A stretch of 53,557 nucleotides of DNA, taken from Bacteroidales bacterium. Lineage in GTDB: Bacteria; Bacteroidota; Bacteroidia; Bacteroidales; UBA12077. The position numbers were made by a program, and so were the translations under genes. The notes under the pieces were generated by a model. That model had not been told where the DNA came from. It searched no databases and saw only the letters and a list, made by a program, of their open reading frames with translations. The stretch is taken from the NCBI GenBank assembly GCA_028282585.1, contig JANQHR010000086.1, forward strand, positions 1 to 53,557. Direction: 5' to 3'. Positions 1-53,557 of the stretch are shown here, piece by piece. Position 1 is the stretch's first letter. Each line of letters begins with the position of its first letter.

Positions 1-193
1 TTAATTAGAATAATAAAAAATTATTATTTTATTAAACTCCAAATCAAAACATTTCTGTTTTGCAAGAATCAAATGATCCAAAAAATCACAAGAAAATTAA
101 ATCTTGCAATCACTATTTTACTTTTATTTCTAAGAAGCGTCCTATTAAAAGAACAATTCCGCAGCAACAAAATAAAAGCATTTTAATAAGAAC

Positions 194-1354
194 TTAGTTT
201 TTTAACCTGTCAATTTCGTTTTTCAAAACTCTTATAGCTTCTGAATGCTCTTCATTTTCTTTTTTCAACTCAATTACATAAAGCGTAAGCTCCTCAATTT
301 TTTGGAGTAGTTTGGCGTTCATTTCGCCAATGGAAATTCCGTTTTCTTCTACTTCGGCAGTTGTAGGAATTTCAGGTAAGTGTTTGTTTACCTGGATGAA
401 TTGATCAAGATTTTTCAGGCTCATTAAGTTGTAATTGTCTTCGAATACAAAATCGGCCCAGCTATCTGACATTTCTACTACTACTTCTTCAAAAACAGCT
501 TTGCCATCAACAGCGAACTTAAATGATCTTGTATTTGCTGTTCCTATTCCAACACTTCCGTTTGTATTTATTATAATACTATTAACTGTATTTCTTATAA
601 CAATTGGTTTGTGCCCTTCACCCCAGGAGTAAGTACCGATATAATGACCTGTTAAGCCTTCTTGTGTCATATCAGGTGAAATATACATACTAGAAGCTTC
701 TGATAATGTTAGTCTACCCTTAATTTGTAATTTATCTTGGGGATCAGTTGTGCCAATACCAACATTGCCGTTTGCATTAAAGGTTATTACATTTGGATTT
801 ATATGATTATTTGTAGTTCCATAGTTTATTCTTAAACTTGAATTTCCAATTCCATTGGTTGTTTGTCGTGAAATTGACCAAACATCAGTATTGCTCGCTC
901 CGTTACCTTCAATAAAATTAATTGTTGAACCCCAAGTTCCATCCGAACTAGACGTAATATCAAGTTGGGCATCAATAGCTTCGAATATACTATAAGCATA
1001 TTGCGACTTTACACCTATATTTCCAGAACTAATATGTAGCATGGCATCCGGGTTAATTGTGCCTATGCCAACTTTGCCATTATTTTTAGGGTGCAATACG
1101 ACATTTCCTGTTCCGGAACTTAATACTAAATCTCTATTATTATAAGTGAAAATGGCGAAATCGTTACCGTCACCGTATGAAACATTTTGTATATTATACA
1201 TAAATCCTGCATAATATTCCGTTGGATTGCCAAATCGAATAAATTTATAATCAGAAGATACATTTAAAGGATTTAAGTATTGTGCATCAACCTGTTGCCC
1301 CCAAACATTCATTGTTAAAAGGGCTGTAATTGCAAGTAAAAGGATTTTTTTCAT
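194..1354 (-). CDS. Secreted tail-fibre-like protein with GxVGIGT repeats and a C-terminal chaperone-like/coiled-coil domain
   Basis: Sec signal MKKILLLAITALLTMNVWG-Q; three repeats GKVGIGTINP, GNVGIGTTDP, GSVGIGTANT; C-terminal WADFVF...HLPEIP...LLQKIEELTLYVIELKKEN typical of Bacteroidota fibre-like proteins distantly related to peptidase S74 chaperones. Confidence 0.7.
   Translation of the reverse strand: MKKILLLAITALLTMNVWGQQVDAQYLNPLNVSSDYKFIRFGNPTEYYAGFMYNIQNVSYGDGNDFAIFTYNNRDLVLSSGTGNVVLHPKNNGKVGIGTINPDAMLHISSGNIGVKSQYAYSIFEAIDAQLDITSSSDGTWGSTINFIEGNGASNTDVWSISRQTTNGIGNSSLRINYGTTNNHINPNVITFNANGNVGIGTTDPQDKLQIKGRLTLSEASSMYISPDMTQEGLTGHYIGTYSWGEGHKPIVIRNTVNSIIINTNGSVGIGTANTRSFKFAVDGKAVFEEVVVEMSDSWADFVFEDNYNLMSLKNLDQFIQVNKHLPEIPTTAEVEENGISIGEMNAKLLQKIEELTLYVIELKKENEEHSEAIRVLKNEIDRLKN
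251..329 (-). repeat. Copy 1 of a 79-nt direct repeat (fibre gene 3' region); copy 2 at 10136-10214
   Basis: Hand alignment: 70/79 identical, both encode GEMNAKLLQKIEELTLYVIELKKENE. Confidence 0.9.
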
Positions 1355-1361
1355 AGATTTT

Positions 1362-1403
1362 TAGTATTTAGATTCTAGTATCGAGATGTGAGTATCAAGA
1401 CTA
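1362..1403. repeat. Degenerate 14-nt tandem repeat (three units) just upstream of the fibre start codon
   Basis: tagtatttagattc / tagtatcgagatgt / gagtatcaagacta share AGTATnnAGA at a 14-nt period. Confidence 0.5.
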
Positions 1404-1493
1404 TTTACTTTTTAATTTTTTCTTGTGAGCTATTAAAAATTAATCCCAATACTCAACTTCTTTTTCTTTTATTTTAATCTTTTGCCATAAAGT

Positions 1494-1973
1494 TTAGTGC
1501 TTAACTATTTTCCATTCGGATTTTTCATTGCCTATTATGATTATCATAATGTAAGAGCCAGCAGGTTCTTTGGTAATGTCTAGCTCCATGCTACTGTTTA
1601 GATTCTCTATTTGTTTAACTAAACGGCCGGTTAAATCGAAAACCTGTATACTACCCTGGGTATCCCAACTGTAATTTAACATATCAATTTTTAGTTTACC
1701 TCGGGTTGGGTTTGGGTAAATTTTAAATTGCTTTTCAGCAACCAAATCATTGTATACTTCGGGCTGTGATTTAACCTCAACTTCTGTTTTTGATTCTGTT
1801 TCTGCGGTAGTTTCTTCACCAAGCTCTTCTATGGGCGATACTTGTGGGTCAGGTGGAATAAGCTTTCGAGTTATGCGATTGCCGGCTGCATCGTAGTAAT
1901 ACTCTATGTCTTGCGCCAGGCTACTTAAACTTGCCACGGCTAATACTGCTATAATTATAATTTTTAGTTTCAT
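1494..1973 (-). CDS. Small T9SS type A sorting-domain protein with an N-terminal YD-like repeat
   Basis: Signal peptide ending SLA-Q; YYYDAAGNRITR; acidic linker; CTD motifs KIYPNPTRG, VFDLTGRLV, PAGSYIM, WKIVK. Confidence 0.85.
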   Translation of the reverse strand: MKLKIIIIAVLAVASLSSLAQDIEYYYDAAGNRITRKLIPPDPQVSPIEELGEETTAETESKTEVEVKSQPEVYNDLVAEKQFKIYPNPTRGKLKIDMLNYSWDTQGSIQVFDLTGRLVKQIENLNSSMELDITKEPAGSYIMIIIIGNEKSEWKIVKH

Positions 1974-2039
1974 TTTCTTTAATCTTTTTAATTTAATTTC
2001 TTATATACTCGCACGAACTGCAATTCCTTGTGAGCGTTG

Positions 2040-2798
2040 TTATTTTGCATATTCTAATATAAGATTATTTGAAGTAATCTTCCCGTTAAATCTTTTATAT
2101 CCCAACTTTTCTAAAAATCTAGTTTCTTCTTCAAGGTTATTATTACCAGAATATCTAAAGTTTATCCGATAATTTACTTTGTACATACTTAAATAGCTTA
2201 AATCTATCAATATCTTCTTCTTTTCATATGGTTTAAGTATGATCGTTTGCTCTGGAAAGAAACAGCCTGAACATCTATTAAGGTTATTTGCTTTCATAAG
2301 GTGATATAAGTCCTCATCCACAAAACTGTATTTTATTAACGTATCTAAATGTTCTGGTATAGGAATTGAATAAATAGAATCATTCTGTTGAATTAAGTAC
2401 ATTTGATTTAACGAAGTTAATATGTTAAAAACATCAATTGTATCATTATTAACTAATTGGTATCTATCTTCTGTTACAGGTAAAGTTAAGTTTACCGTAT
2501 CATTGAATGCCCCATTATCATCAGTAAAACTTAGATATTCATAATATCTGCTTTTATAATCCTTTTCTGCGCTTCCAAAATTAGCCTTGGTTTGACTAAA
2601 ATCTTTAAAAGTTAAATTGTTCAAAACTCCAACCATATAATAGCTAAACCTTGTTTCATTAATTAAAGTAAGCTTCAATTTATATTTATTAGTTTCTGCA
2701 TCAGAATAATTTAAAATTGCTATAATATCTTGTCCTTTGCATCCGAAAATAAAAAACAAGGAAAACAGAACAGATATAAATAACCTAATTGACTTCAT
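2040..2798 (-). CDS. Putative lipoprotein, candidate immunity protein of the orphan toxin tip
   Basis: Preferred ATG at 2798 gives MKSIRLFISVLFSLFFIFG-C (lipobox-like); lies directly downstream of the orphan tip fragment. Confidence 0.55.
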   Translation of the reverse strand: MKSIRLFISVLFSLFFIFGCKGQDIIAILNYSDAETNKYKLKLTLINETRFSYYMVGVLNNLTFKDFSQTKANFGSAEKDYKSRYYEYLSFTDDNGAFNDTVNLTLPVTEDRYQLVNNDTIDVFNILTSLNQMYLIQQNDSIYSIPIPEHLDTLIKYSFVDEDLYHLMKANNLNRCSGCFFPEQTIILKPYEKKKILIDLSYLSMYKVNYRINFRYSGNNNLEEETRFLEKLGYKRFNGKITSNNLILEYAK

Positions 2799-2845
2799 AA
2801 TAATTAAAATTTTACATTGATCAACCAATCAAAATACCCAGCTTT

Positions 2846-3000
2846 TTACCAAGAAAATACTCCGAGTTTTCCATCCCATATACCATAACCATTCTGAACT
2901 CCCATATTAGCCTCCCAATTATAAGCTGCAATTTCTGTCATCAAAACGCCACCATAAGTAGCATCTACATTTCTTATTTTATTTTGAAAAACCATGAAAA
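2846..3000 (-). pseudogene. Orphan RHS C-terminal toxin fragment (zincin-like remnant)
   Basis: No convincing start; EIAAYNWE and terminal KLGVFSW* resemble EHASIYKWQ and KFGFF...PW* of the RHS tip; sits between two candidate immunity genes. Confidence 0.45.
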
Positions 3001-3074
3001 TCAACTTTTTAAATACCCGCCGGGCAACCTGCTTGTCTTCAGGCAAATTTGTTCGGTCGAGTGGAATTTTCCTA

Positions 3075-3770
3075 TCATTTAATTATTTTCAAATATCCTT
3101 TTTTATCATAATAAAAATTTGAATACACATTTATTTGATCACTCATAATTTTATCCGTTTCTTTTGAAAATTCAGAATCTGTATTTAGTATTGCTTCTTT
3201 TAAAACAAAAGAGTTATCGTTAAGATTTTCTGAATATAAATGTTTACAGCTACCTTCAAAACAAATATAATCTGAAATCTTAGTAACAGAAATTAAATAA
3301 TTCTCAGAAATATTTAATAAATATAAGGACCTGTGTATTATATATTCATCAAATTCACCATCTTTAACAATAATTAGATGACTATTAAAATTATCAGAAA
3401 TTTGAAGTGAACCGAAATAAAATATCTCTAGTTCCTTTTTCCTTAAAATAATAAATTTATCGTAATCATTTGAATATGGATTTATATCTGAATTTTTATA
3501 AATATCCCATTGGTTTATTATATCAATTTCTACCAGTAAATCGTAGGTATTACCAGAAATTTTTTTAAATCCCGAGATATTTTTAAACTCTTCAACTGAT
3601 AAATAATAAGATTTATCTATATTCAATTTTAACTTAGGAAAATCCAGTTCCTTAGAAATTTCTTTTGGTTTAAAAAAGTTCTCATATTTTAAAAATTTAT
3701 CATTCAAACACGAATCATTCATATTTATTAGAATAACTACAAAAATCGTAATAAATAATTTAACATTCAT
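3075..3770 (-). CDS. Putative exported immunity protein cognate to the RHS toxin
   Basis: Starts 15 nt after the RHS stop; very AT-rich; hydrophobic N-terminus followed by NDSC; no recognisable family. Confidence 0.55.
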   Translation of the reverse strand: MNVKLFITIFVVILINMNDSCLNDKFLKYENFFKPKEISKELDFPKLKLNIDKSYYLSVEEFKNISGFKKISGNTYDLLVEIDIINQWDIYKNSDINPYSNDYDKFIILRKKELEIFYFGSLQISDNFNSHLIIVKDGEFDEYIIHRSLYLLNISENYLISVTKISDYICFEGSCKHLYSENLNDNSFVLKEAILNTDSEFSKETDKIMSDQINVYSNFYYDKKGYLKIIK

Positions 3771-3785
3771 AATATAAGTTATTAA

Positions 3786-6700
3786 TTACCATGGCTTAAC
3801 ATTTAATAGGAAAAATCCAAACTTCGAATATTCAAATTGAGAGTTATAGTATGGCTTATACTGATTATACATCTTAGCATAATAACCTGATTTATAATTC
3901 CATAATTTGGCCTGATATGCTTGCCATTTATAAATTGATGCATGTTCGCTATTTGAATTGAAAAGGCCTGCATTTGTATAAGCAGCATGCAGATACTCAT
4001 GCCCCATTGTTAAATACAATTGTTCTTTACTAGTAAAAGATGCTTTATAAAAAAGTACCTTTACTTTACCATTTCCTAAATCAACTGAAGATGCTCTAAC
4101 CGTTAAATTATCTTTATTAAGAACTTGGTCTCCCTTTATACTATAACCTTCTGGAATTGAACCGTCAGCATATATTTCTTGCACCCCTTTCACATCTTTT
4201 CCATAATAATCATCTGAAAATTCTCGCACATATTTGTTAGAATATTCCATACCTTCACCAATCTCAATTTGATCTCCTGTAACATTTGTTGCTATTTCAT
4301 CATATACTGCACCTTTTCCTGTCCAAAAATCACCCCCATTTCTATATGCGCTAATTCCTCCAGCTAAACCACCAACGACTCCGCCGGCAAGAGCTCCCAT
4401 TCCAGCCGATTCGAGCCCGGCCATTAAACCATCTTCAAATCCGGCACCACTTACCCAGGAATTTCCTGTTCCCGAAATAAATCCTCCTGCTGCGCCACCA
4501 GCTGCGCCGGATATTGCACCCCCGGCAAAGCCACTGGCAACCCCAGAAAGAGCTCCTCCAACAGCTCCACCCGCAGCGCCGGAAGCTGCACCAATTAGTC
4601 CATATGTTACATAATCCCAACCATTATTAATATTTCCTTGCATTTCATTTATTACAATATTAACGAATGCCCCAATTATAGCAGCAACGGCAATTGCACT
4701 TTCCCCATCGGGATCGGTAAACATTAACGGATTATTTAAGGCATAACTATACCTGTTATAATTTTGTGTAAAATTAGGAAGTTGAATATTATTATCTGGA
4801 TGTAAGAATCTTCCTAATACCGGGTCATAAACCCTACCATTCATGTTAATTAAACCAAATACATCCATATGTTCATGGCCAGTGAAACCACGGTTAATAA
4901 TATACCCTAAATCCTGATGTGCTTGTAAATCATATTTATCAGAGCATCTATGCCCCCAAGGGCCATACCTATATTCTTCTTCCAAGTTGCCAAGGTTATC
5001 ACTAATTGCCCTATAAGAACCTAACCTATCCTTATGAATATAGTGCATTTTACCATTCCCTGAATTATCTATAATATATACAGCTATAATTCCATCGGGC
5101 GATGTTATATAATTAAGTTCCCGCTTATTATTTGATTGAACTTCTTTCTCGTAAAGGCCAACATAATATTTGGTTTCAATTAAACTACTGTTATGGTAGT
5201 ATTTTACCTTCTTTCTAGCCTCGCCTGGGCCATAGGTAAAATCTAACTTATGACTATTTTCTGTTATATCTGATATACTATTAAACGAATTAAAGTTCAC
5301 AGTTTGCGTATTTATACTAATAAATTCATTATTTACAACAGAAGTAACAGCATGAGCACTTGCACCTGTAGTTCCTCCGTAATGTAACTCCCCAACATCT
5401 GCCCTGTTGGTTATATTTCCATTACTTTCAAAATCGTATATTTTGTCTGAAACTTTATCTTGTTTTAGTTTAGTTAAACGATTTAGGTTGTCATATTCAA
5501 AAGTTACCGGTTTTTCCTGATTATAGGTAACTGTTTTTAAGTTTCCGTTAGAATAATGCGAATACGCTTCTTGGAAAATACTACCTGCAGATGTACTCGT
5601 AATTTGTCCATATTTGTATGTATTTACTATATTTAACCCATTTCCAAGATTATAATCTTCCATTTCCCCAAATGCATTCATACTATTCGCTTCCCAAATA
5701 TATTCACTATCATTAACATTATATATCTCTGTCAAATAACCAAAATTGTCGTACGATTTTTTAATGTGAAATCCGGATGGGTAAATCACATCTGTCATTC
5801 TATTCAGGTTATCGAATTCATATGAAAAGCTATAATCGATATTATCTCCGGAATTGTCAGGGATAGTTTCGGTTGATTTAATTAAACGGCCATATTCATT
5901 ATATGTATACTCATACTTTATTCCATTTGAATGGGATTCTTCTGAAATTAAACCAACCATTTTTGTATCGTAAACATTGGTTATAGAAGTGCCATCATTA
6001 CAATCTTTTGTTAACAACCTACCCAGTTTATCATATGACATTGTAAAGGTATTTCCTCTTGCATCAGTCTGTGTAAGTAACTCGCCAAAACCATTGTATG
6101 TATAATCCATTTGGCCTACATCAGGGTCATTCATACTTATTTTATTGCCTTGGCCGTCATATTGTATGTGCACATTGCCATCGGGATATGTTATTCTACC
6201 TACTAAACCATGCCCATTGTATTTATAGTAAATAGTACCTCCTGGATCTGAAGAAGCAGTTAGTAAATCGAATGCGTTATATGTTTTGGTATAAGTAGCA
6301 TTTATATGATTATCTGTGGTTGTAACAGTATTATTATTATAACTAACACTAAAATTCTTGTTTGGCCCTAAAACGTAATCTATCCTGCCATAAGCATCAT
6401 AGCCTGTATTGTTCCATATACAACTTTCTCCAGGTTTGTAAGGCAAAGATTCACGCCTTAATTGTCCTTCATCATTATACATATAATCAGTCCATATTTT
6501 ACTGCCACCTAAGCCTTCTATTTCAGAACGTAATAACTTACCTTTTTTGTTGTAATATTTAATAAGCTTTGGTGTACCTGATTTTGATTCTGTAGTGTAA
6601 TATAAAGTACCATTAGGCCCGGAACCGTCGTCCCATTTTAAGTCATAAACTGTTTTTAAGCCATTTGGCAATGTCTCCTGAATTTTTCTATTAAATTCAT

Positions 6701-9700
6701 CATACCTATAAGTTGTTACTAAACCATTTGGATCCACAATTTTTATGATATTTCCAAATTCATCATACGATATTTCGGTTAAGTTATTATAAACATCATA
6801 TCTTTTTTCAACAAACCTCTTTGTTTCATCATAAACATATGTATCGGTTCTACTTTCCTCACCAACCACCGATTGAGTAGCTGATGTAACATTTCCAAAA
6901 TTGTCATAAACATATTTTGTGGAAAGTTCTTTATCTGCAGAACCATAATATTTGATTTTTTCTTTTAGTAAGTCATTATCATAATAATCATAATATGTTA
7001 CCTTGGATACAAGGCTATTATCCAACATGTTTTTATGAGTTACTGTTTTGGGCAATGAATTTACTGTAGATCCATTTCTCGTTGTATAAGTTGTTATGAT
7101 TGATTTGCTATCTTTACCAGCATGAGATATGGTTTCAGTTAAATTTCCATCCGTATCAAAGGTATTATCTTTGATTATTGTATTTCCCTTAATATAATTT
7201 TGATTTTTAACCTGGCTTGCATATAAAAAATAACATTTATCATCGAAATATAAATGCTTATCATTAGTATAAGTTATTTCGGATATACTATTGCTTCCGA
7301 TTTTCTTGATTGTTTTAACAGGCAGTAAACTATAAAAATCAGGGTCAAATTCATAATAGTTCTCAACAATACTATTATTAATACTATTTGTTTGTGTTAT
7401 TTTAGAAAAACCTAAAAATCCTTTTCCCTGAACGTGAGTTCTTGCACCTTGATACGAATAATTAATACGTTCTGATGTATTATTAGCATCTTTATATCCA
7501 ATTTCAGCTAGTACCATTAATGGTGTTTGAATATCAATTAAAGGAAATGTTGCTCCACTGCCCCTGGTATGAACAGAAGGATCTGCTAAAGTTTTAAAAT
7601 TAAATGTTAAAACGTTATTATAACCGGAAACTACTTCATGCATTAACCTATTGGTGTTTTCATAATTCGTTAAGTCGGTTGTAGTAGATGCCACAGATTC
7701 ATCCGTATCATTAAAGAAAATTAGATCTTTACTACCATTTCCATCAAAATCACCAAGTATTAAATTATCTTTTTCATAATATGTAATAACATGTGAACCA
7801 TCTACATATGCTGTTTTTGAATTGAAGCCATTTCCTTTTCCATAGTGAATATCAACAGCATAATACACGTTATTTATATTCCCATTAGTTTCAACATGAA
7901 TGTAACTTTGAAGTATATCATCTTTTCCATCATTATTCATATCGATAATATAAATTCTAATACCGCTTTTTTCTTCCGGATAAACTCCATAAAGGCCAGG
8001 AGCAGTACCTTCGGCAAACACGCAATCCTTACCAGTAGAATAATATAGTTTCCATCCATCTGTGTTATCCCAATTTAATATATCTGTTTTCCCATCTCCA
8101 TTAAAGTCTCCTGAATAAAACCATTCTCTATTGATATCATTTACAACACCCCTAATTTTTGAGATATTATTACGGTGCCAATTATATTCATAAAAATTTA
8201 AAGTATTGCCTTTTATTGCAGCCATTTCATTAATTCCATTACCGTTAATGTCTGATATGTATATTTGGTCTGGTGAACCAAAATCAGGCAATGGGCTGGA
8301 AAAATAAAATCCCTTCATACCTTTATAGTTTCCATCTGTGTCAATAATTAACTGGTCATCTTGGCCATCACCATTAAAATCTCCAGAAAGCACAGGCCTC
8401 GAATCTTCGCTAGCACCTTCTGAACCCGATCTAATACTGTAATCTTTACTGCTATTTCTTACTAAACTTGTACCATTAAAGTAATAATTGCGTAATTGCA
8501 TTTCCCAATATGAGATTGTATAGCAGGTACAGTTTTCATCAAACACATCATCCGGATTATCAATAAATGGTTCAATATCAACTCCGCCACTACCTCCTCC
8601 ACCTCCATTGGGGTCACATGATTCTCCTTGGTCGTTGTAACAATACTGGTTAGATATCTTAACATAGGTTTTAAAATATACATCTGCTTTTCCATCTCTA
8701 TTCTGGTCAGTTAGAACTACTTGTTCAAACCTACCTGGAAGAGAACCTTCATCTACTTTAGAATATGTTAATTGTGAGCCTGATTTTTCTGTTATATATA
8801 ATCTCCACTTATTGTAATCCGAATTTTTATCCGGAGCAGTAATCATTAAAAAATCAGTCATGCCATCACCATCAAAATCTGCCGGGTAAGTTTGAAATTT
8901 ATACTCCGGATTAGTAAATGTTTTTGTAAATGAATTATTTGATGTAGACTTATTCCATGTAAAATACGAAGAATTTATCTTTTTCCCAGCACTTCCATAC
9001 ATTTCTACCTCAGTTAAAAAGGAATATGAATCGTATTTATATTTTAAAATGTATCTTTTATATAATTTTCCATTTTGAATAACTTCAATTTTATACAGTA
9101 GTTTATTCTGATTTAAAATAGAATTGTATACATAGTATTTTTGCTTATCTGTTCTTTCTTCATAATAAAACTTTATTTTGCAAAATGCCTCTAATCCTTT
9201 ATCTGTATTTTCTGTGTATGCAATTTCTAATGGATAGTATTCTTCATTATCACTATCGTTATAATATGTAACCGTATACGAATTACCTAAATTATCTTTT
9301 ACTTTATCAAGAAACCAGCCTTGTTTTTCATAAATCTGATTCGTTCTACTATATACATCTGTTAACATTCTTGAATTAGCTGATGTTCCGTAATAAAGTG
9401 TTTTTCCATCTTTGGTATTAACTTCAAAGTTATAATTCTCGATATAAGAACCATGCTGTGTTATTTCTGTAAATGGATTATTTTCTACATGATAAACAGT
9501 ATTATCTTGCATATACTCTCCGGTAGTATTTATAAGCCTTTGACCATCTAAAGCGAATCTATCATTACCATCAAAATCAACCTCATCTACATAGCCATCA
9601 TTATAAATATTTGTCCCCACTCTTGTAATTGCAGATAACCCGCTTAAATTCCAACCATAACCTAATAAACCATTACCTACCTGGCTGTTATACACTAATG

Positions 9701-10091
9701 CTAAATTAGGTTGTATACCAGCTGTTCCTGATGGTATATCAATTGGTATTGTGTAAGTTAAAGCACCTGTGGGCAAAACATTATAATTACCTTGCATACT
9801 CCCTACTTCAAGCTTCGTGTCAAGTTCATAGTCATCTGGGTCAATTTGACTACTTTGATATTCTACATTGCAAATTATATTAGGGTCAAGTACAAAGGCA
9901 ATATCAGGCCTGGTGGTTGCAGAATGATTAAAACCTGATTTTAACGTAATTTGATCTCTTGCTTTAAAAACTCCTCCTGTCGAAATGATCCAAGAGTCAT
10001 TTATCTGAGTTGAAAAGGTTTGTGTTTTTTGAGCGTATATAATATTTAAATAAAAACTAACGGTTGCAACTAAACAAAATATCTTTTTCAT
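3786..10091 (-). CDS. RHS/YD-repeat polymorphic toxin with SpvB-like and FG-GAP (TcB-TcC-like) regions and an HExxH C-terminal tip
   Basis: Signal peptide ending IYA-Q; SpvB-like [34 protein letters not shown]; repeated DFxGDG; YD repeats; RHS core [40 protein letters not shown]; Gly/Ala zipper; HEYLH. Confidence 0.92.
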   Translation of the reverse strand: [2101 protein letters not shown]

Positions 10092-10096
10092 AACTA

Positions 10097-10213
10097 TTAT
10101 TTATTTTCTAATTCTTGAATTCTTTTGTTTTGAACTTCATTTTCCTTTTTAAGTTCAATTACATAGAGGGTAAGCTCCTCAATTTTTTGCAGTAGTTTAG
10201 CATTCATTTCGCC
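10097..10213 (-). pseudogene. 3' remnant of a second fibre-like gene abutting the RHS start
   Basis: Reads GEMNAKLLQKIEELTLYVIELKKENEVQNKRIQELENK*; in-frame TGA at 10217-10219 upstream; stop lies 5 nt before the RHS ATG; absent from the ORF track. Confidence 0.85.
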
Positions 10214-10556
10214 ATATCAATTTTAGTAAAACTTTGGCTTGTTGAAACGTTAAATTACCTATACTATTTATGTTCAAATTTGAAATTTTAGTTAATAACA
10301 ATAAATTCTCTCAATAAAGGTTAAGCGAAAATAGTATTAGGCTTCAATATATTTTATGTTTTAAAACACAATTTTAAATTGCAAGCTTTAAACCGTTGCT
10401 ATTGTGATCTCTGTCTAATATTCATAGAAATCAATTCAATAAATTTATTAGTCTTACTTTTTACAAAACTGTATTCATAACATATTAAGATGTTGTAGAC
10501 TATGCCTATTTTTAAGCATTTAACCTCGTATATCCAGATAATTAAGTATTTAATCT

Positions 10557-10564
10557 TATCTTTG
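10557..10564 (+). promoter_or_regulatory. Bacteroidota primary-sigma -7 element for lysS-gpsA-pgi
   Basis: TATCTTTG matches TAnnTTTG, intergenic upstream of lysS. Confidence 0.55.
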
Positions 10565-10748
10565 TACGGTTTTTCAGAAAAGTAGGGATAAAATGTAAAA
10601 CTGTGGGAATAATGGAATAGTGGATGATGATCATTATATGATACTTAAAACCGTTCCAATAATCTAATAATCCTCTCAATTAAATGATTTTACATTTTAA
10701 TAATTAAAAAGCATTATTACACCAAAATATAAGTAAAGGAACAATTGT

Positions 10749-12479
10749 ATGATGAATTTAGAATTAAGCGAACAAGAAGTTATTCGCAGGCAATCGTTAG
10801 AAGAGTTAAGAAAATTAGGAGTTAATCCTTATCCTGCAGCTAAATATGAAGTAAACACTTCATCGGAAGAGATTCTTTCTAAATTCGATCAGGAAAAAAA
10901 TAACTTCCAGGAAGTGAGTATTGCCGGTAGAATTATGAGCAGAAGAATTATGGGAAGTGCTTCGTTTGTTGAGCTTCAAGACGATAAAGGAAGAATTCAG
11001 GTTTACTTTAAACGTGATAACATTTGCCCGGATGAAGATAAAACATTATACAATACAGTATTTAAAAGATTACTGGATATTGGAGATATTATCGGTGTTA
11101 AAGGAAATGTATTTATTACAAAAGTTGGAGAAATTTCGGTTAATGTAACCGAATTTACCATATTAAGTAAATCCATAAAACCTTTGCCGGTTGTTAAGGA
11201 AAAAGATGGTAAAACGTATGATGCTTTTACTGACCCTGAACAACGCTACCGGCAACGTTACCTGGATTTGATTGTAAATCCGCAAGTTAAAAATGTTTTT
11301 GTACAACGTACAAAGATTATGAATACCATGCGTGATATGTTTAATGAGCGTGGTTATTTAGAAGTTGAAACTCCAATTCTGCAACCAATACCGGGAGGGG
11401 CAGCAGCCCGTCCATTCATTACACATCACAATGCATTGGATATTCCGTTGTATTTGCGTATTGCAAACGAACTCTATTTAAAGCGTTTAATTGTTGGTGG
11501 GTTTGATGGTGTTTACGAATTTTCAAAAGATTTCCGAAATGAGGGAATGGATCGCACTCATAATCCCGAATTTACGGTGATGGAAATTTACGTTGCTTAT
11601 AAAGATTACAACTGGATGATGGAATTCACCGAAGAAATGATTGAAAAGGTTGCATTGGCTTTACATGGAACTACAAAAGTGAAAATTGGGGAAAACGAAA
11701 TTGATTTTGAGGCTCCTTATCGCAGAATTACAATGATTGATGCAATTAAAGAGCATACAGGGATTGATATAAGTGGAATGAGCGAAGAACAACTCCGTCA
11801 GGTTTGTAAAGATTTAGATATTGAAATAGACGAAACCTTTGGTAAAGGAAAAATGATCGATGAAATTTTCGGCGAAAAAGCAGAACCACATATGATTCAG
11901 CCAACTTTTATTATTGATTACCCGGTTGAAATGTCTCCATTATGTAAAAAGCACCGTGATAATCCTGAATTAACTGAACGTTTCGAATTAATGGTTAATG
12001 GAAAGGAATTATGTAATGCATATACCGAGTTAAACGATCCGATTGACCAATTAGAAAGATTTCAGGATCAATTAAAACTTTCTGAAAAGGGTGATGATGA
12101 AGCCATGTTCATTGATATGGATTTTGTTCGCGCATTGGAATATGGAATGCCACCTACATCAGGAATGGGAATTGGAATTGACCGGTTAACCATGTTCATG
12201 ACCGGACAGGATTCAATTCAGGATGTATTATTCTTTCCACAAATGCGACCAGAAAAGAAAGCACAGAAGGATGATGTTTCAGCTTATACAGAACTTGGAA
12301 TACCAGAAGATTGGGTAGCGATTGTTCAAAAAGCGGGGTATCTAACTGTTGAAAGTTTAAAAGAAGTTAAACCGGGAGCTTTACACCAAAAAATTTGTGG
12401 AATCAATAAAAAAAATAAGTTGGGATTACAGAATCCAAGTCAGGATGATGTAGAGGGATGGATTGAAAACATAAAGTAA
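10749..12479 (+). CDS. lysS: Lysine--tRNA ligase (class II) with Bacteroidales C-terminal extension
   Basis: [53 protein letters not shown]. Confidence 0.98.
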
Positions 12480-12484
12480 ACTAC

Positions 12485-13477
12485 ATGAGAAAACCAAAAG
12501 TAGCAGTTTTAGGTGGAGGTAGCTGGGCAACAGCGATAGTTAAAATACTTCTCGAAAATGTTGAACATATCAACTGGTATATGAGAAGCCGCGAAAAAAT
12601 TAAATGTATTAAGCAGCATAAGCATAATAATAATTATTTAAGTTCTGTTACCCTCGACACCAATAGAATTGCACTTTTTAGTAATATTACCAAGGCTATT
12701 GAAAATGCTGATGTTTTAATATTTGCTATTCCTTCGGCTTTTTTAAAAGATGCATTAAAGAAGCTTACTGTAGATATTAATGATAAAATTATTGTTTCTG
12801 CCATAAAAGGAATGGTTCCAAAGGATAACCTGATCATTGGTGATTTTTTTAACCGGCAATATGATGTTCCATTGGAATCAATAGCAGTTATTTCTGGCCC
12901 ATGCCATGCAGAAGAGGTTGCTTTAGAAAGATTATCCTATTTAACTATTGCATCACAAGATCTGAAAAATGCTCGTTTAGTTGCTGATATTTTAAGTACA
13001 CATTATGTAAAAACAAGTATTTCTGACGATATTTATGGAACTGAATATTCGGCAGTACTAAAAAATGTATTTGCTATTGCAGCAGGAATCTGCCATGGAT
13101 TAGGCTATGGAGATAATTTCAATGCAGTATTAATTTCAAATGCCATACAAGAAATAAAACGATTTGTAGATGTAGTACACCCAATTAAACGTGACATTAA
13201 AAGTTCCGCTTACCTTGGAGATTTAATGGTAACTGCCTATTCGCAGTTCAGCAGAAACAGAACTTTTGGAAATATGATTGGCAAGGGATATTCGGTAAAA
13301 TCGGCTCAATTAGAAATGAATATGATTGCAGAAGGTTACTATGCGGTTAAATCGATCATGGAAATTAACAAAAACTTCATGGTAAATATGCCAATAACTG
13401 AAGCAGTTTATAATATTTTGTACGAGAAAATTTCGCCTGCAATTGAAATCAGGTTATTGACAGAAAATCTTAGATAG
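12485..13477 (+). CDS. gpsA: NAD(P)H-dependent glycerol-3-phosphate dehydrogenase
   Basis: VLGGGSWATA, SGPCHAEEV, LKNVFAIAAG, GDLMVTAYSQFSRN. Confidence 0.96.
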   Translation: MRKPKVAVLGGGSWATAIVKILLENVEHINWYMRSREKIKCIKQHKHNNNYLSSVTLDTNRIALFSNITKAIENADVLIFAIPSAFLKDALKKLTVDINDKIIVSAIKGMVPKDNLIIGDFFNRQYDVPLESIAVISGPCHAEEVALERLSYLTIASQDLKNARLVADILSTHYVKTSISDDIYGTEYSAVLKNVFAIAAGICHGLGYGDNFNAVLISNAIQEIKRFVDVVHPIKRDIKSSAYLGDLMVTAYSQFSRNRTFGNMIGKGYSVKSAQLEMNMIAEGYYAVKSIMEINKNFMVNMPITEAVYNILYEKISPAIEIRLLTENLR

Positions 13478-13496
13478 AATTTAAATTTTGTTTGTT

Positions 13497-14837
13497 ATGA
13501 AACATTTACAAGTTGATTTAAAAAATGCATTATCATTTGTTAATCAGAATGATTTTAATCAATATAGAGATTTCGCAAAAGAACAAAATGAAAAAGTAAC
13601 CAATAAAACCGGAAAAGGAAACGATTTTTTAGGTTGGGCTGAATTACCTGATAATATTTCACAAGAACATCTTCAAGATATTAATGAAACAGCAAAATTT
13701 TTAAGAGAAAAATCGGAGGTAATTGTTGTAATTGGTATCGGGGGTTCTTATTTGGGGGCAAAGGCCGTAATTGAAGCTTTATCAGGCCAGTTTGACCATT
13801 TAAAAATAAATAAAGAAAATCCACATATTTTGTTTGCCGGGCAAAATTTATCCGAAGATTATCATTTCGAGTTATTAGATTACCTAAAAGATAAAAATTA
13901 TTCTGTAATTGTAATTTCCAAATCAGGCACAACTACTGAACCTGCAATTGCATTTCGTTTATTCAGAAAAGACCTGGAAAATAGATTCGGGAAAGAAGAA
14001 GCATCAAAAAGGATTGTTGCAATTACAGACGTAACAAAAGGAGCGTTAAGAAATCTATCAGATCAGGAAAACTATAAATCCTTTATAATTGATGATGACA
14101 TTGGAGGAAGATATTCGGTATTAACTCCGGTTGGGTTACTTCCTATAGCATGTGCAGGTTTTGATATCATTGAACTGATTAAAGGTGCAAAGGAAATGAT
14201 GCAGATTGCAGAAACTGATTTTGATAAAAACCCGGTATTTCAATATGCATCTATAAGACATCTGCTTTATACCAAAAATAAAACTACTGAGATTTTAGCC
14301 AATTACGATCCGCGATTGAATTTTATAGCTGAATGGTGGAAACAGTTATATGGCGAAAGCGAAGGGAAGGAAAATAAAGGGATCTTTCCTGCAAGCGTAA
14401 GTTTCACTACTGACCTTCATTCACTTGGGCAATATGTACAAGAAGGTTTAAGAAATATTTTTGAAACTGTAATTTCAGTTGAAAAAACTAAGTTTAACCT
14501 TACTATTCCTGATGATGAAGATAATTTTGATAAGTTAAATTATTTAGCTGGAAAACCTATTGATTTTGTAAATAAAATGGCCGAACTAGGAACTACTCTA
14601 GCACATATTGACGGGGACGTACCAAATGTAAAAATTACTTTACCTGAAATTTCTGAATTTTATATTGGTGAATTAATTTATTTTTTCGAAAAAGCATGTG
14701 CAATTAGTGGTTATTTATTGGATGTAAATCCTTTTGATCAACCGGGAGTTGAAGCCTACAAAAAAAATATGTTTGCATTACTTGAAAAACCAGGATTTGA
14801 AGAAGAAACTAAGACGATTAAAAAAAGAATAGATTAA
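13497..14837 (+). CDS. pgi: Glucose-6-phosphate isomerase
   Basis: IGIGGSYLG, SKSGTTTE, GGRYSV, QLYGESEGK, DLHSLGQ, PFDQPGVEAYK; ATG at 13497 preferred over TTG at 13488. Confidence 0.97.
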   Translation: MKHLQVDLKNALSFVNQNDFNQYRDFAKEQNEKVTNKTGKGNDFLGWAELPDNISQEHLQDINETAKFLREKSEVIVVIGIGGSYLGAKAVIEALSGQFDHLKINKENPHILFAGQNLSEDYHFELLDYLKDKNYSVIVISKSGTTTEPAIAFRLFRKDLENRFGKEEASKRIVAITDVTKGALRNLSDQENYKSFIIDDDIGGRYSVLTPVGLLPIACAGFDIIELIKGAKEMMQIAETDFDKNPVFQYASIRHLLYTKNKTTEILANYDPRLNFIAEWWKQLYGESEGKENKGIFPASVSFTTDLHSLGQYVQEGLRNIFETVISVEKTKFNLTIPDDEDNFDKLNYLAGKPIDFVNKMAELGTTLAHIDGDVPNVKITLPEISEFYIGELIYFFEKACAISGYLLDVNPFDQPGVEAYKKNMFALLEKPGFEEETKTIKKRID

Positions 14838-15262
14838 TTCTCTATTTTAACATTAATTTTTGCAAGTTTTTCATTTATCAGAACCATCTTATTCATATTC
14901 TTAAATGAAAAAAAATCTTGTTCCTCGTTTAAGAAATAATAAATTTTAAGAGAATTACGAAGAATCTTTCTACTTTCTCTTAAGTTATTCTGTTCCAAAA
15001 GAATATCGCCTTTTTCTGATAAAATTTCTGCTAAAGAAACTAAATGTTCCGAAGTAAGTTCTTTTTCCTGTTTCAATGCGTCTATTAGAAAATCCTCTGA
15101 AACGGAGTACATAAAATCTTTATCACACTTAAAATATTTTTGTAAAGCCTCATCGATCTTCTCAATAGCCTCTCTGAATCTTCCACTCCTCCTTAGTTCT
15201 ATTAAAACCGAAAGAACATCGGACACCTCATCTATTAATTTTAATACATCTTTGTTTTTCAC
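14834..15262 (-). CDS. Hypothetical helical/TPR-like protein (possibly DUF6483-like)
   Basis: 142-aa ORF with amphipathic helical pattern; convergent 4-nt overlap with pgi. Confidence 0.55.
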   Translation of the reverse strand: MKNKDVLKLIDEVSDVLSVLIELRRSGRFREAIEKIDEALQKYFKCDKDFMYSVSEDFLIDALKQEKELTSEHLVSLAEILSEKGDILLEQNNLRESRKILRNSLKIYYFLNEEQDFFSFKNMNKMVLINEKLAKINVKIEN

Positions 15263-15514
15263 TATTTAATTAAAGTTTAAAATTACTAAATAGCAAGATG
15301 GTTGGTAAATGCCGGAATAGGTAAATGTAAATATATGAATCTTTAAGCAGAAAGTCGAATGTGAAATTTCTTTTTTTGACTAAACTTGAAAAAAACTATA
15401 TTAAAATAGCATTTTAAAACTTCAATCCATAATCTAATTTTTATCGTGTAAAATATTATTTTTCAATTTTTAAAATCAATTGTTTATTTTTACGCCCGTT
15501 TTAATATTTGAAAT

Positions 15515-16459
15515 GTGTTTGCAGAGTCTTTAGAATTTTTAGATACTATCCGATTAAATTTTAATCAAGACGGATTAATTTTTTTAAATTTAACATTAGC
15601 GTTTGTAATGTTTGGTGTTGCTCTGGAACTCAAAACCGAGCGATTTAAAAAAGTATTTACTAACCCGAAGTCAGCATTTATTGGTGTTTTATCACAATTT
15701 GTTTTAATGCCGGCTCTTACGCTTTTGTTAGCATTAATCATAAATCCTTCACCAAGTATCGCGCTTGGAATGATATTAGTAGCTGCATGCCCGGGTGGAA
15801 ATATTTCAAACTTTATGACAGCCATGGCAAAAGGGAATACTGAGCTTTCTGTAAGTTTAACGGCTATAGCTGATTTTTCTGCCCTTTTTATGACTCCATT
15901 CAATTTTGCATTCTGGGGAAAAATCTATGCATCTTTTTATTCTAAAGGATCAGGTTTAATAATTCCAATAGAAATTGATGCTTTTGAGATGTTTAAGACA
16001 ATGGTTATATTATTAGGAATTCCTTTAATAATAGGAATGGTATTCTCTTATAAATTTCCAATCATCACAGCTAAAATTGTTAAACCTATAAAAATATCTT
16101 CAATTGTCATATTTGGAGGGTATGTAGTAGTAGCATTAGCATTAAATTGGGAACATTTTGTTAATTATGTTCACCTTGTATTTTTTATTGTATTAATCCA
16201 TAATGCACTAGCGTTAATCACTGGTTTTTCAATTGCTTCATTATTTAAAAGAAACAGGAAAGATATAAGAACCATAACGATAGAAACGGGAATTCAAAAT
16301 TCAGGACTGGCACTGGTACTAATTTTTAATCCTAAATTGTTTAATGGGCTCGGAGGAATGGCTTTTATAGCTGCACTTTGGGGAGTCTGGCATATAATTT
16401 CCGGATTAGGAATGGCTACATGGTGGTCTAGAAAATCTATTAAAAACTCTACAAATTAA
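15515..16459 (+). CDS. Bile acid:sodium symporter (BASS) family transporter
   Basis: MFGVAL, QFVLMP, AACPGGNISN, IETGIQNSGLA; many TM helices. Confidence 0.92.
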   Translation: MFAESLEFLDTIRLNFNQDGLIFLNLTLAFVMFGVALELKTERFKKVFTNPKSAFIGVLSQFVLMPALTLLLALIINPSPSIALGMILVAACPGGNISNFMTAMAKGNTELSVSLTAIADFSALFMTPFNFAFWGKIYASFYSKGSGLIIPIEIDAFEMFKTMVILLGIPLIIGMVFSYKFPIITAKIVKPIKISSIVIFGGYVVVALALNWEHFVNYVHLVFFIVLIHNALALITGFSIASLFKRNRKDIRTITIETGIQNSGLALVLIFNPKLFNGLGGMAFIAALWGVWHIISGLGMATWWSRKSIKNSTN

Positions 16460-16461
16460 TT

Positions 16462-17814
16462 ATGGCGGTTAACAGGAAAAATATTGAAAAAAAATCAATA
16501 TTCTACTCAATTTTAAGACCTTACGTTGATCTAATTACCAAGACGTATTTCAGAACAAAGGTTCATAATATTAAAAATGTTCCAAAGGATGATATCATTA
16601 TTTATGCTCCGAATCATCAAAATGCTTTGATGGATGCATTAGCAATTTTAGCAACTGTGCATACCGAACCTGTATTTTTAGCAAGAGCGGATATCTTTAA
16701 AAAGAAAACTATTGAGAAAATTCTGACATTTCTCCGTATACTACCTATTTATAGGATTCGCGATGGTAAAGAAAGCCTGGGAAATAATGATGCTATATTT
16801 CAAAAAACCATAGATGTACTTAAAAATAAAAACGGCTTAGTTATTCTTCCTGAAGGAAATCATGCCGGAATAAGAAGATTACGAACCCTTAAAAAAGGAA
16901 TATCAAGAATAGTTTTTGAAGCCGAAGAAGCAAATAACTTTAAACTGGATATTAAAATTGTTCCTGTCGGATTGGATTGGAGCAATTATATCAATTTCCG
17001 AAGCAAGTTGTTTGTAAATTTTGGGGAACCTATAAGCGTTTCTGAGTATTACGAAGAATATAAAAAGAATCCTCCTCGCGGAATGAATCTGTTACGCGAA
17101 AGAGTTGCCGTAGAATTAAAAAAATATATGATCCATATCCAACATGATGAGCATTACAATATGTTTGATCAGATTAGATATATTTATCTTCCAAAAATGA
17201 TAAAGAAAATGGGCTTTAAACGCAATAAACAGCCAAATCAGTTTTATGCCCAGAAGGAGATTATAAACAAGTTAAATCAATTTGTGGAAGAAAAACCTGA
17301 AGAGACTGGGGAACTTTCTAAGAAGACTGAACAATATGCAGAGTTAATTAAAAAGTTAAATTTCAGAAATTGGGTTGTTAAGAAGCCAATTTATTCACCT
17401 CTAGGTATTTTATTCCAATCATTATTAATGATTCCTTTGTTTCCGTTGTATTTAATTGGTGGAATCATGAATTACCTTCCATATAAAACAACTGCTTGGA
17501 CAACAAAAAAAATTAAGGATCCTCAATTTATAAGTTCAGTACGGAATGTATCAGCATTAATTCTGTTTACCATTTATTATCTGATATTAATAATCATTTC
17601 GTTATTTGTAAATCAACCATGGTGGTTAAAACTATCGATTTTAGTTTCATTGCCATTTGCGGGACTGTTTGCATTTCAGTATTATATTGAAGTTAAAAAA
17701 CTTTGGGCAAGAGTAAGGTACAATTTTATGAGCTGGTTTAAGAATAAAGATTTAAAAGAACTTAAACAAACCTATAATGAGATAATCCATAAAATGGATG
17801 AAATAACAAAATAA
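16462..17814 (+). CDS. PlsC-family acyltransferase with C-terminal TM helices
   Basis: PNHQNALMD (HxxxxD), FLARADIF, LPEGNH, IVPVGL. Confidence 0.88.
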   Translation: MAVNRKNIEKKSIFYSILRPYVDLITKTYFRTKVHNIKNVPKDDIIIYAPNHQNALMDALAILATVHTEPVFLARADIFKKKTIEKILTFLRILPIYRIRDGKESLGNNDAIFQKTIDVLKNKNGLVILPEGNHAGIRRLRTLKKGISRIVFEAEEANNFKLDIKIVPVGLDWSNYINFRSKLFVNFGEPISVSEYYEEYKKNPPRGMNLLRERVAVELKKYMIHIQHDEHYNMFDQIRYIYLPKMIKKMGFKRNKQPNQFYAQKEIINKLNQFVEEKPEETGELSKKTEQYAELIKKLNFRNWVVKKPIYSPLGILFQSLLMIPLFPLYLIGGIMNYLPYKTTAWTTKKIKDPQFISSVRNVSALILFTIYYLILIIISLFVNQPWWLKLSILVSLPFAGLFAFQYYIEVKKLWARVRYNFMSWFKNKDLKELKQTYNEIIHKMDEITK

Positions 17815-17846
17815 AAAATGGAAGCAGTACATATTGCTTCCATTTT
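17815..17846. terminator. Bidirectional intrinsic terminator
   Basis: aaaatggaagca...tgcttccatttt 12-bp inverted repeat between convergent genes. Confidence 0.8.
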
Positions 17847-17865
17847 AAATATGTAGAATTAGAAT

Positions 17866-18477
17866 TTATCTATAAGAATAAGCCGTACCATATAAGGTAA
17901 CAGCAGGTATTTCTCCAAAAGCGACATTCGTTTTCTTTCCTGTTATTAAAACTATGTTTGCATTTACCAATGCAGCCTTTCTTCTTAATACAATTGTAGC
18001 AGTTCTTTCCAATGATTTGGGTGTCGCATATCCTCTATCGCTTCCTTCAGCCTTTGCTTCCAATTTAGCCACTTCAATTAAACCCTCAACATCATCAGGG
18101 TCATCAGTCACTTTTACCTTTCTATAATCGTTAACTTCTCTAACATCCGGAGCCGTTTCGTTAAGAACTTCTACCCTTCCTGTTTTATATTCAATTTTAT
18201 GAACCAAGCGTTGATCCATTTTTTTAACCTTAGTATCTCCAGGTAATGCATAATACAAATCATTCAGATAAATTTTCTTGACATTAACAAACATTTTGGT
18301 ACCGTCATGTTGATAGATAATATCTGTTTCTTGTTGTTTAGTTTCCTCCTTTTCAGCCGGTTCTTGCTCCTTTTTTTCCACAACAGTGGTGTCAGTTTCC
18401 TCAGGATAAATAATCTGCGCATTCAATGCAGTATTTAATAATATAAGACTTAATAAAACAAAAAGTGTATATTTCAT
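17866..18477 (-). CDS. Secreted hypothetical protein
   Basis: Signal peptide ending LNA-Q; upstream TATTTTTG promoter motif at 18510-18517 (minus strand). Confidence 0.7.
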   Translation of the reverse strand: MKYTLFVLLSLILLNTALNAQIIYPEETDTTVVEKKEQEPAEKEETKQQETDIIYQHDGTKMFVNVKKIYLNDLYYALPGDTKVKKMDQRLVHKIEYKTGRVEVLNETAPDVREVNDYRKVKVTDDPDDVEGLIEVAKLEAKAEGSDRGYATPKSLERTATIVLRRKAALVNANIVLITGKKTNVAFGEIPAVTLYGTAYSYR

Positions 18478-18703
18478 AACTGTAGCTTTTTAATCGTAGT
18501 TCCTTTTTACAAAAATAACAGATAAATAAAAATATTCAAGTAAGTAAAGATTAATCTAACCTAAACTATTCAAGAATAATGCTACTAAGGCAAGAAAATC
18601 AAAGGTTTGATGAGGTTTAATCTTTAATTTTTTATTGTCAAGATCAACCATAATTTGAAAATATGATATTAAGAATATGACAAAATAAAAAATCGCACCA
18701 AAT

Positions 18704-18744
18704 AAAAAAGCTGCCTCATCCCAATATATATAGGGAGGGGCAGC
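18704..18744 (-). terminator. Intrinsic terminator of the ArcE-like gene
   Basis: gctgcc...ggcagc GC-rich stem followed by a T6 run on the minus strand, 23 nt after the stop. Confidence 0.7.
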
Positions 18745-18767
18745 ACTAATACATTTAGAGAATATTA

Positions 18768-20108
18768 TTATTTAATATTTTTCTTTTGAATAAAATCTTG
18801 AACTGCTTGAGCTAAATCTGGCTGACCAATTTCTTGAAGATCGTAACCTACTTTTACCGTTGGTTTGTTAATCTTAACAATTCTGTTTAAGTCAATTGGA
18901 GTAGCAATAACAACAACATCGCAAGGAGTTTTGTCGATTGTTGCTTCCAAATCTTTAATTTGTTGATCACCATATCCCATTGCAGGAAGTAAAGTTCCAA
19001 TATTAGGATAAATTTGAAAAGTTTCGGCTAACTTGCCTACCGCAAATTCTCTTGGGTCCACTAATTCACCAGCTCCACATTTCTTAGCTGCTACAGTACC
19101 AGCACCTATTTTCATTTCACCATGAGTTAAAGTTGGCCCATCTTCTACAACTAATACTTTCTTACCGCGAACTAATTCCGGTTTATCTATTGTAAGTGGA
19201 GAAGCACCATCAACAACAATTGCATCAGGATTAACTTTAACTATATTTTCACGAACTGTTTGTATATCTTCAGCATTAGCAGAATCCATTTTGTTAATTA
19301 CAACATAATCAGCCAAACGTAAAGTAGCTTCACCGGGGTAATATGATAATTCATGACCTGGTCTGTGTGGATCAACAACTGTAACCATTAAATCAGGCTT
19401 GTAAAATGGAAAATCATTATTTCCACCATCCCAAAGAATAACGTCACAACCATCCGGATCGTTTTCGGCAGCGCGAACAATAGCTTCATAATCAACACCA
19501 GCATAAATCACATTACCTCGAGTTACATGTGGTTCGTACTCTTCCATTTCTTCAATTGTACAATTATGTTTGGCTAAATCTTCAACAGTAGCAAAACGTT
19601 GAACTTTTTGAGCAACTAAATCACCATAAGGCATTGGATGGCGAATAGCAACGACTTTAAGTCCTTGTTCCATTAATAATTCAATGATTCTACGAGAAGT
19701 TTGTGATTTACCACAACCAGTACGTACAGCACCAACAGCAATAACCGGTTTAGTACTTTCAATCATTGTTTTTTCCGGACCTAATAATACAAAATTTGCA
19801 CCGGCAGCATTAACTAATGCACTTAAGTTCATTACATACTGGTAAGGAACATCGCTATATGAAAATACGCAGTCTTCAACTGCTAATTCTTTAATTAATT
19901 TGGCTAAATCATCTTGAGCATAGATTGGAATTCCATCAGGATATAAACTTCCGGCTAATTCCGCAGGATATTTTCTTCCGTCAATATCTGGAATTTGAGC
20001 AGCAGTAAAAGCAACAACATTATAATCATCGTTGTCTCTGTAATACGTATTAAAGTTGTGGAAATCTCTTCCAGCGGCTCCGATTATTAAAACATTTTTC
20101 TTAGCCAT
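18768..20108 (-). CDS. arcE: COG2403 P-loop protein, probable arginine synthetase (ArcE-like; often annotated GTPase or cyclic 2,3-diphosphoglycerate synthetase)
   Basis: GAAGRDFHNFN, QIPDIDGRKYP, P-loop AVRTGCGKSQT, RHPMPYG, WDGGNNDFPF, VVEDGPTLTHG, LPAMGY match my recollection of the Thermococcus arginine synthetase family. Confidence 0.7.
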   Translation of the reverse strand: MAKKNVLIIGAAGRDFHNFNTYYRDNDDYNVVAFTAAQIPDIDGRKYPAELAGSLYPDGIPIYAQDDLAKLIKELAVEDCVFSYSDVPYQYVMNLSALVNAAGANFVLLGPEKTMIESTKPVIAVGAVRTGCGKSQTSRRIIELLMEQGLKVVAIRHPMPYGDLVAQKVQRFATVEDLAKHNCTIEEMEEYEPHVTRGNVIYAGVDYEAIVRAAENDPDGCDVILWDGGNNDFPFYKPDLMVTVVDPHRPGHELSYYPGEATLRLADYVVINKMDSANAEDIQTVRENIVKVNPDAIVVDGASPLTIDKPELVRGKKVLVVEDGPTLTHGEMKIGAGTVAAKKCGAGELVDPREFAVGKLAETFQIYPNIGTLLPAMGYGDQQIKDLEATIDKTPCDVVVIATPIDLNRIVKINKPTVKVGYDLQEIGQPDLAQAVQDFIQKKNIK

Positions 20109-20151
20109 AATTCCTCCTTTTTATTTTTGATTAATTTTTAAAATTGTCCAA

Positions 20152-20159
20152 CAAAGTTA
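20152..20159 (-). promoter_or_regulatory. -7 promoter element for the ArcE-like gene
   Basis: TAACTTTG on the minus strand, 43 nt upstream of the ATG. Confidence 0.6.
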
Positions 20160-20391
20160 ATTTTTAAACTTACATTTCATAATTTAAACAAGCAAAGTTT
20201 AAGTTCCTAACGCCTTAACATCTTTTAACAAATGCCTAATTATATGATAATTACAGAAATTCGAAAAAAAAGCAAGAAAACATGTTAAGAAACATACATA
20301 TTTTTTACTTACATGTTTAAGGGTTTGAACATTTTACAGAAAAGATAATTTAAATTAGTATAATCAAGAGTATTTATATAAATTGGGTTAA

Positions 20392-20988
20392 ATGAATTTT
20401 CTAGCACATATTTATCTATCCGGCGAAAATGAGGAAGTTAAAATTGGTAATTTCATAGGTGATTATGTTAAAGGAAAAGCATTTCATATTTATCCTGATA
20501 ATATTAAAAAAGGAATACTCTTACACCGTTTTATCGATAGTTTTACAGACCATAGTACTCATACCATAGATGCAAAACAATTATTTGCATCAAAATATAG
20601 AAAATATGCCGGTATTGTAATTGATATTGTTTACGATCATTTTCTAGCAAGCAATTGGAGCAGGTATTCTTTTGAACCATTGGAAGAATTTATAGCTAAC
20701 TTTCATGATTTATTACTCAGAAGTAATGAAATGCTTCCAACACAAGTCCAGGATTTTGTGCCTAAATTAATTCAAAATGAACGCTTATACTCTTATAGAG
20801 AGATTGGTGGAATTTGGTCCGTATTAAAAACTATGCCTAAATACACAACACTGCCTGATCATACTGATTTTGCCATTGAGACTCTAAAAAACAATTATGA
20901 ATTCCTAAAACAGAATTTCTTCTTATTTTTCTCGGATATCATATATTACATAAAAACAGTACATAATATCGATATCAAAGGGATTTAA
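20392..20988 (+). CDS. acpH: Acyl carrier protein phosphodiesterase (DUF479)
   Basis: MNFLAHIYLS, GNFIGDYVKG, LHRFIDSFTD, DIVYDHFLA. Confidence 0.9.
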   Translation: MNFLAHIYLSGENEEVKIGNFIGDYVKGKAFHIYPDNIKKGILLHRFIDSFTDHSTHTIDAKQLFASKYRKYAGIVIDIVYDHFLASNWSRYSFEPLEEFIANFHDLLLRSNEMLPTQVQDFVPKLIQNERLYSYREIGGIWSVLKTMPKYTTLPDHTDFAIETLKNNYEFLKQNFFLFFSDIIYYIKTVHNIDIKGI

Positions 20989-21033
20989 CCCTTATTTAAC
21001 ATAATCAAGCTTTTATTTTTAGTCTTTTTTCAG

Positions 21034-21041
21034 TAATTTTG
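21034..21041 (+). promoter_or_regulatory. -7 promoter element for the KamA-like gene
   Basis: TAATTTTG, intergenic. Confidence 0.55.
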
Positions 21042-21158
21042 CAATTCCTGAAAAATCCTTATTTAAATTACCAATACCTGTTTAAAGGATTTAACTGAAC
21101 TGTAGCTAGCATTTTTTTGTTGCAGTAATAGTAAGAATTTTGAAAAATTGATAGCGCG

Positions 21159-23342
21159 ATGGACCATTATACAGCAGATGAAAAAGTTCAAATTACCCAA
21201 AAATCACAAGTTGTTTTAGATCTAATACTTGAAGAAAATCCTACTTTAAAAGACATATTACTAGATTCTGAAAATGAAGTTCAGGTCATTAATTCTATCA
21301 GAACTTGGGTAGAAAAAGAATTAAAGAAAAGTGATTTAGCTTATCAATATTATAAAAAAGAAGTTTCAGGACGCGAATATTTTGTAAAAATCAACTGGCC
21401 TGAAATAGCTGCTATCCGAATTCTTGATTATATTGACCACAATAATCATGAATATATTGATTTAAATCTTCGAGGAAAAAAAGGTATAAATACTCCTTTT
21501 AAAATCCTTTGGCTTGCTGCAAAACATGGAATTGGTGGTGGTAAGTACTTTTTCTTTGTTGATATGCTTGAACTGTTTCGTCAGTTTTCAGGTTACAAAG
21601 AATATATTTCTCCTTCTAAAGAACAAATTGAACTGTGGATGAGCAAACATCCAAGCGGTTTGGATGAACATATCGTTAAAAGAAGAGAAAAAAATAAAGA
21701 ACGAATTGCTAATATAGTTGTTGATTTAATAGATTCTGGTAAAATAAAAAGTGTAAGATATACTTTTGAAAACGGATTAACAAAAGACCAAAAGTTAAAA
21801 CAAGTATATGAATGGTGGAACACCAAGTTATTTCACTTAAAATTTGCAGTTAGGAATCCTGACCTTCTTAACAAAATGCTCGAAAACTCTTTAAGTAAAG
21901 AGACGATGGAAGTACTTAAAGAAGCTGAAGCAGAAGGAATCCCTTTTTTTATTAACCCATACTATCTATCATTACTTGATGTCGATAAATCGTATGGAAA
22001 TTATGCAGATGCTGCAATTCGAGATTATATTATCTATAGCAAAGAGCTCATAGATGAGTTTGGTCATATAGTAGCTTGGGAGAAAGAGGATATTGTAGAA
22101 CCTGGAAAGCCAAATGCAGCCGGTTGGTTATTACCTTCCGATCATAACGTACATAGAAGATATCCCGAAGTTGCAATACTTATACCAGATTCTATGGGAA
22201 GAGCATGTGGAGGATTATGTACGTCTTGCCAAAGGATGTATGATTTTCAAAGAGGGAATCTGAATTTTGATTTAGACACGCTTAAACCTACAGAAAAATG
22301 GCCAGCAAAGCTCAAGAGACTTTTAGAGTATTTCGAAAACGATACCCAGTTACGAGATATCCTTATTACCGGAGGAGATGCTTTAATGAGTTCTGATAAG
22401 TCGTTAAAAAGGATATTGGATGCAGTATATGATATGGCTGCCAGCAAGAAAGAAAAAAACAAAACTTTAAAGAATGGGGAGAAATATGCTGAAATGCTTC
22501 GTGTAAGGCTTGGCAGTAGATTACCGGTTTACCTTCCCCAGCGTATTACTGATGAGTTAGTTGAAATTCTTGCAGAATTTAAGGAAAAGGCATCTAAAAT
22601 AGGAGTTCAACAATTTGTTATCCAGACACATTTTGAATCAGCAATGGAGGTAACTCCGGAAGTAAAGGAAAGTATTCAAAAAATTATTAATGCAGGTTGG
22701 ATTATAACAAATCAGCATGTTTTCACAGCAGCCTCGTCTCGCAGAGGACATACAAATAAATTGAGAAAAGTACTTAATGATATAGGTGTAATAACGTATT
22801 ATACTTTCTCAGTTAAAGGGTATATGGAAAATTACAATAATTTTGCTACCAATGCTCGTGCGGTTCAAGAACAAATTGAAGAAAAGTGTATAGGCACAAT
22901 CCCTGAAAAATATATAGAACAAATTCGTAAACGCCCTTTGACTTCTGGAAACTTAATTGATACGATTTCAACAATTAGAGAAAATGAAAAAGTTCCATTT
23001 CTATCAACTGACAGAAATGTATTAAATCTTCCCGGGGTTGGTAAGAGTTTAACTTATAGAGTTATTGGAATTACACAAAAAGGTAGGCGAATACTAAAAT
23101 TTGATCATGACTCAACCAGGACTCACAGTCCAATTATTGATAAAATGGAAGAAGTAATCATTGTTGAATCCAAACCAATTGGCGAGTATTTAAGACAATT
23201 AGAGAAAATGGGTGAAAAGGCTGATGAGTATGATTCTATTTGGGGTTATTCAATTGGAGAAACTGAAAGTAGATTCCCGTTATTTGAATATCCAAACTAT
23301 GAATTTGAGATTACTAAGAGTTTTTCTAATCTTGAAGTATAA
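21159..23342 (+). CDS. Long-form KamA-family radical SAM/PLP aminomutase-like protein
   Basis: HRRYP, CGGLCTSCQR (CxxxCxxC), DILITGGDALM, RLGSRLPVYLPQRIT, LPGVGKS (candidate PLP lysine). Confidence 0.85.
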   Translation: MDHYTADEKVQITQKSQVVLDLILEENPTLKDILLDSENEVQVINSIRTWVEKELKKSDLAYQYYKKEVSGREYFVKINWPEIAAIRILDYIDHNNHEYIDLNLRGKKGINTPFKILWLAAKHGIGGGKYFFFVDMLELFRQFSGYKEYISPSKEQIELWMSKHPSGLDEHIVKRREKNKERIANIVVDLIDSGKIKSVRYTFENGLTKDQKLKQVYEWWNTKLFHLKFAVRNPDLLNKMLENSLSKETMEVLKEAEAEGIPFFINPYYLSLLDVDKSYGNYADAAIRDYIIYSKELIDEFGHIVAWEKEDIVEPGKPNAAGWLLPSDHNVHRRYPEVAILIPDSMGRACGGLCTSCQRMYDFQRGNLNFDLDTLKPTEKWPAKLKRLLEYFENDTQLRDILITGGDALMSSDKSLKRILDAVYDMAASKKEKNKTLKNGEKYAEMLRVRLGSRLPVYLPQRITDELVEILAEFKEKASKIGVQQFVIQTHFESAMEVTPEVKESIQKIINAGWIITNQHVFTAASSRRGHTNKLRKVLNDIGVITYYTFSVKGYMENYNNFATNARAVQEQIEEKCIGTIPEKYIEQIRKRPLTSGNLIDTISTIRENEKVPFLSTDRNVLNLPGVGKSLTYRVIGITQKGRRILKFDHDSTRTHSPIIDKMEEVIIVESKPIGEYLRQLEKMGEKADEYDSIWGYSIGETESRFPLFEYPNYEFEITKSFSNLEV

Positions 23343-23346
23343 AACA

Positions 23347-24771
23347 CTATCTAAGTAGTTCTAATCTGCTAGCATCTAATCTTAATAGTATAAAAAGCAT
23401 TATGGTAAATGCCCATAGTGAAGATCCTCCATAACTAAAGAATGGTAAAGGAATTCCAATTACTGGCACTAAACCTATTGTCATGCCTATATTAATAACT
23501 ATGTGAAAAAATAAAACCGATACAACTCCATAACCGTAAATCCGACTAAATGCAGATCTTTGGCGCTCTGCAATTCCTATTAATCTATATAAAAAGAAAA
23601 TAAATAAACCAACAACAAAAAATGTTCCCAGGAATCCCCATTCTTCTCCTATTGTGCAAAAAATAAAATCGGTACTTTGTTCAGGTACAAAATCAAATTT
23701 TGTTTGTGTTCCCCTTAAAAATCCCTTACCTAAGAATCCACCGGAGCCAATTGCAATTTTTGATTGATTTACATTGTATTCTACACCAAATGGATCGGAT
23801 TCCAATCCTAAAACAACGTTGATTCTTTTTTGCTGGTGTTCTCCCAGGAAATTATTAAAAACATAATCAACAGAAAATGTAAATACTATTGAACTTAATA
23901 GAAATATCAATAGTAATATAACATTCCTTACTTTATATCTTATTGATAAAATAATATAAACAAAGGCAGAAAATCCAAGAGAGGCTAATATGATATAATA
24001 GTAAGTAAGTCCTAAATTAAAGTATACATTTATCCCGTATAAAATGGCCGTACTAAAAACCAGAATTCCAAATCCAATTGCAGCGTTTTTAAGTTTTCGG
24101 TTTAAAAACCAAAAAATGATAAATACAATGCCTATTGATAAAAGTATTATTAATAGTTTCTCTAAAACTAGTGCCAGCACAAACAACAAAACAATAAATA
24201 ACCCCAATAATAATACGCTTGCCGAAAGTCCTTCGCGATAAAGAACCAAAATAAATGTGAAATAAACCAGCGCTGATCCCGTATCATTTTGAAGAAAAAT
24301 TAGTAATGCAGGAAGTAATATTATCGCAGCAACTCTAACATAGGCCTTCATTGTATTTAGCTGCACATTAAATGTGCTTAAATATCTTGCCAACGCCAAT
24401 GCAGTCGCAATCTTTGCGAACTCAGCCGGTTGAATCCTAAAGCTTCCTAACTCAAACCATGATTTTGCTCCATGAACCTCCCTACCAAAAATCAAAACGG
24501 CTATTAAAAGAAATATCATGATTCCGTATACTAAATATGCAAAGTAAGAATAAAAGTTAATATCTATTATAAATACAAAAAATGCTATAACCAGGGCTGC
24601 AGAAATCCAAACCAGTTGTTTACCATAACGCTGACTAAAATCAAAGATGCTTTGGTGTTCTTCATTATACACAGCCGCATAAATATTTACCCAGCCAAGA
24701 AAGACTAAAACTAAATAAATAGTTACTGCCAACCAGTCAATATTACTCCATATGTTGATCCTTCTTTGCAT
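23347..24771 (-). CDS. rodA: Rod shape-determining SEDS protein RodA
   Basis: IQPAEFAK, QSKIAIGSGG, PEQSTDFIF, GIPLPFFSYGGSS; mre operon context. Confidence 0.97.
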   Translation of the reverse strand: MQRRINIWSNIDWLAVTIYLVLVFLGWVNIYAAVYNEEHQSIFDFSQRYGKQLVWISAALVIAFFVFIIDINFYSYFAYLVYGIMIFLLIAVLIFGREVHGAKSWFELGSFRIQPAEFAKIATALALARYLSTFNVQLNTMKAYVRVAAIILLPALLIFLQNDTGSALVYFTFILVLYREGLSASVLLLGLFIVLLFVLALVLEKLLIILLSIGIVFIIFWFLNRKLKNAAIGFGILVFSTAILYGINVYFNLGLTYYYIILASLGFSAFVYIILSIRYKVRNVILLLIFLLSSIVFTFSVDYVFNNFLGEHQQKRINVVLGLESDPFGVEYNVNQSKIAIGSGGFLGKGFLRGTQTKFDFVPEQSTDFIFCTIGEEWGFLGTFFVVGLFIFFLYRLIGIAERQRSAFSRIYGYGVVSVLFFHIVINIGMTIGLVPVIGIPLPFFSYGGSSLWAFTIMLFILLRLDASRLELLR

Positions 24772-26593
24772 TATAATTTATTTCTGCATTTAAAACGTAC
24801 TCTTCCCACCAAGGAACAGCTATCGAATCATTTAAATATTTTTCAATCATTAATTTTGCCATTGGCGTTGCCCAGGTTCCTCCAAAGCCACCATTTTCAA
24901 TATACACAGCAATTGCAATTTTAGGATCCTCTTTTGGTGCAAAGGCTACAAAAATTGAATGATCTTCACCATGCGGATTTTCAGCTGTCCCAGTTTTACC
25001 GCATACGGTAATACCCGGTATTTTGCCTCTCCAAGCCGTACTACCCGTAGAGTAATCTTCATTTACAGCGAGATCCATTCCATTTATAACTGCTTCAAAA
25101 TAACTGGAATCAATCATGGTATAGTGTTTTTCGTAAAATCTTTCATCTAATTCGTAATCTCCTTCAATCTCTTTTACAATATGCGGAGTATAATAATACC
25201 CGCGGTTTGCAATAGCTGCTGTCATATTAGCCATTTGTAACGGTGTTGTTCCTAATTCCCCCTGCCCTATTGACATGGAAATAAGTGTCAATGAACGCCA
25301 TCCGTTTTCTCCATAAACCCTGTCATATGTTTGCTTGGTTGGAACAATCCCCTTCAGTTCGTTATTAAAATCACTATTTAGATTTTGTCCAAATCCAAAT
25401 GATGTAACGTATTCTCTCCAACGATCAAAAGATTCTCGCGTAGAAGAATATTTTTTATTATCCAAAATATTTCTGAAAACGTGTCCTAAATAATTATTAC
25501 AGGACATTTGGATTGCTTCGACCAAATTAACGTTTGGTTTATGTGAATGACATCCCATTCTAAAACTTCCTGAATAATACGCTCCATGACATTCATATTT
25601 TGTATTCGGAAAAACAACCCTTTCCTGCAAACCAATCAACATATTGATTGCTTTAAATGGAGAGCCAGGTGGATATTGAGCCATTAGTGCCCTGTTAAAT
25701 AAAGGCATTAAGGTATCATTTGTTAAAGTTGCAAAGTTTTTTGTTCTAATCCTACCAACCAAAAGTTCCGGATTATAAGTTGGTGAAGAAACCAAAGCAA
25801 GAATTTCACCGGTTGATGGCTCCAAAGCAACTATGCTGCCTATCTTATTCTGCATTAATTTCTCTCCATAAGCCTGTAATTCAATATCAACAGTAGAAAT
25901 TATATTTGATCCGATTTTAGCTTTTTTATCTAATCGACCATTTGCATATGTTCCTTTGATACGGTTATGGACATCAACCAAATAAACATTTACGCCCTTT
26001 TGCCCTCTTAAATGTTCTTCATATGATTGTTCTATACCACTAATTCCAACATAATCACCTAATTTATAATATTCATCATTTTTTATGATTTTTTCATTCA
26101 CTTCACCAACATAACCTAATAAATGAGCTGCATTTTCTGTGGTATATTTTCTTAAAGTACGAGCTTGGACAAAAAATCCCGGATATTTATATAGTTTTTC
26201 CTGTAATGTTGCATAAGTTTTTGAAGAAACTTGTTTTAGAAAAATTGAAGAATTATAGTATGAATACTCTTTTGCTCTTTTTAAGTTCTCATCAACATAT
26301 TCTTTACTAATATCCAGAATTTGGCAAAATTCCGTTGTGTCAAATGACTTAAGTTGTTGTGGAACAACCATTATATCGTAAGCTGCCTCATTATAAACTA
26401 AAAGTGTACCTTCTCTGTCGTAAATTAACCCTCTTGCCGGAAACTGAGTAACGTAACGTAAAACATTACTACTAGCAGTTACTTTATAAGTATTATCTAC
26501 AACTTGCAGTAAGAATAATCTTATAATAAAAACTAACCCTATTAGGATGATTATAAATCGAATTACATGTCTTCTATTAGCAAAAGAATCCAA
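24743..26593 (-). CDS. mrdA: Penicillin-binding protein 2
   Basis: RGLIYDR, YPPGSPFK (SxxK), SCN (SxN), GKTGTAEN (KTG). Confidence 0.97.
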   Translation of the reverse strand: MDSFANRRHVIRFIIILIGLVFIIRLFLLQVVDNTYKVTASSNVLRYVTQFPARGLIYDREGTLLVYNEAAYDIMVVPQQLKSFDTTEFCQILDISKEYVDENLKRAKEYSYYNSSIFLKQVSSKTYATLQEKLYKYPGFFVQARTLRKYTTENAAHLLGYVGEVNEKIIKNDEYYKLGDYVGISGIEQSYEEHLRGQKGVNVYLVDVHNRIKGTYANGRLDKKAKIGSNIISTVDIELQAYGEKLMQNKIGSIVALEPSTGEILALVSSPTYNPELLVGRIRTKNFATLTNDTLMPLFNRALMAQYPPGSPFKAINMLIGLQERVVFPNTKYECHGAYYSGSFRMGCHSHKPNVNLVEAIQMSCNNYLGHVFRNILDNKKYSSTRESFDRWREYVTSFGFGQNLNSDFNNELKGIVPTKQTYDRVYGENGWRSLTLISMSIGQGELGTTPLQMANMTAAIANRGYYYTPHIVKEIEGDYELDERFYEKHYTMIDSSYFEAVINGMDLAVNEDYSTGSTAWRGKIPGITVCGKTGTAENPHGEDHSIFVAFAPKEDPKIAIAVYIENGGFGGTWATPMAKLMIEKYLNDSIAVPWWEEYVLNAEINYNAKKDQHME

Positions 26594-26613
26594 AGCAACA
26601 TTTATTTATGTAC

Positions 26614-27129
26614 TTACCGCCTGGTATCTTTTCTATAAAAATACTGACTGATTAGTACTAATATGATTGTAAATATAGAACTTAAAATGGCTCTTGCAAA
26701 TGTGGCAAAAAAGTACGTAAATCTAAACACTTCTATGTAAAATAAAAAGAGATGATGGATCAAAACTAAAATTACTGAGTATCTTATAAACCAGCTTGCT
26801 CCATAATACCTCAACTGAGGCAAAGTTTCCGATTCATAACCATCTCTAGGTGAAATAATTTTTAATACATAAGGTCTGAAAAAAGCCATTACTACAGTTG
26901 CTGAACTATGCATTCCAACAGTACTTGAGAATAAATCAATCGTTAAACCAAGAGCAAATGCAATTATTAATAAAAACCATTTGGGTGTTTCAAATGGCAC
27001 AACCAAGATCAATAGTACATAAATGTAAGGATTTATATAACCACTGAACTGAATATTATTTAAGATAAATACCTGTAAAAATACAAGCAAAACAAAACTC
27101 AGAATATATCTCGGTAATAGCTTAATCAT
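26614..27129 (-). CDS. mreD: Rod shape-determining protein MreD
   Basis: Small polytopic membrane protein between mreC and mrdA. Confidence 0.92.
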   Translation of the reverse strand: MIKLLPRYILSFVLLVFLQVFILNNIQFSGYINPYIYVLLILVVPFETPKWFLLIIAFALGLTIDLFSSTVGMHSSATVVMAFFRPYVLKIISPRDGYESETLPQLRYYGASWFIRYSVILVLIHHLFLFYIEVFRFTYFFATFARAILSSIFTIILVLISQYFYRKDTRR

Positions 27130-27952
27130 TCTTATCTGCTTGTTTTTCTAGTTTCTTTCTTTCTGCCTGCAACAAGTTTCCAATCACGTTAACGTTATTT
27201 AATCGTTTGAAATCGGTAGATAATTCAACATCAATTTCATAGAAACTACCTGCTTTTTCTTCAAAATCCTTAATGTATCCAATTAAAATACCTTCAGGAA
27301 ATATAGTTGAAAATCCACTGGTAATTATTGTATCTCCCCTCTGAATATCGGCGTGTAGCGGAATTTCGTTTAAAACTGCGGTTTGATAATCTTCCCCTTT
27401 CCAATTTAATGATCCAAAATATCCGTTTTTCTGTACTTTGGCGCTAATTCGTAAATCAAGATTTAAGACCGATATAACTGTTGCATAGTTTTTTGAAACC
27501 CCTTTAATAACCCCTACAATATTACCATTTGAAACCACAGCCATTTCCGGTCTTAATCCTTGCTGTTTTCCTTTATTAAGTGTTAAAAAATTATGTTTTT
27601 TATTAATAGAGTTATTTATAATTCTTGCCGATGTATACTTATAACGTTGATTTAAAACAGTATCATTAACTGACCTGAAAAATATCTCGTCTGATTTATA
27701 AGTTGATTCAATTATATTTAACAGCCGTGTATTTTCTTCAGCTAAGCGTTTATTTTCTTCAGCCAATGATAAATACTGTTTTAACTTAGTTGTTTTTGTA
27801 TAAAAGTTTCCTGCAAACTGCCTTGTAAAATTCACAAAACGTGCTTTGTGGAAATTATTGTTATTAAATAACAAAGTAAACGAGAAAACTTCAATTAGAA
27901 TGAATAGAAGTAAAAAATGGATCCGTAATAAAAAATTAAGTAAACTTCTCAT
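27122..27952 (-). CDS. mreC: Rod shape-determining protein MreC
   Basis: N-terminal TM and coiled coil; GDTIITSGFSTIFPEGILIG. Confidence 0.95.
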   Translation of the reverse strand: MRSLLNFLLRIHFLLLFILIEVFSFTLLFNNNNFHKARFVNFTRQFAGNFYTKTTKLKQYLSLAEENKRLAEENTRLLNIIESTYKSDEIFFRSVNDTVLNQRYKYTSARIINNSINKKHNFLTLNKGKQQGLRPEMAVVSNGNIVGVIKGVSKNYATVISVLNLDLRISAKVQKNGYFGSLNWKGEDYQTAVLNEIPLHADIQRGDTIITSGFSTIFPEGILIGYIKDFEEKAGSFYEIDVELSTDFKRLNNVNVIGNLLQAERKKLEKQADKND

Positions 27953-27974
27953 ATTCTATTCACCCTGCTATACT

Positions 27975-28997
27975 TTATCTCATTAAATAAGTTAATTTAT
28001 CGGCATTTTTAAGTGCTATTCCTGTTCCGCGCGCAACAGCATGTAAAGGATCTTCAGCAACATGAAATTGAATTCCTATCTTATCCGTAAGCCTTTTGTC
28101 CAAACCACGCATCAATGCTCCACCACCTGCGAGATAAATTCCATCGCTTACAATATCTGCATATAATTCAGGTGGAGTTTGTTCCAATACTCCAAGTATT
28201 GCAGTTTCAACCTTTGATATTGATTTATCTAAACAGTGTGCAATTTCCTGGTATGAAACAGGTATTTCTACAGGCATCGCTGTCATTAAATTTGGACCAC
28301 GAACTACGAAATCTTCCGGTGGGTTTTCCAATTCAGCTAGACAAGAGCCAACGTTAATCTTAATTTCTTCTGCTGTTCTTTCCCCAATTTTAATGTTATG
28401 CTGATGACGCATATATGATTGAATATCGGCAGTAAATGCATCGCCTGCAATACGAATTGATTTGTTACTTACAATACCTCCTAATGCAATTACAGCTACT
28501 TCTGTGGTTCCTCCTCCAATATCAACAACCATGCTTCCTTTTGGCTCTTCAACATCAATTCCCATTCCGATTGCAGCAGCCATAGGTTCATAAATCATAT
28601 ATACATCACGACCTCCTGCATGTTCAGAGGAATCTCGTACAGCACGCATTTCAACTTCCGTACTACCGGATGGAATACAAACTACTAGTTTTAAAGAAGG
28701 TGCAAATATTTGGGTTTTACTATTTATCATTTTAATCATACCGCGGATCATTTGTTCCGCTGCATTAAAGTCAGCAATAACTCCATCTTTTAGCGGACGA
28801 ATAGTACGAATATTAACGTGCGTTTTTCCATGCATTTGCCGTGCCTTTTTACCAATTGCTACCAACTTTCCTGAAGTTTGTTCAACAGCAACTATGGAAG
28901 GTTCGTCCACAACAATTTTATCATTATGAATAATGATGGTATTAGCGGTACCTAAGTCCATTGCTAATTCTTGTGTAAAAAATGAAAATAATCCCAT
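27975..28997 (-). CDS. mreB: Rod shape-determining protein MreB
   Basis: DLGTANT, RPLKDGVIADF, EPMAAAIG, VDIGGGTTE, GGGALM. Confidence 0.98.
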   Translation of the reverse strand: MGLFSFFTQELAMDLGTANTIIIHNDKIVVDEPSIVAVEQTSGKLVAIGKKARQMHGKTHVNIRTIRPLKDGVIADFNAAEQMIRGMIKMINSKTQIFAPSLKLVVCIPSGSTEVEMRAVRDSSEHAGGRDVYMIYEPMAAAIGMGIDVEEPKGSMVVDIGGGTTEVAVIALGGIVSNKSIRIAGDAFTADIQSYMRHQHNIKIGERTAEEIKINVGSCLAELENPPEDFVVRGPNLMTAMPVEIPVSYQEIAHCLDKSISKVETAILGVLEQTPPELYADIVSDGIYLAGGGALMRGLDKRLTDKIGIQFHVAEDPLHAVARGTGIALKNADKLTYLMR

Positions 28998-29031
28998 TAT
29001 GCTCTTTTGTATTTAATTAATCTCTAATAAT

Positions 29032-30558
29032 TTAGTGTTTAAAATGTCTTGTTCCGGTAAATACCATTGCCATATTGTTAGCATTACAAAAATCAATAGA
29101 TTCCTGGTCGCGAACCGAACCTCCGGGTTGAATGACTGATTTTATGCCTGCCTCATTTGCGATCTGAACAGAATCCGCAAAAGGGAAGAAAGCATCAGAT
29201 GCCATCACAGCACCATTTAAGTCAAACTTAAAACCAGCGGCTTTAATTATGGCCTGTTTTAATGCATCAATCCTTGATGTTTGACCCACTCCGCTGGCAC
29301 ATAACTGTTTATTTTTTGCTAAAACTATAGTATTTGATTTAGAATGCTTAACTAATTTATTTGCAAATATTAAATCTTCTATTTCTTCTTTTATTGGTTG
29401 CTTTTTAGTTGAGGTTTTCAGATCAGCTTCTGTCTCCATCTTCAGATCTTTATCTTGTACTAACGCTCCATTTAACATAGATCTATATTGATTTTTTGAA
29501 AAATCAAACATTTTCTGAACCAAAATAATTCTGTTCTTCTTTTTCTTAAGAACTTCCAAGGCGTCATCCGCATAAGATGGGGCAATTATTACTTCAAAAA
29601 ATATTTTATCAATCTCAATGGCAGTATCCATATCAACTTCTTTATTTGTAATTAGGATTCCTCCAAAAGCAGAAACAGGATCTCCAGCTAAAGCGTCATT
29701 CCATGCATCAACCAATTTTTCACGAGATGCGGCTCCACATGCGTTATTATGTTTTAAGATTGCAAATGTAGTTTGATCAAATTCAGCTATTAACTGAACT
29801 GCCGACTCAATATCCAACAAATTGTTATATGAAATTTGCTTTCCATGTAATTGATCAAAGACTTCAGTTAAATCACCAAAGAAAGTTCCATTTTGATGTG
29901 GATTTTCTCCGTATCGTAATTCATTTCCTGATAGCAAGCTTTGTTTAAAAACAGGCTTTTGAAAATCTGTATTAAAATAGTTAAAAATTGCTGTATCATA
30001 ATGAGATGAAATATTAAATGCCTCTGAAGCAAATTTTTTACGATCTTCTAATACAGTTTTTCCACTCTTTTCTTCTAATAAATCAATCAAATCTTGATAT
30101 TGATTTTTAGAAGGAACAATAACGGTATCTTTAAAATTCTTTGCAGCAGCTCGTATTAATGAAATTCCACCAATATCAATTTTTTCAATAATATCTTGCT
30201 CTTTGACTCCGGATGCTACAGTATCTTCAAAAGGATACAAATCTACGATAACCAGATCGATTTCAGGAATCTGGTATTCTTTCAATTGTTGTTTATCCGA
30301 ATCGTTATTACGACGAGCTAAAATTCCCCCAAAAACTTTTGGGTGTAAAGTTTTTACTCTTCCCCCAAGAATTGATGGATAATCAGTTATATCCTCAACA
30401 GCTATAACATTTACTCCTAGCTTTTCAATAAATTGTTTGGTTCCTCCTGTTGAATAGATCTGAACTCCCAGTTCATTTAACTTTTCAATGATCGGTTCTA
30501 AGTTACCTTTATCAAAAACCGATATTAACGCTGATTTGATTTGCTTTAAATCGTTCAT
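29032..30558 (-). CDS. purH: Bifunctional AICAR transformylase/IMP cyclohydrolase
   Basis: ALISVFDK, STGGT, GRVKTLHP, LRYGENPHQ, KHNNACG, ASDAFFPF, IQPGGS, RHFKH. Confidence 0.98.
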   Translation of the reverse strand: MNDLKQIKSALISVFDKGNLEPIIEKLNELGVQIYSTGGTKQFIEKLGVNVIAVEDITDYPSILGGRVKTLHPKVFGGILARRNNDSDKQQLKEYQIPEIDLVIVDLYPFEDTVASGVKEQDIIEKIDIGGISLIRAAAKNFKDTVIVPSKNQYQDLIDLLEEKSGKTVLEDRKKFASEAFNISSHYDTAIFNYFNTDFQKPVFKQSLLSGNELRYGENPHQNGTFFGDLTEVFDQLHGKQISYNNLLDIESAVQLIAEFDQTTFAILKHNNACGAASREKLVDAWNDALAGDPVSAFGGILITNKEVDMDTAIEIDKIFFEVIIAPSYADDALEVLKKKKNRIILVQKMFDFSKNQYRSMLNGALVQDKDLKMETEADLKTSTKKQPIKEEIEDLIFANKLVKHSKSNTIVLAKNKQLCASGVGQTSRIDALKQAIIKAAGFKFDLNGAVMASDAFFPFADSVQIANEAGIKSVIQPGGSVRDQESIDFCNANNMAMVFTGTRHFKH

Positions 30559-30581
30559 TTACACTTCTTTGTTAAAATCTA

Positions 30582-30589
30582 CAAAATTA
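30582..30589 (-). promoter_or_regulatory. -7 element of the purH-mre-mrd operon; divergent partner TATATTTG at 30713-30720 (+)
   Basis: TAATTTTG on the minus strand, 23 nt upstream of the purH ATG. Confidence 0.6.
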
Positions 30590-30755
30590 AATAAAATATT
30601 TGGTACTATTAGAACTAGATAAGTTAAAATACCGCAAAATCCCAACGAAATGAACTATTCTAATAATTGTTCGAAAATATAAATAATACGCCAAAAAAAA
30701 AATCACTTATTGTATATTTGTTAAAAATCTTTTAAAAACCAAGATTTAGCTTACT

Positions 30756-32015
30756 ATGCTATTTTTTAATTTAATAAAAGAAAGTTTCTTATTTGCAATA
30801 AACGCTTTAAAAGTTAATAGGTTAAGAACTCTGTTAACATTATTGGGTATTACAATTGGAATATTTGCGATAATCTCAGTTTTTACAGTGTTAGATTCAC
30901 TGGAAAATACTATTCGAAATAGTTTATCATCTTTAGGAGACGATATTGTTTATGTTCAAAAATGGCCTTGGGCTCCTCCGCCTGGCGAAGAATATAAATG
31001 GTGGGAATATCTAAATCGTCCTGTTCCTACATTGGATGAATTTGAAACATTAAAAAAACGATCTGAAAAAGCGGATGTTATCAACTTTGGAGCATCTACA
31101 TTACGAAATGTTAAATATAAAAGCAATACGAGAGAAAATACAATTCTTTGGGCAAATGCTCATGAATTTGAACACATTAGAGCTTTTGAACTTGAAGATG
31201 GCAGATATTTTACACCGTTTGAATCCTTAGCAGGCAAGAATATTTGTCTAATCGGACATCAGGTAGCTAACGATCTTTTTCAAGGAATTAATCCTGTTGG
31301 AAAAGAAATTAAAGTCCAAGGTAGAAAAATTACTATTGTTGGTTTAATAGCTAAAGAAGGTAAAGATATTCTTAATAGTGGAGGAAGTTTAGATGAAATG
31401 ATCATTCTCCCCATCATTTACGCTAAAACCATTATGAATATAAAAAGTGAAAATACAAATCCATACATTATGGTTAAAGCAAAACCAAACGTGACAGTTC
31501 CCGAATTAAAGGATGAATTAACGAGTATTTTAAGATCCGTAAGAACATTAAATCCAAGACAAAAGGACAATTTTGCTCTGAATCAGTCGAGTGTTTTAAA
31601 TTCTGCTTTGAATAGTATCTTTGCTGTAATCAATGTTGCCGGGTGGTTAATCGGTGGATTTTCAATTCTGGTTGGAGGTTTTGGGATCGCTAATATTATG
31701 TTTGTATCGGTGAAAGAAAGAACGAATTTGATAGGAATTCAAAAATCTTTGGGAGCAAAACGTAAATTTATATTATTTCAGTTTTTATTCGAAGCAGTTA
31801 TGCTATCGCTAATTGGAGGAATTATAGGTCTGTTTTTAATATTTATAGGAAGTGTAATTGCAAGTAATAAAGTTGAACTAGAAATTACTTTAACACTTAG
31901 TAATATTATTCTCGGATTGCTAATTTCAATAATCATTGGAATGATCTCAGGAATATTTCCATCTTATAAAGCTGCAAAGCTTAATCCTGTAGAGGCAATA
32001 AATACTACTTTCTAA
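30756..32015 (+). CDS. MacB/FtsX-family ABC transporter permease
   Basis: RTLLTLLGITIG, VGGFGIANIMFVSVKERT, QFLFEA, AAKLNPVEAI. Confidence 0.92.
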   Translation: MLFFNLIKESFLFAINALKVNRLRTLLTLLGITIGIFAIISVFTVLDSLENTIRNSLSSLGDDIVYVQKWPWAPPPGEEYKWWEYLNRPVPTLDEFETLKKRSEKADVINFGASTLRNVKYKSNTRENTILWANAHEFEHIRAFELEDGRYFTPFESLAGKNICLIGHQVANDLFQGINPVGKEIKVQGRKITIVGLIAKEGKDILNSGGSLDEMIILPIIYAKTIMNIKSENTNPYIMVKAKPNVTVPELKDELTSILRSVRTLNPRQKDNFALNQSSVLNSALNSIFAVINVAGWLIGGFSILVGGFGIANIMFVSVKERTNLIGIQKSLGAKRKFILFQFLFEAVMLSLIGGIIGLFLIFIGSVIASNKVELEITLTLSNIILGLLISIIIGMISGIFPSYKAAKLNPVEAINTTF

Positions 32016-32146
32016 TAATTTGGCAGTTTTAGTTAAGAAGAACATAAATCAAGTATTTATACTTATCTATTTCCCAAAATCTATTTATAACTTAGTTTTT
32101 ATTTTTTTCTCTTTTATGCATGCATAACTTACTTAATTTTGCCGCT

Positions 32147-35100
32147 ATGAGCCTCAAAGAATTGAATAAAGAAGAATTGTTAAAAAAAATATCTGAGCTT
32201 GAAAAAGAGCTCAGCAAATTAAAGCAAGATAAGCAACCTAAGGAAAGGCAATTTAAATCTCTTTTTAAAAATCTTTCAGTAGCTTTGTCACTTCACGAAA
32301 TTGTTCTGGACAAAAAAAATAATCCAATTGATTTCATATTCCTCGAGGTCAATCGCGAATATGAAAAAATTACACAATTAAAAGCTAATGAAATAATTGG
32401 CAAAAACTATACAAAAGTTATACCTAATCCTGAACAAAAATGGATTGATTTATATGGTAAAGTTGCATTAACCGGAAAGCCTGTTACAATTATTGATCAC
32501 TCTGAATATTTAAATAAATATTGGGAGGTAAAAGCTTTTTCTCCTAAAAAAAATCAGTTTGCTGTTGCCTTGACAGATATCACAGAAAAAAGAAAAGCAG
32601 AAGCTGAACTTGAACAAGCCAATAAAAAATACAGATCGTTATTTGAGCAATCAGGTGATGGTATCGCAATTCATGATACAGATGGCAATATTATAGATGT
32701 TAATAGTAAAATTTGCGACCTATTTGGTTATTCTAAAGAAGAGTTCACTAAATTAAATGTTATAGATTCACACCCCAAAATTGATTCTGTATTAGAAAAA
32801 GGTAAAAATGCATTTAAAAAACTATTGGATGATGGCTTTACAGTAATGGAGAATCAGTTTATAACAAAAAACGGCAAAATAATACATGGTGAAATTTCTT
32901 CGAAAGTCGTTAAATTCAATGGACATAGGTTATGTTATGCCATTTTTCGAGATATTACTTTAAAGAAAAAAGCAGAAGAAGAAATTAAAAAGCAAAATGA
33001 GGAATATCTTGCTACTAATGAAGAATTAAAAGAAAGCTTTGAACGTATTCATACTATCAACTCGGAATTGGAAGAAGCTAAAGAGCAGTTAGCAATAAGC
33101 AAGGAGCGTTTAAACTTGGCAATCGAAAGTGCTAATTTAGGAGTTTGGGACTGGGATATAAATACCGGCGAATTACATTTTAATAAAATTTGGTATGATA
33201 TGAAAGGGTATACTCCAGACGAAATTATACCACACATTGACAAATGGAGAAAAATTGTTCATCCAGTAGACCGCATAAATATAGAAAAATTGATCGATGA
33301 TCATTTTAATGGGAAAACAGCTTTTTATGAAGCTGAATTCCGAGTAAAAAACAAAGATGGAGAATGGATGTGGATTAGTGATAAAGGAAAGGTCATTGAA
33401 AGAGATAAAAATAATAATCCAGTCCGAATGTGCGGAATACATATGGATTTTACTGAAAGAAGAAAAGCTCAGGAAGAATTAAAGGAAAGTGAAAAAAAAC
33501 TAAAAGAAGCGCAACGAATGGCTCGTTTGGGCCATTGGTATTGGGATGTTAAAACTGGCGATGTGGAATGGTCTGATGAAGTTTATAACATATTTGAGTT
33601 AGACTCTAATGAGTTTACGCCTCAAATAAATTCAATACTTGAGTTATCTCCATGGCCAGAAGATAATCAACGTGATCAGGAATTAATTCAAAAGGCCATT
33701 AAAAGCAAAGAACCTGGTAAATATGAACAAAAATTTTTAAAACCAGATGGCAGCATTGGTTACTATAGCTCCACCTTCGAAGGAATATATGATGAAAATG
33801 GAGAGCTAATTGCCATGAAGGGAGCTGTACAGGACATTACAGAAAAGAAAACTGCAGAAATTGCATTACAAGAAAGTGAAGAAAGATATAAACATTTGGT
33901 AGAAACAGCCTCTGACGCAATATACTTAATGTCCGAAGATGGTCGTATAATTGATACTAATAATTCAGCTTGTCAGATGCTAGGTTGGACAAAAGAAGAG
34001 ATACTGAAATTAACAATCGAAGATGTTGATCCTAATTATCCGTTAGAAGATTTTTTAAAATTCTGGAAAGAAACCCCTTTTGACTATCAACGGATTTTTG
34101 AAACTACTCATAAAAAAAAGGATGGAAGTTTAATCCCAATAGAAATTAGCGGAAAAAAGTATAAAATCGGCGAGCAAATATTTTATTATGGTGTAGCCAG
34201 GGATATTATTGAAAGAAAAAAGACAGAAGAAATAATAAAACATGCTGAAAGAAGATTTAGAGCAATCATAGAAAATGCTCAGGATGCAGTTGTGGTAATC
34301 GATATCGAAGGTAAGTTTACTTATGCAAGCCCCAATGCTTTGAAACAATTTGGGTATGAAGAAGCAGATATCCAACACCATTTCGGTAGTGAATTTACCC
34401 ATCCGGACGACCTATCAATGGTACTAGAAAATTTACATAAAATAATAGAAAACCCTGAATTACAAAAAACTTTACAATATCGATTTAGAAAAAAAAATGG
34501 AGAATACCGTTGGATAGAAACTACTTTCACTAATTTACTAAATGACAAAGCGGTAAACGGCATTGTCTTGAATTTTAGCGACATAACTGAAAAGAAAAAA
34601 GCAAATGAAGCATTAAAAAAGAGTGAAGAACAATATCGTAATATTTTCGAAACAGCAGCAAATTTAATCACTTCTGTAAATAATGAAGGAATTATAGTAG
34701 ATTGTAATAATCAAATTCATCATTTTTTAGGATATGAAAGGGATGAAATCATTGGCCAGCCAATGGCTAAGATTATTCATCCAGATTTTATGCCAAAAGC
34801 TGAAGAATCTTTAAAAGAAATACTAAAAACCGGTTTTTCTTACAACCAAGAATATAGAATGGTAAAAAAAGATGGCCGATTAATCGATGTTTCAATAAAT
34901 TCATCAGGAGTTAATAAAGCGAATGGTTTTTATGACAGGACCATTTGTATAATAAGCGATATAACTTTCCGCAAAGAAACCGAACAGGAACTAAAGAACA
35001 AAAATGAAGAGTATTATGCATTGAATGAGGAACTAAGAGAAAGCATTGATCGTATCAAAAATATAAATGTAGAACTGGAAGAAGCTAAAGAAAAAGCAGA

Positions 35101-36208
35101 GGAAAGTGATCGGTTAAAATCAGCTTTCCTAGCTAATATGAGTCATGAAATACGCACACCAATGAACGGTATTATTGGATTCTCCGAGATGTTTTTAAGA
35201 TCTGATATTGGAAATGAAAAACGGAATTTTTATGCACAAGTAGTTATAGATAGTGGAAAGCAACTACTTAATATTGTAAATGATATCTTAGATATATCCA
35301 TGATCGAGTCTAATACCTTAAAACTTACTGAAACTGAAGTTGAAATAAACGAATTAATAAATGAGCTATTCGCATTTTACAAACCACAATTCGATAGTTC
35401 CAATATTAAGTTCCATATTTATAAGGGTCTTAACGATAATGAAAGTATCATTAAAACAGACAAACAAAGGTTAAGACAGGTAATCTCTAATTTGATGAGT
35501 AATGCAATTAAATTTACCCAGGCTGGTCATATCAAACTTGGTTATGGATTAGAGGATAATAATCTTTTATTTTATATTGAAGATACCGGTATTGGAATTC
35601 CAAAAAAGGAACAAAACAAAATATTTGAGCGTTTCCGACAGATTGATATGGATTCTAACCGACTGTATGGAGGAACTGGTTTAGGCTTATCCATCTCGAA
35701 AAAACTAGTTGAATTGTTGGGTGGCAAAATTTGGGTTGAATCAGATAATAAAAATGGCTCAAAATTCTACTTTACCATTCCTTATGATACTATGAAGAAG
35801 ATAAAATCGAACGTAAAACAACCAGAAAAAAAGAAAAAGGTGTTTACCATTTTAGTTGCTGAAGATGAAGAAATAAACTATCTCTATATAGATGAGGTTT
35901 TATCAGAATTGGATGTAAAATTAATTGCTTCAAAAAATGGTGAAGAAACGATCAAAATTTGTAAGGAAAATTCGTTTATAGACTTAGTACTTATGGATTT
36001 GAAAATGCCTATTATAGATGGTTACGAAGCAACTAAGGAAATCAAGAAATTTCGACCTGAACTACCAATTATTGCTCAAACAGCTTATGCCATGACCAGC
36101 GATAAAGAAAAGGCAGAAGAAGCTGGCTGCAATGGTTATTTATCAAAACCTATTCCTGCTCAAGATTTGATTAAAGTTATAAAAGAATATATGGATAAGA
36201 AAAAGTAA
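32147..36208 (+). CDS. Cytoplasmic multi-PAS hybrid histidine kinase/response regulator
   Basis: About seven PAS/PAC units ending DIT/DFT/DII; FLANMSHEIRTPMN; NAIKFT, DTGIGI, GGTGLGL; receiver AEDEE..MDLKMP..KP; no TM; ATG 32147 preferred because TAATTTTG lies at 32134-32141. Confidence 0.93.
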   Translation: MSLKELNKEELLKKISELEKELSKLKQDKQPKERQFKSLFKNLSVALSLHEIVLDKKNNPIDFIFLEVNREYEKITQLKANEIIGKNYTKVIPNPEQKWIDLYGKVALTGKPVTIIDHSEYLNKYWEVKAFSPKKNQFAVALTDITEKRKAEAELEQANKKYRSLFEQSGDGIAIHDTDGNIIDVNSKICDLFGYSKEEFTKLNVIDSHPKIDSVLEKGKNAFKKLLDDGFTVMENQFITKNGKIIHGEISSKVVKFNGHRLCYAIFRDITLKKKAEEEIKKQNEEYLATNEELKESFERIHTINSELEEAKEQLAISKERLNLAIESANLGVWDWDINTGELHFNKIWYDMKGYTPDEIIPHIDKWRKIVHPVDRINIEKLIDDHFNGKTAFYEAEFRVKNKDGEWMWISDKGKVIERDKNNNPVRMCGIHMDFTERRKAQEELKESEKKLKEAQRMARLGHWYWDVKTGDVEWSDEVYNIFELDSNEFTPQINSILELSPWPEDNQRDQELIQKAIKSKEPGKYEQKFLKPDGSIGYYSSTFEGIYDENGELIAMKGAVQDITEKKTAEIALQESEERYKHLVETASDAIYLMSEDGRIIDTNNSACQMLGWTKEEILKLTIEDVDPNYPLEDFLKFWKETPFDYQRIFETTHKKKDGSLIPIEISGKKYKIGEQIFYYGVARDIIERKKTEEIIKHAERRFRAIIENAQDAVVVIDIEGKFTYASPNALKQFGYEEADIQHHFGSEFTHPDDLSMVLENLHKIIENPELQKTLQYRFRKKNGEYRWIETTFTNLLNDKAVNGIVLNFSDITEKKKANEALKKSEEQYRNIFETAANLITSVNNEGIIVDCNNQIHHFLGYERDEIIGQPMAKIIHPDFMPKAEESLKEILKTGFSYNQEYRMVKKDGRLIDVSINSSGVNKANGFYDRTICIISDITFRKETEQELKNKNEEYYALNEELRESIDRIKNINVELEEAKEKAEESDRLKSAFLANMSHEIRTPMNGIIGFSEMFLRSDIGNEKRNFYAQVVIDSGKQLLNIVNDILDISMIESNTLKLTETEVEINELINELFAFYKPQFDSSNIKFHIYKGLNDNESIIKTDKQRLRQVISNLMSNAIKFTQAGHIKLGYGLEDNNLLFYIEDTGIGIPKKEQNKIFERFRQIDMDSNRLYGGTGLGLSISKKLVELLGGKIWVESDNKNGSKFYFTIPYDTMKKIKSNVKQPEKKKKVFTILVAEDEEINYLYIDEVLSELDVKLIASKNGEETIKICKENSFIDLVLMDLKMPIIDGYEATKEIKKFRPELPIIAQTAYAMTSDKEKAEEAGCNGYLSKPIPAQDLIKVIKEYMDKKK

Positions 36209-36320
36209 TAAATATTGTTTTTATGATGTTAACTTGTTGTTAAATGACACTTTTATATCTTTTTTTAATTTATATTTATGCCCTAAAATCAAGTATTAAC
36301 CAAATTAAAACCTAAATTCT

Positions 36321-36959
36321 ATGATTAAAAAGGTATTAGGACTGTTTGTCGTGATTGCTATGATGGCATCATGTGCTAACAAAGAACAAAAAACTGAACA
36401 AGCTAACGAACAAGAAATAGTAAAACTTACTGTTGACGAAGTTGTTGGTGATATGTTAAGCCATGTTGACAAAGAAATTGTTATTAAAGGGACAGTTAAC
36501 CATGTTTGTTCTCATGGTGGAAAAAGAATGTTCATCATAGGTGAAAACTCTGATCTTGCAATAAGAATAACCCCTAGCAAAGAAATAGGTTTGTTCGAAA
36601 AAGAATTAGAAGGAAGTGACGTTATAGTTACGGGTGTTTTTAAAGAATTAAGAATCGATGAAGCTTACGTTGTTTCTTTAGAAAAAGAACTCAGCGAAGG
36701 CATTGATAACGAGGCTTTTCACGATCATTCTGGCGGAACACATGATGAAACTGAAGAACATGATGATGAAAAGAAAGCTCAAATTGAGGCAATGAGAGAA
36801 AAAATAGCTACTTCAGAGAATGGATATTACTCACAGTTCTGGGTTGAAGCAAGTAAATTCGAAGTTAAAGAATATGATCATGACCATGCACATGATGATC
36901 ATGACCACGAAGGTGACCACGATCATGATCATGCGGAAGGCGAAGAACACACCCATTAA
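36321..36959 (+). CDS. Lipoprotein with putative OB-fold and His/Asp-rich C-terminal tail
   Basis: Lipobox MAS-C; KGTVNHVCSHGG; tail DHDHAHDDHDHEGDHDHDHAEGEEHTH. Confidence 0.8.
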   Translation: MIKKVLGLFVVIAMMASCANKEQKTEQANEQEIVKLTVDEVVGDMLSHVDKEIVIKGTVNHVCSHGGKRMFIIGENSDLAIRITPSKEIGLFEKELEGSDVIVTGVFKELRIDEAYVVSLEKELSEGIDNEAFHDHSGGTHDETEEHDDEKKAQIEAMREKIATSENGYYSQFWVEASKFEVKEYDHDHAHDDHDHEGDHDHDHAEGEEHTH

Positions 36960-36982
36960 AAATATTTAAACTTATTAAGATT

Positions 36983-37013
36983 GTCCGAAGGTTTAACAAT
37001 CTTCGGACTTTTT
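36983..37013 (+). terminator. Intrinsic terminator between lipoprotein and PepSY-TM genes
   Basis: gtccgaag...cttcggac stem followed by T5. Confidence 0.75.
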
Positions 37014-37024
37014 AAATCTAAAAA

Positions 37025-37588
37025 ATGAAGCTAAGAAAACTAAACAGGAATCTACATCGTGATCTGGGATATATTTTCTTTTTTTTAACAGTAATATATG
37101 GTTTATCAGGAATAGCATTGAACCATATTGATGACTGGAATCCCAGTTATGTGGTAAAATATAAAGAACTAAAAATCGATAAACCACTTAAAAAGGAAAA
37201 TCTTAATCGACGTAATGTAATTTCTTTGCTACAAACTTATACTCCCCAGGAAAAATATAAAAACCACTATTTCCCAAATGAAGCAACATTAAAAATTTTT
37301 ATCAAAGACGGGAATGTAAATTTGGATTTAAATACGGGAGAAGGATATATAGAAACTTCAAAACGTCGCCCTATCTTCCATCAGGCTAATTATTTACACT
37401 ACAATCCCCATAAATTATGGACTTGGATATCTGATATTTATGCGGTATCGCTTATTATTCTTGCTTTTACCGGATTATTTATTTTAAAAGGTAAAAATGG
37501 AATTACCGGAAGAGGTGCCTGGTTAACTTCTATCGGAATTATAGTTCCGATCATTTTTCTTTTAATTTACTACTGGAAAGTATTTTAG
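37025..37588 (+). CDS. PepSY-associated TM helix domain protein
   Basis: RNLHRDLGY, SGIALNH, NYLHYN, LAFTGLF. Confidence 0.85.
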   Translation: MKLRKLNRNLHRDLGYIFFFLTVIYGLSGIALNHIDDWNPSYVVKYKELKIDKPLKKENLNRRNVISLLQTYTPQEKYKNHYFPNEATLKIFIKDGNVNLDLNTGEGYIETSKRRPIFHQANYLHYNPHKLWTWISDIYAVSLIILAFTGLFILKGKNGITGRGAWLTSIGIIVPIIFLLIYYWKVF

Positions 37589-38946
37589 AAGAATGCAAAA
37601 ACTGATCTTCCTATCATCAGATAAATAAATAATCCCATAATATCATTTACAGTTGTAATAAATGGTCCTGTTGCCAAAGCAGGATCAATTTTAAATTTAT
37701 CTAAAGCCATAGGAACAAACGTTCCAAACATAGAAGCAAAAACAATTACAGAAAATAAAGCTGCACTAACCGTAATGGTCAATTCAAACGAATCGGTAAA
37801 GAAATAATTATATGCAAATATTACAGTAGATAGGATAACACCATTAATTGCTGCTACACCCAACTCTTTTAATAATTTTCTTCCGATACCTTCAAAACCC
37901 ATAGAGTTACTTGCTAAAGCCTGCACAATTATTGATGATGATTGTACTCCAACATTACCTCCCATCGCTGCAATTAACGGGATAAAAAATGCCATTTTTG
38001 GATTGACTCCCAGATCTACCTCATAAACACCCATTACCAAAGCAGCTATAATTCCACCAAACAATCCAATAAACAACCAAGGAATTCGTGCACGGGTTAA
38101 TACCCAAGCACTATCGGATGATTCAACATCCTGGGTTATACCGGATACTAACTGATAATCCCGTTCCGCTTCTTCACGAATTACATCAACAACATCATCA
38201 ATTGTAATGCGACCTACTAATCTATTTAATTGATCTACAACCGGTAATGCTACCAAATCATATTTATCCATTATATTGGCAACCTCTTCAGATGTAGTAT
38301 CAGTCTTAACAGAAATTACATCGGTATCAATAATATTGGATATTTTTTTATTTGAAGAATTTAATAATAGCTTTTTTAATGATAAAGTTCCCTTTAATAT
38401 CTCGTTGTCATCAATAACATATACATAGTAAATCTCATCAACATCCTCCGCTTGCTTTCGCATTTCCTTAAGGCAAGTCATTATAGTCCAGTTTTCATTA
38501 ACTGTAATTAACTCCTTAGCCATTAAACCTCCGGCAGAATGTTCATCATAATTTAACAGATCTACAATATCTCCCGCTTGTTCTAAGTCATCTATATGTG
38601 ATAATACTTCTTCCTGTTTTTCTTCAGGGAATTCCCCAATTACGTCAGCCGCATCATCCGAATCTAATTTATCAATAAATTGGGCAATTACTTCGTTTGG
38701 TAAAACTTTTAAGAACCGCTCTCTGTCATCTTCTTCCAACTCAACCAGTACCTCGGCAGCAACTTCCGGATCTAGCATTACGTGAATAAAGCGAGCTTCG
38801 TCAACATCCAATTCATCGTATATTTCAGCGATATCGGCAGGGTGAAGATCTTTAACCATTTCGAAGGCAGCAACTTCATTCTCATTTTCAATATAATTAT
38901 GAAGTTGATCGACATACTCCTTTGTTAATTCGAATTGAACAGCCAT
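37585..38946 (-). CDS. mgtE: Magnesium transporter MgtE
   Basis: LHPADIAE, CBS pair, GRITIDD, AMGGNVGVQ, DPALATGPFITTVND. Confidence 0.97.
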   Translation of the reverse strand: MAVQFELTKEYVDQLHNYIENENEVAAFEMVKDLHPADIAEIYDELDVDEARFIHVMLDPEVAAEVLVELEEDDRERFLKVLPNEVIAQFIDKLDSDDAADVIGEFPEEKQEEVLSHIDDLEQAGDIVDLLNYDEHSAGGLMAKELITVNENWTIMTCLKEMRKQAEDVDEIYYVYVIDDNEILKGTLSLKKLLLNSSNKKISNIIDTDVISVKTDTTSEEVANIMDKYDLVALPVVDQLNRLVGRITIDDVVDVIREEAERDYQLVSGITQDVESSDSAWVLTRARIPWLFIGLFGGIIAALVMGVYEVDLGVNPKMAFFIPLIAAMGGNVGVQSSSIIVQALASNSMGFEGIGRKLLKELGVAAINGVILSTVIFAYNYFFTDSFELTITVSAALFSVIVFASMFGTFVPMALDKFKIDPALATGPFITTVNDIMGLFIYLMIGRSVFAFF

Positions 38947-38958
38947 GATTTGCTTGTT

Positions 38959-39735
38959 TTATTGGTCCTTACTTGAATCTATTAAGTTTGTCAGATTAAT
39001 AAAATCTTCAACACTTAACTGCTCCGGGCGCTTTCCAAAGATTTCATTATCAGTTGGTAAATTTAACAAAATACTTTTTAAAGAATTACGTAAAGTCTTT
39101 CTTCTTTGATTAAATCCAAGTTTTACTATTCTAAAAAACAGTTCTTCGTTGCAATCCAATTTCTTTCTCTCGTTTCTTCTCAAATGAATTACTGCTGAAT
39201 TCACTTTTGGTGGAGGATCAAAAACCTTTGGCCCAACTGTAAATAAATATTCTATATCATAAAATACCTGTAAAAAAACACTTAAAATTCCATAAGTCTT
39301 ATTCCCATGTGATGATTTAATTCTGTCAGCTACTTCCTTCTGAATCATACAAACCACATCCATAACAATGTCGCGATTTTCTAAAATCTTAAAAAATATC
39401 TGACTTGATATATTGTATGGAAAATTTCCAATTATTGTTAGCGGCTGAGTAAAAGTCTCTTTTAATTCAAACTTCAGAAAATCCCTAAAAATCAAATTTT
39501 TACCTAAAGTTGGATATTTAATATTTAAAAACTCAAATGATTCTGAATCTATCTCTATTGCATAAAAATTTATATTCTCTTTTTCAATTAGTTTTGATGT
39601 TAGCACACCTGTACCCGGACCAATTTCTACAACCGTTTTTTGCTTAAACCCAGCGATAGCTTCAACAATCTTCCGAGCAATATTATCATCTTTTAAAAAA
39701 TGTTGACCTAAACTTTTCTTTGGACGGACTGACAT
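38959..39735 (-). CDS. rsmA: 16S rRNA adenine dimethyltransferase
   Basis: KKSLGQHFL, EIGPGTG, GNFPYNISS, PPPKVNSAV, QRRKTLRN. Confidence 0.97.
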   Translation of the reverse strand: MSVRPKKSLGQHFLKDDNIARKIVEAIAGFKQKTVVEIGPGTGVLTSKLIEKENINFYAIEIDSESFEFLNIKYPTLGKNLIFRDFLKFELKETFTQPLTIIGNFPYNISSQIFFKILENRDIVMDVVCMIQKEVADRIKSSHGNKTYGILSVFLQVFYDIEYLFTVGPKVFDPPPKVNSAVIHLRRNERKKLDCNEELFFRIVKLGFNQRRKTLRNSLKSILLNLPTDNEIFGKRPEQLSVEDFINLTNLIDSSKDQ

Positions 39736-39855
39736 AGATTTATAATTAACAGATTGTCTAATTTGAAACTTAGAATCTCGAATATCCAGTTTGTAAAGAT
39801 CGAAAAACTTAAGTCAATTCCAAACAATCTCAATACTTCTTATATCTTTGAAAAG

Positions 39856-40830
39856 ATGAAGATAAACTTCTTGAACAAAAAAGTTATAAAGATCATAATT
39901 AGTATTATTTTAATCGCAATTTCATATGGATTTATTATTTACAAACTCATTAAATTTGATGAATTTAAAGAATTAAGTCTAAAAGATTTTTATCAACTTG
40001 GCAGAAGTTATATATATCTTATCATTGCTATTTTGCTTATGCCTATTAATTGGAGCATAGAAACAATAAAATGGCAATCACTAATTAAAAATATTCAAAT
40101 CATATCTTTTTCTAGAGCTTTAAAGGCTGTATTTTCAGGTATATCGTTAGGAATCTTTACACCTAACAGAATAGGAGAAATTGGCGGGCGAATTTTTTAT
40201 TTAAATAAAGGGAAACGAACTTTCGGATTGTTAGCTACAAGCCTTGGAAGCTTTTCTCAGTTATTAACAACAATAATAGCCGGCTTAGTAGGGTTTGCTA
40301 TGCTTTTAATTTTCTTTCCTGATAAAACTAACATAAACCCAATTTTTGACGGGCTTTTTCTTATAGTGATCCTTATATTTCTGTTAATTTTAATATATCT
40401 CTACTTCAATGCAAAATTGTTAAATCCAATATTTCTGAAATTTTCATTTTTCAAAAAAAGACAAGACCAATTAAAATACTTTTCTAATACAAAGAATTCT
40501 TTATTGCTTAAAATTCTTTTTATAAGTATGGTCAGATATTTGATTTTTATTACTCAATTTTACTTGTTATTAGCCTTTTTAAATATTCAAATAAGCTTTC
40601 TTCAGGCCTTTATTTCTATTAGTCTTTTATATCTCTTTTCGACGATAATTCCTACCACAACCTTGTTGGAATTAGGAATTAAGGGCTCATTAGCAATTTT
40701 TTTTATCGGATTATTTTCTAATGATTTATTGCATATTGTACTAACAACCATGACTTTATGGCTTATAAACCTCGTAATTCCTTCAATCATTGGATCAATA
40801 TTTTTTATAAAAAAAATTTTAATTAAATAA
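39856..40830 (+). CDS. Lysylphosphatidylglycerol-synthase TM-region (UPF0104, flippase-like) membrane protein
   Basis: NWSIETIKW, FTPNRIGEIGGR, ELGIKG; ATG 39856 preferred over TTG 39754 because TATCTTTG lies at 39843-39850. Confidence 0.8.
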   Translation: MKINFLNKKVIKIIISIILIAISYGFIIYKLIKFDEFKELSLKDFYQLGRSYIYLIIAILLMPINWSIETIKWQSLIKNIQIISFSRALKAVFSGISLGIFTPNRIGEIGGRIFYLNKGKRTFGLLATSLGSFSQLLTTIIAGLVGFAMLLIFFPDKTNINPIFDGLFLIVILIFLLILIYLYFNAKLLNPIFLKFSFFKKRQDQLKYFSNTKNSLLLKILFISMVRYLIFITQFYLLLAFLNIQISFLQAFISISLLYLFSTIIPTTTLLELGIKGSLAIFFIGLFSNDLLHIVLTTMTLWLINLVIPSIIGSIFFIKKILIK

Positions 40831-40875
40831 TAATTGTTTACATTTGTAGAATAAAGGACATTTTAGTCTTTTATA

Positions 40876-41520
40876 ATGAACCATCTTAAGCTCCTAAATA
40901 CTGCATTTATACTAAGCATTATAACTATCATTTATAATGTGGTTGAAGGAATAATTTCAGTATATTTTGGAATAGATGATGAGGCTCTTTCACTTTTAGG
41001 ATTTGGTAGCGATAGTTTTGTCGAGGTTATCTCAGGTATAGGAATTGCTCATATGGTATACAGGATGAAAAGTTCCAAAGTTGAACAACGAGATAAATTC
41101 GAAAGACAGGCATTAAGAATAACGGGAACAGGATTTTATATTTTAACATTTGGCATTTTGGCCGGAGCTGTTTTCATTCTTATAGAAAAGAATAAACCGG
41201 AAACGACATTTCCTGGGTTAATTATTTCAGGAATTTCAATTCTGACAATGTTTTTTTTAATGCGATATAAGTTATCAGTTGGTAAGAAATTAAAATCCGA
41301 TGCAATTATTGCTGATGCAAACTGTACTAAATCTTGTTTGTACTTATCAATAGTATTATTAGCATCAAGTGGATTATACGAAATATTTAAAATAGGGTAC
41401 ATTGACATATTAGGATCTTTAGGTATAGCATGGTTTACTTTTAACGAAGGGAAAGAAGCCTTTGAGAAAGTAAGAAAAAATAAGCTAACCTGTTGTTGCA
41501 AAAAAAATTGTGATAACTAG
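40876..41520 (+). CDS. CDF-related (TMEM163-like) cation transporter with Cys-rich tail
   Basis: YNVVEG, GFGSDSFVE, AIIADA, EGKEA; ends CCCKKNC; TACATTTG promoter motif at 40839-40846. Confidence 0.8.
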   Translation: MNHLKLLNTAFILSIITIIYNVVEGIISVYFGIDDEALSLLGFGSDSFVEVISGIGIAHMVYRMKSSKVEQRDKFERQALRITGTGFYILTFGILAGAVFILIEKNKPETTFPGLIISGISILTMFFLMRYKLSVGKKLKSDAIIADANCTKSCLYLSIVLLASSGLYEIFKIGYIDILGSLGIAWFTFNEGKEAFEKVRKNKLTCCCKKNCDN

Positions 41521-41563
41521 AAATATTGTAAACAATTTTGTAATTTAGTTGTTTACTAAAAAC

Positions 41564-41643
41564 AAGTCGGTTCCGAAAGCAAGGGTTAATAACAAGGTAA
41601 TTTTTCTCATAATCATTTTCTTTAACGCTTTTGGGGCCGACTT
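41564..41643 (+). ncRNA. Candidate structured RNA (long hairpin) upstream of the copper operon
   Basis: aagtcggttccgaaagc pairs with gcttttggggccgactt over 17 bp, with three G-U pairs that work only on the + strand. Confidence 0.5.
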
Positions 41644-41665
41644 TCTTAATTAAGGGAGGTCTATT

Positions 41666-42052
41666 ATGTCATATTATTTCAATAAAATAATTTCAACAGA
41701 TTTTGATTCAGCAATCGAAAAAGTTACAGAACTACTAAAATCAGAAGGTTTTGGTGTGCTAACAGAAATTGATGTTAAAAAAACTCTAAAAGAAAAAATT
41801 AATGTTGATTTCAGAAAGTATAAAATTCTAGGAGCATGTAATCCACCCAGTGCATTCAAAGCCCTTTCAAACGAACCTTACATTGGTTTAATGTTACCCT
41901 GCAATGTTGTTGTTCAAGAAACTAATGATGGTAAAATTGACATTTCAGCCGTTGATCCTTTAGCTTCAATGCAAGCTGTAAATAATCCACAATTAGAAGA
42001 GGTTGCAAAAGACATTCGACTTAAATTGGAACTGGTAATAAATTCACTTTAA
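41666..42052 (+). CDS. DUF302 domain protein
   Basis: EGFGVLTEIDV, YKILGACNP, IGLMLPCNVVV. Confidence 0.92.
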   Translation: MSYYFNKIISTDFDSAIEKVTELLKSEGFGVLTEIDVKKTLKEKINVDFRKYKILGACNPPSAFKALSNEPYIGLMLPCNVVVQETNDGKIDISAVDPLASMQAVNNPQLEEVAKDIRLKLELVINSL

Positions 42053-42056
42053 AAAT

Positions 42057-42281
42057 ATGAAACGATTACGATTTAAATCCAGCCTTAAATGTAACGGCTG
42101 CGTTAATGCTATAAAACCTGGATTGGAAGCTATCAAGGATATCAAATTATGGAGAGTTTTTCTTGATGTGGAGGATAAAGTTATAGAAGTAGAAACCGAT
42201 AAAGATGAAGAAGCTGTTGCAAATTCTGTTCAGCAGGTTGTTACAAATGCTGGCTATATTATTGAAAGATTGAGAGGTTAA
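42057..42281 (+). CDS. Heavy-metal-associated (CopZ-like) chaperone
   Basis: 74 aa, LKCNGCV CxxC motif, immediately upstream of the P1B ATPase. Confidence 0.85.
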
Positions 42282-42286
42282 TTCTT

Positions 42287-44503
42287 ATGAACTTCAGGAA
42301 GGAAACATATCAGGTTGAAGGGATGAGTTGTGCGGTTTGTACTCAAAATGTTGAATCTGTGCTGTCTTCTTTAAAGGGAGTAAATTCGGCTCATGTTAAT
42401 TTCGCATCGGCCAGTGTTTTAGTTGAATTTAATGAAAAAGAAGTTTCTGAAAAAGAATTTCAAGAATCGATTGAAGGTATAGGCTATAAATTAATTATTG
42501 GTCAAAAAAATGACCCGATTTTCGAAATTCAGGAAAAGGAAAAACGCATTTTAAAGAAAGCTCGCGAAAAAGCACTATTTTCTAATTTGTTTGCACTTCC
42601 GGTTTTTATCCTTTCTATGTTTTTTCCTGATGTTCCTTATGCCAACTGGATTATGTTTATTCTGGCAATTCCTGTATTAAGCTGGTTTGGGCGAGATTTT
42701 TTTACAATTGCATATAAACAAGCAAGGCATGGCTCAACCAACATGGACACATTAGTCGCTTTAAGCACTGGAACTGCATTTTTATATAGTACATTTAATA
42801 CCATTTTTCCTGAATTTCTGCTAACAAATGGAATTAAACCACACGTTTATTTCGAAGCCGTTGTAATTATTATTGCACTTATTCTCTTAGGCAGGTATTT
42901 GGAAGAAAAAGCTAAATCAAAAACTTCTGATTCCATTAAAAAGTTAATGGGGTTAAAAGTTAAGACAGCCCAACTACTTCAAAATAAAACAGAAAAAAAA
43001 GTCTCCATTGACGATGTAAAAATTGGAGATATATTGATTATTCGTCCAGGTGAGAAAATTCCTGTCGATGGTAAAGTAATTAACGGATCATCTTATGTTG
43101 ATGAAAGTATGATAACCGGCGAACCTATTCCTGTTGAAAAAAAGGAAAATGATTACGTTATAGGAGCAACGGTAAATACAACAGGAAGTTTTAATATGGT
43201 AGCTGAAAAAATTGGAAAATATACAATGCTTTCCCAAATTATTGAAATGGTAAAAAATGCACAGGGTAGCAAAGCTCCTGTTCAAAAACTTGTAGATAAA
43301 ATTGCATCCGTTTTTGTTCCTGTAGTAATTAGTTTGGCAATAATTAGTTTTATTCTTTGGTATTTGTTAGGACCAGATCCTAAAATTACTTACGCATTTG
43401 TAACTTTAGTAACTGTCTTAATTATAGCCTGCCCCTGCGCATTAGGACTGGCAACACCTACTGCCTTGATGGTTGGAATTGGTAAAGGTGCGGAGAACGG
43501 AATCTTAATAAAAAATGCAGAAACGCTGGAAACGGCTAAAAAGATTGATGTGGTTGTTGTTGATAAAACAGGTACCATCACAAAAGGGCAACCGGAAGTA
43601 TCTGAAATAGTTTGGTTAAAAAGTGATATAAAGCGCAATGTAATTTTAGAAGATGTACTTGAAATTGAAAGAAAATCGGAACACCCACTAGCAGAGGCTA
43701 TTGTAAAATACCTTGATCATTTATCCAACTCCAGTTTAAATATTGTACAATTTAAGAGTCAAACGGGACTTGGTGTTTCGGCTACCATATATGAAAACAA
43801 TTATTTAATCGGAAATTACCAATTGATGAAAGAAAATCAGATTGATATAAATGAAGAACATCAGTACTTTGATCAGTTTGATAATTACGCACAGACTCTG
43901 GTTTTTATAGCCAAAAATAAAGTTTTAGTAGCACTTATTGCAATTTCCGATCAACTTAAGGAAAATTCAATATCAGCAATCAAAAGGCTTCAAAAAATGA
44001 ATATTGAAGTTCATATGCTTACTGGCGATAATAAAAAAACAGCGCAATCAATAGCTTCAAAAACTGGATTAAATCATTACAAAGCAGAAGTCCTACCAAA
44101 AGACAAATTAGACTATATAAGTAATTTACAATCCCAAAATTTAAATGTAACCATGGTAGGCGACGGAATTAATGATTCTCCTGCACTTTCAAAAGCCGAT
44201 GTTGGAATTGCAATAGGGCAAGGAACAGATATTGCAATGGAAAGCGCTGATATAACATTGGTAAAAGGAGATTTGGAAAAGATCGCAGCTTCAATCAAGT
44301 TGTCAAAAGCTACTTTTAAAACTATAAAGGAAAATTTATTCTGGGCATTTATTTATAATATTATTGCAATCCCCATTGCTGCAGGAATTTTGTATCCGAT
44401 AAATGGTTTTATGTTAAATCCTATGATTGCTGGCGGAGCAATGGCTTTCAGTTCTGTATCTGTTGTTCTAAATAGCCTTCGTTTAAAAGTAAAACCTGTT
44501 TAG
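42287..44503 (+). CDS. copA: Copper-translocating P1B-type ATPase
   Basis: [49 protein letters not shown]. Confidence 0.95.
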
Positions 44504-44575
44504 AATTAATAATTGTAGCATTACTCATAAAACAAAAGAAAATCGTTATCGTTAAAGTGTATATAACTAATACAA

Positions 44576-44965
44576 ATGGAATATATATTAAAAAATAAAA
44601 AACTGTTTTCTTTCATATTTTGGCTTTGGGTAGCTATAATACTATATTTTACTTTAACACCCAGTAGTCCACAAATGAAAGTTGACGTTAAGGAACAGAG
44701 TTTTCGATTAGACTATTTATTGCACTTTCTGGTATATTTCAGCTTGTCCATTCTATATTTGCTATGGAAAGCTGATAATTTTTTAAATGTCAAAGTTAAG
44801 TACTTAATATACTTTTTAGGGGGAGCATTAATTGTATCCGGATTAATTGAATACGTTCAACTATACATTCCTGGAAGATCCTTCAATCCTATCGACTATT
44901 TATCTAATGCTGCAGGAATAATTTTAGGAGTTGTTATCCCAAAAATTATATTTAATAACATTTAG
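44576..44965 (+). CDS. VanZ-family membrane protein
   Basis: DYLLHFLVY, IEYVQLYIPGRSF..DYLSNAAG. Confidence 0.88.
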   Translation: MEYILKNKKLFSFIFWLWVAIILYFTLTPSSPQMKVDVKEQSFRLDYLLHFLVYFSLSILYLLWKADNFLNVKVKYLIYFLGGALIVSGLIEYVQLYIPGRSFNPIDYLSNAAGIILGVVIPKIIFNNI

Positions 44966-46095
44966 TTCCATACTCCTGCTATAGAAGTATCACAACCTTT
45001 ACATTTTCCGTTAATAATATTATTTTGAGTAATTTTATAACCTTTTCGTTCAATAGCTAGTTTATTACAGCTTGGGCAATACGTATTTTGTGCGTTTGAT
45101 CCGGGAACATTTCCAATATATACATAGTTTAACCCAGCGTCTTGCGCAATTTTATATGCATTGTTTAACGTTAGGATTGGTGTTGAAGGTAAATGAGTAA
45201 GTTTATACATTGGAGTAAACCTGCTGAAATGCAATGGAGTATTTTCAAATCCATTTTTATATAACCAGTTACACATCCGTTCTATCATATCCAAATTATC
45301 AGTCCATTCGGGAACAATCAAGTTGGTAATTTCCAACCATACACCTTCCTCTTTTAAAATCTTTAATGTATCTAAAATTGTCTGTAATTCTCCTGCATTT
45401 AAACGCGCATAAATATCATCTTCAAAACTTTTTAAATCAATATTGGCAGCATGAATATATTTGGCAACCTCTCTTAAAGGTTTTTCATTAATATAACCCG
45501 CTGAAACCATTACATTTTTTATGCCATTTTCGTTTGCTGTTTTCGAAGAATCCAGGAAATATTCGTAAAAAGCAATAGGTTCAGAATAAGTATATGCTAT
45601 TGATTTACATCTATAGTGCTTGGCTTGCTTATAAACTTCTGAAGGCATTAAGTCGTAATTCCTTGTTTCTTCTGGACTAACTTGAGAAATCTGCCAATTT
45701 TGGCAATTTAAACATGCCAAATTACAGCCCGCAACTGCTAGAGAAAATGTTTTACTTTCCGGTAAAAAATGATATAGTGGCTTTTTCTCAATAGGATCAA
45801 CGTGCAGTGAGCAAGGATTACCATAACCTATTGAGTATATTTTATCTTTATAATTAATTCTTGATCTGCAGTCGCCAACCTCTCCTTCCTTTAATGTACA
45901 TTCATTTGGGCAAATCAAACATTTTACTCCTCTTGGTGTATCAATATAATATTTTGAAAGCTTACTCCATTTCCATAAATCATTACTTGTTAATACATCT
46001 GACATCGCAAGCACCTTATCAAGCCCTAAAGTACAAGTACAAGCTCCTAAGAATCCACACTTTAAAAACTCCCGCTTAGTAATTTTCTTGCCCAT
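44962..46095 (-). CDS. amrS: AmmeMemoRadiSam system radical SAM enzyme with Tat-like N-terminus
   Basis: CLICPNEC, DPIEKKPLYHF, GCNLACLNCQNW, AYTYSEP, NIDLK, PLHFSRF, YVYIGNV, CPSC..CKGC; N-terminal TKREFLK. Confidence 0.93.
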   Translation of the reverse strand: MGKKITKREFLKCGFLGACTCTLGLDKVLAMSDVLTSNDLWKWSKLSKYYIDTPRGVKCLICPNECTLKEGEVGDCRSRINYKDKIYSIGYGNPCSLHVDPIEKKPLYHFLPESKTFSLAVAGCNLACLNCQNWQISQVSPEETRNYDLMPSEVYKQAKHYRCKSIAYTYSEPIAFYEYFLDSSKTANENGIKNVMVSAGYINEKPLREVAKYIHAANIDLKSFEDDIYARLNAGELQTILDTLKILKEEGVWLEITNLIVPEWTDNLDMIERMCNWLYKNGFENTPLHFSRFTPMYKLTHLPSTPILTLNNAYKIAQDAGLNYVYIGNVPGSNAQNTYCPSCNKLAIERKGYKITQNNIINGKCKGCDTSIAGVWN

Positions 46096-46133
46096 GCTAA
46101 TATAACGTTTATTATACAGGATATGTTTCTGTG

Positions 46134-48263
46134 TTATCTTGATTTACTTATCATTACCAAAGTTAAATTAAAAAGCCCTGTTATTAAAGCAGACCAAATA
46201 AATCCGAACAAAGGAATAAGATATATCGTAAGTATTAATGCTCCGGCTGCTGCCCCAAGAAGATCTAGACCATATGCACTGGAAGCTATATTACCATAAT
46301 CTTTTTGTGAAATTTTACTTGCAACCGAAAAAACTGCTCCTGTTAATATTGAAATTATAAGTACTAACATTGCAAAAATGATAAATTGAATCACGTCGGG
46401 AATTTCTATGTTTTTAATCAGTATAAAAACAATTGGTAGTAAAAAAGCAAAAACAGAGATGGCCGTTTGCAAATATTTAAATCGAAGTAAATCTATTTCT
46501 TTTAGAAGTTTCGGAAAATAATAAGAGCCATATGCTAATCCTCCCATAAAAATCATTATAAAAATACCAGCCACAGCATATACATACCCAAATGCTACCT
46601 GAAATACTAAAAGTAATAAAATTTCAATGCTGGTTCCCGCAAATCCTGCTGCAAAAACTCCTTTATAAATTGTATCGGCTTTTAAAAAAAAGAATCCGGA
46701 AAATAATAAAATAAATAATGCCGGTATCCAATACTTAATATTAAAATGACTCATCCACAATTGTATCTGACTTTGATAAAATATGGGACTAAAATCCTGA
46801 TTAACAAGAACAGAATGATCAATTTGCTGATGTAGGTGCTTGCTCCTGGATTCCAATAAATAATCATCGAAATAATAAGAATTAACATATTCTGTTGGGA
46901 TATTCAAATACTCTATAGTTTCTGCTATTTTGTAGGTTAAATCGTTATCGGATGCGATTAAAAAGTCTTTACTTGCCGGAAGAATTAAAACATTTTTAAA
47001 TTCAGAATTTAATGTTTTAAATATAATTGACAACAATTTTTTTGCCTCATCACTTAAATAATTAGCACTTGATGGCATTGATAATGATACAACTGCATTC
47101 TTATTTAGGTTTTCCTTTAAAAGCTGAAAAAATTCCTTTGTGTAATAACGATTTAATTGAATTGTGGATGGCTTGGGAAGATTTATTAACACGATATCGT
47201 ATTTGTTGTTAGTTCTTCTTAAAAATCTAGCAGGATCACTTTCAATTAAGTTAAGAGTTTGATATTGTTCAGGGTTTAAAGTATGTTTAGCTATTTTAAA
47301 TATTTCCGGATTAATATCAACATAATCAACACGATTAACCTCATACTCGCTTACTTCTTCCATTATTCCGGGAATAAGCCCTGACAATACTAAAACCATT
47401 TTAGGATTTTTATGCTGAACCATTGCCAGATGAACTGACTCTTCTTTAGTTATAATATCTCCTGAAGAAGCCATAAGTATGTTATTTTCGTAATAATTGA
47501 GTTGATCTCCTTGCTCTGTAATTGCAAAAACTCCAAAAGGAGAATCACTTATATATGTTATTTTCTGTGAAGGAAATGCCATTTCACGAACTTTCTTATC
47601 AAGATCCTCATTTATAAAAAAATAACCAGAAATGAATGTTACAATAATTATTAATCCTGATTTAACATATTGATCATTTTTAACACTTAAAAATACTGTA
47701 ATCATCACAACAACAACCATAACTATATATAAACTCTGAAATGTTGTTGAAATCCAGATTAAAATAAAATTGATAATTATTCCCCCAATCAAGCTTCCAA
47801 GAGATTCCCAGGCATAAACATCTCCAATTCGATTCTTATTTGTTATAATAGATTCTTCTTGAGCAAATAGAGTAAATAATATTCCTGAAATAACACAAAA
47901 TGGGAAAAGTATTATTAAAGAATAATAAAAAACATGTAATATACCTGCCATCATACCGGGAAGAAACAAGGAGTACCATGCATAATGTAAAACCAAAACA
48001 GTAACAATTGGAATAAATGCTAAAATGCCCAATAAAGTTAAAATCCATTGTGCCCTATTTCCTTTATTCCCAATAAATTTCCCCAAATAGGCCCCAAAAC
48101 CTGTGAGCAACATCCAGTTTGCCAGAAGAATCCCTATAACCAACTCATTTCCACTAAATAATGTCAAAAATTCTCTGAGCAATATAATTTGGGTAGCAAT
48201 TGCAATAAAACCCAACATTATTATGCCAGGTTTTACTAGTTTTATTTGATAATTTCTTGTCAT
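46134..48263 (-). CDS. Polytopic membrane protein with internal spermidine-synthase-like SAM-binding domain
   Basis: TM block QIILLREF..GNEL..YAWESLGS; central EESVH, VLVLSG, VDINP, YDIVLINLP, YYTKEFF; second TM block ending YGLDLLG. Confidence 0.8.
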   Translation of the reverse strand: MTRNYQIKLVKPGIIMLGFIAIATQIILLREFLTLFSGNELVIGILLANWMLLTGFGAYLGKFIGNKGNRAQWILTLLGILAFIPIVTVLVLHYAWYSLFLPGMMAGILHVFYYSLIILFPFCVISGILFTLFAQEESIITNKNRIGDVYAWESLGSLIGGIIINFILIWISTTFQSLYIVMVVVVMITVFLSVKNDQYVKSGLIIIVTFISGYFFINEDLDKKVREMAFPSQKITYISDSPFGVFAITEQGDQLNYYENNILMASSGDIITKEESVHLAMVQHKNPKMVLVLSGLIPGIMEEVSEYEVNRVDYVDINPEIFKIAKHTLNPEQYQTLNLIESDPARFLRRTNNKYDIVLINLPKPSTIQLNRYYTKEFFQLLKENLNKNAVVSLSMPSSANYLSDEAKKLLSIIFKTLNSEFKNVLILPASKDFLIASDNDLTYKIAETIEYLNIPTEYVNSYYFDDYLLESRSKHLHQQIDHSVLVNQDFSPIFYQSQIQLWMSHFNIKYWIPALFILLFSGFFFLKADTIYKGVFAAGFAGTSIEILLLLVFQVAFGYVYAVAGIFIMIFMGGLAYGSYYFPKLLKEIDLLRFKYLQTAISVFAFLLPIVFILIKNIEIPDVIQFIIFAMLVLIISILTGAVFSVASKISQKDYGNIASSAYGLDLLGAAAGALILTIYLIPLFGFIWSALITGLFNLTLVMISKSR

Positions 48264-48265
48264 GC

Positions 48266-48595
48266 CTAACTTTTAGAAAAAATAATTTTAATTGCTTTTT
48301 TGAAATAGGTAAGATGCCACAAAAAATGGAAAAGTGCTGTTATAAACCAAACTATTCCAACAGTTACATGAAGTTGAAGTAAAAAGTATGGAATATTAAT
48401 ATTTAATTCAAAACTGTAAACAAAAGACATAAATATTCCTATTGAACCTGCAATTAAAAAAGAAACAAGTAATATTAAATTCCAGATACGACGATGCTTG
48501 GTAAACTTTAGATATTTTGTTTTTGTTAAAAAGTAGCTTGAAAAATATATCATTAAACAAATTACAGTAACTGGTAAAAATGCGTATGTGCCCAT
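48266..48595 (-). CDS. Small membrane protein, DUF4405/cytochrome b-like
   Basis: Three hydrophobic helices; H-x13-H-x3-H in LHVTVGIVWFITALFHFLWH. Confidence 0.6.
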   Translation of the reverse strand: MGTYAFLPVTVICLMIYFSSYFLTKTKYLKFTKHRRIWNLILLVSFLIAGSIGIFMSFVYSFELNINIPYFLLQLHVTVGIVWFITALFHFLWHLTYFKKAIKIIFSKS

Positions 48596-48599
48596 ATAA

Positions 48600-50135
48600 T
48601 TATTTTTTTATGTCTTCCTCATCAAAAACCAAAGCTTCGTAAGTGTAAATATCGGCTTCTTTCCAACCTTCCCAACCTATTCCTGCTTTATTTCTTGCAC
48701 AATATCCCAAAAATTCTTCTTTGGTCCAACCAGTTTGTAAAGCAACTTGTGGTAAAAAAGTACCTGTAGCAAAACCTTTTTTTATATAAATTCCATGCTT
48801 CCCCATTTCAATTTCATCGATTGATTCAATTTTCTTTAATGGAGTTAAAACGGATATTTCCAAATCTATATTATTCATTTCGTCCATTTCCACAACAGGG
48901 AATCTATGATCTTCAGTAGCAGCAGCAATAGCCATTTTTTGTATAGTTTCATATAGTGGTATATCGGCAACAAAACGCCCAATGCAACCTCGTAAAGCTC
49001 CTTCTTTATGAAGACTTACAAATGCTCCGCATTTAGATTCCATAGCTGGTGTTATTAATGATTGATCAACTTTTGGATATTTCCCAGAAGTTAGATATTC
49101 GTTAATAGTTTGTCTTGCAATTTTTAAGAGCTCTTCCTTTTCATCAATAGTTAATGTAAACTGATTCTCTGACATATTTGACATTTTTTTCTTAGCAAAA
49201 ACAATAGCATGATAACCAACTACTCTGCTTTTATCTCCCAGTGCATCGCCAGAATTTTGATACACAACAGGAATAATTTCTAGTGAACGGTCTTTCTCCG
49301 TAATATTTAATAAAGTTAAAACTGCTGGCCACCCACACATACTAGTAACCAGATTTTCAATATTCGCAGATGCATTTTCATTAATTGCATCAATTAACTT
49401 ATTTGCTGAATTTGATAATATGGCATCGCCTGTCTTTTTATCGGCTAATAAAGCATTTTCATATTTAGGATAATGCGAAAAATCTGTACTTATAACAAAA
49501 AGATTTTTTTCATTAAAATAAGGTTCCAATACTTCTGCCATTTGTTTTACTTCTCCCAAAGTTTGTGTTCCGGTTACAATAGGTACAATTTGAAAATCCT
49601 TTCTCAGCTTATATTGTAAAAACGGCAACTGAACTTCTAAACTGTGTTCAGCAGAATGGGCTTCCGGATTAAAACTAAATATTTTATTTTCTTCAATTAA
49701 TTTATTTGCTAAATCTTGATTAACTGCTACATTACCTAAAGGAGTAATATAATCTCCCTGATTATAAATTGAAGCTCCTTTAAAAAGAGTTCGGTGACTG
49801 GAAGCTATCACGAAAATATTTTCGTATTCTTTATCGGGGTCTATCTGATTGTAAGCAGAAGCTGCAACTTTCCCGGAATAAACATAACCTGCGTGTGGAG
49901 CAATAATTGCCAAAACATGATCATAGGTTTTAACCTTAGAAGCTTGTGCAAATAATGATTCTAGCTGAACTTTTAAAGCTGTCGCGTTTCCCGGATAAAA
50001 TGTTCCGGCAACAACAGGCTCCCTGTTTATAAAGCTATCCAACTGTTTTGTGTCTGATTGAGAATTACATTCGATAACTAGAACCGTAAACAGAAATAAT
50101 AAAAATAGTTTAGGATATTTGAACAACTGTAACAT
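48600..50135 (-). CDS. amrB: AmmeMemoRadiSam protein B (Memo-like) fused to protein A (AMMECR1-like), with export signal
   Basis: VAGTFYP, APHAGYVYSG, EHSLEVQLPF, STDFSHY, MCG; then GAFVSL..LRGCIG, ISVLT, TFLPQV; hydrophobic N-terminal extension. Confidence 0.93.
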   Translation of the reverse strand: MLQLFKYPKLFLLFLFTVLVIECNSQSDTKQLDSFINREPVVAGTFYPGNATALKVQLESLFAQASKVKTYDHVLAIIAPHAGYVYSGKVAASAYNQIDPDKEYENIFVIASSHRTLFKGASIYNQGDYITPLGNVAVNQDLANKLIEENKIFSFNPEAHSAEHSLEVQLPFLQYKLRKDFQIVPIVTGTQTLGEVKQMAEVLEPYFNEKNLFVISTDFSHYPKYENALLADKKTGDAILSNSANKLIDAINENASANIENLVTSMCGWPAVLTLLNITEKDRSLEIIPVVYQNSGDALGDKSRVVGYHAIVFAKKKMSNMSENQFTLTIDEKEELLKIARQTINEYLTSGKYPKVDQSLITPAMESKCGAFVSLHKEGALRGCIGRFVADIPLYETIQKMAIAAATEDHRFPVVEMDEMNNIDLEISVLTPLKKIESIDEIEMGKHGIYIKKGFATGTFLPQVALQTGWTKEEFLGYCARNKAGIGWEGWKEADIYTYEALVFDEEDIKK

Positions 50136-50232
50136 CTATAAATGATTTTAGCTAAGTTATGAAATTAGAAATGGATAGTCAATAATATTCGTTTGTCTTT
50201 AGCTAAGCTAAATTTTGTTACTTTTGATTTTG

Positions 50233-51357
50233 ATGGTAATATTCGAATATACTGCATTTATTATATTAAGTGTCTATTCCTTAATTATTATTGGATTCTC
50301 AATTGGTTGGGTAAAGATTAAAAGATTCCAAATAAGAGAAAGTATTGACCCAATTCGCGTAAGTATTATAATAGCATGTAGGAATGAAGAAGAAAACATT
50401 CAACAATTTCTAAATTGCCTTGTTGCCCAGAAATACCCTAAAAATAAAACAGAAATAATTATTATTGATGATCATTCAGAAGATAATACTGTAACTTTCA
50501 TCAAAAAAAAAATAGCAAAAAATAATCATATCAAGTATCTGCAATTACCACCAGGTAAAATAGGCAAAAAGGAAGCAATAGCATATGGCATAGAAAATTC
50601 AACTTCTGAAATTATATTAACTACCGATGCCGATTGTGAAATGAAAGAAAACTGGATCTGCTCAATGGTTAGTTATTACATAAATTACCAACCAAAATTA
50701 CTTTCGGGCCCGGTTACTTTAAAAAAAACACCTGGTTTATTTCAAAATTTCCAATCACTAGAGTTTTTAAGCCTTGTTGGAGCAGGAGCAGGAGCAATAG
50801 GATTAAAAAAACCAATAATGAATAATGGGGCAAATCTCTTATTCGAAAAAAAATTGTTTCTTGAATCTAATCAATATAAAGATTATGCTTCAGGTGATGA
50901 TATTTTTTTAATGCTACATACAAAAGGAAATTATAGAAAAGAAATCCACTTTATTAAATCAAAGGATGCAATTGTATATACAAATGGATTAAACAAAATA
51001 AGCAGTTTTTTTAATCAAAGAATTAGATGGACATCGAAAAGTAAAGCTTATAGCGATTTTGATATAACATTTACTGCCATTATAGTTAGCCTGATAAATT
51101 CAATGTTAGTTCTAACCATATTATTATCGTTTTGGGAAAGATCATTTTTTTTTACATTCTTAATTATTTTCATGGTAAAATCAATTGTTGATTTAGTAAT
51201 CTTAATTCCTGTATCTTCATTCTTTGATAAAAGAAATTTAATTTGGCTATTCTTTCCTTTACAATTAATATATCCGTTCTATATTTTGGCAACTGTTATT
51301 TTAGGTTTGATAGGAATTTTTAAGTGGAAAAACAGAACTTTTAGAGAAAAAAGATAA
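50233..51357 (+). CDS. GT2-family membrane glycosyltransferase
   Basis: IIACRNEE, DDHSED, TTDADC, SGDD, QRIRW; ATG 50233 preferred (TACTTTTG at 50219-50226). Confidence 0.9.
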   Translation: MVIFEYTAFIILSVYSLIIIGFSIGWVKIKRFQIRESIDPIRVSIIIACRNEEENIQQFLNCLVAQKYPKNKTEIIIIDDHSEDNTVTFIKKKIAKNNHIKYLQLPPGKIGKKEAIAYGIENSTSEIILTTDADCEMKENWICSMVSYYINYQPKLLSGPVTLKKTPGLFQNFQSLEFLSLVGAGAGAIGLKKPIMNNGANLLFEKKLFLESNQYKDYASGDDIFLMLHTKGNYRKEIHFIKSKDAIVYTNGLNKISSFFNQRIRWTSKSKAYSDFDITFTAIIVSLINSMLVLTILLSFWERSFFFTFLIIFMVKSIVDLVILIPVSSFFDKRNLIWLFFPLQLIYPFYILATVILGLIGIFKWKNRTFREKR

Positions 51358-51369
51358 ATTTGGGACACT

Positions 51370-52590
51370 ATGATATTCCGAAAACAAAAAGTTGAAATTA
51401 GCAATTCTCTTAACAAATTAGCATGGGAACGTTTCAAAAAAAATAAACTTTCTATTAGCGGATTGTTATTTATATCGCTTGCAGTTTTAATCGGAATTTT
51501 AGGTTATTTGATTACTCCGGATAAATCTGCTTTTGCTAATACTCAAATCTTAGAAATATCAACTAAAAACCCTGGCTTTAAATGCCTGATGCTTAAAGTT
51601 CAAAAAAACGAATTACCTGAAAAAACAGGAGTATTAAAAAAAATGATCCTGGGTAAAAAGAACGAATATACGTATATCCCTATTAATGGATATCATTTTG
51701 AAAATGAAACATTAATTATTGAAGAGTTTAATGAAATAGAACAAGAAGAAGCTTTTTTCCAGGAAATAAACCCGATAGAAGTAATTGCTAAATTGAAATA
51801 TGGCAAACCAATTACATACGATTCGGAAAAGTTTCTATTTGCAGATATTGAAGGCCTTGAAAGGGAAATGTCTTTAAATAAGGTTAAAAAAGAAATTGAA
51901 ACGAATCATATTATAACTAAAAGGTATTTTTTAGGAACGGATCGATTTGGCAGAGACTTATTAAGTCGATTACTAATTGGAACCAGAGTATCTCTTTCCG
52001 TCGGATTTATATCCGTTTTTATATCACTAATAGTTGGAATTACGCTAGGATCAATTGCTGGATTTTTTAAAGGAAAGATTGACGATTTTATCATGTGGCT
52101 AATTAATGTAATTTGGTCCATACCTACTTTATTAATGGTTATAGCAATCACTTTGGTTATTGGGAAAGGGTTTTGGCAAATTTTCATTGCAGTTGGATTA
52201 ACTATGTGGGTTGAAGTTGCCCGTGTTGTTCGAGGTCAGGTTTTAAGTGTTCGTGAAAAAGAATACATAGAAGCTGCCAGAGCTTTAGGTTATAGTAACG
52301 GTAGAATAATATTCAAACATATTCTACCAAATGTTATGAGTCCGGTGATTATTATTTCTGCTGCAAATTTTGCTACGGCAATTTTACTCGAGGCCGGATT
52401 AAGTTTTTTAGGAATTGGCGTTCAACCTCCTGTTCCATCCTGGGGAACCATGATAAAGGAACATTACGGATACATAATAATGGATAAAGCTTACCTTGCA
52501 TTTTTCCCCGGAATCGCCATTATGCTTATGGTACTTGCATTTACATTAGTTGGTAACGGACTTCGTGACGCTTTTGATACTAAATCTTAA
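51370..52590 (+). CDS. OppC/DppC-type ABC transporter permease with enlarged periplasmic loop
   Basis: LGTDRFGRD, ARVVRGQVL..EYIEAARALG, HILPN, LSFLGIG, GNGLRDAFD. Confidence 0.92.
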   Translation: MIFRKQKVEISNSLNKLAWERFKKNKLSISGLLFISLAVLIGILGYLITPDKSAFANTQILEISTKNPGFKCLMLKVQKNELPEKTGVLKKMILGKKNEYTYIPINGYHFENETLIIEEFNEIEQEEAFFQEINPIEVIAKLKYGKPITYDSEKFLFADIEGLEREMSLNKVKKEIETNHIITKRYFLGTDRFGRDLLSRLLIGTRVSLSVGFISVFISLIVGITLGSIAGFFKGKIDDFIMWLINVIWSIPTLLMVIAITLVIGKGFWQIFIAVGLTMWVEVARVVRGQVLSVREKEYIEAARALGYSNGRIIFKHILPNVMSPVIIISAANFATAILLEAGLSFLGIGVQPPVPSWGTMIKEHYGYIIMDKAYLAFFPGIAIMLMVLAFTLVGNGLRDAFDTKS

Positions 52591-52708
52591 CTCTATACAT
52601 TTTAAAACCTTCTTTTCGTCAATTAATAATCAACATTAGTCAAATTCTTAAAACAAATCTTTTATTTTATTGTTAGGAAACGGTGGTTAAAAACTAATAA
52701 CTAACATC

Positions 52709-53191
52709 ATGGTGGAGAATTTAAAAAGTACTGTTGAGGTGTTAAAACAGCGGGTAAAATTTAATTTAAACTTAATTCGGGATATCGAATTAGAAATCAA
52801 AGAAATACTTAAAGAACCTGTTTCAAAAGAAAGGTCGGAAAAGTTAGATCGTAGATTTTACATCAATAAGCAAATTATTAAAGAAAATAATAGGGCCATA
52901 AAACTACAAAAAAGTATTTTGGAGTATCTGGAATCCTATCATGACGAGCTATCTCAATTCCCGGAAACTATTGAAGTTGAAAATCCAAAAGAATCAATCG
53001 CCTTAAGAAAAAAAATAGAGTTGAAACGTGAGGATTACTTTGAACTAACTGTAAATAAAGACATAGAATACGATAATCATCACCCATATTTTAAAGATGA
53101 ATCTTTTGCCAAGGATTTAATGTCTTATTTTATTGAGGTAGAAGATTATGAAATGTGTGCCAAACTGATATCATTAAAAGATAATTCCTGA
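52709..53191 (+). CDS. Hypothetical coiled-coil protein
   Basis: 160-aa ORF, helical pattern, C-terminal EDYEMCAKL. Confidence 0.65.
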   Translation: MVENLKSTVEVLKQRVKFNLNLIRDIELEIKEILKEPVSKERSEKLDRRFYINKQIIKENNRAIKLQKSILEYLESYHDELSQFPETIEVENPKESIALRKKIELKREDYFELTVNKDIEYDNHHPYFKDESFAKDLMSYFIEVEDYEMCAKLISLKDNS

Positions 53192-53557
53192 AAAACAGTA
53201 AAAATATAATCCTATAGATAAAACTGAATCAATTACTACTAATCGATTTTGTGTTATTGCTTTTTTCCGTAAAAAAAAAGAGCTAAGAACTCTTAAAAAT
53301 AACTGAATCAGGAAAAACAAGAATATTTTAATCCCTTGTTTATTGTACGACCTGGCACTTTCAAGTCTAAATCTTACAATTTCTGAAAAACTTCTTGATA
53401 AGCCTTCAGTTTTGCATGGATGATATTCTAGCTCAGCACATGCAGACTTAATAGGATAATTATTTTTTTCGGCAGAAAAAATGCCGGAATAAATAAAAAT
53501 CAATAAAATTATTCCGGCAAAAGATAAGTTTATGATATGATAAGGTTCACGAAATAA
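53174..53557 (-). CDS. DUF2752-like membrane protein, 5' end beyond the window edge
   Basis: Frame is open to base 53557 (LFREPYHIINLSFAGIILLIF...); SAC..PCKTEGLSRSF resembles the CPxCGxTRSF motif. Confidence 0.55.
   Translation of the reverse strand, partial: LFREPYHIINLSFAGIILLIFIYSGIFSAEKNNYPIKSACAELEYHPCKTEGLSRSFSEIVRFRLESARSYNKQGIKIFLFFLIQLFLRVLSSFFLRKKAITQNRLVVIDSVLSIGLYFYCFSGIIF

What the first reader, a model, noticed from the sequence alone, without database searches (positions are those of the whole stretch)
44962..50135. Apparently extracytoplasmic AmmeMemoRadiSam system with dedicated membrane partners
Seen: tight minus-strand operon (gaps of 4, 2 and 38 nt) of signal-bearing AmrB-AmrA fusion, His-rich membrane protein, 709-aa membrane protein with a SAM-binding-type domain, and AmrS with a Tat-like leader. 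Known: the AmrA/B/S trio is widespread, functionally unresolved and usually cytoplasmic; radical SAM enzymes need SAM and low-potential electrons, which the periplasm normally lacks. Inference: a self-contained periplasmic radical-SAM machine in which one membrane protein supplies SAM or removes its products and the other supplies electrons, acting on an unknown envelope or imported substrate.
Basis: partly seen in the sequence, partly recalled or inferred. Interest (0 to 1): 0.86.

Follow-up and report, generated by a model that had tools for sequence, protein, structure and literature searches.

The report
Exported radical-SAM system with membrane partner
A second copy of the enigmatic Memo/AMMECR1/radical-SAM gene trio carries export signals on its proteins and always travels with a large membrane protein, which suggests radical-SAM chemistry is done outside the cytoplasm, where its cofactor and electrons are not known to be available.

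Summary
Window 44962-50135 (minus strand) encodes four genes. They are a Memo-AMMECR1 fusion with a Sec-type signal, a 109-aa 3-TM protein with four invariant His, a 709-aa membrane protein, and an AmrS radical SAM enzyme with a 30-aa Tat-like leader (K-R-x-F-L-K). The same genome also holds a canonical, signal-less trio.

In 301 genomes of the phylum, leader-type AmrS and the full-length 709-aa protein occur in exactly the same 11 genomes. None of 19 leaderless AmrS loci has the 709-aa protein nearby.

The 709-aa protein has two homologous 6-TM repeats. A TM hairpin between them carries a spermidine-synthase-fold domain, predicted periplasmic, with degenerate catalytic motifs. That domain is predicted to dock on AmrS (ipSAE 0.82, best control 0.00).

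The 109-aa protein looks like a DUF4405-type cytochrome b. It is an accessory, present in 11 of 24 genus genomes. Near relatives of this AmrS elsewhere are fused to extracytosolic electron-transfer modules (flavinylated FMN_bind, NosR-like, DsbD-like).

Verdict: a real, widespread, apparently undescribed exported variant of the AmmeMemoRadiSam system. Localisation, SAM supply and substrate are inferred, not shown.

The parts
48600..50135 (-). AmrB-AmrA fusion (Memo + AMMECR1), 511 aa, with N-terminal Sec-type signal
   Evidence: Pfam and NCBIfam matches. Fused, signal-bearing homologues lie next to the 709-aa gene in 47 of 47 loci that have at least 3 kb of flank.
50061..50135 (-). Signal peptide of AmrB-A (residues 1-25). 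Predicted signal peptidase I cleavage ...C-N-S|Q.
   Evidence: Hydrophobic core in 53 of 53 homologues; Cys followed by [SA]-Q in 48 of 53. The pattern fits the Bacteroidetes Q-rule (PMC5837995 and PMC10653852, abstracts seen in the listing). The cleavage site is inferred.
49203..50021 (-). Memo domain (residues 39-311)
   Evidence: PF01875 E 1.7e-62. Nearest solved structure is MEMO1 (7kq8, 3bcz).
48624..49127 (-). AMMECR1 domain (residues 337-504)
   Evidence: PF01871 E 1.3e-51. Nearest solved structures are 1zq7 and 1vaj.
48266..48595 (-). 109-aa, 3-TM accessory protein with four invariant His; candidate DUF4405/FezC-like b-type cytochrome
   Evidence: H34, H76, H90 and H94 are invariant in 11 homologues. 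Pfam DUF4405 E 0.012, 16.6 bits, below the 26.7 cut-off. Atlas score 0.96 to a DUF4405-named cluster. Present in 11 of 24 genus genomes.
46134..48263 (-). 709-aa, 14-TM protein: 6-TM repeat, TM7, periplasmic spermidine-synthase-fold domain, TM8, 6-TM repeat
   Evidence: AF2 model with pLDDT 85 and pTM 0.85. hhalign of the two TM blocks gives probability 98.6%. Loop K+R pattern. Co-occurs with leader-type AmrS.
47610..48236 (-). TM1-TM7 (residues 10-218)
   Evidence: Helices in the AF2 model. Mean K+R per loop over 14 homologues alternates 4.1 / 0 / 3.6 / 0.3 / 1.8 / 0.1 / 2.2.
46746..47603 (-). Spermidine-synthase-fold domain (residues 221-506), predicted periplasmic, catalytic motifs degenerate
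   Evidence: Foldseek hits 1uir, 6bq2 and 1inl at E 1e-11 to 1e-9, TM-score about 0.7 on the target. The motif comparison is in the alignment. Predicted interface with AmrS.
46140..46730 (-). TM8-TM14 (residues 512-708)
   Evidence: AF2 helices. K+R pattern 1.9 / 0.1 / 3.0 / 0.8 / 1.9 / 0 / 2.1. TM9-14 aligns with TM1-6.
44962..46095 (-). AmrS radical SAM enzyme, 377 aa, with Tat-like leader
   Evidence: TIGR04337 at 354 bits against a cut-off of 220. All 13 cysteines of the N-terminal four-Cys group, C95, the C124/C128/C131 motif, and the C-terminal four-Cys group are conserved in 121 sequences.
46006..46095 (-). Tat-like leader (residues 1-30): T-K-R-E-F-L-K, a mildly hydrophobic h-region, then V-L-A|M
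   Evidence: Motif present in 119 of 120 homologues. Of 65 AmrS next to the 709-aa gene, 60 have K-R-x-F, 4 have R-R-x-F and 1 has T-R-Q-F. TatC is present in the genome.
45703..45726 (-). CX3CX2C radical SAM cluster motif (C124, C128, C131)
   Evidence: Invariant. Residues 132-136 just after the motif lie in the predicted interface with the 709-aa protein.

Best explanation
This is a paralogous, exported version of the AmmeMemoRadiSam system. It works at the outer face of the cytoplasmic membrane as a three-part unit.

**Shown by sequence and comparison**
- The genome keeps a canonical signal-less AmrA/AmrS/AmrB set elsewhere.
- The window's set has a Sec-type signal on the fused Memo-AMMECR1 protein and a Tat-type leader on AmrS.
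- It is genomically tied to a 14-TM protein.

**Predicted**
- AmrS folds and takes up its Fe-S clusters in the cytoplasm and is exported by Tat. The K-R variant of the motif is used in Bacteroidota and Ignavibacteriota, and R-R in other lineages.
- Memo-AMMECR1 is exported by Sec and cleaved before a Gln.
- The 709-aa protein places its spermidine-synthase-fold domain in the periplasm on a TM7/TM8 hairpin inserted between two homologous 6-TM bundles.
- That domain docks on the face of AmrS next to the cluster loop.

**Inferred, my favoured mechanism (about 0.35 on its own)**
- The 12-TM core conducts SAM outward, or takes methionine and 5'-deoxyadenosine back in.
- The periplasmic domain has lost the aminopropyl-transfer residues but kept the two acidic adenosyl-binding residues. 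It holds the nucleoside and hands it to AmrS.

**Electrons**
- They come from separate membrane redox modules that differ between lineages. In this genus the module is sometimes the 109-aa four-His DUF4405-like cytochrome b.
- In other lineages the modules are FMN_bind, NosR-like or DsbD-like and are fused to AmrS itself.

**Substrate**
- Unknown. It must be extracytoplasmic (envelope lipid, isoprenoid or polymer).

The confidence given is for the core claim: an exported three-part unit in which the membrane protein binds AmrS.
For: **Internal control.** The same genome has a leaderless AmrA (176 aa), AmrS (336 aa) and AmrB (278 aa) on contig C105.

**Leader conservation.**
- 119 of 120 homologues carry the motif.
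- R8 and F10 are invariant in 44 sequences.
- Of 65 AmrS beside the membrane gene, 60 have KR, 4 have RR and 1 has TR.
- 31 of the best 150 cluster representatives of the wider family carry Tat-like leaders, mostly true R-R.
- A natural K-R Tat signal is on record for TtrB (passage read in PMC1182353).
- TatC is present in the own genome and in 299 of 301 sampled genomes, including all 11 with the system.

**AmrB-A signal.** 53 of 53 homologues have the hydrophobic core.

**Co-occurrence.**
- The same 11 of 301 genomes hold leader-type AmrS and the full-length 709-aa protein.
- In 47 loci with at least 3 kb of flank, AmrB-A is adjacent in 47 and AmrS in 43.
- The other 4 genomes hold a leader-type AmrS elsewhere.
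- 0 of 19 leaderless AmrS loci have the 709-aa gene within about 6 kb.

**Topology.** K+R alternates between loops across 14 homologues. TM1-6 is homologous to TM9-14, so TM7 and TM8 are extra helices that flank the domain.

**Fold and motifs.** SpeE fold. Motif I and the first catalytic Asp are lost; D316 and D343 are kept.

**Docking.**
- ipSAE 0.82, 0.80 and 0.82, against a best control of 0.00.
- The mark was reached by 58 of 80 solved complexes and 2 of 110 mismatched pairs. These counts hold only roughly because my own alignments were used.
- The runs share at least 86% of contacts, and the partner pLDDT is at least 86.
- The model supports binding; it does not show it.

**Extracytosolic context of relatives.**
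- P0142 and P0152 have an N-terminal TM, then FMN_bind with an S-G-A-T motif, then AmrS, with no TM between the two domains.
- Other relatives are fusions with NosR-like and DsbD_2 modules.
- Flavinylated proteins serve extracytosolic electron transfer (bioRxiv 10.1101/2024.03.13.584918; abstract and passages read).
Against: - No localisation, expression or activity data exist. No RNA run was listed.
- No SignalP, TatFind or TM predictor was available. The signals and topology rest on my own motif and hydropathy scripts.
- SAM and low-potential reductants are not known to occur in the periplasm.
- The same K+R logic also puts the intact, canonical-motif SpeE domain of 504-544-aa 7-TM relatives outside the cell. 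Either that is a further surprise or the topology rule misleads for this family.
- AF2 draws residues 656-708 as one 53-residue helix, whereas the repeat alignment implies two TMs there.
- Residues conserved only in the exported AmrS clade are not enriched in the predicted interface: 3 of 18 in 34 of 332 positions, against 1.8 expected.
- Most systems have no recognisable electron-transfer partner nearby.
- Some fused relatives have N-terminal hydrophobic segments without an R-R or K-R motif (P0122, P0128, P0152). If these are exported by Sec, Fe-S insertion would be unexplained.
- The leader-bearing rows are not strictly one clade in the tree; 2-3 changes of the label are needed.
Confidence: 0.6

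Rival explanations
1. The three-part unit is exported as above, but the 709-aa protein handles the substrate rather than the cofactor. Its 12-TM core flips or extracts a membrane lipid or isoprenoid (or imports or exports a small molecule). Its degenerate SpeE-fold domain holds that substrate in front of the AmrS active site. Memo-AMMECR1 carries out the neighbouring steps.
For: - The predicted interface uses the AmrS face beside the cluster loop (residues 95-101 and 132-136). On the partner it uses conserved pocket-side residues such as Q254 and Y402.
- The catalytic and dcSAM-specific residues of SpeE are lost.
- Two homologous 6-TM bundles are a transporter-like layout.
- From recall of its abstract only (the paper is not held), Burroughs et al. 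2019 (J Biol Chem) linked Memo contexts to aliphatic isoprenoid modification.
Against: - The two acidic residues that bind the adenosyl ribose and adenine in SpeE are kept (D316 conservatively, D343 invariantly). This speaks for a nucleoside ligand.
- This reading leaves the SAM supply unexplained.
- No lipid-pathway gene is a conserved neighbour outside the genus.
Confidence: 0.25
2. The periplasmic SpeE-fold domain of the 709-aa protein is itself the protein substrate of AmrS, in the way pyruvate formate-lyase is the substrate of its activase. AmrS installs a radical or a covalent modification on a loop of the membrane protein, for example around Y402, and so switches on or matures a transporter or enzyme.
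For: - AmrS is nearest to pyruvate formate-lyase activating enzyme among solved structures (3c8f, E 4.5e-6) and among NCBIfam families.
- The lowest-error predicted contacts put Y402 of the membrane protein against AmrS residues 95, 96, 135, 136 and 144, next to the cluster motif.
- Y402 is nearly invariant.
Against: - There is no glycyl-radical-type motif or other known target motif in the domain.
- The canonical cytoplasmic trio works without any such partner, so the family's basic substrate is something else.
- No coordinates could be inspected, so how far Y402 reaches into the active site is unknown.
Confidence: 0.1
3. Nothing is exported. The N-terminal extensions tether AmrS and Memo-AMMECR1 to the cytoplasmic face of the membrane, or bind a chaperone. 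The SpeE-fold domain is cytoplasmic, so SAM and reductants come from the cytoplasm as usual.
For: - Radical SAM chemistry needs SAM and a low-potential donor, both cytoplasmic as far as is known.
- The first Arg of the Tat motif is Lys in the Bacteroidota and Ignavibacteriota members.
- The topology inference would also put apparently active SpeE domains of 7-TM relatives outside the cell, which is awkward.
Against: - Three independent features point to the same side of the membrane. These are a classic n-h-c signal with a Q-rule cleavage pattern on AmrB-A, a Tat consensus on AmrS with R-R in other lineages, and the K+R alternation together with two extra TM helices flanking the domain.
- The positively charged N-termini of both leaders favour N-in, C-out.
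- Relatives are fused directly to a flavinylation-motif FMN_bind domain, an extracytosolic module, with no TM between.
Confidence: 0.07

Closest known systems
Canonical AmmeMemoRadiSam system (NCBIfam TIGR04335 AmrA, TIGR04336 AmrB, TIGR04337 AmrS)
   Same: All three families are matched above their curated cut-offs. The genes sit in one operon. All Cys motifs of AmrS are conserved. A canonical copy exists in the same genome.
   Different: - AmrB and AmrA are fused and carry a Sec-type signal.
- AmrS carries a Tat-type leader of about 30 residues.
- A 14-TM protein with a SpeE-fold domain is an obligatory genomic companion.
- No leaderless locus examined has that companion (0 of 19).
Pyruvate formate-lyase activating enzyme (PDB 3c8f/3cb8)
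   Same: It is the nearest solved relative of AmrS by sequence (E 4.5e-6 over residues 121-277). It has the same CX3CX2C radical SAM core.
   Different: - PFL-AE is cytoplasmic, has 245 residues and lacks the extra N- and C-terminal four-Cys groups.
- AmrS scores far below the PFL-AE equivalog cut-off (52.5 against 231.75 bits).
Membrane-anchored polyamine aminopropyltransferases (NCBIfam PRK03612-type; 504-544-aa examples L126-L128)
   Same: - The N-terminal TM block plus SpeE-fold domain of the 709-aa protein aligns with PRK03612 (E 3.2e-35).
- Both show the same 7-TM, N-in K+R pattern.
- Both have the SpeE fold.
   Different: - The score is far below the equivalog cut-off (121.5 against 472 bits).
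- The Gly-rich motif lacks its Asp, and the first Asp of the D-x-x-D-P catalytic motif is not conserved.
- A second TM hairpin helix and a second 6-TM repeat follow the domain.
- It is tied to amr genes.
DUF4405 / FezC haem-b membrane cytochromes (bioRxiv 10.1101/2024.03.13.584918; passages read)
   Same: - The 109-aa protein has TM helices with four invariant His.
- It gives a full-length but sub-threshold DUF4405 match and an Atlas score of 0.96 to a DUF4405-named cluster.
- The paper reports that FezC builds DUF4405-like haem sites by homodimerising, which a 3-TM protein like this one would also have to do.
   Different: It scores below Pfam's gathering threshold. Haem binding is untested. 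There is no apbE or flavoprotein neighbour here. Its linkage to an amr operon has not been described.
Tat-exported Fe-S proteins with a K-R variant signal (Salmonella TtrB, as cited in PMC1182353)
   Same: [quoted passage not shown]
   Different: No radical SAM enzyme appears as a Tat substrate in the papers my searches returned. Export of AmrS is untested.

Membership tests
AmmeMemoRadiSam system | Radical SAM enzyme matching TIGR04337 above its cut-off | tested here: met
   353.8 bits against a cut-off of 220.
AmmeMemoRadiSam system | Memo-type AmrB (TIGR04336) and AMMECR1-type AmrA (TIGR04335) above their cut-offs, encoded beside AmrS | tested here: met
   252.2 bits against a cut-off of 26, and 169.2 bits against 99. 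Both lie in one fused ORF in the same operon.
AmmeMemoRadiSam system | CX3CX2C cluster motif intact | tested here: met
   C124, C128 and C131 are invariant in 121 and in 44 sequences.
Tat substrates | Twin-arginine consensus (S/T-R-R-x-F-L-K; consensus recalled) near the N-terminus | tested here: inconclusive
   The window has T-K-R-E-F-L-K. Of 65 clade members, 60 have K-R, 4 have R-R and 1 has T-R. R8 and F10 are invariant. A K-R variant is known to occur naturally (PMC1182353).
Tat substrates | Tat machinery encoded in the genome | tested here: met
   TatC at 221.6 bits on contig C47. TatC is present in all 11 system-bearing genomes of the sample, but also in 299 of 301 overall, so it does not discriminate.
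Tat substrates | Tat-dependent export shown by experiment | not testable with these tools
Spermidine synthase / polyamine aminopropyltransferase | PF01564 match and SpeE fold | tested here: met
   63.4 bits against a cut-off of 22.9. Foldseek hit to 1uir at E 1.4e-11, TM-score 0.69 on the target.
Spermidine synthase / polyamine aminopropyltransferase | Gly-rich loop with its acidic residue, and the catalytic Asp of the D-x-x-D-P motif (roles recalled from SpeE structures) | tested here: not met
   The window reads S-G-L-I-P-G and N-L-P-K-P where T. thermophilus SpeE reads G-G-G-E-G and D-L-T-D-P. The first Asp is not conserved in 14 homologues. All NCBIfam equivalog cut-offs are missed.
DUF4405 cytochrome b (109-aa protein) | Pfam PF14358 above the gathering score | tested here: not met
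   16.6 bits against a cut-off of 26.7, E 0.012.
DUF4405 cytochrome b (109-aa protein) | Conserved His pairs in TM helices able to ligate haem | tested here: met
   H34, H76, H90 and H94 are invariant in 11 sequences. Haem binding itself cannot be tested here.
Major facilitator superfamily (709-aa protein) | Sequence match to an MFS family | tested here: not met
   No MFS family at E <= 0.01 in Pfam. NF037959 is matched only over the SpeE part and below its cut-off. The Atlas gives only a 0.84 lead.
Major facilitator superfamily (709-aa protein) | Two homologous 6-TM bundles in the same orientation | tested here: met
   hhalign of TM1-6 against TM9-14 gives probability 98.6%, E 6.6e-15 over 180 columns. 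Hydrophobic composition can inflate such scores.

The most novel reading that the evidence does not exclude
Radical SAM chemistry is carried out in the periplasm by a whole class of AmrS enzymes that Tat exports with their clusters in place.
- SAM reaches them through a dedicated conduit: the 6+6-TM core of the 709-aa protein. Its periplasmic SpeE-fold domain hands the cofactor to the enzyme.
- Electrons cross the membrane through interchangeable modules: a DUF4405-like cytochrome b, NosR-like flavin/Fe-S modules, or DsbD-like modules.
- By the same logic, the 7-TM spermidine-synthase relatives with intact catalytic motifs would make aminopropyl transfers outside the cell.
- Because the exported set must act on an envelope molecule, it would also narrow the long-sought substrate class of the Memo and AMMECR1 families.
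Probability: 0.25. Interest if true: 0.92.

Novelty: new variant of a known kind. Interest (0 to 1): 0.8.

Why it matters
**An open family function.** Memo and AMMECR1 are conserved from archaea to humans and are linked to human disease. Their biochemical function, and that of the radical SAM partner, is unresolved. An exported paralogue beside a cytoplasmic one gives a natural experiment: its substrate has to be outside the cytoplasm.

**A compartment problem.** A Tat-targeted radical SAM enzyme raises a direct question of how SAM and low-potential electrons reach the periplasm. The obligatory 14-TM partner, its predicted docking on AmrS, and the fusions of relatives to extracytosolic redox modules turn that question into testable parts.

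**Not a curiosity of one genome.** A scan of one genome per species found 520 relatives of the membrane protein. Those examined come from records labelled Bacteroidota and Ignavibacteriota, plus a few labelled Terriglobia and others.

**Prior description.** I found no paper in the held library that describes any of this. The most relevant paper, Burroughs et al. 2019, is not held, and supplements were not consulted, so prior mention cannot be excluded.

Tried and rejected
**Lipoprotein reading of the AmrB-A signal.** A Cys follows the hydrophobic core in 48 of 53 homologues. However, the residue before the Cys is often D or E, and the pattern C-x-[SA]-Q recurs. I therefore prefer signal peptidase I cleavage before Gln (the Q-rule). 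This is not tested.

**MFS membership of the TM core.** No family match was found. The Atlas gave only a 0.84 lead to clusters in which 12-15% of members carry MFS_1.

**Co-evolution check.** Residues conserved only in the exported AmrS clade are not enriched in the predicted interface (3 of 18, 1.8 expected).

**Promoter and terminator scan.**
- 46 promoter-like sites against 33.6 +/- 5.0 in shuffles of AT-rich DNA, which is uninformative for a Bacteroidota-type organism.
- One terminator-like site, inside AmrS, against 2.8 expected.

**Expression.** No RNA holder was listed, and read laying was not used.

**Conserved extra neighbours.** Clustering of ORFs around 78 loci found none beyond genus-level synteny. 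Inserted genes in some loci are unrelated: class IV aminotransferase and IS200-like transposase, and ORFs that look like toxin-antitoxin genes by eye only.

**TatC as a discriminator.** It is present in 299 of 301 genomes, so it is only a necessary condition that is met.

**One origin of the leader.** The tree needs 2-3 changes of the label, and long branches blur the base.

**Unused or capped tools.**
- The second structure job was not used.
- No coordinates of the models could be inspected.

Full report
**What is there.** Window 44962-50135 holds four co-directional minus-strand ORFs separated by 4, 2 and 38 nt.
- The first (511 aa) is a fusion of a Memo domain (residues 39-311) and an AMMECR1 domain (337-504). 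It matches AmrB (TIGR04336) and AmrA (TIGR04335) above their cut-offs.
- The last (377 aa) matches the AmmeMemoRadiSam radical SAM enzyme TIGR04337 at 354 bits (cut-off 220), but only from residue 56 on.
- Between them lie a 109-aa protein with three hydrophobic stretches and no family match at E <= 0.01, and a 709-aa protein. The latter carries a Spermine_synth domain flanked by two blocks of hydrophobic helices.

Only 'His-rich' is generous, since the small protein has 4 His in 109 residues.

**An internal control.** The same genome (4.89 Mb, 173 contigs) has a second AmrS on contig C105. It sits between a 176-aa AmrA and a 278-aa AmrB, and all three start directly with their domains, without N-terminal extensions. 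The window's set is thus an extra, modified paralogue beside a canonical one. In a sample of 301 genomes of the phylum, 10 of the 11 genomes with the modified AmrS also have a leaderless copy.

**The signals.**
- AmrS begins M-G-K-K-I-T-K-R-E-F-L-K. A mildly hydrophobic Gly/Cys/Thr-rich stretch and V-L-A follow.
- Of the 120 best homologues (61-89% identity), 119 carry [KR]R-x-hydrophobic-hydrophobic in the first 30 residues.
- R8 and F10 are invariant in an alignment of 44 sequences down to 41% identity.
- Among 65 AmrS genes lying beside the 709-aa gene in public genomes, 60 have K-R-x-F and 4 have R-R-x-F. The R-R cases are records labelled Terriglobia and Candidatus Zhuqueibacter. One has T-R-Q-F-L-K.
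- In a search of 1.84 billion cluster representatives, 31 of the best 150 relatives have Tat-like leaders, most with a true R-R.
- A natural K-R Tat signal on an Fe-S protein, TtrB, is documented (passage read in PMC1182353).
- TatC is encoded in the genome. My motif scan of the whole genome found only two other credible Tat-like N-termini, both R-R.
- The Memo-AMMECR1 protein starts with two Lys, a 12-residue hydrophobic core and E-C-N-S-Q. All 53 measured homologues beside the membrane gene have such a core, and 48 have Cys followed by [SA]-Q. I read this as signal peptidase I cleavage before Gln, the Bacteroidetes Q-rule (PMC5837995, PMC10653852; abstracts seen), rather than a lipobox. This is an inference.

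**Co-occurrence.**
- In the 301-genome sample, AmrS is found in 81 genomes. In 10 of them the alignment reaches the leader, and an eleventh (G113) has its own S-R-R-E-F-V leader.
- Full-length matches to the 709-aa protein occur in exactly these 11 genomes. The other 47 genomes with any match align only to the SpeE part, or to the N-terminal TM block plus SpeE part.
- In nine of these genomes the three genes lie within a few kb of each other on one contig (in one of the nine, G245, AmrS is cut by a contig end). In G085 the AmrB-A gene lies about 6 kb from AmrS, and in G197 a contig break separates AmrS from the other two. Gene order varies.
- A scan of one genome per species found 520 relatives of the membrane protein, of which the best 80 were fetched. 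Of these, 78 contain the whole gene. Of 47 with at least 3 kb on both sides, 47 have the fused AmrB-A and 43 have AmrS within the flank.
- The four genomes without an adjacent AmrS have a leader-type AmrS elsewhere, as does G328.
- Conversely, none of 19 leaderless AmrS loci has the 709-aa gene within about 6 kb.
- The closest leaderless relative (G335, 51% identity) has a fused AmrB-A without a signal. No 709-aa homologue was found in that genome, which is 86% complete.

**The 709-aa protein.**
- AlphaFold2 with 14 homologues gives a confident model (pLDDT 85, pTM 0.85). It shows seven helices, a mixed alpha/beta domain (221-506), and six or seven more helices.
- Foldseek matches the domain to spermidine and thermospermine synthases (1uir, 6bq2, 1inl; E 1e-11 to 1e-9; TM-score about 0.7 on the target).
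- Aligned with T. thermophilus SpeE, the Gly-rich loop G-G-G-E-G reads S-G-L-I-P-G, and D-L-T-D-P reads N-L-P-K-P. Across 14 homologues the first Asp is not conserved.
- The positions that bind the adenosyl ribose and adenine in SpeE (roles recalled) are kept: D316, which is D or E, and D343, which is invariant.
- It is therefore not an aminopropyltransferase by its motifs, and it misses every NCBIfam equivalog cut-off. It may still hold an adenosyl compound.
- Over the 14 homologues, the mean K+R count per loop alternates: 4.1 (N-terminus), 0, 3.6, 0.3, 1.8, 0.1, 2.2, then the domain, then 1.9, 0.1, 3.0, 0.8, 1.9, 0, 2.1 (C-terminus).
- A profile-profile alignment shows that TM1-6 and TM9-14 are homologous (probability 98.6%, E 6.6e-15).
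- The protein is thus two like-oriented 6-TM bundles with TM7, the domain and TM8 inserted between them. Two extra helices are what one expects if the domain sits on the far side of the membrane from the inter-repeat loop. I conclude N-in, C-in, domain periplasmic.
- Caveats: no TM predictor was available, AF2 draws 656-708 as one long helix, and the same rule places the intact SpeE domains of shorter 7-TM relatives outside as well.

**Predicted docking.** I folded mature AmrS (31-377, 44-row alignment) together with the domain (220-510, 14-row alignment).
- The scores were ipSAE 0.82, 0.80 and 0.82, against 0.00 for the best of three controls.
- That mark was reached by 58 of 80 solved complexes and 2 of 110 mismatched pairs. 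These counts hold only roughly because my own alignments were used.
- The runs share at least 86% of contacts, and the partner pLDDT is at least 86.
- The model supports binding; it does not show it.
- The interface uses AmrS residues 95-101 and 132-136, directly after the C124/C128/C131 motif. On the partner it uses 251-256 (Q254 invariant), 400-405 (Y402 nearly invariant) and 458-473.
- Residues specific to the exported AmrS clade are not enriched there.

**The 109-aa protein.**
- It is a real gene: homologues of 58-73% identity occur in 11 of 24 genomes of the genus.
- It is optional. Sister operons have only 6-133 nt between AmrB-A and the membrane gene, and only 6 of 78 wider loci have it.
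- One of those six is a 36%-identical copy in the same position in a distant lineage, with all four His kept.
- Pfam gives a full-length but sub-threshold DUF4405 match (E 0.012). The Atlas gives 0.96 to a DUF4405-named cluster.
- DUF4405 and FezC are reported as haem-b cytochromes of membrane electron transfer, and FezC forms its haem sites as a homodimer (bioRxiv 10.1101/2024.03.13.584918; abstract and passages read).
- I rate 'accessory cytochrome b' at about 0.5.

**Relatives point the same way.** Several of the best-scoring representatives are fusions (Pfam).
- P0142 and P0152: one N-terminal hydrophobic segment, an FMN_bind domain with an S-G-A-T motif, then AmrS with no TM between.
- P0123 and P0131: FMN_bind and Fer4_5 (NosR/NapH-like) before AmrS.
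- P0130 and P0146: DsbD_2 before AmrS.
- P0145: all three modules.
- P0128: signal, Memo, AMMECR1 and AmrS in one chain.

Flavinylated FMN_bind domains serve extracytosolic electron transfer according to the paper above. These proteins have no genomic context here and are leads. Even so, they show independently that AmrS domains are wired to extracytoplasmic redox modules.

**Evolution.** In a maximum-likelihood tree of 47 AmrS, 30 leader-bearing rows and the leaderless G335 row form a well-supported clade (97/92). G113 and two long-branch canonical rows sit just outside, and the leader label needs 2-3 changes. Rows labelled Terriglobia are nested deep among Bacteroidota and Ignavibacteriota rows, which suggests transfer or mis-binning. 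One genus member (G315, 100% complete) retains only the small gene and an AMMECR1-only remnant.

**Mechanism and its status.**
- Shown: composition, conservation and co-occurrence.
- Predicted: export routes, topology and docking.
- Inferred: the role of the membrane protein. I favour a SAM conduit and hand-off (about 0.35), ahead of substrate handling (0.25) and of the membrane protein being the protein substrate (0.1).
- The electron source for most systems and the substrate are unknown.

**Literature.**
- The term AmmeMemoRadiSam occurs in six held papers, only in passing judging by their titles and single occurrences (listing).
- 'radical SAM' with AMMECR1 and Memo occurs in one paper, which cites Burroughs et al. 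2019 (passage read).
- Searches combining radical SAM with twin-arginine, Tat signal and periplasm returned nothing on an exported radical SAM enzyme. I read listings, and passages in PMC10924467 and PMC13128918.
- Burroughs et al. 2019 is not held. I recall from its abstract only that it links Memo contexts to nucleotide-base and isoprenoid modification.
- Supplements were not consulted.

Noticed in passing
G000 contig C105 (locus L004 6817-9473): A canonical, signal-less AmrA (176 aa), AmrS (336 aa) and AmrB (278 aa) trio in the same genome. The window's operon is therefore an additional paralogous set.
   Followed up: yes
L126, L127, L128 (G016, G169, G271): Spermidine synthases of 504-544 aa with 7 TM and intact G-G-G-D-G and D-x-x-D-P motifs. 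They show the same N-in K+R pattern, which would place an apparently active aminopropyltransferase domain outside the cytoplasm.
   Followed up: partly
Proteins P0142, P0152, P0123, P0131, P0130, P0145, P0146, P0128, P0122, P0125: Near relatives of this AmrS occur fused to other modules: FMN_bind (with an S-G-A-T motif), Fer4_5/NosR-like, DsbD_2, CBM_11 and beta-propeller. P0128 is a signal-Memo-AMMECR1-AmrS triple fusion. Their genomic context is unknown.
   Followed up: partly
L035 9066-9982 (G315, 100% complete): An eroded locus. The 109-aa gene and an AMMECR1-only 187-aa ORF remain next to the GT2 gene. No 709-aa gene and no leader-type AmrS was found in this genome.
   Followed up: partly
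L044 4430-6929 (G335): A leaderless AmrS (51% identity) with a fused but signal-less AmrB-A and no 709-aa gene. It falls inside the exported clade in the tree on a long branch, so it may be a secondary return to the cytoplasm.
   Followed up: partly
L081 6559-6921: A 36%-identical homologue of the 109-aa protein occupies the same position (between AmrB-A and the membrane gene) in a distant Bacteroidales lineage. All four His are kept.
   Followed up: yes
window 41666-44503 (+): A DUF302 protein, a 74-aa ORF with no family match, and a heavy-metal (HMA-domain) P-type ATPase lie downstream of the operon on the other strand. A homologous ATPase recurs near the operon in 16 of the fetched loci, which looks like genus-level synteny. 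Any link to Memo's reported metal binding is speculation.
   Followed up: no
window 50215-51357 (+) and 44576-44965 (+): A family-2 glycosyltransferase with a C-terminal TM region is transcribed divergently from the operon. A VanZ-like gene converges on it, and its end overlaps the AmrS stop codon by 4 nt. Both are conserved beside the operon within the genus only.
   Followed up: partly
L084, L096, L124 (labelled Terriglobia) and L080 (Candidatus Zhuqueibacter): These systems use a true R-R Tat motif and are nested deep within Bacteroidota and Ignavibacteriota rows in the AmrS tree. This suggests horizontal transfer or mis-binned contigs.
   Followed up: no
L008 10274-11200 and 12536-13081; L011 1578-7353; L068 and L079, between the membrane gene and AmrS: In some lineages unrelated genes are inserted between the three core genes. 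Examples are a class IV aminotransferase, an IS200-like transposase, and small ORFs that look like toxin-antitoxin pairs (by eye only). The unit tolerates being split.
   Followed up: no
G000 contigs C111 (52018, +) and C125 (35617, +): Apart from AmrS, only two ORFs in the genome have a convincing N-terminal twin-arginine motif by my scan (303 aa and 460 aa, both R-R). The Tat substrate set of this organism appears very small.
   Followed up: no
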